A stretch of DNA of 61,710 nucleotides, the filler included, from Squatina squatina (lineage: Eukaryota), in the NCBI GenBank assembly GCA_031763465.1. It is 4 parts of 4 records of this genome, joined end to end, with 100 filler letters (N's around TTAATTAATTAA, not from the genome) between each part and the next. Parts side by side here need not be neighbours in the genome. Positions count along the whole stretch, not along the records: positions 18,775 to 33,309 come from JARFOE010000001.1; 3 more parts are not named here. One strand, 5' to 3'. The position numbers and the translations under genes are program-made. Shown here piece after piece: positions 1 through 61,710 of this stretch. Each line of letters starts with the position of its first letter. The stretch's first letter is position 1. Below the pieces are notes generated by a model. It had not been told where the DNA came from and made no database searches. It saw only the letters and a program-made list of their open reading frames with translations.

Positions 1-660
1 ATGCATATCAAACCTTCCACAGCACAGTAGGTTACAATATCACCTGTGAAATAGGCCCATCGGCAGATTTGATTTAAATTGGCAATTCAACCTCTTTATA
101 ACAAGTGATTACTGGCAAAATACAAACTTGTACATGCAAGCAATAAGCACCATGCTATCAATATTGTAAAGACTGCATGGGCCATTCGTATCGTATTTCT
201 CAAAGTTTAAAGCATGCTTTAGTAAGCACCATGCAGGCAAAGACTACAGTATGTTACTCATCCCCAGAAATTACCACTATTTTGAATAATGTGTGATCCA
301 TTCCAATAAAAGGATAAACAATGTTTCCATGTTGACATAATTGGAAACTTCACTCTCCAAGGGGGAGTGTGGGCGAGTCTTGGATCTAAAGCAGTGTTGT
401 CCAATAGAAATCACCAATTAGCCATAGTGTGGCTACTGGCGACACCGTTTCAGCCATACGACACTAATTTTCATAGAATACAGGTAAATGTCCTTCAAGT
501 ATATATTTACTAAACAAACAACTACCATTATTGAGTAACCAAGAAAGTAAAGCACTCAATNNNNNNNNNNNNNNNNNNNNNNNNNNNNNNNNNNNNNNNN
601 NNNNNNNNNNNNNNNNNNNNNNNNNNNNNNNNNNNNNNNNNNNNNNNNNNNNNNNNNNNN

Positions 661-1055
661 TTGGTCGGCCGACATGAGAGTCGGATGATAAATAAAGATG
701 GCAGCCGCAGGCGCACAGGCCCTCCCCTTTAAGAGAGCCGTTACAGCGACAGGTTTTGCTGTTGCAGCAACCGCCCGGTGCTGCGGCCGCCTCCCACGGG
801 TGAATTCCGTCCGCGAGACGTAAACGGGCCGCTAAGGGGGTTGCGGCTGCGTGGTGTGGGTCGCCGCACATCATTATGATGTCACGTGCCGACCCGCTGC
901 TGAATTCAGCTGGCCAGGAGCAAAGGCCTTTGCACCCCAGCTGAATTCCCCGAGAGGCAAGATGGCTGCCTCCCTGCACCATTTTGCCCTGTTTCGTCCC
1001 ATTAGCGCCCCTCGGAGGCGCCAATGGGGCGCAACAGGAAATGAATTTCTAGCCC
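661..1055. mobile_element. GC/CpG-rich non-autonomous DNA transposon (Harbinger-like MITE), one end visible
   Basis: Sharp GC island in an AT-rich intron; ends GAATTTCTAGCCC followed by TAA; shares AAGATGGC, CCCTTTAA and ATGATGTCA-like motifs with 60659-61042, 43040-43490, 33535-33825, 21454-21762. Confidence 0.55.
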
Positions 1056-1210
1056 TAAACATCTTGCAGTTCAGAGACAAAAGGAAGCCAACAAATGTAA
1101 TGACTTCCTGCACTTTATATTAATTATATTACAATGTTGCGTGTGTGTTACAAAAACGCCAACAAATAAACCATTGGAATGATTTCAGATGTAACATTGC
1201 TCTGTCTTAC

Positions 1211-1298
1211 CTTAATCTGTGAAACTGTAATTCTGGTTTCTGGGTTTTTATCTAACGTTTTAAAAATGAGATCCTTCAGCTCTTCAGAGAGGTCTGGC
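1211..1298 (-). CDS. CAMKK2: CAMKK2 kinase-domain exon (PDLSEELKDLIFKTLDKNPETRITVSQIK)
   Basis: AG acceptor at 1300-1299, GTAAG donor at 1210; 88 nt; phase fits the 1528-1601 exon; matches CAMKK subdomain XI. Confidence 0.93.
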
Positions 1299-1527
1299 CT
1301 AGCTCGCAAAATTAACAAAAGACATTTAAATATTTTCAACCAAAAAATAGCAATGAATCTCATTCCCCCATCCCACAAAGAGTCTGTAAAACCGAATCAT
1401 TGAATGAGAATAAAAACTCTGATCAAAAGAGAAGTAATAGAATCGACAAACAATTTAAGTTAGGAAAAAAACACTTTGAAGCAGACCCAAATTGAAAAAA
1501 ATGCGTATAAATATGCAAACTACTCAC

Positions 1528-1601
1528 TGCTCAGGAAATTCCACTGGCTGGTTCTTAATTTTGTTATGCAGACTTAATATCTGATCATCCATGAAGGGAC
1601 A
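1528..1601 (-). CDS. CAMKK2: CAMKK2 exon (CPFMDDQILSLHNKIKNQPVEFPEQ)
   Basis: AG at 1603-1602, GTGAGT donor at 1527; 74 nt; translated by hand (not in ORF track). Confidence 0.93.
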
Positions 1602-2217
1602 CTATCATAAAAACAAAGCTTTATCAGTTTTACATCCTTCACCAAGATTTTACAGGCTGCAAATGTAGACATGTCAGATAATCAAGAAATACAATACATA
1701 AATTTTGAAAAAGTTTACTATACAATTTCAAATAGTGAAAGCATAAATAACAAGCAAGTATGACTGCACATTTTAATTGTTAAATACGTTATTAAAATAC
1801 AAAGTGGTAAATTGTGCTCAAGAGTGAAATCTAGGCAATTACCACATGTTTGCTATCCAGACCAGATGATTCTGCCAAATGTTTTACACCAAACAGAAGA
1901 AAAGCTGCAGCACAACAAACACTGAAGGTAGTCAATGCTTTTATGAAGAATTCCTTTAAACAGGTGCTGGGCAGATACCTATTAGTAGTTATTTTTGACC
2001 CATTAATTCTTTCCAAAAATGGAACCACTCCTAACATTTAACTTTCAGATTTAACAAATGAATGACATAGTTTGTTCAATTAGGCATTTTAACATTTCAT
2101 TAATATTCCAAGCCATTTATCTTGCATTTTGTTGACTGGTTGATAATTTTGGTGAGATTGTGTTAATTTTCTCCACGTTTTCATTTTTTTAAAAAATATA
2201 CAGGTGAGTAAAGTAGA

Positions 2218-2463
2218 AGGAAGTTGAGGAGAAATATTTTCACCCAGAGGGCGTTAGGGGTCTGGAATCCACTGCCTGAAAGGTTGGTGGAGACCGAAAC
2301 TTCAACGCATTTAAAAATTAGTTGGATATGCACTTGCAATGCCGTAACCTATAAGGCTACAGACCAAGGGCTATGCTGGAATAGCTCTTTTTCAACTGGC
2401 ACATACACAGTGGGCCGAATGGCCTCCTTCTGTGCCGTAAACTTCTATGTTCCTATGATTAAA
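2218..2463 (+). mobile_element. CR1-type LINE 3' end
   Basis: RRNIFTQR.LGVWNPLP ORF2 tail, then GGGCCGAATGGCCT...TTCTATGTTCCTATGATT 3' terminus. Confidence 0.8.
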
Positions 2464-3249
2464 NNNNNNNNNNNNNNNNNNNNNNNNNNNNNNNNNNNNN
2501 NNNNNNNNNNNNNNNNNNNNNNNNNNNNNNNNNNNNNNNNNNNNNNNNNNNNNNNNNNNNNNNGAAGTTGTCAGGGGGTAAAAAACATTGTCTTAAGTTT
2601 TATTAATTCTGTAATTATGAAGGTAACTAAATATTGATCATCATCATTACTGTAGCTCAAAAAATACTTGAATGGAAGTGGCCAGATTGCTTTGAGAGAG
2701 GTTAATCGAATGAGGGGCATCTTAACTATTTGTGAATACAGAAATGAGCTGAAGTTACTGTGGTACTGTACAATAGCATGAGTTCAAGGAGCTCAGTGTT
2801 TCACTCAGCACTTTCAACCATTGGTCTTTGTTTTAATTTCCACCTCCCCCCACCCCCCGCCTTCAATAAACAGATTGAACAGAATAATATACAATAAAAT
2901 CAAAATCTATTCTAAGCCAATGCTACAGGATTTGAGTTCTTCAAAAATTCTGTTTGATTAGGATACCTCCACAATCTATTAGCCTGCTAAGACTCATTTA
3001 CATTCACTCCTGAAGGACGACCACTTGGGTGAGTGACCGATGGCAGCAGGTGCTGTAGAAGTATGCCCCAATATGTTACTGGAGCTTCATAAGAAGAGAA
3101 AATAAGTGTTGTTTGCCAGTGTCTACTTGTTTGAAGTGAACAGTGAGATAGAGATTAATGTTCTTGTGAAACTAACTGGAAAATTTGCAAGCACCAAAGC
3201 CGTATGAATATTATAAATATTGGAATTTTTTTTTAATTCTGTGTTTCAG

Positions 3250-3722
<473 letters not shown>

Positions 3723-4385
3723 TTAAATCTAGTTTGACCGTTTCAATGTGGCAGTAACCTGCCAGTACCATAACTCAGGGCAGGAGGATAGGGCAACACT
3801 TCATTTCACATAACTAACACCAATCTCCTCTACTACAACTTGCACTAATATATAACACCTTCAAAATAATTAAACATCTCAAAGTGCTCCATGAAAGCAA
3901 AAGTAACTGGACACTACATTTATAACTGTCAGATTTTCCTTAATTAACACTCAGGCTTCAGTAGAGGTACCATCACCATAGCCAGGAAGCAGTAATACTC
4001 AATCTCGAATATAGTAGGTAGATCGGATCATGTTACATGCATTCTTTGAAGAAAATGTTATTATTTACAAGCGTTATAGAGTGATATGGATGGGGATTTC
4101 TGCTGATGATTCCCCACATGATGAGTTTCTAATCTCAGCCATGCTGTGGTGGGAATGCCATGCAATATCCCACAGGGAGGGATAGTTATCTTGGACCACT
4201 CTCATGCACCTCTTATAAGTCAGTTACAGCACAGCATAAGCAAGGACGGGGTACAGTTCACCTGCTTACTTGTCAGGGATTGTGTATGGGTGTAGCAAAA
4301 CAAGGCAGAGGGAAAAATAAATAGAAAGTTAACAGTATTTCAACACCATTTCAACCAGAAGGTCTCACTGTTTTTTCCCTATTCA

Positions 4386-4565
<180 letters not shown>

Positions 4566-5691
4566 CTATTTTTCCACCAAAATAAATATCCTTGAACTGA
4601 GCTGTGTTAGAATTGGAGATATGATACATTTTTATTTTTGCAATGCCACAAATAGAGGCTAGACATTAGTCACTTTTCCATATGGAGAAAAAGAGGCTGT
4701 TGTGCACTCCCAACAGTTGGCTGAACAGGATGGCAGTGGGTCTTTGTTCGATCACAGTGTGGGGTGAAGTTCGACAATTTAAAATGGTGACCATGGAAGA
4801 GGAGTAGAAATGAATATTTTGAGTCATCTGTTTTTAATTGTCTGTACAGAACATGTAAAATTGTAATCCATAGACACGGTATAAAAATGTGATTTGGTCC
4901 TTGAAAGGGTAAAAAGATCCAATAATAAATTTCAACGGCAAATCAAATTTATTTTCCGACTCTAAATTTTATTAGTACATTGTTTTCCAATATTTGGAAG
5001 TGAACAAAATAAAGTAAATAATACAGAAACTTTACAGACTATTGCAGCAAAAATGGTTGAAGCAATAACATTCTTCAGAATCTCTCAATGCTTTTTACAG
5101 AGCTATTGCTCATTTCTTTCTCCTTAAAGGTCAAGTAAACATGGTTGCAATTAAAAGGGGCACTTCTAATGTAATATATTAATCTCCATCCAATTTAGCT
5201 GCTATGAAGTTTTCTTGAAATCTTCCTTATTACTCCCTTCTGTGAGATCTAGAATATAACATTTTGACTATTAGATGTACAAAATCTAGGTGTGAAAGGG
5301 TTGCTCAACCGAGAGCAGGAAAGAACTAGCAAAATGTTATATTTTAAAAGTGCATTTAATACCTGTTTAAGAGCAGAAGACTGTGTTGCTCAACAGAATT
5401 AAATTTTAGTTAAAACATAAAATAAATTACATCTCCAGTGTACAACAATGCGCAGTCTGAACCAGTCTTTTGTCTGATGTTAAAAGTCAAAGACTAGCAT
5501 TATTTTTTTTAGTTACAAGTGCATAATTTTGAGGATCCATAAAGCACAATCTATCGTACCTTTCACTTGCTTCTTCATCACTTTGTAAAAGNNNNNNNNN
5601 NNNNNNNNNNNNNNNNNNNNNNNNNNNNNNNNNNNNNNNNNNNNNNNNNNNNNNNNNNNNNNNNNNNNNNNNNNNNNNNNNNNNNNNNNNN

Positions 5692-5743
5692 GTGGAAAAC
5701 CAGCTTGTCTTATTAACTTCTTTTTAGAAAGGACTTTCATTGC
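5692..5743 (-). CDS. CAMKK2: CAMKK2 exon with catalytic Lys (AMKVLSKKKLIRQAGFP)
   Basis: AG at 5745-5744; ends at the N gap; LIRQAGFP is CAMKK2-type rather than CAMKK1-type. Confidence 0.93.
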
Positions 5744-6126
5744 CTAGCAAGAAAATTTAATTAATATGTGTGAAGCTTATTAATTCAGGAAATAATTAAA
5801 TTTAGTCTGACAAAACAAGACAAAATGAAGTAATCCTGAATTTCAGAAAAAATTGGAAAAAATGTAGTTATATTTACCAGATTAGACAATAAACAATGTT
5901 ATTATATCAAAGAAAATAAAAACAGCAATTAGATTTCAGTTGCACTATTCTGTGTTCAACTGTCCGCATAACCATCTGTGATATGAAATTCTAGTTCAAT
6001 GTAGGATCTGGCTAACATTTAGTAAAATCATATTTTGAAAATGTAATTATGCACATTAAAATACAAAGTGCAGAATATTAAACAAAAATAACTTCTGCTT
6101 TTATCTTTGAGCTTTCTCTTTTTATC

Positions 6127-6519
6127 TTTGAGCCAGCAGGACAAACCAGAGTGTGGCTTCTGGGTGACAAGGGCTATCCACTGACCACGTGTCTCATGAC
6201 TCCGCTCTGCAATCCAACCAGATGTGGGCAGCATGCGTACCATGAGAGCCATGCTGCGACATGGAATCTGATCGAGCCGATCACTGGCGCCCTTAAACAA
6301 TGCTTCCTTTGCCTGGACTGCTTGGAGGAGCACTGCAGTACTCACCAGAGCGTGTCTCAAGATTCGTCGGGGTCTGCTGTGTGCTTCACAACCTCATCAT
6401 CATGAGGGCGCAGCCCTTGCCACCAGGCATATGGTGACTAGATGAGGAGGATGCAATCCAGACAGCCCCTTTCTGCCCAAGCTGTACGCGACCAACTCAC
6501 CCGACTGCGGTATGAGTAA
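6127..6519 (+). mobile_element. Decayed PIF/Harbinger transposase C-terminus
   Basis: WLLGDKGYP...LMTP...H..T...IE...G.LK..F.CLD, then after a frameshift ALQYSPERV...CCVLHN; typical Harbinger/HARBI1 DDE C-terminal half; internal stop and frameshifts. Confidence 0.85.
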
Positions 6520-6689
6520 ACGCAACCCCAATTTCCCATTTATTAATAGTCCCACAACTTATCTTCCCTTTGTTACTGAGCATCATAGCTCCCTCTTGGC
6601 CACAATGCCAAAATAAAAGCCAATGTAAATGAAAATTTAAAATCCAACAACATCCATTAGTCCATCCAATATAAGCTAATAAAGTCAAC

Positions 6690-7153
6690 TAATCATCCTT
6701 GCACATTCCCTCACTGCCTATTTTCCGTGTTCCTTTCCCTGTCCTAGTGCTCCTATGAAGTGCTACCCCAGTGTCTGCAGCATAGCTAGTGGAATGCTGC
6801 AGATTTTAATGGAGATTGCAGATGGTCTTGCAGGTTAACCTCAAGCACCTCTGAGGTTAGAAGGCCCAGCTGCACCATTGCGGCATGGGCAGCAGCAGTC
6901 TGGGCTGACTGGCTTACAGGGAACAGCAAGGGCACTGAGGGAGTGGCAGTGGTGGGAGGGTGAATGTTGTCATCCTGAGAGAGAACAGCAGATTTATCCC
7001 CCACGGAGTCACTGTCATTCCCCCGAGGCAGTGCCTCAGCATTCCTAGCCATCTGTTGGAAGACAGAGTGTTGGAGTGCTTTGACACTCTGCAACTCCCT
7101 TTCCACACTGGGAAACCCACCCACGATGACCGCAGCCTGAGGTTGTGTAGCAG
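6690..7153 (-). mobile_element. Probable remnant of the convergent second (DNA-binding partner) gene of the same Harbinger element
   Basis: Low-complexity Pro/Ser/Ala ORF remnant (6786-7124) converging on the transposase; AATAAA on + at 6612-6617 and on - at 6544-6539 between them; no Myb domain visible (gap follows). Confidence 0.45.
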
Positions 7154-7388
7154 NNNNNNNNNNNNNNNNNNNNNNNNNNNNNNNNNNNNNNNNNNNNNNN
7201 NNNNNNNNNNNNNNNNNNNNNNNNNNNNNNNNNNNNNNNNNNNNNNNNNNNNNTATTTTTGTCTATAACTAGATTTTCAATATGGACTCTATTTCAATTA
7301 ATTTGAACAAAATACATACTTATTTCATTTAAATACAGTACAGAATAGCCTTTCTGATACATTAATTAGTCAAGGAAGATACACCTAC

Positions 7389-7907
7389 CTGCAGGTCTGT
7401 AATAGATACTCTATGAGACTCCACTGTTGGTCGACGAGGCAACCGAGGAGAAGAATGTGGCGATGTAATTGGAGAATATGGCAAAGACGGATAAATGTAA
7501 CGTCCATTAATGGCTGAGCCACTAGCAGATGACTGAGTTAAATTGGACTTTTCTTGAAGAGATAACTTCCGATTGGTCATATTTAGCTTGATTCTAGGTA
7601 CTCGGACATCTTCTGATTGAGCTCTTTCTAATCGTCCTGAAGCCTTATCACAGGATAATCTGATCTCTTCATTATTCACCTGCATAGGTTCATCTTCCAG
7701 CATTCCTTCTCCATGTTGTCCTAGTTCATTGTCAGTGGCACTCTGATCATATTCTGTTACAATGATGAAAGACTCCATGCCTAAATCAATGGTCAGGGAT
7801 GATAGACTACAACTAATACCTAGCTGCTTCGTGTTGTTGTTAGTACATTGCTCATCTTTGCTAACAGGCCTCTTGGCAGCAGATCTGCTTGAGACACATG
7901 ATGACAT
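7389..7907 (-). CDS. CAMKK2: CAMKK2 first coding exon (MSSCVSS...RKLSLQE...GRYIYPSLPYSPITSPHSSPRLPRRPTVESHRVSITDLQ)
   Basis: ATG at 7907 in GCACCATG context; CAG|GTAGG donor; acceptor AG at 7961-7960; MSSCVSS start and regulatory Ser/Pro motif typical of CAMKK2. Confidence 0.95.
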
Positions 7908-8140
7908 GGTGCTTCTCCTTACTTCATCCAAATGGATAGGTCATGTGACCTTGAGCTGCCTATAGAAATAATATAAGATGGTTAAGAAAAAGATTTTAAT
8001 CACATTAGCTTTTTGATGAATTATCCAAATAAGAACATACGACCACCAACAAAGGAGTAATCATTTTCCAATTTGAATTCACCACAGTAAAAAAAAGTTG
8101 AATTCAGTTTCTACAAATTGAAGTCATATACTACTCAACA

Positions 8141-8760
8141 AAACAAAGAGGTACCGGGAACAGCTAAAGAAAACTAGGACCGCTAATAGCGCAGCTAAAA
8201 GAATAATGGAAAAGAAGCTGGTAAACATGTGTGAAAGTACATAAGGAATATGAGCAGGAGTTGGCCATTCAGCCCCTCGAGCCTNNNNNNNNNNACAAAG
8301 AGGTACCGGGAACAGCTAAAGAAAACTAAGGCCGCTATTAGATCAGCTAATAGGTTAATGGAAAAGAGGATCGTAGACAATTGTGGAAATATTTTTCAGC
8401 TAAGTCAAGAGTCAGAGAACAGTCAAGGATTGTTTTGGGCCATTGAAAGATGCTCAAGGAAAGTTTACAAAGGATCCAAAGGTTATAGTAGAGATGCTAG
8501 ATGAGCACTTTGTATTGGTCTGCATTCTTGAAGTTGAAGCTCAAATGTAAGAATTCAATGATGTTGAAACAATAAAACTGTTAAAATTTCAATAGATGAA
8601 CATATTGTTTTAGATAGAGTTAGGAACCTTAAAATAGATAGGGCAGCCAGTCTGCCTGATATCCATTCGAGGGTACTCAGAGAGATGGGGTAGGTGCTGT
8701 GCCAGCCACTTTCCCATAACTTAAATAGCTCGCTCGAGTCCAAGACTGTTCCCCATCATT
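8141..8760 (+). mobile_element. Degraded CR1-type LINE ORF2 fragments (two copies around a 10-N gap)
   Basis: YREQLKKTKAAIRSA.RLMEKRI and LKIDRA...PD.IH.RVLRE-like remnants. Confidence 0.55.
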
Positions 8761-9446
8761 ATGCCAAATATCTAACAGATACAAGAAAGAATACACAAAG
8801 GAAGAGTGTTACCGATATGAAATATTAGCTTTGCTGCAGTTCTAAATAATTTCCTTGAATTCTTCCACCTTGCTCTAGAGAACTACCTCATCCATTGCCA
8901 ATATTCCTCACACTAACCCCCGCCCACTTTTCATGACAGGCTACATTACTTATAGAAGCAAGCAGTATAGGCAAGATATCGAACAGTCCGAGCAAAGGTA
9001 CTAGAAGTCTGGAGACAGACACCAAGGAGTTAATTTTTAAAAAGCAGTCAGCAAAGTCCCTTTCTTTTGAATTCTTCTTGGAGAACTCGAAGTATTTCTA
9101 GAAAGAACTATCTAATCTTGTTCCTCAGCAAAAACAACAGAACATTCCTAATAATTATCTAAGTGCAAGTTTAGAGATACAGTCCCCACCACTTAAACAG
9201 TCCACGTTTAAAATGCGCAATCGCTATATCGGGCAAAAAACGATAACCATTGGCCATTTGCATTAACGTCACTTTCAAAGTTNNNNNNNNNNNNNNNNNN
9301 NNNNNNNNNNNNNNNNNNNNNNNNNNNNNNNNNNNNNNNNNNNNNNNNNNNNNNNNNNNNNNNNNNNNNNNNNNNNNNNNNNCATCAAGCTTTTACTGCA
9401 AAAGGGTTCCTTTGGATTAAGTTGTTGCATTAAAATGCATCATGTG

Positions 9447-9652
9447 CTATGAAAGAAGAGGCACTCCATAGGTTGGCAGCTCCTGGTGTAGCTGACGGAA
9501 CATCATGGCACATTTATTTCTCTCTTTTGTCTTGCCTAGAGTGTTGAACAGCCTTGCCTGTAAGTAAAGGACTTCTCTGATCCGCTCACTGCAGTCTGCT
9601 TTTTCAAAATACATCTTGGCTTCATTCAGATTTTGAAGTGCTGATTCAAAAG
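9447..9652 (-). CDS. ANAPC5: ANAPC5 last coding exon (AFESALQNLNEAKMYF...YLQARLFNTLGKTKERNKCAMMFRQLHQELPTYGVPLLS*)
   Basis: AG at 9654-9653; TAG at 9449-9447; matches the APC5 C-terminal TPR region; translated by hand. Confidence 0.93.
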
Positions 9653-10017
9653 CTTCAAAGAAAGTTAGATTTTAGAAAATGTGCAAATGTGGCAGTCACC
9701 AGCAAGCAACATCACTAGAAAGTACTGGGATGTACTCTAGCCATTATAATATGGTATACTAATTATAATATGGGCACATTTTAGTAATCCTCACAAAGAA
9801 TAGTTTTTTTAAATGAGGAAAATATTGGTTTTAACATTTTGGTTAAACTTCCTACAATTTACAGGATCTATAAAGATAAAAATATAAAGCTTCCAGCTAT
9901 TCCTTTAAATTAAAAGGTAATTGTAAACTCAATTTGTCATTTTCTTGAATATTATTAGATTCCTGAGCAGTAGAGAATTAAATTTATGCAGCCAGAAGTT
10001 TCACAAAGAACAAAATA

Positions 10018-10236
10018 AACTTGCATTTATATAGTGCCTTTCATGATCTCAGGACATCCCAAAGCACTTCACAAGCAATGAAATACTTTTGAAGATTAGT
10101 CACTGTTGTAATGCAAGGAAACACAGCAACCAATCTGCGCAAAACAAGGTCTCACAAACATCAATGAAATAAATTATCAGATTATATGTTTTAGTGATGA
10201 TGGTTGAGGGATAAATGTTGGCCAGGGTAGCATGAG
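10018..10236 (-). mobile_element. Deu-domain-type SINE (SacSINE1/AmnSINE-like) 3' half
   Basis: Reverse of the ...GGCACTATATAAATGCAAGT tail plus AATATTTATCCCTCAACC-like core; related copies at 21851-22050, 26922-27074, 34728-34890, 49933-50045, 50252-50525; tRNA-like head at 39552-39645. Confidence 0.7.
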
Positions 10237-10934
10237 NNNNNNNNNNNNNNNNNNNNNNNNNNNNNNNNNNNNNNNNNNNNNNNNNNNNNNNNNNNNNNNN
10301 NNNNNNNNNNNNNNNNNNNNNNNNNNNNNNNNNNNNGTTCCAATGTATAGATCTGGATCATTCATTTTGTAAGGCTTTCTAAATTATACATAGACTTATA
10401 ACATTTCAGTTACTCTAAAAATGTGTAACAGAGAGGTAGCATAGAGTGGTGAGACAGGTTCAGGACCACTCTGCCGAGTTCCAAATCTCACCTGCACCTA
10501 TTGAGAGGCACTGAGAGGCCGCCAGGTATTTCACTACAGAGAAGAACTCAGCAATAGTTTAGTTTCTGGCCAGTTTGCTCCTGTACCACTGATAAGGCTA
10601 CCATAGACCCAGAAAAACACATGTTCTGCAGAGTTTATGTCCCATTCTGCATCAGGGTCTCGACATTAGGCCCCTGATTTTGGCAACTGAGACTTCCGGG
10701 GTAATCAGGAGACTGTGCCCAGAAATTACACCTCACACTCCACCAACAACATCCATTTAAAACATGCACAACCAGGAACAATTTCCCCCATTCTCAGGGA
10801 GTTTACTTTTAAGAAAATTCAGTGACCACAAAATTAGTACTTTAACCATGTGACATTATGCTATAATTGGGAATTGGAAACACGTTAGGAAGATCGCAAT
10901 ACTGTTAGGAAACATACTTCAAGCAATGTTCTTG

Positions 10935-11187
10935 TGATCTAGCTAGCGGATATGCTCCTTGGTGGCTTGACTTAGCCAAGTAACTGAGCAAAACAGACAA
11001 GAAAGTGTGATGTTTGACCCTTGGTTTGTGCAGAGTAAGCTAATCTCAGCTGAGATGCAGTAGGAGCACTACAATTGGTCTCAGTGCATCTTGGGCAAGG
11101 GGACAAAAAGCCAAGGTCCCTGGTCCTAATTACTAGCCAGTGAACTCTGCTGAAGTATGCATGATAAGGATAGGTTTGGACTAAACC
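10935..11187 (+). mobile_element. Unclassified SINE-like repeat family
   Basis: Overlapping related segments at 2945-3100, 11612-11865, 20625-20815 and 26745-26905 (AGCTAATCTCAGC...ACAATTGG.CTCAG...CCTGATT...CCAGTGA). Confidence 0.5.
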
Positions 11188-11897
11188 NNNNNNNNNNNNN
11201 NNNNNNNNNNNNNNNNNNNNNNNNNNNNNNNNNNNNNNNNNNNNNNNNNNNNNNNNNNNNNNNNNNNNNNNNNNNNNNNNNNNNNNNTTTCTGAGCGCAG
11301 AACAGGCACAAAAAACATACTTGTTCATCTGCTTAAGTTACAAGCCAATTGGGCCCCTTAGGAATCTAAGTGTACCCAAAATTCATGCCCAGGACGAGTA
11401 ACTCCATAATGCTACCAGTGATTGATAAAGAATTGATGACAAGAAATATCCTTCATTTATTGAGCCCGATACTGTGTAATTCTCTCCTCATCAAGATAGG
11501 TCATTTCGTAAATGCACCACATGATATGATGCTGAGTCATGCAGACAAGGAAGATCTGAGGTTTAATATGTGACATCAACTAGTTTTCAAAATAAAGGCT
11601 CTTCGGTACTCCTGGGATTAGAATGGGAAAAATGTCAATCAGGATTTCTGTTCCTGATTGCTACTGGAGCTGTTTGCTTTTGAAGGTTCGATGAGAACCA
11701 TGTTGGCTGCACTGTGATTAACCCTTCCCATATTGAATAGGTCATTGTTGGTCACTGTCTAGATTCAGATACGACTTGAGTGAGGTACTGATTGACTGAA
11801 GCTACCCATGGAACTGTATCTCATCAAGGTGGTAATGCCTGCAGGAGAGAAGGGCAGACAAAAAAAAGTGGAAAAAACCCCCACAAAGCTAACTCAC

Positions 11898-12033
11898 CTG
11901 TTCTGCATGAAGTTCTGCTAGGTGGCACAGTACGACAGCCATTGCCTCAGTGTTATTTTGATGGATATCCATGTTTACAGACTCCAGGCTGTGCATGTAC
12001 AGAAGAAGCTGGGTTTGCTGCAGTGCCATTGTG
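11898..12033 (-). CDS. ANAPC5: ANAPC5 exon (STMALQQTQLLLYMHSLESVNMDIHQNNTEAMAVVLCHLAELHAEQ)
   Basis: AG at 12035-12034, GTGAGT at 11897; 136 nt; phase joins the 12909-13090 exon. Confidence 0.93.
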
Positions 12034-12335
12034 CTACAATGATGAAAATGAAACGGTAACCATTAGTGCTGTGAATTATTTATTAGAAATCATGCCAAAC
12101 ACTCTTGAAAGTTCTGTCTAGTAGGTAAATCTAATATGTGCCACTGAGACATATAGAATAACGCAACACCAGAACCAGGTAGCAAAGCTGGCACTAACTC
12201 TTTTCCGGAGTATCACCAAAGGATTCAAAAAGGGGAGGAAAGAAAAAAAAGTGTTCAGTGATTCTTTGCAGAAGGATATGGATGTTGATAGAAGGAATGA
12301 CCAGGCTTCTGTTGTGATGCCCCTTCTCTTTCCCT

Positions 12336-12446
12336 GACAGCCATTGCCTCAGTGTTATTTTGATGGAAGAAGCTGGGTTTGCTGCAGTGCCACTGTGCTA
12401 CAATGATGATAATGAAATGCTAACCATTAGCGCTGTACATGCACAG
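12336..12446 (-). repeat. Rearranged partial duplicate of the ANAPC5 11898-12033 exon and its acceptor
   Basis: 12336-12436 copies 11934-12072 with a 38-nt deletion and several substitutions; 12433-12446 is the reverse complement of 11989-12002. Confidence 0.9.
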
Positions 12447-12908
12447 NNNNNNNNNNNNNNNNNNNNNNNNNNNNNNNNNNNNNNNNNNNNNNNNNNNNNN
12501 NNNNNNNNNNNNNNNNNNNNNNNNNNNNNNNNNNNNNNNNNNNNNNACCCACGCTCACTTCAGAAGAATACCCACTTGAATATGGTACTAGAATATACAG
12601 GCTCAATCCCACGAGTTCCCAATCTCTGTGTTAGTGATAGGAAGGCACTTAACAAGAGTCAGGCTCTTGCCTATCAACCCGGAAATTTTTTTTTTTTGAA
12701 AAGCTGTCACTATATGCTTTTGCAAACAACCTAGCAGAAAGTAACAGAATTGGACATTGCCCAGATGCAGCTCACCTTTTGCCTTTCTTGGTTATGGAAT
12801 GATACAAGATATATCAAAAAATGAACACACACATTTATCTTACTCCTAGGGATCAAAATACCCAATCTAACATGCAATCAGTAAAAAATTAAGTATGCTG
12901 TTATGTAC

Positions 12909-13090
12909 CTTTGTCCATACATTTTCCAAATTGCAGTTTTCTGTGCAATGCTTACATCAATAAGCTCTGAAAGCCCATGTTTCCAATGCAACATGTCAGA
13001 GTCCTTCATGGCATCCATTAACTTGTTTGCTGACCTTCCAGAAAAGGCCCTTTGTTGCACCAGTGATTGAATGCCCAGAGAAGCCAAATA
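12909..13090 (-). CDS. ANAPC5: ANAPC5 exon (YLASLGIQSLVQQRAF...LHWKHGLSELIDVSIAQKTAIWKMYGQ)
   Basis: AG at 13092-13091, GT at 12908; 182 nt; close to vertebrate APC5 by recall. Confidence 0.95.
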
Positions 13091-14581
13091 CTACAAAAAA
13101 GAAGTTAGTTATTAACACAATGGGAATATTTTTTTTGTTAAGGCAGCATTTATTGTNNNNNNNNNNNNNNNNNNNNNNNNNNNNNNNNNNNNNNNNNNNN
13201 NNNNNNNNNNNNNNNNNNNNNNNNNNNNNNNNNNNNNNNNNNNNNNNNNNNNNNNNNNNNNNNNNNNNNNNNNNNNNNNNNNNNNNNNNNNNNNNNNNNN
13301 NNNNNNNNNNNNNNNNNNNNNNNNNNNNNNNNNNNNNNNNNNNNNNNNNNNNNNNNNNNNNNNNNNNNNNNNNNNNNNNNNNNNNNNNNNNNNNNNNNNN
13401 NNNNNNNNNNNNNNNNNNNNNNNNNNNNNNNNNNNNNNNNNNNNNNNNNNNNNNNNNNNNNNNNNNNNNNNNNNNNNNNNNNNNNNNNNNNNNNNNNNNN
13501 NNNNNNNNNNNNNNNNNNNNNNNNNNNNNNNNNNNNNNNNNNNNNNNNNNNNNNNNNNNNNNNNNNNNNNNNNNNNNNNNNNNNNNNNNNNNNNNNNNNN
13601 NNNNNNNNNNNNNNNNNNNNNNNNNNNNNNNNNNNNNNNNNNNNNNNNNNNNNNNNNNNNNNNNNNNNNNNNNNNNNNNNNNNNNNNNNNNNNNNNNNNN
13701 NNNNNNNNNNNNNNNNNNNNNNNNNNNNNNNNNNNNNNNNNNNNNNNNNNNNNNNNNNNNNNNNNNNNNNNNNNNNNNNNNNNNNNNNNNNNNNNNNNNN
13801 NNNNNNNNNNNNNNNNNNNNNNNNNNNNNNNNNNNNNNNNNNNNNNNNNNNNNNNNNNNNNNNNNNNNNNNNNNNNNNNNNNNNNNNNNNNNNNNNNNNN
13901 NNNNNNNNNNNNNNNNNNNNNNNNNNNNNNNNNNNNNNNNNNNNNNNNNNAACTGGGCCTGCTCACTACAGAAACAAAGATATAAAAAATCAGGCCATCA
14001 AAAAGCACATACTGCTTAGTGGCACTAAGTGTACTTTAATGTCCCAATTATATTGGAGAACTACTTCATGAAGTAGTTCTTCAGTGTTAGTTAGCTCCTG
14101 GTCCCCCTCTGTTGAAACTAGCATGTTTGTAGTTCAAAGTGCTTTTTAACAGTAGCCATACCAACTTAATAAAAAAAAAATCACCGTTTCTGATTTTTGA
14201 CGGCCAGAAATTTCTTTAATGGCTCGACAAGGGTTGTACAGTCCATATTTAGCACAACTACTTTGCTCCTGATACGGACGTGGCTGGGAGTGCTTCAACC
14301 ACTCAGCCTACCTGTTTCTTGGCTACCACGAAGAGGAAGGTTTAAAGTGGAGGTGAGATAGTGGTGCTGTTGGAGACACTGCTGAAAACCACCTACTTTG
14401 GTGGTGCTCCCTGCCTCCAATAGCCATGTACTGCTATATACACACATTTAATGGTGCCAATCTTTATTAATTTAGAAATATGAAATCTTGGTTTTGCACA
14501 GAAATTAAAACATATTTCTGTAGCGCTCTAGAATATGCACTCAATAACTAGAGCCAAAACTGATAGTTGCTAGATACTTAC

Positions 14582-14649
14582 TGGTGGCCAAATCTACAGT
14601 TTAGAGCAGCAAGATTGAGAGCTGCATATCGTAAACTTCGTCCAAATCC
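14582..14649 (-). CDS. ANAPC5: ANAPC5 exon, 3' part (GFGRSLRYAALNLAALNCRFGHQ)
   Basis: GTAAGT donor at 14581; 5' part lost in gap; YAALNLA is the APC5 domain motif. Confidence 0.92.
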
Positions 14650-16254
14650 NNNNNNNNNNNNNNNNNNNNNNNNNNNNNNNNNNNNNNNNNNNNNNNNNNN
14701 NNNNNNNNNNNNNNNNNNNNNNNNNNNNNNNNNNNNNNNNNNNNNNNNNCAGTCATAATCGCCGACATTAACTCTTCTTTCGAAGGATTTTCAGACCGTC
14801 AGTGAAAGCCTGGAAAGCTGCGTCTTGGGCCCACAGTTCCAGCCTGGAATCAGAAGACGCTATCACTTAAGGTTAATGTAACCATGGCTTCTGGTGCCGT
14901 GGCAAACCTGAGCACTAACCTGCCATTCCAGCTCGGAGGGCGATGTGCTTTCCATGCCCTGTTTTGGTCCAGAATCATTGGTGCCGTAGTCTGTGGAGCC
15001 TGAACGGCAAACCAGCAACTGGGCGGTGATGAGTTTCCAAAGGGATGTCACACCAACTGTGCTGGAAGGATCTCTGTATCCTCCCTCACTAAAGCAGCTC
15101 TCTGTCCACTCTGTGCCGTCTGAAATGGACGTATACAGGGCTGCGAGGAAGAGCCTCTAAATAAAAGGCTAAAGCCAGGGAGATACTTTGTGGATAATGA
15201 TTGACCTTGATCTCACCTTCAGCTTTAACTAAAAAGGAGGAAAGTGGGGGGTTTTGTGCTGAAGTACTCCCATCCTCTGCCTGCTTTAGGGAAGTTGGAG
15301 GATAACTTTGTACAGGGTGCGGGAACCAGAAATCATTGCCCTCGCTGAATAAGCCTTAAAGGGGAGGTGACCCTGCTGATTCCTCCTCTCTCATCCTGAC
15401 CGTACCCATGGTGTGTGGAAGATGCAAGGAGGAATTATACTTGGAGTACACAACCCTGCCTGATCTTCAAGCCTTAACATTGCATCATCCTGAGAACTGT
15501 AGAGCGCAAGACTTGCTTCAGATTCCTCCGAGATTATCCCTTTTTATTTATATCGCCCAGATAGAAGAAGATGTCTTGTGATAGTTCTTATTTGAAATGT
15601 TGACAAATAATAGAGCATTACTTTTAGACTAGGCTTAGAGTAACAGCATGATGACGGTATGGCGAACAGCTGCCACCGGGATTTGACCACATTCCCAGGA
15701 AGCCCCTTTGGGGATAAAAGAGGGTAGGAGAGACATTCAACACTTGTTGTTTCAAGCTTCCTTTTTCTGCTTACCAAGGCAACATTCGCTTGTCAAGTGA
15801 TAACCTCATTATGACAGTATTTGGACATGTACACCGCGAGCACATTGAAAGGTCAAAGTTGAGGCATCTGGGGCACAGTGGACAGCATTAAACCAAGCTG
15901 CAATGAGGAACACCACGAGTCTTGGTCTGTGTTAATACTATACAATGCTATGTGTTCCTTTTATGGCTTCTCCAGTGGAGCAAACATATTTTAGGAACCT
16001 GTAGAAACAAGCTCCGTGAAAATATTGCCATCGAATTTTACAACAGCTACTTGCGCTGATGTGTGGCATCTTTAATGTAATGAGAGAAGTTCCTCGCTGC
16101 ATTTGCTTTCTGTGTGATGTGTGCTAATGATTTAGATGCATTCTGACAATGGCTTTTATAAGGTAAAGTTTTTTTTAAAAACGCCTCCGCAATGGTTCAG
16201 TTATCAGAAGTAAGAAGCATTTCAATCAAACATATTAAGAATTCTAATACTTAC

Positions 16255-16356
16255 AGCTTCTGAAAAATCAGGATTAAATTTGAGTAAGTTATTCAGTTCT
16301 TTCTGTAGAGCAGCTGGTGAAAGAGCCTTGTTTTCGTTGTTTTTCAACAATGATGC
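16255..16356 (-). CDS. ANAPC5: ANAPC5 exon (ASLLKNNENKALSPAALQKELNNLLKFNPDFSEA)
   Basis: AG at 16358-16357, GTAAGT at 16254; 102 nt. Confidence 0.94.
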
Positions 16357-17254
16357 CTACATGATTTAAAATCCACATTTATCATTTCCTCCAAGCAAAG
16401 CTGATAAACTGACCAATGGTAACGCACAGTATTAGCTAATTGTTTTTGATGCACACTGAGCAGGGCTTAATTCTATACTTATACAAGATTATCCTACTGA
16501 AAGAATGGCCATCAGCTTGAACTTGTATCCCGCAATAGTCAAGGATAATCCAAACTGGTCTACATTTTGTGCTTCAAAGTCAATGTTTAATATTACAATT
16601 ATACCACACATATGGTTAAATAACCCCTTAGAATGACAGCAGGTTTCTGGGTTCGTGTTGGAGGGGATTCTTTGTTTCACTAGTTAAATACCCACATTAA
16701 ATATGGAAATCACTATTGCCAGATTAATCTCACTTGACCTACTTACTGATGATTCCTACATAAAACCCAATTCACACTCCACAAAGGCACTTTCTCCAAC
16801 CATTACCATCCAACCAACTTACTATGTGAATGTGAGTCAACAGCAGATGAACAGAAGAATCTGCCTTTTTAAAACTTAACTTTTCTACCCATTATCTCTT
16901 CGATCTCCTCGAAAATCTAGACTTAGAAACCCCTTACTTACCTTCTATCTTAGTCATTCATTTTGGAACTGGAAGCAACTTTTTAAAAATGGGTTATGGG
17001 TAGATCCAGTAAACATTTGTCAGAGAACAGAACAGATGCGATCAACGTGGAAGGATTATAACGGTAAGCAGGTCAATCTCTAACAGACTTTTTCTATGTC
17101 AAAAAACAGCAAGAGATTCCTGGCCTCTAAATATGCTGATCGTCAGCCCTGACAGCAACAGCAAATCTAAACAAGTAGGAACAGGTAATGGTTCTGTAGT
17201 TGTGAAATGATGGCCCCTCTCATGACGGTGAATAGATGCATCACCCAGTGTGGT

Positions 17255-17722
17255 ACATAAGAACATAAAAAATAGGAGCAGGAGGCCATTCGGCCCCTCA
17301 AGCCTGCTCCACCAGTCAACAAGATCTTCTACCTCAATGCCATTTTCCTGCACTATCCCCATATCCCTTGATGCCTTTAATATCTAGAAATCTATCAATC
17401 TCTGTCTTGAATCTTCTCAATGACTGAGCTTCCACAGTCCTCTGGGGTAGAGAATTCCAAAGATTCACCATCCTCTGAGTGAAGAAATTTCTCCTCATCT
17501 CAGTCCAAAATAGCCTACCCCTTATTTTGAGACTGTGACCCTTGGTTCTTGACCCCCCCCCAGCTAGGGGAAACATCCACCCTGCATCTATCCTTTCAAG
17601 CCCTGGAAGAATTTTGTATGTTTCAATGAGATCCCCTCTCATTCTTCTAAACCCAGGAGAATAAAGGCCTAGTCTACTCAATCTCTCATAGGACAATCCT
17701 CCCATCCCAGGAATCAGTCTGG
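17255..17722 (-). mobile_element. CR1-type LINE 3' end
   Basis: RLIPGMGGLSYERL.RLGLYS..FRRMRGDLIETYKI...TKGHSLK...RRNFFTQRMVNLWNSLP plus TTCTTATG tail. Confidence 0.9.
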
Positions 17723-18151
17723 TGGGGAGACCATGCTGTAGGTGGTAGATGATGATCTGGCAAATCACATTGGTGGGTGGAAGGCATGGACAGAGGACTC
17801 TTATGGATGTGAGGAGATTGAAGGAGCATGAGAAATGGGTGGACCTGGTCAAGGTCTCTCGACCACTGCCGAGGGGATTCCTTGGCTGGGGAAAAAAGAT
17901 TAATGTATTGATTTTTTTTTAAAAAAAGCTTAGTTATATCATGGCAACAGTTTTATTTTCACTACTCTTGGTCAAGTACCAGCTCTAGTTGTGTTGCAGC
18001 ACCACTTGAGAGCACCAGGTTAAATTGGCAATCCACGTCACTTTGAAAGGGAAAAAAGCTCAAAACAATTTTAATAATGCCAAGTATGGCACAATACTGA
18101 ACGGTCAGTGTGTAGTCATCGCTATGACACTGATGTGTCACCTTTATCACA

Positions 18152-18352
18152 CGGTAGCATGGTGGTAATGTTACTGGGCTAGTAATCCAGAGTCCTGGAC
18201 TAATGATATAAATTCAAATCCCACCACGGCAGCTGGGTAATTAAAATTCAGTTAAATAAATCTGGAATAAAAAGTTAGTATCGGTAATGATTCCTGTCAG
18301 ATTGTCATAAAAACCCATCTAGTTCAATAATGTCCTTTTTAGGGAAGGAAAT
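18152..18352 (+). mobile_element. tRNA-derived SINE 5' part
   Basis: A-box-like TAGCATGGTGG and B-box-like TTCAAATCCC; the probable 3' part of this family is seen at 42831-43040. Confidence 0.55.
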
Positions 18353-18674
18353 CACTGCTATTGAAGCGCTGGAGAAAGTGCAGAAAAGATTTACAGGGAT
18401 ATTATCAGAATTGAAAGGATAGAATTCTTGGGAAAGATTGAGCAATCTGGTGCTCTTTTCTATGAAAAAGAGAAGACTAAGAGGAGACCTAATAGAGGTC
18501 TTAAAAATTTTGAAGGAGCTCAGTCGGGTGGACGTGGAGGAAATGTTTCCATTTGTGGGTGAGTCCAGAACCAGGGAGCATAAATACAAGATAGTCATTG
18601 GCAGATAAAATAAAGAATTTCGTAAGATTTTTATTACAGAGTGGTGAGAATGTGGAACTCGCTGCCACATGGAG
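18353..18674 (+). mobile_element. CR1-type LINE ORF2 fragment
   Basis: ALEKVQKRFT.I...LKG...KRRLRGDLIEVLKI remnant with stops. Confidence 0.8.
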
Positions 18675-18774
18675 NNNNNNNNNNNNNNNNNNNNNNNNNN
18701 NNNNNNNNNNNNNNNNNNTTAATTAATTAANNNNNNNNNNNNNNNNNNNNNNNNNNNNNNNNNNNNNNNNNNNN
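18675..18774. other. Artificial scaffold linker
   Basis: 44 N + TTAATTAATTAA (18719-18730; stops in all six frames) + 44 N. Confidence 0.97.
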
Positions 18775-19120
18775 CTCATATCGACATAGCATCATTAATG
18801 TAGATAAAGGTCCCAAGGTTTTTCCACAGAGGCGTAATCAGAAAAAGGATGCAGAGCTTGGGAGGAGTGACCAAAAACTTGTTCAAAGAGATGGGTTTTG
18901 CGGAAGGTCGTAAAGGGGGAGAGGGAGGTGGGGATGCGGAGGAGATTCGGGAAGGAATTCCAGAGTACGGGGGTTTAGGCGGCTGAAGGCACGGCTGCCA
19001 ACAGTGGGGTGAAAGGACTGAGTGCACAAGGGGTCAGGGCCAGAGAACCAAAGATTGGGGGGGTGGGAGAGGGTGCGGTGGCTATATGGCTGGAGGGGGT
19101 TCCAGAGATAGGGAAGGAGC
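18775..19120 (-). mobile_element. L2-type LINE 3' fragment
   Basis: GGAATTCCAGAG...GGCGGCTGAAGGCACGGC motif shared with 45605-45847. Confidence 0.6.
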
Positions 19121-21850
19121 AAATTTGTGGAGAGAATAAATAAGCTACAGAAAGGAATGATTGAAGACTTCCTGCTCCCAACATACAGGGCTTTCAGCAT
19201 TACTAACCAGTACACAGCATCCCCGCAACTGGAGAAATTGGCTGGAGACAACAAGTATTATTGTCTAAAGTAGGCGGCAGTTGTGAAAAGATTTTTAAAA
19301 TGATTTTTTCCTCTCTTGCTTCAACCATTTCCCCAGCAGCTGGTATTACAACCTTCATACTCGCACATCACTGCATTTTGAATCTGCATCTATTTTGTTC
19401 AAGCTGGCAGCTTCACTGATCTCAAGTGGGGGTCAGATAAATCTAAGGCAACCAACACACTCCACACACAGTACAGATCGAACACCAAAACGGGTTGTAT
19501 AAAACAGAATCAATGAGACAATTATGGCATTAAGAAAGCAATTTCAGCAAACTACCACTTCTCACCCCCATCAATATACGTATGTTTGCTTCTATTGCAT
19601 GCTGAACTAGTGCACGACATAGAATGGCTCTTCGAGGGACCATCTTAACACACACTAATTAATTTAAAAACCAACATGGTGAGACACAATAAAGGGTTAA
19701 ATGCTTGGCACACGTCATCAGCTCTGAAGTAATATTCCTCTTTAAAAAGGTTTCATAAAAAGCGCAGACTGTATAATAATAAAGTAATATAATTTTAAAT
19801 GAAACCATTATAATAATTGCCAATCTATTACACATCAGCTGTCCAACTGCTGTAGGGTTTTGGTCCTTCTTTCTCAATAACGTCTGCCGTTATTGACAGT
19901 TGTGCTCATGTACATTTAGCAGTTGTTGGTTTGCAATAATGTAAATTTCATCATTTAAAGCATCTGATACCTATTAGCACAGTCCTGCGGGGTTTCTTTT
20001 GCGAGTAATTAGATCAGGGATATTGTTCTCTTACAAAAGCATGTAGGCGATGGAGAAGGTTGCAAAATGACAGATATTAAATCCAGATGCTGACAATGCT
20101 GCACCATTTAGAAAACCAAAACAATTTATCACGGCTGGGCCATACGTAAAATGTGCACAGATAATCATTCCCAACATCATAATAAAAAGACAGGAAATCT
20201 ATTTGCTGTAATGATAAAACGTGGCAAACATTATCCAATTTTATTTTTGTAAATACAGGAATGAAATCTATTGGACAACATCACATCCAATTTAGAGGCA
20301 TACTTATTTCAATTAAAATGCGTTGTCTACCAACAGGACTTCTAATCTTGAGGACCCGAATTAGTTCAGAGAAAGCATAGATATGACACGTCCATAGCTT
20401 TAATATGTTTTGATATAGCTTTAAGCTATTACAATGACTCACTAAAATTACCAAGGAAGCAGCTGAAGCACGTAGATCATTAAATCTGCAGGTTGGGTTT
20501 GTTGATCTGAACTGGGCCACAGTCAGGCATCTTCTTCACTTCAGTGGCCTTAGGTTAAGGAAGAGGGGGTGGGAGAGATGGTTGAGAGCATAAAATTAAC
20601 CAGGTTACCAGCATCACAAAAGTATTTAGTGAACCCCTGGCTGGAGGTGTGTGTGTGTGCATGGATACTGAATGAAGACAGGATTGTCTTTAGCTTTATG
20701 CAGACAAATAGCCTGTCAACATTCAGTTCAGGCACTTTAACGTACAAGGGGGCAACGATGGAGCTGTAGCCCCAACATTCAAGAGGAGGGTAGAGGAGAA
20801 AACTGGGAGAGAAAAAACAACTTTCATCTAACCAAGCTGCAGTTCCATCCATTCAAAGGGCATTGTTACTTCTGTATTGCTGTTCGCCTGGCCCTCCTTC
20901 CCTAAACTGACTATAACCAGATTACATGCTTACCAGCACCTGTCAAAAAAAACTTGCACTTTGCCCACATTTCCTGAGCAACACTGCAGATGGCAATATC
21001 ACTAAGTAATGCTGTGATTGATAATTACTCCCACAGCAATGGCAATGTTCCTTTATCTTAGTGCATTAAAAATTTATGATTTTTTAGAAAGAAACTATCT
21101 GCTAAGACTGCTTTTTGTACTGGATCATAAGACCATAAGAAGTAGGAGCAGGAGTAGGCCATTCGGCCCGTCGAGCCCGCTCCGCCATTCAATTGGATCA
21201 TGNNNNNNNNNNNNNNNNNNNNNNNNNNNNNNNNNNNNNNNNNNNNNNNNNNNNNNNNNNNNNNNNNNNNNNNNNNNNNNNNNNNNNNNNNNNNNNNNNN
21301 NNATCGGAGTTGTTCAATTTTCTACAGAAAGGCAATGCTCAACAACAACCAGAGATCAATGTGGCAGTAATGATGGCAATTTGGAATTACTCCTTCCACA
21401 ATGACTGCAACATCAGGAATCAGTATTGAGCCATCAAAATGGCTGACACAACTGGCCCTTTAAATGGGATGGAGGGTGCGCACGACAGAAAAAGCCGGCG
21501 TGGGCAATGCCGACTTTCAACGATGGTGGCGCAGACGATTTCCCAACGTGGCATCTAGATTCAGCAGCGCGCTCACCGATGATGTCATCAAGGCCTGCCG
21601 CCGTCAGATGCCATGCCCCCGGTGCACCACATCAAGCACCCAGCTGACACCAGCGCAACAATTCTCTGCTTCAGACCCGGGACGCCAGCAGCGGGCGCAA
21701 GTCCAGTTACACCCGTGTGGCGCCCGTTCTACGCCTGTGCTGGCTGTTCAATTAGGGCCCCCTTAATGTTCTGCAAATATCAAAAATAAAATATAGTGTT
21801 ACATTTTTCATGTACAAGATTCAGAATTCCACACACCAGCTTCACCCCAC

Positions 21851-22050
21851 GTCCTGATCAATATTTATCCCTCAACCATCCTCCCAGATTATCTGCTTAT
21901 TTTTCTCACTGCTGTTCATGAGGTCTCCCCGTGTGAGAATTGGCTGCTGTCTTTCCCTACAACAGGGACTACACTTCAAAAGTAACTCATTGACTGAAGT
22001 GTTTTAGCAGCACATCCTGCGGTTGTGAAGGTCCTACATGAATGCAAGTT
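21851..22050 (+). mobile_element. Deu-type SINE 3' half
   Basis: Homologous to the 10018-10236 copy; ends AATGCAAGTT. Confidence 0.65.
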
Positions 22051-23454
22051 CCTTCCTTGATTCTTTAAATCAGGCCAGTCAGCACGGATGTCCAACAGCA
22101 CATCACAAAGAATTAGCTGCAAAACCAAGGGAAGATAAAGACATAGATCGACTGGCAGGTAGGTGATAACATGATTCAGAACAATATGAAGGAATGCCTC
22201 CTGAAAGTATGAAAAGGAAATACACTGTAATTTTTTGGATTTCAAATGCAATAGGAGCAGAAAAAGGGACTTTAGGAAGCAGAAACATAGATCATTAAAG
22301 GGTTGCAGTGCAAGTAGATACCCTCGCATTCTGGTTACCAAAAGAATTAGAGAGGATAGAAAAAAATGCTTTGCTTCAACAGTGGTTTGGGGCAAAGAAA
22401 TGCACACTTTAACCACTTCGCGTAGAATCCATAAATTCATTTAAAAAGAGATCTGGGGAGCAAACAGGTGAGGGATCAGAAAGATGGCCCATGTGGGAGC
22501 ACATCATTATCCATTTGCAAAGTGAAAGGAGGAAGAATTTAAATATAAATTAGATGATTTCATAAACAATGTGAATAGGGGTGCCTTTTTGAAATGTAAC
22601 ATCACCTTCACCAATGATACAAAGTTGTCAGATGACATCATTTGGGAACAGGTTCAACTTTCACAGTAATTACCAATTAATAGTCTTAGAACAAACTTGA
22701 AAGATGATGAATTAAGTTCATCTACCATAAAATGAAAAGCCTCTCTGCAGAACAGAGTTGCTGATTGTGTGCAGCAATGCGTCCTAGAAAATCTTGGAAA
22801 AGTCGCGTAAACCAATCCATCATTCAGTTGTTACATGTGGCAGAAGTACAATAAATGTCTCCATTTTATTTATTTTTTTGCTTAATCCATCCTACATTTC
22901 TCCGTTTCAGAACCCACTGTTTATACTTTGTGTTATGTGTCCTTTGAGATAAGCCAGAAAGAATAAAAAATAAAGCTTTAACTCCTTGATGCATACAGGG
23001 AGAATAATCCTTTTGATGGGATGATCTTGCATTAAAAAAACATTGAGCCGTGATAAAAGGCAGCAGTTAAAAAACTCACGTTCTTGCATCAAGCAGATGC
23101 TGAAGGAATTTTTGCTGACTTCAAGGCTTCTGCACAAACCANNNNNNNNNNNNNNNNNNNNNNNNNNNNNNNNNNNNNNNNNNNNNNNNNNNNNNNNNNN
23201 NNNNNNNNNNNNNNNNNNNNNNNNNNNNNNNNNNNNNNNNNCGGTACATTTGTCAGCCTTCACACTTGTGAAGGTACTTGGAAGGAAACCTGCTGACTCA
23301 CTACTTCATTTCTGACCTGATCAGGTATTCGATGCGTGACTTCACTGATCCTGCTGCAATTCTGTACGATTTCAGCAAGCACTTAAAATGCATTTTAAAT
23401 TGCTAACTGAAGTTAAGATGAGAAGGATTTTTTTTTTAAAAGACAAAACAATAC

Positions 23455-23524
23455 CTTCTGTCACATAGTTATGGTCTCGGAGAAAGCTGTTGTTGATTTT
23501 TCGCGTATCAATGTCCTCGCCCAT
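23455..23524 (-). CDS. PPP2R2C: PP2A B55-gamma first coding exon ([23 protein letters not shown])
   Basis: ATG at 23524, GAAG|GTATT donor, 70 nt; B55 beta/gamma N-terminus; MGED, YVTE and head-to-head position with MAN2B2 favour PPP2R2C over PPP2R2B; missed by the ORF track. Confidence 0.88.
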
Positions 23525-23600
23525 TGACAGCAGGGTTATTCGGCATGCCGATCCGCAGTGGACTATAAGCAGAAGAGGTCGTCACAACAGCAGCATCCAT
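23508..23600 (-). promoter_or_regulatory. 30-codon upstream ORF overlapping the PPP2R2C start out of frame
   Basis: AGTATGG at 23600, no stop until TGA at 23510-23508, 17 nt into the CDS; second in-frame ATG at 23545. Confidence 0.6.
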
Positions 23601-26600
23601 ACTCCCACTGCCTAGCAGAGGTGGAGGAAGGCGAAGGGTGTGGAGCACAGCATAATGTGGTTTAGTGATGCAGCACAGCTTTACAAAAAAAGGAGAGAAA
23701 AAAAAGATAGAGCGAGGGGGTGGGAAACTGGAAGAGGGAAAANNNNNAAAGTGACACAGTGTCAAAAAAAAATAACCAAGCAAGAGGTGGTCTATTGTAG
23801 AGGGAGCTTTTTTCCACAGTACCAGATCACTTCTGCAGTAAAAACAGCCAAATCAATCTTTCAGTCAGGAACTCCTCAAACAAGAAATACCCCCGTGCAG
23901 AATCTACTCGAGAGCTGCTGCAGGATCTCGAAACGGTTGCTGAGAAAGTGGCACCTCTGAGCAGCACTTGGAAGAAGTGCACTGCTGCATTAGGTGCCTG
24001 TGGAGACTCAGTAAAAACAGGGGTACTATGTGACGGCTGCTCCTGCTGTCATATGTGCATGCTGCATCAGGACAAGCCCCTCCCAGGCATCCTGTCAGCA
24101 TCCAACCACGTTAGTCCGCATTTCTGGAGATGAAATATGGCACTGCAGGTGATTAAAAGAAAGAACAGCCATCGCATTATAATTTGGTGGAATTCTTCAG
24201 AGCAAAAACCACTTCTGTGCCAGTGGATGAAAAAAAGAGTCACAAGCATGTTAGTTCCTACAGGAAAATCGTTAATGAATCAATTTATTTTAGAGAGGGA
24301 AAAAAAGAGGGACAGCACATTCGGTACCACACTCTGCTTCAGTTATTAGCCCGAGTGTGTGAAACATGTTGAAGGCATTGAAACCAGCGGCGTTGCTATG
24401 AAGCAGCACTGAGGTTCAGTAGCATCTGCCTGAAACAGTTTATTTGTCTTCCACTTTGTCCTCACTTTCCCCTCAACCAGGGACCAAATTGACAAATAAA
24501 AATCTAACCTACTTAATGCCAAATGTTCGTATGTTAGTGCCAGTTAATGCCATTCTCCATGAATTGGCAAAAAAATATTTACGTCAAGCAGTGAGGGAAA
24601 AAATCATGTGCTATTGAAACTATTTTCCATTCCAAAGATAGCTAGAATTTATTGCAGTAATCATTAATCTATTTACAGAAAAACTCCTAAAATCAGCATG
24701 ACTGCACAGTTACCGATTTATTCTGAATTTAGTGAAATTAATAGATGAATAATATGGCTTTAAAGCAGATTTGTGGCTTTATAATGGATAATGCAGATAT
24801 AATAGTCAGTCAGTNNNNNNNNNNTAACACTGTCAATAGTACATGTCTAGCATTTTAAAGCAATGTCTGACTTCACATGCCATGAAGCCAAGAAGTAAGT
24901 TTAACACTTCCTTTTATAAAAGGAGTTTATACTACACATTTTTGGTGTATTTATACTACTCAGGCACATAGCAGTTCACAAATGTGGAGAATACTGACCA
25001 TCACAATAGAAAACAGTAGGTCCATGATCATATTGACAATAATGCAAGGGCTGGAGCATGTTAAATAGNNNNNNNNNNNNNNNNNNNNNNNNNNNNNNNN
25101 NNNNNNNNNNNNNNNNNNNNNNNNNNNNNNNNNNNNNNNNNNNNNNNNNNNNNNNNNNNNNNNNNNNNGAGAAAAAAAAATATTTAGCTTGTGTTGACTA
25201 GTTGCTCAGACCAATAACTCTAGCTTCCACCATCCCCTGCCCTTAATTATTCCTATTGTCTTTTCGGGGGAGAGAAGACGACTTATAAGTTATGCATCCA
25301 TCATGTGTACTTTATTAAAATAATTTTTCATAATTAAAATGTCACACAGCTCCAAATCATTATCAATATAACTGACCATTTTATTAGCCATGAGTTTGAT
25401 CTTGAGATTTCAATAAGCTGACTTTAGATACATACAGAATGAAATCAACTCATGGCAAGCCCAAAAGCAAAGATTGGAATTCTTCCCTGACCAAAAGATA
25501 ACATTTCTCTAGATGTTGTCTAATGCAAGAAATATTGGTTATTTAATTATTTAGGTCAGGTTAGGTTCCAGACTTCCTAGTCTGTACAGATTATAATCAC
25601 AATGGATGACATTATTCATTCATTGGTACAGAATAGCCAAGCAACATATAAAACGTATTAAATCTGCAGTGCTCCAGTACACATTACATAAAACCTGAAA
25701 TGCCAGAGTTTCTTCAGATGCAATTTGGTTGAAGGGCTAAAGTCACATTCTGACACTATGATAAATTAGTGCAATTTTGAGAAAAACCACTCATGCCCTC
25801 AGAGAACAGAAGGTCCCAAAAGCTTAGTTCTTAATGATAACAAATGGTGGAATGGAGTTTCGTTGGTGGAGGGGCAGGGGGGCATGGGGTTAACTTGCAC
25901 ACAGTAATCAGTGACTTCATCAGTATATACCTGTGGTCAGAAGTAAAATANNNNNNNNNNNNNNNNNNNNNNNNNNNNNNNNNNNNNNNNNNNNNNNNNN
26001 NNNNNNNNNNNNNNNNNNNNNNNNNNNNNNNNNNNNNNNNNNNNNNNNNNCGGAAAAAAAAAATCAAGCGATACCAGCAGATCTTAACGATATTGTGAAT
26101 TAATATCATAAACCTGGAGCGCTTCAGCAATCATGTCATTTTCAACAAGTGTATTAAATTCGGTCTCTCCATTTCAGCTAGATTAGTAACTCGTCCAAGC
26201 ACTGATGAAATCACTCGCAGAGCTTAAATTAATGTTTTTGTTCTGAAAATAAAACATCAATAAAAGTTTTTTGAAAAAGCATCAATGCTAATACTCTTCA
26301 AAATTAACATTTTTGGTTTCCGATAATTCATTTATGATAAGCACAGAACCTTTTAAAATTATAAAATCAAAGTGACACCATTTTTATTTGCTCTTGCATA
26401 TGTGATGCAAGACCTCTTTGCATATAATTCATTCTATTTAAAATAGGACGTTCCTATTTTCCTCTCCATGAAGACAACTCATGTAAAAATTATTGGGAAT
26501 TTGTCCTTTTGACCTTATGCTGTTACGAGCCAAATTGGTTTAGGAACAGGAGGAGGCCATTCAGCCCCTCAAATCTGTTCTGCCATTCAATTAGATTGCG

Positions 26601-26921
26601 GCTGATCTGTATCTCCACTCCATTTACCCGCCTTGGTTCTGTGATCCTTAATACCCCTGCCTAACAAAAAACCCAATCAATCTCGGTTTATATTCCTTCC
26701 CTATTGGGCTAATTTGATAATTCACTGCATAAAGAGTCAAGACTTCAACTGAGCCAAGCAGACTAAGAAGATTCAGCGATTGATCCTCACGCCAGCTGAA
26801 CTAGGAGTGGGAAGTGTTGGAATTGACCCCACCAACTCCAGACCAGAATCAGCTAGAACTGCTCTTCCTGATCAATACCTAGTGATTCCCAACTACAAAT
26901 GCAAGTATAAACGAAAAAGAA

Positions 26922-27074
26922 AGACTTGAATTTATATAGCGCCTCTCATGACCACTGGATATCTCAAAGCGTTTTACAGCCAATGAAGTATTTTTGGAGT
27001 GTAGTCACTGTTGTAATGTAGGAAATGTGGCAGCCAATTTGTGCACAGCAAGCTCCCACAAACAGCAATGTGAT
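26922..27074 (-). mobile_element. Deu-type SINE 3' end
   Basis: Homologous to 10018-10236. Confidence 0.7.
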
Positions 27075-27473
27075 NNNNNNNNNNNNNNNNNNNNNNNNNN
27101 NNNNNNNNNNNNNNNNNNNNNNNNNNNNNNNNNNNNNNNNNNNNNNNNNNNNNNNNNNNNNNNNNNNNNNNNNNAACGCCAAGCTATTGGTTTCTCCAAA
27201 ATTAGGAGCCAATAATGCTTTTTTGACATTCATGCAGTGCAGAAAAAACAGGATTCTGCCAAAATTATACACACAACAAACTGAAGTGCGATATTCATTG
27301 GTTATGTGACTTAACTGGGATGAAACAATTGAGTGTTAGTATCACAAGGAAAAATAGTCTGTGAACAGTGGGCCCTGACTTGTAATGGGGGGTGGCAGTG
27401 GGAAGAAAAAATATTTTACAGTTGATCAAATCAGATTCAAGGAAATATAATCATCTTTTTCAATGTTGTTTAG

Positions 27474-27651
27474 ATCTGGCTTTTTTTGGAATGGAGTTGC
27501 TGTTTTTCCTGATCCACCAAAAGATGGAATTTACCCCAATATGAGTCTCCCAGTGACCAGTGAGACAATTCGTGCCTATGCAGAAACCATGGTCGCAAAC
27601 ATTAAAGAGAGAGCAGCTTGGTTCAGATCTAGCCATGTTCTGTGGCCGTGG
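27474..27651 (+). CDS. MAN2B2: MAN2B2 (GH38 alpha-mannosidase) exon ([24 protein letters not shown]...[14 protein letters not shown])
   Basis: TTTAG acceptor, TGG|GTAAGA donor; 178 nt. Confidence 0.94.
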
Positions 27652-27662
27652 GTAAGAGCTGC

Positions 27663-27663
<1 letters not shown>

Positions 27664-27705
<42 letters not shown>
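27664..27705. repeat. (CA)n microsatellite, about 21 units
   Basis: Direct reading; 12 nt downstream of the MAN2B2 donor. Confidence 0.97.
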
Positions 27706-27707
<2 letters not shown>

Positions 27708-27999
27708 TTTTTGTTGTTTCAAAATGTTGAATGTTGCTCGTGCATTTGCTGTGCTGCAGTGTGCACTGTGACTCATTCATGGAATTGGATCGGAATGTTG
27801 AGAATATAATTAAATAAGTTGTAACAAGTAAAAAGTTGTATTCATTTCATGTATATAATTCATGTATGAATGCGCCCATCCTTTATTCCAAGTACGATTC
27901 TTCCAGGTTCCATCCCACACAAATGATATTTCCCCTATTTACTTTTTACTTGCCTTTTGATTCCAGCTCCTGACACAGTCATTCTCATGTAAAGGTTAT

Positions 28000-28750
28000 G
28001 CTGGCATTATCAACTTTGAATCACTGAGTTGTTAAATCAGTGCCTGACATTAAGACCTGATGAGTCGTAACTTCCTCTAGCTAAATGTCACAAAAACTGA
28101 AGCAATCCGCCTTGATTCCTGTAATCTCCTTTACATCTCCAGCATTGACTCCCTTCGATCAGCCTGGCTGTCACCTCCAGTTAAAGCCCGGAGGTGTGGA
28201 ATCTTGGTGTGCTGCTTAGCTCAGCTTCTTTCCCCATATGGCATCTTTGACTAAGACCACTTCCATAACCAAAATGTTTCCCATCTTCACCACCAAAACG
28301 TGTATTACCCCAAAGTTAACTTTCTGCAATGCTTTCCGTTCTGGCCTGCCTGATTGCACCCATTACAGGCTATAACTAATCTATAATACCTTGCCCTGTG
28401 TATATGTATACACACACACACACACGTACCTCCATCACTCCTCTTTGCCAAGCTCCACTGGCTTCCTTGTGCCCTAATAAATTGACTTTGAGATAATTGT
28501 TCTCACCTTCAGTTCCTTCCATGTTCTCACCTTCAAATGCTCCCATGGCCCTATCTTAAATTCCTGTAGCTGTATGTCTTCACATGCACTTCCAGCCTTC
28601 TGACACTGGCTTACTTCTTTTCTGTTTCGTCAGCCATTTATGGCCTTACCTCTGAAACTGCCCCTCCCTCAACACCTCTGTTTTGCCACTCCCTTCCCAA
28701 CTTTCAAAAGCTTTCTATTGACCTTTCTCTTTGACCTGTATTTTAGCTCC
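28000..28750 (+). mobile_element. Old degraded L2-type LINE fragment
   Basis: LN..KTE.I, V.NLGV and ITP.L..LHWLP....I.F remnants. Confidence 0.5.
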
Positions 28751-28925
28751 TCACCGCCCGCTTTCTTCCCTTTCTTCCTCATGCGCAGTGTCCACTCGAT
28801 CTGTTCATTGGCCTGCAACGCATTCTCATGTTTCCCCATATATGAGGAGCATTAAAATGGTGTCAATTTGTGTGTTACCTATTTTTCCCCCTTTTATTTT
28901 CACCTCTTTATTTTTTATCCCGCAG

Positions 28926-29124
28926 GGCTGTGACAAGCAGTTCTTCAATGCCTCTGTGCAGTTTGAGAACATGGATCCATTGATGGATTATATCAACCAA
29001 CATGGAGATGAATTTGGAGTTACAGTACAATATGCTACATTAAGTGAATATATGCAAGCTGTTCACAATGCAAACCTGACTTGGGACATTCGAGAGGACC
29101 AAGACTTTCTCCCTTACTCCTCAG
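28926..29124 (+). CDS. MAN2B2: MAN2B2 exon ([24 protein letters not shown]...VQYATL...DFLPYSS)
   Basis: Pyrimidine tract plus CGCAG, G|GTAATG donor; 199 nt; in phase with the previous exon. Confidence 0.95.
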
Positions 29125-29428
29125 GTAATGAAAGGCAAACAAAAAAAAAAATCATCTCTGTGGGAGCACACATTGTTTTAAATTCGGAGAAAACAGGCCA
29201 CTTTTGTGTCCTTTTGTAAAAACCCTTTTGCTATTGTTGAGGGCCCAAAAAAGTATTGAATCTGCTAATGTAGGGTTCTTTGGAGATGGTTTCAGTGGCA
29301 TAAATGGGAGGGCAAAAGGTGCCTTAAGTTGTATGTTGTTTCTCTGCCTCAGTGGGCACTGGCCTCTGAACTTCAAACTTCTCAAAAACAGTTTAAAAAT
29401 TATCTGTGGGTCACATGGAGGTCATTGC

Positions 29429-29592
29429 CAATGTTCCCTTTAAGCTGCACAGCCGCGCAGTGGTCTGGAGCTCCTGTGCAGGCTGCTCGGCGACGTTTCA
29501 ATTGGAATAACTGCGCACGCGCAAAAAAATTTGAATGTGCCGCGCAGCCGCTTAAAGTGGTCATGCACCCAAAAAAAAAATAGGAAACATTG
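29429..29592. mobile_element. 164-bp hAT-type MITE with TIRs and 8-bp target-site duplication
   Basis: TIRs CAATGTTCCCT / AGGAAACATTG; flanks GTCATTGC (29421-29428) and GTCATTTC (29593-29600). Confidence 0.8.
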
Positions 29593-32365
29593 GTCATTTC
29601 CCCCACCCCCACAGCGAGCATGTGGTACCTATATTTACAGGTGGCCGAATTCATTTACAGCGATCTGATGGATCCCTTTGCAATTTTGTGCAGCAGTACA
29701 TTTNNNNNNNNNNNNNNNNNNNNNNNNNNNNNNNNNNNNNNNNNNNNNNNNNNNNNNNNNNNNNNNNNNNNNNNNNNNNNNNNNNNNNNNNNNNNNNNNN
29801 NNNTGACATATCTGTGCTCAAACAGAGCACAGTTATGGAGTCTTCTTTCAAATGAACATATTGATATAAAAGCTACAATCTGTGTCACAGCATAATTAGT
29901 GAATATGCGCAATTTCTTTTGCAGCATCTCTGAGACAAGCGAATGTTCAAGAGACAGTGCTTAACTGTTAATCAGAAGATTGGTTTTAATTGAAATGCAA
30001 GCTGGAACAATGCAAATACAGGCAAATGTACCGAAAGTCCATATCTTAGGATAACCTTATCAAATGATAATAAGAACTGCAAATGTTAGAAATACGAAAA
30101 TGAAAACAGAAAAATCTGGAAATATACAGCAGGTCACTTTTATATTGGTTTTAAGGGAGATGTTAGGACCATTAGCTTTGAACATCTGGCTCATCTGTAG
30201 TTGACAGCAACAAACTTGAAAGACTTGCTCAGGCAAAACCTTGTAAAAGATGAATTTTCCCAGCTGCCGGCCTTAGTAAATCTGACAAACTTACGCTGGG
30301 GTGGCTGCTGGCTGCATAAGACCCATGTGTCAGGTGGCTCTAATACCCCATTAAGACTAAATACAGCTTTTGTCAGAAGCTTGCTGTGAATGTTGCTGTC
30401 CCTTCAGGATAAACAGCATGGCCAATGCATTCAATCTGTTGTCATTAATGAGGTCTGAAATTCTCCACTGCCAGGCTGTTCCGAGCCATCTGTCTGGGAA
30501 TCATAACAGTGTTCATAACTATTTGCTACAAATAAAAAGACTCTTAACAACTTACTGAACTATGTAACGCAATGCTCTCTGTTTCCGTGATTGTGGCTTG
30601 TGGGGTGGTATTTCTTCTTAGAACTTGTACCCATTGTTATTCACTTCCCTCGGAGAGATAAATGGGTTGGGTGGACTNNNNNNNNNNNNNNNNNNNNNNN
30701 NNNNNNNNNNNNNNNNNNNNNNNNNNNNNNNNNNNNNNNNNNNNNNNNNNNNNNNNNNNNNNNNNNNNNNNNNNNNNGCGTTTAACCTGAAGAGGTCTGA
30801 GCTTAATGGGTACCATCTTTTATCAAAAGATATTTGGCAAACCTTTTGCGAAAAACAATTCATTGTAATAGTTGCACAAGACCCGATCAGGACACAAACT
30901 TCTACTTCCCCAAACACAACAAAATTACTAGATTTTATCATGAAGACAGAGCCGTTTTTAAATCTGTACAAGAACCTGGTGATGGAAATAATTTAGCAAA
31001 TATCTGTTAATATATACACAAATAAAATTATTGCTGCCAATTTCACTCTTGCACCCAGCTGACAGAAGTAATCAACATAGGAGTTATCTAACATTCCCTT
31101 CAGATAAAATATAAATATTCCTTTCTATATTATATTTAAATATAAAGTTGATCTTTGTTTGAAAGAGGCCAACTTATTATATGAATTCATAAAACATGGA
31201 ATCACACCAGTTATTAACTCAGAAGTATTGTACATGCATTTCAATTTTCTGAAACTTAAGAAAATCCACTCCCTGAAGTAAAAGCAATCTTCAGAGGGAG
31301 GTACCAAGAAGCCAGTGACCACTTCTACAGGTTGGCTTTCAGTAGCTAATTATATCTCATCTGACTGACAGTAGTTGGCAGCATATACTGTAATTAAAAT
31401 GACATTTCAATTATGCTCGTGTGATGAGAATGCCTTAAATATTTAAATCAGACATTGACAGAATNNNNNNNNNNAACCACATTCCTGAAGAGATACTTTA
31501 TAAAGAAGGTGGTGCAAATGTTTCTTGCATTAGCGAAAAAAAAAAAGTGGGTTATTGTTGGGAATGACAGTCCTCTGGTTTGTTAATGCAAACATTAACC
31601 GGTTTATGGATTAATGCTTCCACTATCATTTCATAGAAATTTTTCCACAGGTTAAAGTAGTGAATAAAGGAATGTGAAATGAACATGATTCTAATATTGT
31701 AAATTTTTGGTTTAAGTGAGCTCCAAATCTTGGCTGTAATGAGNNNNNNNNNNNNNNNNNNNNNNNNNNNNNNNNNNNNNNNNNNNNNNNNNNNNNNNNN
31801 NNNNNNNNNNNNNNNNNNNNNNNNNNNNNNNNNNNNNNNNNNNCTTTATTTTTATCTAATTCATGTTACAACAATAATTTAACTAAACAATGTTCGGTTT
31901 AAATTTAAGTCTTCCAGCAGTACTAGTAATTTTAATGTTGGTAATTATGATCTAGTAAGTTGACTTATTTAAATATGCATTGACACTGAAAGTTTATCCT
32001 TTAGTGCTAAATGGTTTCAACTTCACACTGATGGTAAACTGGTGGTGTATTCTGGAGTCAAGGGCAGATCTAATTCTGTGATGTGAAGGAAGACTCTCTG
32101 GAACGGGCAGTCTTGTACTGATTCAGTTTAACACCACATGGAGTATAAATCCAGTGCAGCATCAAATCTGGTTTGCCAAGTCCTTTGGGCTGGGGCTGTT
32201 GGACCTCCTGGACACTTTGTAAACTACAAGAACAGTCTGATTGTGTTCATAAGTAAACTCAATTTCTTTGACCATCAAACAAAATTGTTGTGCGTTTTGG
32301 ACTATTTATTCAAGTATTTGATCTTGTGCAGTCAAAATTTAATCAAACCGTCACAGAACTCATTC

Positions 32366-33309
32366 CTAAAAACACCTTTTGTTAATGATAGCTGGCCCAT
32401 AGTCTCTGTAATCATTACTCGTCACCCACATATTATTAAATACTGTCAATCTACTTAAAACTGAGGCACCCAGCCAAACAGAATAATTCCTGTTTGGTGG
32501 TGCAATGACTTTAACTGGTAATCCACTGGGAACTTGGAGCTTTATCTCCTTCAGCAGTCTTTGTTCCAGACCTAGGAATAGAGTGGAGCCACCAGATAGT
32601 AATATGTTGCTAAATAGATCTTTCCTCAAGCTTTTATCACATTTTAAAATACTGTTGCAGATCAATTTATGAATTCCAGGTTCCTCCAAACCTACGTTGC
32701 TTGTTGTGAAGAGTAGTTCTGGTGCTTTGTAGCATTCCTTTTGGATTGTGATCAGACTCCCATCAGGGAGTGCATACTCTTGTTGAATGTCGTCCGTATG
32801 ACTTTTGCTCTCCAGCTTAGGATCGAGAGCAACATAGCACAATGTTTCCTTGATGTTCTCAAAGGTCTCCTTATGGATTGTATTTGGGATATTGTGTCCA
32901 CTTTCCAATAGGAGTCTCCTGATATTTTCAGTGATATCATTGCCAGCCAATTTAAGTCTTCTGACAGCATCGGGCAGGTAGTAGCCTTCATAGATGGGTA
33001 CAGCGTCAGTTAATCCAAAGCCACTGTCTAGGACTATTCCCCTGGTGCGTCCTGATGCATAGAGTGCCAAAGTTGCAGGAATAGCCACATACATAGCTGG
33101 CACATTAAAACATTCAAACATGATTTCTGCCATCTTTTCTCTGTTCATGAAAGTAGTCAGTGGAGCAGCAGTCACCAAAACTGGCCTCTCTTTTGATTTG
33201 ATATGTAGTTCAGATGCATAAATGTGCTTCCAGAGCTTCTCCAAAAGCTCCCAAGACGTTACTTCGCCACGTTCAATAGGGTGCTTTAAGGACACGCTGC
33301 CTTTTTTAA
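32366..33309 (-). CDS. Intronless divergent actin-related protein (ARP-T/ACTRT-like), 5'-truncated by the scaffold end
   Basis: Open frame of over 310 codons colinear with actin from about residue 61 to the terminal CF; NREKM, LYASGRT, PIYEG, CYVALD, LPDG, LSGGST, YSVW motifs; TAG at 32368; AATAAA at 32310-32305. Confidence 0.93.
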
Positions 33310-33409
33310 NNNNNNNNNNNNNNNNNNNNNNNNNNNNNNNNNNNNNNNNNNNNTTAATTAATTAANNNNNNNNNNNNNNNNNNNNNNNNNNNNNNNNNNN
33401 NNNNNNNNN
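33310..33409. other. Artificial scaffold linker
   Basis: 44 N + TTAATTAATTAA (33354-33365) + 44 N. Confidence 0.97.
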
Positions 33410-33534
33410 TCTCAGAGTGAAGCTAAAAAGCGAGAGGTCATGTCATTTGAGTGAGATGGAGCTAGGAGACAAAGTGAGAATGAAGCCCAGTCCCAGTGAT
33501 TTCATTAGCACTGAAAATCCTTAGATGAAGCATG

Positions 33535-33825
33535 TCAACGCCCAAAAAAGGGGGCGTTGTCACCGCTAGTTTTAAGGCTCAGCAGCCTCGTCGAATTCTA
33601 CAGCGGGCGGCCATTTTTGGCGTGGCACCCACTGATGACATCATCGCGTCACTCTAACGCTGAACTTTGCGTTTTGAGCCTTAAGGGGTTAGCGCCCATT
33701 TAATGCCGGCGTTAAGGGTGGACGAATTTTGCAGCGCTAAATTTAACGCCGAAAATCGGTGTTAAGCCCTTAACACCCATTTAGCGCCAGTTTAACGCCG
33801 GAAAAAAAGGACGAATTAGGCGCCC
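33535..33825. mobile_element. CpG-rich MITE-like fragment
   Basis: Repeated TTAACGCC/GGCGTTAA/TTAGCGCC motifs, TGATGACATCAT core, ends GAATTAGGCGCCC. Confidence 0.45.
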
Positions 33826-36800
33826 ATAGAACCATAGAATGATACAGCGCAGAAGGCCCATCGTGCCTATGCCAGGAATCTTCCACGATTTCAATGGAGG
33901 AGAGAGAGCCAAAGTAAAGCAGAGACAGAAAAACTTTTGTATAAATTGAATATTTGAGGAGAGGAATAGCTCAAAGCACCATTGGCAACAATCTATCTCT
34001 GTCGCTGTGTGCAAATAAATTCACAGGAAAGGTGCAATTATTTCTTCATTTAAATATTTATCACGTTCTGAAAAGCAAGGTGCTAAAAATGGCCTGTGCA
34101 ATATGGTGAGAAAACCGCTATTTGCATCATGCTGATGCTAACTCACAGCATGAACATAAAATGAAATCCGTGACATTATAACTGATAGCCTTTTAATGAG
34201 GGCAGAATGTACATTTGTAAAGCCCATTAGCTAGATTTAGTGCAGAATAAATCAGGACTGCATGAGCATTTTCTAATTGTATTAACAGGTCTTTGAAGAA
34301 CAAATCTTGGTCCAGAATAAATTTCCTCTGGCGTATTGAAAGTAGTCTTAAAGATTGTGGTGAACTTAAACAACTTGCTTTAAAGATTTAACAGGAATGA
34401 CAGAGAAAGCATGAATGTACTGAGGGTTTACTAATTGCCTTGGCATGAGGTAAAGCCACATGTTAAATGTCAGGATATATGCAATATTTCAACTTCATGA
34501 TTCACACTGTTTTCCTTTTTTGAATAATTTTCCATTTAGTACCAATATATTTAATGTTAAAAAAAGTCAGCATTGACATTGGAGGCAGCAACAGAGAACC
34601 TTTAAGGGATTACAACACCATCAATGCAAGATCGAGGGAGCAATCTCCCAATAACTCTAGGCACTAAAAGAAAGAAAGGAAGGAAGGAAGAAAGAATCTT
34701 AGAAAGACTGAAAGAGAGGGAAAAAAATGGGTTTATATATAAGTGCTTTTTACTTCCTCAGGACATTCTAAAAATACTTCACACCCTATGTGAAAATTAC
34801 TTTTCAAGCGTGCTTATTGCTGTTATGTAGGCAACTGGGACAACCAATTGGTATACAGAAAAGTCTCACAAATTGCAAATAAGATGAAAGGCCAGTTAAG
34901 CTAAGGGTCAGGAAGGGAGGCGAGGTGAATAGGAAATCATCCAGCTCTCCGCAAGACGAGGCCCAGGAGATTTGAACTGCCAGGCTTCACTTGCATATTG
35001 GTATTGGGATTTCCACCCAAAGCTAACATGAATCACTAAGTGGCCAGTGGGCAGGAGTGGGATTTCGAATGGCAGGAGGGTACGGTCCCCAGCACTGAAG
35101 TAAGTGGTCGGGGTGGGGGTGGGGTTGTCGTGAGGGCATCGTGATCGGGGCAGAGAGGATAGCCCGGGGCAGGGGAAACCCAGGATTTGCAAGTGGTGCC
35201 CAGAGCAGAACTTCTGCTCCTCTTGCTGTACAAGGAAATATTTTTACAAATNNNNNNNNNNNNNNNNNNNNNNNNNNNNNNNNNNNNNNNNNNNNNNNNN
35301 NNNNNNNNNNNNNNNNNNNNNNNNNNNNNNNNNNNNNNNNNNNNNNNNNNNGACAGAAAGAGGTATGTCTACCTGAAAACAGTAGATTGTCTGTGCAAAG
35401 CAACTCATTTTTCAAAGCAGAACCAAATAGGAGGACAGAAAATTGACGATTTTCAGTTTGTTGCAACCTAATTACTTGCAAAATGGAGATGCATTAATAA
35501 ATTGATAAGATGTAGTGATAAATGCTGTCATTAAATCAATGATGTAAGAAATACTAAACCCTGAATTAAATCAATCTTATTCAAATGACAGTTTTATAGT
35601 CTAAAAGTGTGTGCCTGTATTTCAGCTGCATATTAATTTAAGTGTTAGCAGATTCACACTAATACCAATTGTTAGAGTTTGATCGGTTGTATTGATTCGG
35701 TGCTGTTAAAGAACACCAGTGTCAAACATAATTCTGTACATACTGAAAATGTAGGATAGAAGGGGAAAACAGATTCAAAGAAAAGGAAAAACATTAGTGT
35801 AAGAGGAAATAAGGAAGAGCATTCAGTCATGAATCATTTACATGACAAACCAAAGGGTCCAAACTTAATCCGCAAGTGTTTACACCAACCAAAATAGGAC
35901 GTACACGTCTACATTAGTAACTATGGAATGTGGTCTGTATTGTTCATGGGAACAGAAAATAAAAGTCTGCAAATAAACCCTGCCCCAGAATTTGCTTTTG
36001 CGATTTCAGTCACTTTGCTCGGACTTTCTCTCGTGCATTATTGGCGTTTTGGGGTTAGAGAGAATCTCAGTTGTTTTGTTCTTGAGGAGGCTGGACCACA
36101 TTCAGAATGATCAGAAAATGAGCAAGAAAATGATGGTGCATTGACAATGTAGTGATGAATTTGCAATATGCAGATGCTTTCATGAATTTGGGTTGTGCGA
36201 GTACAAGCAAAACTCAAAGATGACTTTCTAGGAGTGATAACGCCATTTTAAACTGGCAACATGAAAAGGCAATTTCAGTATTGCAGCAGCAGTGGATATG
36301 CCATTTTGTTCACCATGTGATTGGTATATTTTAATATGGAATGGCTGGTAATTTAGTTCAAAGCGAATCGAAGAACTTTGCAGTGGTTACCTTNNNNNNN
36401 NNNNNNNNNNNNNNNNNNNNNNNNNNNNNNNNNNNNNNNNNNNNNNNNNNNNNNNNNNNNNNNNNNNNNNNNNNNNNNNNNNNNNNNNNNNNNAAACATA
36501 AATCTTCATTAAGCTTGTTCAGGAAATCAGCAATAATTTATTCTCACAGAGCTGTCAGCAGTGGGGAAATGTATGAGTGGCATTTAAGATCGGTAAGAAT
36601 GGCATAAGCTGCAATCCCACTTCATCATATGAGGCTATATACATCAAATTGGGCACATTTTTAAACCAAGATGAGTTACTGTGGCTGTTAATGTCTGAAA
36701 TCTGTCAGGTCAACCAGCATTCAATTCCACTGTTTTAATTGATAACTACAATACTTTCAAACGGGGCTGAAGTAGTCAGGTCCACTGTAAGGTGCCCAAA

Positions 36801-36869
36801 CACAACTACAACTCTCCAACAAGTGACTGCCCTCCTTCAATGGGTGGAGGTAAATGGAGTTTCTTTGAG

Positions 36870-37001
36870 GTCCAAGGGATACAGGGATAGTGCGGGAAGA
36901 TAGAATTGAGGTAGATGATCAGTCCTGATCTTATTGAATGGCAGCACAGGCCCAAAGGGCCGGAAAGCCTACCTCGGCTCCTATTTCTTGTGTTCTTATG
37001 T
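36870..37001 (+). mobile_element. CR1-type LINE 3' tail
   Basis: GATCTTATTGAATGGC...GGGCCG.A.GCCTAC...TTCTTGTGTTCTTATG. Confidence 0.7.
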
Positions 37002-38718
37002 AATTGGTCCCCACATGACATGGCTGCTGATAGAAGTTCGAAACCAGCCCTCAGTGGCAAACTTGCCAATTCTAGACCTGAAATTGGTAGTTCTGCACTA
37101 TTTGTTGCTGAGTAACCAACTAGCCTGACTCATTGAAGCCTCAGTTTCAACTAATCACCATTTTTAGTGCATTATCAATGGCAACCTCACCTTCATCACT
37201 GCCGATCAGCACTTCAGTGATTTATTAAAGCTGTGGAGACCGAAAAAACAGTGGCTAAAACTGTCAAGAAATTATCTTCCTATAATGTGCCAGAAAACTA
37301 AGGATAGCAAGCAAAATGAAGTGTTCTACCTGCTGATCTCCAATTTTCCACCAGAGTGTAAGTACTTGGATTAATTTACTCAGAACCAATCAAAATACAG
37401 CGGCCATCCGTTCAAAACTGATTCAAGGCACCTCAACTCAACCAAAGGCACTTTCACATGACATGTATAAACATATTCTCATATCCACCTCCAAAAACTT
37501 TGCATGTGGTGGATATTCTCCACATTACCATTCATGTGATCAAAAACAAGTTCAGGAGGAGGAAGACTTATTTTGGAAATCAAATGGCTGCAAATTAATT
37601 CCAATTAACTTGAAGAAGCATTGAAGTGAGTGGAACTGACTGGTGGGATTACCATAGCTAGCACCATGGCAGGGCTAAATTCAAACACAGTTTAAAGGTC
37701 AAGATAGCAGAGTCAGCCATTGGTTGATGACCATGAGCCCACATGTATTAAAATCACTTCACTCTTCCAAAGTAACTCCTCCAAGCCAAATTCTCCCATT
37801 TCAAACCATCAGTTGCTCAAACAGAAACATTAAAAAAATCAACTGAATTTAATATTTCAGATCCAGCAGCTCAAAACTGAGCATCCATGAGGCGCTGTGG
37901 GCCATCAGCAGCAGCAGAATTGTATTCCACTACAATCTGTAACCTCATGGCCTGGCATATCCCTCACTCTACATTACCTGGGGATCAGTGAAGAGTGTAG
38001 AAGATCATACCAGGAGCAACACCAGATGTACCAACAAAAAAAAAATGAAGTGCCAACCTGGGAAAGCTGCAACACAGGACTGNNNNNNNNNNNNNNNNNN
38101 NNNNNNNNNNNNNNNNNNNNNNNNNNNNNNNNNNNNNNNNNNNNNNNNNNNNNNNNNNNNNNNNNNNNNNNNNNNNNNNNNNGACAATTACTAAATGAAG
38201 TTAACTGATGCAGTTACATTAACTCTGTGCTCATAAAATTCCAGTTGTGTAATTTTACATAGCCATTTGTCCCAACATGCCTGTGCCAGTTCTTTGAAAG
38301 AGCTATCCTATAAGTCCCACTCCCCTGCTCTTTCTCCTCAGCCATGCAATTTTCTCTGTTTTATACCAAAATAGTCCATTTTGGAAACTGTTGCCTTGCT
38401 TGTGGAATTTGAAAATAATGGTTATGCAAGAAATCTGCTTCCATCATCATAAAATGGTAGTTGTGTTTTTGTGTCGGCCTTGGTTAATGCCACTGTTCTC
38501 ATGGGCAGTGATGTCACATTCAGATAGAATGAGTGAATACATTTCATCAGTAACTCGGAGATAGTGGCAACGTCTGCAGCGACGGCTGTGCTCAAGTGTT
38601 TCATAAATTAGGGCATCGTAAGCTTGAGGTCCCGGTCACAATGAGATAATTGCATTGCATAGAAAATGAGAAACATGTAGGAGTAGGTTATCAAGGTCTA
38701 AGATGAGGTAACAGAGAA

Positions 38719-38744
38719 AGAGAGAGAGAGAGAGAGTGAGAGAG
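38719..38744. repeat. (GA)n microsatellite
   Basis: Direct reading. Confidence 0.85.
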
Positions 38745-39897
38745 CAAGATTTATGGCAGATGCTTAGAGTCAGCCTGACAGCAAGCAGAATGTATTGTTG
38801 TTGGTTTTGAACTAAAGTGAAAGATTGGTTGATTCTTTACAAAGAGTGAAGTATTCGATTGCAATTTTATTACAAGATAGTGTTACAGCCTTGAACACAC
38901 TCAGTCATTGCTTTTGTATGCAACATCGCTGTGAGATGAATGCTTTCTTTTTGGATAACTTTCTCCATCAAGCTGGTGGAATTTTTTTTCCCCTTAAAAT
39001 CCTGTGACAGGAAAATATGATTTGATAGAATTGTGCCGCTTGACCTGAGTTGTGATAGGATCAGATGATAGGAAACATTCTTTTTTTTTCTGAGAAAGGC
39101 CAATTATCTGATTTTTCACTGCCAGCATGGAATCTCATCAGCTAACAGCACAAACCATGAAATGCTGCCCTCGATTTGTGCATCGATTAAAATCAACGGA
39201 TGTAAAATTTAAGATTTCACGCCCACAAATTCACAATATGTAAAGCCAGCATGTGAGGCTCCCTGCCATCAGTGCAAAGCCGGATAATTGTTCCAAAGTG
39301 TCATGCTGCCTGTATCCAACCGAACACTGGAGCGAAGTGTATCCACACTATTGTTTATGAACCCCTGTCACACTTGGCTCCAAATTGCTTCTGCAACCAG
39401 CTCCACAACCCTACATCCCAGCCCGTGGTCCTTTGACTCTGGCCTTGTGTGCATCCTCTCCCCCTCAGTTGTCTTGGCCTGACTCTTTGTAACTCCCTCC
39501 CTTTGCACCTCTCTACTATTTTCAGCTCCTTTAAGATTGGAGCGAGCCCTCGGCTCTGTGGTAGCGTCCCTAACCCCTGAGCCAGAAGGTGGAGGGTTCC
39601 AGTACCAGCAAGTTTCCATCTCTGAATTCCAGGCTGACATCCTGTGGGTGTAGATGGCCCCTCCCCTCCCCTCCTCGTGTGGGTTGCAGGAGCCGGCAAA
39701 AGAATAAAGGTGGTCACGGCCATGGAAGGAGCATCCACATCACTACCTGTTAGACTGTTAATCAGCCTGCAAATCCTCCCACTGCTTCATGCTGTTCTCT
39801 AGGGGGAGAGTGCAAAGATACAAAAACATCAAGCATGCCACCCTGTCAGACAGTTGGTCAGTCAGTGAAATCTTCCACTACTTCACACTGTTGGAAT

Positions 39898-40072
39898 CCG
39901 AGAATGGTTACAGCACAGAAGGAGGCCATTCAGCCCATCAAGCCCATGTTGGCTCTCTGCAAGAGCACTTCAGCTAGTCCCACTCCCCCACCCTTTCCTT
40001 GTAGCCCTGCAATTTCTTTTCCTTCAGGTACTTATCCAATTCCATTTTGAAAGCCACAGTTGAATCTACCGC
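39898..40072 (-). mobile_element. CR1-type LINE 3' tail
   Basis: Homologous to 54010-54200 and 38270-38350. Confidence 0.75.
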
Positions 40073-40111
40073 CATATTGCAGCCATGGTGCGCTGGTGGT
40101 GGAGGGAGTGA

Positions 40112-40402
40112 ATGCTTATTAAAGTTCTTTGAGGAGGTAACGAGCAGGGTGGATAAAGAGGAACCAGTAGATGTAGTATATTTGGATTTCCAAAAGGCAT
40201 TTGATAAGTTGCCAAAAAAAGGTTACTGCACAAGATAAGAGCTCATGGTGTTGGGGGTAATATATTAGAATGGATAGAGGATTGGCAAACTAACAGAAAA
40301 CAGAGAGTCGGGTTAAAGGGGTCATATTCAAGATGACAAGCTGACACTAATGGGGTGCCACAGGGATCAGTGCTGGGGCCGCAACTATTTACAATATATA
40401 GT
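40112..40402 (+). mobile_element. CR1-type LINE reverse-transcriptase fragment
   Basis: FFEEVTSRVD...VDVVYLDFQKAFDK...WIEDW..NRKQRVG...GVPQGSVLGPQLF with frameshift and stop. Confidence 0.9.
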
Positions 40403-42830
40403 NNNNNNNNNNNNNNNNNNNNNNNNNNNNNNNNNNNNNNNNNNNNNNNNNNNNNNNNNNNNNNNNNNNNNNNNNNNNNNNNNNNNNNNNNNNNNNNNNN
40501 NNTTTCAAAGCACAGTCTTTAAGAGTGCCGCAATACTCTGTTATATCAATGCACCATTCCATTCCCACATTCCAAATGTTCTTTGAACGGTAGAACATTT
40601 TACTCTTATCTATTTAATGTAAAAAGAAATGCAGCCATAAAGGTCAATGACAAGGATTCATTTAGTGGCAGAAACATAGGCAAGGCTAATTAACATTTTC
40701 ATTACTTGTGGAATTCTTTTCTTTACTTAGTATAAAATATTCATAATATAGGAAAAGGGTGCAAGGGCAAACAAAGTCCATGATATGTTTGAAAAATTGC
40801 AGTTCAAACAAAAATTTAAATTAAAAAAAAAATGAGAACGTGGTTAAAAATTCCAATAAAATTCTTATGTCTTCAAGAAGGTAATGGAAATAGAATATTA
40901 ATAAACACCTTTGTTTAGAAAAGTTGTAAATGAATATTTATTCCAGTGTATAATAAAGCTGTTCTTCAATCAGTGAAGTAATAATACAAGTGGGCTCAAT
41001 TGTCACAAATAATTAGTGTGCACAGACATTAATTAACAGCTTTATTGCTGCATTTATTTAGTTTCATCTTGATGCCCACTTTTCTATATATTGCAAATCA
41101 CAATAAAAGGTGCTGTAGTGTGATTGGTTAACAGTAATCTTTTGAGCTCATCATTTGACGTGCTATAAACCTTACAAGTAAGGATTAGGGAAAATTAATA
41201 TTAAATAAACTGGTTTCCAAGTCCACAGTAACATTCCTCTGAATCATTTATGAATTGTGATATCGATGATTAAAGCAACCAAAAATTACAGTTTCAGTCA
41301 CAGGTGATTATCATTCCAAAAGAAAAACCATTTAACACATTTTATTGGAGGAAAAGGGCTTTTGGGTTAGAGTTCAAAAATAAAATACAGCACTTGCCAG
41401 TGATGTTACCAACATATCTCTTACTTTTTTCTACATTTTGAGCACTAATACTACAGCAATCCGAGAAGTTCACATGAATACCAGTGGCAAAGCTTTGCGC
41501 TCCATCCCTTTTGTCTGTGGAACTTTCTCTCAGACATTTCCTGATACTCGGTTGTCCTGAAGGATGCACTAGCCCATGTGAAATCTCGACTTTCCAGTAC
41601 CTGTTCAATTTCCTCAAATATTTCCATGCTGCCATCAACCACAAGATTCAACATTATGTTACCTCACTGTACTTTTCTCTTGCTGCATCTTTTTTTGACC
41701 CGTATTCTATACATAAGATTAATGATGCGTTCATTACAATCAGTGACTGATGGTGTTGCCACATTATTTCTTGTAGGTGTAAAGAATAAACAAGCACAAA
41801 TTTGAATTATTCTAAGAAAGAATGACAACTGAAAAAGATATATTGTTATGACCAGAGGGGAAATAAATAACTCATGTTATCTTGTTTGTTCCACAAAGCA
41901 TGGAATTATAATAAGTGCTGATAAAACCCAATGAAAACAATCCTGGTATGTTCATGGCAGCATTATAAGCTGAACTTACATTGAAACTTGACAAGGCTAT
42001 CTGGTTTAATTAAGAATTTGAAAAGCTTATATATAAAAGTTTAAAATATACCCTGATGGTATACTGCACTCTTTCAAGCTTTAATATTCAGATACCAAAC
42101 ATTTTACTGGCATTAAAAATTTCACCTGTGTTCAATGTGCGAATGGTAGGAGTGGGAAAAGTAACCTGCTTGCACTGCTCTCAAGATCACAGCTGTCTAA
42201 AAACCAGCAGATATACTTCAACTGGACCATGAGTCATCTCATGCAAGCTCCCTGCAGTTCTCAACTTCTGCAGATTATTAATTTTCTACTCCATTGGAGC
42301 CATCTCAAGAACGGTTCTTTTCCAAAAAAATCTTGTTTACCGAGATATAACTTTGATGCTACAAGGGATACGTTAACTCTTCTAGGGAAAGGGAACCTGC
42401 TTCAAATATCTTTCCTTAATGCCAGAGCCATCCTATTTTTGCAATCACTGGAAATAAACTGCAAAAAACAAACCTGTATAGTCAGTTGTTTGATTAATTC
42501 GATACCACTGATGACAAGCAAGTTCCTGCCACTCAGAGTCTCTCCAGATAATTTCTACCATGTTTAAAGCACAATTGTCTGTTTCCTGAAGAGCAAATTC
42601 AGTCTCAGCAAATAGCCGTTCATGGAGTTAGACAACATGATTTTGGAAACCTGCAACAGAATACGGTGACAGACTCAGAAACCAGTAGGACTGTTTGTGA
42701 CTGAAGTTCTAATGAAGGCTCTAGACCCTTNNNNNNNNNNNNNNNNNNNNNNNNNNNNNNNNNNNNNNNNNNNNNNNNNNNNNNNNNNNNNNNNNNNNNN
42801 NNNNNNNNNNNNNNNNNNNNNNNNNNNNNN

Positions 42831-43040
42831 CAGCAATGTGGTTGACTCTTATCTGGCCTCTGAAATGGCCAGGCAAGCCACTCAGTTGTAAACAACTGCT
42901 ACGAAAAGTCACCACAAGAACTGCAGCGGTTCAAGAAGGTGGCTCATCACCACCTTCTCAAGGGCAGCTAGAGGGATGGGCAATAAATGCTGGCCTTGCC
43001 AGCGACGCCCACATCCCAGGAACAAATGGAAAAAAAAAAG
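42831..43040 (+). mobile_element. SINE 3' part with A-rich tail
   Basis: CAGCGGTTCAAGAAGG...CACCTTCTCAAGGGCA...AATAAATGCTGGCC...A-tail; reverse partial copy at 50783-50835. Confidence 0.65.
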
Positions 43041-43490
43041 CAACCGCGCATGCGCAAGCCGCGGCCCCGCCCCCTGCCTTAAAGGCAAGGGCCGCAGGCT
43101 TGCGGATCGGCCAGGGAAGGAGGAAATAACTGAATAATGTGCCGACACGCAAGAAAGCGTCCTGGCAAGGGGGGGCTTTGCATCTTTTGGGGTGATCGGT
43201 CGCCAGTGGAGTCGCGGGGCAGGCTGCCTTCAAATCCGGAGGTGGTGCCCCCGCAGCGCAAAGGTGGGGGGGGGTCACGCGCAGGCGCTGAGGGGTCGGC
43301 GCGTGACATTATGATGTTGCGCGCCCGATGCCGGTGCCAACTACATCCCTGGCGGCAGGGCTTATACGCCGCCAGGGTGCCAGGTCCAAAGCCTCATTTT
43401 CTACATTTATGCCTCTACACTGGTTTCACGCCCAGGTAGCGCTGTTAATTGGCGCTACACAAGTGTGAAGTCAGACCAATTGGGGCCCCC
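43040..43490. mobile_element. GC-rich MITE-like element
   Basis: GTGACATTATGATGT core, CCTTAAAGG, ends CAATTGGGGCCCC; related to 661-1055. Confidence 0.5.
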
Positions 43491-44336
43491 ATAACCTGTG
43501 CAATTAAGCCAAATTTATGGTTGCCTCCACTGACATAGCGCTGAGAGAAATTTCAGACAAAGGCATTTCCTTATGCCGGTATCCCACAGCATAATTTCAG
43601 CGTCCAAATTATTTTTGGACAAAAATCTGTTCAGCGAACTGAATCTTTTATGAAATATTGTGGTAATACCCAAAGGTTTAAGTGATTTGCTGCATCATGT
43701 TAGTTTCCTCACAAACTGCTCATGCTCAAATGGTGTTCGAAACATTGGGGAAGTTTTCAAAGTTTAAGTGCAATGAATAATGAAATTGCAGGCAAACTGG
43801 AAAGGGAGCTATCCCAGCCAGTTTCCTGGATTGTGTGCCTTACATTAAAAACAAAATGCTAAAAAGCTGGTAGCCCCACCTACAGCTGCTGGCATTAAAA
43901 GCAGGAGTTTCTGCTACACTGCAGCATTGACACTTTCAGGGACTGCTGAAGCAAGCACACTGTTCCTTATTAGTAGAGTAAATTCTATTAGTTGGANNNN
44001 NNNNNNNNNNNNNNNNNNNNNNNNNNNNNNNNNNNNNNNNNNNNNNNNNNNNNNNNNNNNNNNNNNNNNNNNNNNNNNNNNNNNNNNNNNNNNNNNGCGC
44101 TTACCAGATGCTACACCTTTAAGGCAGAGCCAAGCCCTATACTTCCACTGTGTGGAATAGTTGACATAAACTTGCATAAACCCCAAAAGCAATTAGATAG
44201 TAATTTAAATAGCATATGGTGCCTTATTTCACCTCCAAGGCCATTACGTTTACTATATGCAGAAAGGAGTACATACTGGAGCAGGAAAGTATTCAAACTG
44301 CCATTTTTAAGTGCATTTTTAGGGAAATAATTACAA

Positions 44337-44387
44337 ATGTCATTGGCTTGGCTATTATTTCCATGCATGAAGTTCATTCTCAGCATG
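44337..44387 (+). CDS. Candidate short first exon of the PCDH20-like gene (MSLAWLLFPCMKFILSM)
   Basis: ATG...ATG|GTAACA phase-0 donor would join the 44822 acceptor to give a hydrophobic signal peptide; an alternative unspliced in-frame ATG lies at 44759. Confidence 0.4.
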
Positions 44388-44821
44388 GTAACAGTTTTCT
44401 ATATTGGACAATTTTTCTTTGAGAAGCAATGGGTTAAGCATCTTCTCCACATCAGTGAGAGCGTAGCCTGCTCAGTGGACATCATTTTATGTTTTCAGTG
44501 TACCAAGTGCTTTAAAAAGTAGTTTCAAAAGGCAGGCCCCTTTATTGTGGTGGCTTTGGCACAATTTTGCTGAGGAAGCTTTATCCTCCATCTATGCCAC
44601 CTTCCTATGCCACATCTAGGAAGGTCAGATGCTGACACTGGGTGCCTGAACAATAGTGTTCCATTTCCTTCCCCTTGAAGAGTCCGAAACTCACTGATCA
44701 AAAACAAAGCTGTAAAAACTTAAAAGCAGAATGTTTTTGTTTGCTTTTGAAATCCATAATGGCCGATTCAGGTGAAACGCGTACTGTTATCACATTAAGT
44801 AACAAGTACTTTGTTTTACAG

Positions 44822-45362
44822 AAACTCGTCTACATACTTCTGATGTTGTTCTGCCACAAGATACAGAGTCACCTGGCCACAGAACTTGAATACGAAGTGC
44901 AAGAGAATGAAGATGAAGGAATTTTTATTGGGAACATAGCCAATGATATATCTTTGGCATCAGATACCCAGTGTGATTCACTGGCGTACAAACTCATGAA
45001 AGAAATGGAATATGTGATGCTCAAGAGTGAGAGTGGGGAGCTGTACACAACTCAGCAGAGAATCGACAGGGAAACTTTATGCCCAGTTGAATTCCACGGT
45101 GGTCCTTGTATCCAGGAGGTCAATGTGGTTATTCTATGTGCCGATCAGTATCTGCAAATGGTGAAGGTTAAGATAGTTATCCTGGATGTCAATGATAATG
45201 CACCATATTTCACAGAACAAATGATGAAACTTTCTATACCAGAGGACGCAGCTGCAGGCACATCATTTGGAATTGATTATTTTGCCACCGACAATGATAC
45301 TGGGAAGAACAGCATTCAGAATTATTTTTATAATGGCCAAGCACCATATATTTTAGTCACTG
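44822..45362 (+). CDS. PCDH20-like protocadherin, signal peptide-EC1-start of EC2
   Basis: TTTTACAG acceptor; ATELEY, SGELYT..QRIDRETLC, VKVKI..LDVNDNAPYF, PEDA, ATDNDTG; homology lost before the stop at 45386-45388. Confidence 0.88.
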
Positions 45363-45604
45363 ACATTCATAAATTAATTGCAGTATAGCCAGTATCAGAT
45401 CAGCTCTTGAAACAAGAAGGGGCCTAGCACAGGGAGATTGGAAAAGGCGATTGCAGGGTAAAGCAATAATGGAGCAATGGAGGGCATTCAGGGAAGAGAN
45501 NNNNNNNNNNNNNNNNNNNNNNNNNNNNNNNNNNNNNNNNNNNNNNNNNNNNNNNNNNNNNNNNNNNNNNNNNNNNNNNNNNNNNNNNNNNNNNNNNNNT
45601 TTCA

Positions 45605-45847
45605 TTCAACAACAACACAACTTGCATTTATATAGCGCCTTTAGCATAGTAACACATCCCGCGGTGCTTCAGGGGAGCATTATCAAACAAAATTTGGAGC
45701 TACATAAGGAGATATTAAGACAGGTGGAGGTAGGTTTTAAGGAGGGTCTTAAAGAGAGACAGGGGCGGAGAGGTTCAGGGAGGGAATTCCAGGGATTAGG
45801 GCCTAGGCAGCTGAAGGCACGGCCACCAATGGAGGAGCGATGAAAAT
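45605..45847 (-). mobile_element. L2-type LINE 3' fragment abutting the protocadherin frame
   Basis: Reverse tail AACTTGCATTTATATAGCGCC with (CAA)n; homologous to 18775-19120. Confidence 0.75.
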
Positions 45848-46203
45848 TGTGGCTGTGGATGGTGGCACTCCACCTTTATCTGGAACAGCCACACTTCTGA
45901 TCAACATTCAAGACATTAATGACAACTGCCCTGTTTTTAATGCATCAGAGTTTGTGATTCGGATTCCTGAGAATATATCCTCCAACAGTGTGGTGACACA
46001 GCTTCATGCTATAGATGCAGATCTAGGACCTAATGCTGAAATCACCTATTCTTATGGTAATCGTGTGCAGGATGTATCCAAGAAGCTGTTTAACTTAGAT
46101 AGTGCTACTGGACTTATCACATTTTCTGGAAATAAAGGTCCAGAGACGCATCCTGAACATAAACTCACCATCTTAGCTAATGGTCCAGGCTGTGTCCCAG
46201 CCC
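45840..46203 (+). CDS. PCDH20-like, end of EC2 and EC3
   Basis: DGGTPPLSGTATL...DINDNCP...DADLGPNAEITYSY...HKLTILANGPGCVPA; HKLTILANGPGC is characteristic of PCDH20 by recall. Confidence 0.9.
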
Positions 46204-46658
46204 TGTAGACCAAAGGTGAGCCCCATATTTGACATTCGTGGCCCAGTACGCCCCCTTCTTCTCAGTGTACTAGCCATCACTACACTACCAGGCTAACCTG
46301 AGGCCAGGCCTGAGAAAACCCCTAATCAAGAAGTTCTTGGCAACACCCCTTCTACTAACTGTGGGCAAATAGAGTCTCTCTTCATCCCCTCCCCTCCACA
46401 AGATCCCATAGGAACTTCAACATTAGGTCGGGACCTGGAGTATCTAATTTGCAAGCCTTCCATGTCACTCTTTCACTTATGGCAGGAGTGTGAGAAAGAA
46501 CCCAAGATTTTCACCCCCCTCTAATTTTATTTTGTCACCAGATATCTATTGTTTTTTTNNNNNNNNNNNNNNNNNNNNNNNNNNNNNNNNNNNNNNNNNN
46601 NNNNNNNNNNNNNNNNNNNNNNNNNNNNNNNNNNNNNNNNNNNNNNNNNNNNNNNNNN

Positions 46659-47536
46659 CCCAGACCATTATCTAAAAGGGAGACTCTACATTAGTGGCAA
46701 TGTGCCTTTCTATTTAAAACCCTATGAAAGATCAAGAAGTAAACATTTGGTTGTCACATCACAGCTTTTAGACCATGAGCTTGAAAACCAATATGAGATC
46801 ATCATTAAGTCAGAAGATCCTCATAATATTCATAAATTAACAATCCGTGTCAAGATTATAGATGAAAATGACAATTCTCCACAATTTTACCAAAGTTCCT
46901 TTGAAGCTTCCATTGAAGAAAACAATGCACCTGGAGCTTTTCTACTGAAGATCTCTGCAACGGATGCAGACAGTGATCAGAATGGGAAAGTGGCCTATCT
47001 CCTGGGACCTGATGCTCCACCCATGTTCTCAATTGAACAGTTTACAGGAACTTTAACAGTGTCCACCATCCTGGACAGGGAAGAAGAGAAACTGTACAGG
47101 TTTACTGTTTCCGCTGTGGACCATGGAGCTCCTCCTAGAAAGAGGAGTACCATCGTAATCATTCATGTCTTGGACCAGAATGATAACATGCCCTCCTTCC
47201 TCACCAATGACTACACATTCTTTATACCAGAAAACTTCCCGAGGCGTGGCGAAATTGGAGTTATCAATGTAACGGATTTAGATGCAGGGCCGAATGGAAA
47301 TGTCACTGTGTCCATCCTAAATGGTAGTAATAATTTTTTAATGGACAACACCAGAGGAACCTTACGCTGCAATTCCTCAGTAGACAGAGAGAAAAATACC
47401 ATGCACATATTCTGGGTTGAGGCTGTAGATGACGGAAAACCATCCCTCTCTGCGACTGCAAAAATAACCGTGTTTGTTCTAGATGTAAATGATAATCCTC
47501 CAACAGTATTACTTCCTCAGTCAAACGCATCGTGGC
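46659..47536 (+). CDS. PCDH20-like, EC4 to EC6 region
   Basis: Open frame between gaps; DENDNSP, EENNAP, LGPDAP, LDREE, PENFP..GEIGVI.VTD.DAG, WVEAVD, DVNDNPP..L.PQSN. Confidence 0.93.
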
Positions 47537-47688
47537 NNNNNNNNNNNNNNNNNNNNNNNNNNNNNNNNNNNNNNNNNNNNNNNNNNNNNNNNNNNNNNCC
47601 AATCATCTCTCAGGCCACCTCACTGCTTAAAGTGGGGCCTTTCCCACACACCACCACTGCTTAGGTCAATGCTGGAGGAGCTTGAGAG

Positions 47689-48093
47689 AATATTACATTG
47701 CAGGAGACACTGTTGCGCAAAGACTACGGTTTGTATCAACTACTGGTAAAAGTCAGTGATCTTGGGCAACCACAACCACTTCATTCCACGGTAATGGTCA
47801 ATTTGTTTGTCAACGAGACTGTGAGTAATAAAAGTTACTTGGAAGCTTTGTTGCACAGGCAAACTGTTTTCACAGAAGAGAAGCAAACTGAGCCAAATCC
47901 GTGCCCATTATTACAAACATTAGACATTCCCTGTTTGCCTCCAATCATTCCCATCGCAATCACAATGATCATTGTCTCTGCTATTTTCTTTACCATTGCT
48001 CTTTGTATGCTCCTAAGCATGAGAAAGAAAAGCAAAAGAAAAGAACTTTATATCGATGCCCAGATACCATTAAAGATAAACCTAGACTACTGT
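47689..48093 (+). CDS. PCDH20-like, last cadherin repeat end, transmembrane helix and short cytoplasmic tail
   Basis: NITLQE.LL..DYGLYQLLVKVSD.G.P.PLHSTVMVNLFVNETVSN.SY; hydrophobic TM; RKKSKRK; QIPLK; runs into a 10-N gap. Confidence 0.9.
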
Positions 48094-49035
48094 NNNNNNN
48101 NNNAGTCTGGTGAACCTTCGCTGCACTCCCTCCATTTCAAGAACATCTTTTATTTTTCTTATATATATATTTATAACATTTTCTCGACAAATTATGTGCT
48201 AACAAACTCGTCACAGAAGTTGAATAAATACGACTGAGAGATCTGGCACAAAATATGAATACTGAGCAACCGAAGTCCAGAAGAACTGAAAATAAACCAT
48301 CTTTTATCTGTATAGTTCCACCTATAAAATGTCAAAGTGGAATTAAGCAGAGGAGCGTACCATTAATTTGGTTTGCTGAAATACTGAAGCTATTTTGCTT
48401 GATTGTGGACTGAAAACAGTTCATGGGAGACAATCTTCCCATAGCGCTCATTACTCTTCTTTAAATCTTACCAGCATACCAAAACTAAATGGTCTTTTTC
48501 AAAAATTCTGTTAGATTACATATAACCTACCTTTTTTTGCATTGCTACAAATGGTTTCAGGTGACCTGACTCTGCAGTTCTCCACAGCAAGAGCAGTTGA
48601 ATTTTCAGCAGTTGCGGGTTTCAGATCTTAATTCAAATTCAGCAGTGACAATACAATTCTGGTTTCCCAAAGCCAGGATCGCTCGATTCTCCTCTGCACT
48701 CCCGCTCAAAATGGAGTGGTTTAGTGACGATGAATTAGGCAAAATTGGGCTCTAAGGCCTGCCGCAGCCTCACCAACCTGTCCTCATTTTCCCTCACTTC
48801 CTACTGGAGCATTTGCTGGCTGCCCCTTTCCAACCCACTGCCTGCGAGTATCGGCGGTGGGGCGGGGCCAGGGTCATTGCTCATTTTCCTCCTGTCTGCC
48901 GTAATTACCGCCATTTCCCAGGGCCAACATGTGGCAGATGGTGAAAGCCCTGAGGTAGTGGCAACAGTGGACCCGAGGTCAGGGAATGTAGGGAGAGAAG
49001 CTCATCCAGACCTCAGGGGCAATTTTAATCCCCAA

Positions 49036-49135
49036 NNNNNNNNNNNNNNNNNNNNNNNNNNNNNNNNNNNNNNNNNNNNTTAATTAATTAANNNNNNNNN
49101 NNNNNNNNNNNNNNNNNNNNNNNNNNNNNNNNNNN
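49036..49135. other. Artificial scaffold linker
   Basis: 44 N + TTAATTAATTAA (49080-49091) + 44 N. Confidence 0.97.
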
Positions 49136-49481
49136 GGAAAAATTTACACGGCTATATGGAAAGAGCAGGGGGAGTGGGACTAATTGGACAGATCTATCAA
49201 AGAGCCGGCACAGGCACGAGGGTCCGAATGGCCTCCTTTTGTGCTGTATGGCTCAATTATTCTAAATGAAGTAAGCAAGCGCTTTCAATGTACTCGTGTC
49301 TGACTGATGCACGAAATTACCATCGCTCATCTGTTTTTAAGCAAATTTTTTAATGTGTCTTGATTCATGGTGTACTTCTCTACATTTGAGATATCGGAAA
49401 TTAATATATGAATGTGGATTTAATATCCAAACGCAGAAAGCCGCAGAACAGAGCTTCAGAAAGACTTATGAAATGCATTAC

Positions 49482-49600
49482 CTGAAGGCCCTCGCGAACT
49501 GCTTCCAGAAGGTAAGGTATAAGGGAATAGTTCCAAAGGTCCGTGAACCAAACCCTGGAACCATCTGCATCCAAAGGACACGATAGGAAAAGACGGGGAC
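49482..49600 (-). CDS. NAV3: NAV3 exon (GPRLFLSCPLDADGSRVWFTDLWNYSLIPYLLEAVREGLQ)
   Basis: AG at 49602-49601, GT at 49481; 119 nt; in phase with 49722-49918. Confidence 0.93.
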
Positions 49601-49721
49601 CTGAGACGTGGAAAATGAATACATCGATTAATGTGCCAACTCAGGGTATTTTGCACAGGCCCATCTCCGATTGGAGGAGGGTAGATCGAGCGATTGTTCG
49701 TGAATCTACATCGCAACTCAC

Positions 49722-49918
49722 CAATAGTCACGTCGGAAGAACTGTGCGTTTCTAGGAAGCTGTTTAGATGCTGCCACACTTTGGGAATCCAGTCGATAAT
49801 TCTCAGGAGGTCACTGTTGCGCATGTTTCTGTCGATTTCGGTCTCAATGAGTTTGCGGCGCAGATATCGACCCAGAAATCCTTTCACAGGTTCTGTATGA
49901 TTGGCGAAGAGCACCCAC
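49722..49918 (-). CDS. NAV3: NAV3 AAA-region exon (WVLFANHTEPVKGFLGRYLRRKLIETEI...FLETHSSSDVTI)
   Basis: AG at 49920-49919, GTGAGT at 49721; 197 nt. Confidence 0.94.
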
Positions 49919-49932
49919 CTGCACAGCAAGAA

Positions 49933-50045
49933 CAAACCTGTATTTATATAGCACTTTTAGCAACCTTAGGACATCCCCAAGCACCTTACATCCAATAAAG
50001 TACATTTTAAAGTGTAGACACTGTTGTAATGTAGAAAACCGGCAA
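49933..50045 (-). mobile_element. Deu-type SINE 3' end
   Basis: Homologous to 26922-27074. Confidence 0.7.

Positions 50046-61710: not shown

Follow-up and report, generated by a model that had tools for sequence, protein, structure and literature searches.

Two chondrichthyan paralogues of the ACTRT1/2-like lineage with replaced actin catalytic residues

An actin-like frame beside an assembly gap

We analysed a window of 61,710 nt (filler included) from the Squatina squatina assembly GCA_031763465.1. The part of the window from 18775 to 33309 terminates at an actin-like gene, termed gene A, which lies on scaffold C1 of the assembly. On the minus strand, from 33307 to 32366, gene A was read as an open frame of 313 codons followed by TAG. 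The Pfam Actin profile (PF00022) matched the encoded protein with an E value of 1e-93 and 314.6 bits against a cut-off of 27, and the model of an orthologue had the actin fold (TM 0.94), which placed gene A in the actin superfamily. Its protein aligned colinearly with actin residues 61-375, a single 2-residue gap excepted. The features of the locus are as follows, where A and B denote gene A with its orthologues and the paralogous group described below.

32366 to 33307, minus strand: open frame of gene A, covering actin residues 61-375 and the stop (frame, alignment, Pfam)
33269 to 33271, minus strand: H73R in the sensor loop, CGT (codon check)
33155 to 33169, minus strand: Pro-rich loop with E107A (GCT, 33169-33167) and N111T (ACT, 33157-33155) (codon check)
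33077 to 33079, minus strand: Q137P, CCT, removing the side chain by which the attacking water is placed (codon check)
33005 to 33028, minus strand: P2 loop, D154 (GAC)-S-G kept, D157F (TTT, 33019-33017), H161D (GAC, 33007-33005) (codon check)
32846 to 32851, minus strand: K213/E214, kept (codon check)
32486 to 32488, minus strand: K336N, AAT; N336 in 17/17 A and 18/22 B (codon check)
32432 to 32461, minus strand: residues 345-354, with six changes present in none or few of the 17 orthologues (alignment)
32305 to 32310, minus strand: AATAAA polyadenylation-signal match, 55 nt 3' of the stop (sequence match)

A sequence-only reading of the window had reported an uninterrupted frame colinear with actin, the substitutions Q137P, D157F, H161D, H73R, E107A, N111T and K336N, and a polyadenylation signal about 55 nt past the stop. 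The frame and the signal were recovered as described, and every codon was as stated. The codon check also indicated that R177 is kept, and further replacements relative to actin were H173D, T149R, R183N, D179K and R210E. The 5' end of gene A is lost to an N run of about 7.6 kb, which abuts the gene in the assembly and at which the stretch ends, so that the first ~59 codons read N. When the assembly was searched with a full-length orthologue, the 5' part did not turn up at any other place. The gene had also been called intronless; no intron was present across 313 of ~372 codons, and since the 5' codons are N, intronlessness is demonstrated for these 313 only.

Downstream of the polyadenylation signal, a short repeat element at about 32090-32230 matched many contigs of the assembly. 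In four sharks, the RefSeq 'X2' models of A skip 60-62 residues within the single exon, with three slightly different junctions. On the window the skip corresponds to 32713-32892 (minus strand), 180 nt that start with AT and end with AC. It may represent either an exitron or a cDNA template-switch artefact; no such joint was found in the run contigs aligned to gene A, and a hairpin behind the 180-nt skip was unsupported (z -1.5).

Orthologues, paralogue B and kinship with ACTRT proteins

At the top of the best 120 of 574 protein matches of gene A were cartilaginous-fish records named 'actin-1-like' or similar. With cluster members added, seventeen full-length orthologues with 78-90% identity to the gene A protein were identified in cartilaginous fishes, the chimaera Callorhinchus included, in agreement with the earlier view of a real cartilaginous-fish gene long kept intact with its catalytic residues replaced. 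Paralogue B was represented by 22 full-length records from 22 species; its copy in the S. squatina assembly, on scaffold C46, is one frame from Met to stop, 133 N excepted. All 17 A and 22 B full-length records were colinear; the catshark records are XP_038648463 (A) and XP_038651295 (B). P137, D161, T111, R73, D173, D154 and R177 were invariant in 39/39 A/B records, and E107 (to A, T or V) and D157 (to F, Y, H or S) were replaced in all 39. R183 was lost and K336 mostly lost. Among all collected proteins alignable to the actin reference, D161 occurred in 56/56 A/B sequences (isoforms included) versus 0/468 other actin-like proteins compared, and P137 in 56/56 versus 8/468. The P1 loop, which had been considered impossible to judge in the window, is kept in the orthologues: its pattern was detected in 16/17 A and 22/22 B, the sole miss having a longer N-terminus in a search confined to the first 30 residues. 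The replacements are common to sharks and chimaera and therefore predate the shark-chimaera split.

No bony-vertebrate record with the A/B signature was present among the best 120 of 574 matches, in a search that needed shared 5-residue words and covered annotated proteins only, with unannotated genomes outside its scope. Such a record would outrank the 58-60% matches of coelacanth, sturgeon and tetrapods. A 50%-cluster search yielded no separate A/B cluster and was uninformative on absence outside chondrichthyans. Among the matches listed for Hemitrygon, Hypanus, Mobula, Narcine and Pristis, B records were present and A records were not, so that gene A has possibly been lost in these five ray genera.

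A quick 82-row tree and a 35-row ML tree (IQ-TREE), both including mammalian ACTRT1/2/3, concordantly recovered A as well as B as a monophyletic group in which the chimaera is the basal member. The A+B clade (support 100/100) had a long stem (0.34) and joined ACTRT1/2 and the group C genes in a clade of 99.9/100, from which ACTRT3 and actin were excluded. ACTRT3 and shark group D formed the sister clade. An ML tree with ACTRT1-3 had been proposed in the earlier reading, and A+B fall inside the ACTRT1/2-like lineage in it. Three placements of A+B were rejected by AU tests: grouping with ACTRT3/D (p 0.002), grouping with conventional actin (p 0.0005) and a position outside all ACTRT (ACTRT1/2/3; p 0.0016). 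A sister relationship to mammalian ACTRT1/2 was not the best tree but was not rejected either (AU p 0.19); the tests did not choose between it and a placement of A+B as sister of shark C or of the C lineage as a whole. We concluded that gene A is one of two chondrichthyan paralogues in the ACTRT1/2-like lineage.

Four other assignments were rejected. Gene A is not an ACTRT3 orthologue (AU p 0.002), the shark member of that clade being D, nor an independent conventional-actin retrocopy (AU p 0.0005). It is also no 'fresh retrogene', intronlessness being common to relatives in the same genome. Finally, it is not the sole shark gene at the ACTRT2 locus, as it is flanked by a wolframin gene on one side and a DUF4603 gene on the other; gene C of Amblyraja, which is distinct from A/B, carries the NCBI name ACTRT2. 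ACTRT2 itself lies in the neighbourhood of PRDM16. Thus, of the earlier proposal of an ACTRT orthologue or an independent retrogene, the relationship to ACTRT stands, a 1:1 orthology with ACTRT1/2/3 is not favoured, and a conventional-actin retrocopy falls away.

ACTRT1/ACTRT2 (Arp-T1/T2) and the C genes resemble A/B in their single-exon coding region as well as in their shared clade. ACTRT1/2 have R73 in 54/56 named records (2 gaps) and have lost His161, mostly to C161; unlike A/B, they keep Q137 (53/56), E107 and N111, and mostly D157. Most mammalian ACTRT3 (ARPM1) carry H73R, D157A and H161Q, whereas Q137 is kept in 14/14 ACTRT3. In contrast to A/B, group C keeps all catalytic residues, and A/B are extra genes in other neighbourhoods. 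H73R and the loss of H161, D157 or K336, which the earlier reading had listed, are also seen in mammalian ACTRT1-3 and are not peculiar to A/B. Degeneration is thus a habit of the ACTRT family, within which the joint loss of Q137, E107 and N111 distinguishes A/B.

The shark C and D genes, which are separate from A/B and have normal catalytic residues, group with the ACTRT1/2 and ACTRT3 lineages. Group C (P0047, P0057, P0031-P0059 and relatives) is an actin-like gene without a name that is conserved, its catalytic residues intact, from sharks to birds, platypus and marsupials; the group as compared comprised sharks, coelacanth, sturgeon, amphibians, reptiles, birds and marsupials. None was from a placental mammal among the matches listed, and group C is the probable parent lineage of ACTRT1/2. 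A genome search did not find gene C in the fragmented S. squatina assembly. The ACTRT3-like gene D has its own copy in this genome, on scaffold C115 (L020, C115:2346127-2349738), where an N gap is followed by pieces reading as conventional actin, which suggests local mis-assembly.

Neighbourhood, origin and selection

Pfam searches identified JAKMIP, wolframin, DUF4603 and JADE-type PHD genes as neighbours of A on C1. The DUF4603 gene, which we take to be KIAA0232, is oriented head to head with A, and the N run lies between the two. A is located between the JAKMIP gene (94 kb) and the JADE-type gene (63 kb), and B on C46 between paralogues of both, 2.0 and 2.9 Mb away. Genome searches detected JAKMIP on C1, C46 and C189 and JADE-type genes on C1, C46 and C79, and C1 and C46 were the only scaffolds among the matches with both. 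The two gene families thus flank both A and B, as in paralogous segments; this comparison was post hoc, and C46 makes up 1% of the assembly, although counting by whole chromosomes would bring the chance closer to an estimated 5-10%. C46 is connected with C189/C4 by ABLIM, by an amidohydrolase and by a coiled-coil gene next to B, none of which had a C1 match in the genome searches. The genes directly adjoining A are not paralogous to those adjoining B. A search for the EPL1 family failed to recover JADE. The coiled-coil gene adjoining B (L071, C46 ~6.067 Mb) has its paralogue on C189; it presumably resembles shootin-1 and is possibly a second shootin retained in sharks.

The A/B split predates the chimaera-shark split, and the long stems (0.34, 0.13 and 0.18) fit a split before the bony/cartilaginous divergence, between which and a chondrichthyan-stem origin of A+B the AU tests do not decide (p 0.38 and 0.22-0.35, neither rejected). 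According to the accessible text of two reports (PMC7269912, PMC8302630), two genome duplications preceded the bony/cartilaginous split. JAKMIP and JADE-type genes flank both loci, yet C46 links to C189/C4 and the direct neighbours are unlike; we accordingly regard an ohnologue origin as likely, not as demonstrated. On balance, we favour A and B being duplicates from an early vertebrate genome duplication that were lost in bony vertebrates.

The gene had been described as selected, and a dN/dS near 1 had been named as an observation that would speak against this. For the two copies in the S. squatina genome, A versus B, dN/dS was 0.165 (268 codons, dS 1.26). Across 543 sites compared with run X11, from a relative ~95% identical, 19 changes in gene A were nonsynonymous and 5-6 were synonymous. 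The resulting dN/dS of 0.9-1.1 (95% CI 0.35-2.8, deeper variant; 0.25 rejected, p 0.003) is near 1 against this one close relative and rests on 24-25 changes only. Of 17 polarised residue changes, 6 were on this genome's side and 11 on that of X11. The gene A copy carries 13 private changes at conserved columns, six of them in residues 345-354; other elasmobranchs have 0-7 such changes and the chimaera has 22. Two gene A variants, at a depth of ~2:1 and differing in several amino acids, were observed in X11 at 32371-32516, 32558-32676 and 33082-33253; these are possibly extra copies. The value near 1 may reflect relaxation, positive selection, X11 paralogues or assembly error.

One explanation of these counts is that the subfamily is old and functional and that copy A is relaxed or decaying in this shark lineage, with B covering its role. 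The dN/dS against X11, the changes in otherwise-invariant columns on both sides, the six changes in residues 345-354, the lack of A in the ray records listed and the N-filled first codons are in line with it. We nevertheless regard this reading as unlikely: the 313 codons contain no stop or frameshift, the X11 contigs over 32640-33260 contain no indel, and the cleft codons are unchanged in X11. Moreover, the change counts are small, the X11 variants may be paralogues, and positive selection on a sperm protein would give the same picture. The B copy of this genome is also long-branched relative to the squalomorphs Pristiophorus and Heptranchias, similarly to A.

Runs X5 and X9 stem from two studies of one other species and are guessed to be RNA; their contigs covered the gene A frame at ~88% identity without joints. 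They ended near the 3' UTR, and the next 330 nt downstream were uncovered. Run X1 gave short contigs only, at a depth of 2-4, over gene A. Three runs labelled as the same species contained almost none of the sequence words of this stretch, which speaks neither for nor against expression. In the accessible part of a catshark sperm proteome (PMC11083954), an accession list against a heterologous database, the B, C and D accessions tried were absent, an uninformative outcome.

Catalytic site and proposed function

A/B share with conventional actin the fold (TM 0.94), length, W-loop and C-terminus, whereas identity is ~50-52% and catalytic, sensor and filament-contact residues differ. At Q137, H161, H73 and D157 of conventional actin, gene A has P, D, R and F. 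The surfaces considered were the D-loop, residues 202-208, the H-plug, residues 286-290, the W-loop and the partner cleft at residues 341-356. The first four, which are filament-contact surfaces, diverge from actin in A/B, whereas the subfamily has largely conserved the W-loop and partner cleft. The AlphaFold model of the orthologue P0003 had a pLDDT of 91 and the above TM score to G-actin; its alignment was rich in ordinary actins, and cleft detail is therefore little informed. The model of the 313-codon gene A protein, with its 5' part missing, was poor (pLDDT 66).

In the accessible text of the studies concerned, Q137 and H161 set the catalytic waters and Q137A slows actin hydrolysis (PMC10062479), and Q137A and H161A abolish Arp2 hydrolysis (PMC3587832). 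N111, R177, H73, E107 and H161 are reported there to gate phosphate exit through a 'backdoor' (PMC10643162). A/B replace all of these catalytic and phosphate-gate residues (Q137, H161, N111, H73 and E107) except R177. From this pattern, we propose that A is probably a structural Arp that binds ATP without hydrolysing it, probably in the spermatid head. The conserved P1 loop, D154-S-G, K213/E214 and GG(S)xx loop would allow Mg-ATP binding, K213/E214 being adenosine contacts. Hydrolysis would be absent for three reasons: the side chain of Pro137 is not polar, His161 has been lost, and the network that times phosphate exit (E107/N111/H73/R183) is replaced as a whole. Similarly, a canonical filament would not form because the D-loop, 202-208, H-plug and 286-290 differ from actin. 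The product would be a stable structural subunit keeping the actin fold. A perinuclear-theca-like role is suggested solely by kinship with mouse ACTRT2 and ACTRT3, which are spermatid theca proteins in the accessible text of two preprints (bioRxiv 10.64898/2026.06.05.730397; 10.1101/2025.03.27.645694).

Functionally, though not by close kinship, A/B would resemble Arp4 and Arp8, which have the actin fold and replaced Q137/H161. Arp4 is reported, in the available text, to bind ATP structurally without hydrolysing it, with Thr at the site of a replaced residue (PMC3510490). Unlike A/B, which have no insertions, Arp4 and Arp8 are nuclear remodeller subunits with large insertions.

The invariance in 39/39 records of D161, which is not drifting, and of D173 and T111 may also be read as a rewired slow ATPase, in which Asp161 acts as base, a water fills the space at Pro137 and Thr111 leaves the phosphate exit open. 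Parts of the literature, in the text accessible, fit this reading: H161 corresponds to E169 of MreB, an acid proposed as base (PMC9597168); crystals of Q137A show a site that looks near normal, two waters having taken the place of the side chain, and activity is reduced but not abolished (PMC10062479); N111S opens the phosphate exit (PMC10643162); and Arp8 with H161S and H73R retains low activity (PMC3510490). However, the MreB motif wants Glu137 and Thr159, where A/B have Pro and Leu/Ile/Val, and Arp8 keeps a Glu at 137. As the MreB-type Glu and Thr are absent in A/B, the rewired enzyme is a minority reading and appears quite improbable. A nucleotide-free or non-sperm structural protein, with the cleft closed or emptied by the bulky residue 157 (F, Y, H or S in 39/39) or by the loss of R183 and mostly of K336, or with a role in another tissue, has only a slender chance of being correct: P1, D154, K213 and E214 are kept throughout the history of the clade, and the nearest characterised relatives are, in the accessible reports, testis proteins. 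A non-hydrolysing, ATP-bound structural Arp is thus retained as the preferred reading.

No description of the A/B subfamily was found in the literature searched, subscription papers and several supplements being beyond reach. The accessible text of a whale shark paper gives 208 unnamed families lost in bony vertebrates and names no actin. We consider A/B to be real, undescribed genes, whose records carry automatic names only, for instance 'actin-1-like'. Degenerate Arps as a kind are already familiar, and the surprise is limited accordingly. A wider interpretation, drawn from sequence comparison, is an unrecognised vertebrate Arp lineage that branched off the ACTRT1/2 ancestor, lost hydrolysis, was doubled by the second genome duplication and would now serve, in cartilaginous fishes only, as an ATP-locked sperm-head scaffold; as a whole, this remains speculative and rather doubtful. 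If true, it would provide a natural, long-tested catalytically dead actin. Q137 is the residue that is mutated in laboratories when the ATPase of actin and Arp2/3 is to be abolished, and even the divergent mammalian ACTRT proteins compared here retain it. The two genes, in which Pro137 became fixed together with Asp161 and which remained intact across sharks, skates and chimaeras, would offer a natural test of the purpose of hydrolysis in the actin fold. A/B would also imply that early jawed vertebrates possessed a diversified set of sperm-type Arps, and the two may be duplicates that bony vertebrates have lost.

Further intron-poor actin relatives were detected in the assembly (L017, L018, L019, L021 and L023): a near-conventional copy, a broken actin retrocopy on C13 and three ACTL-type genes, which we take to be ACTL7/9/10-like.
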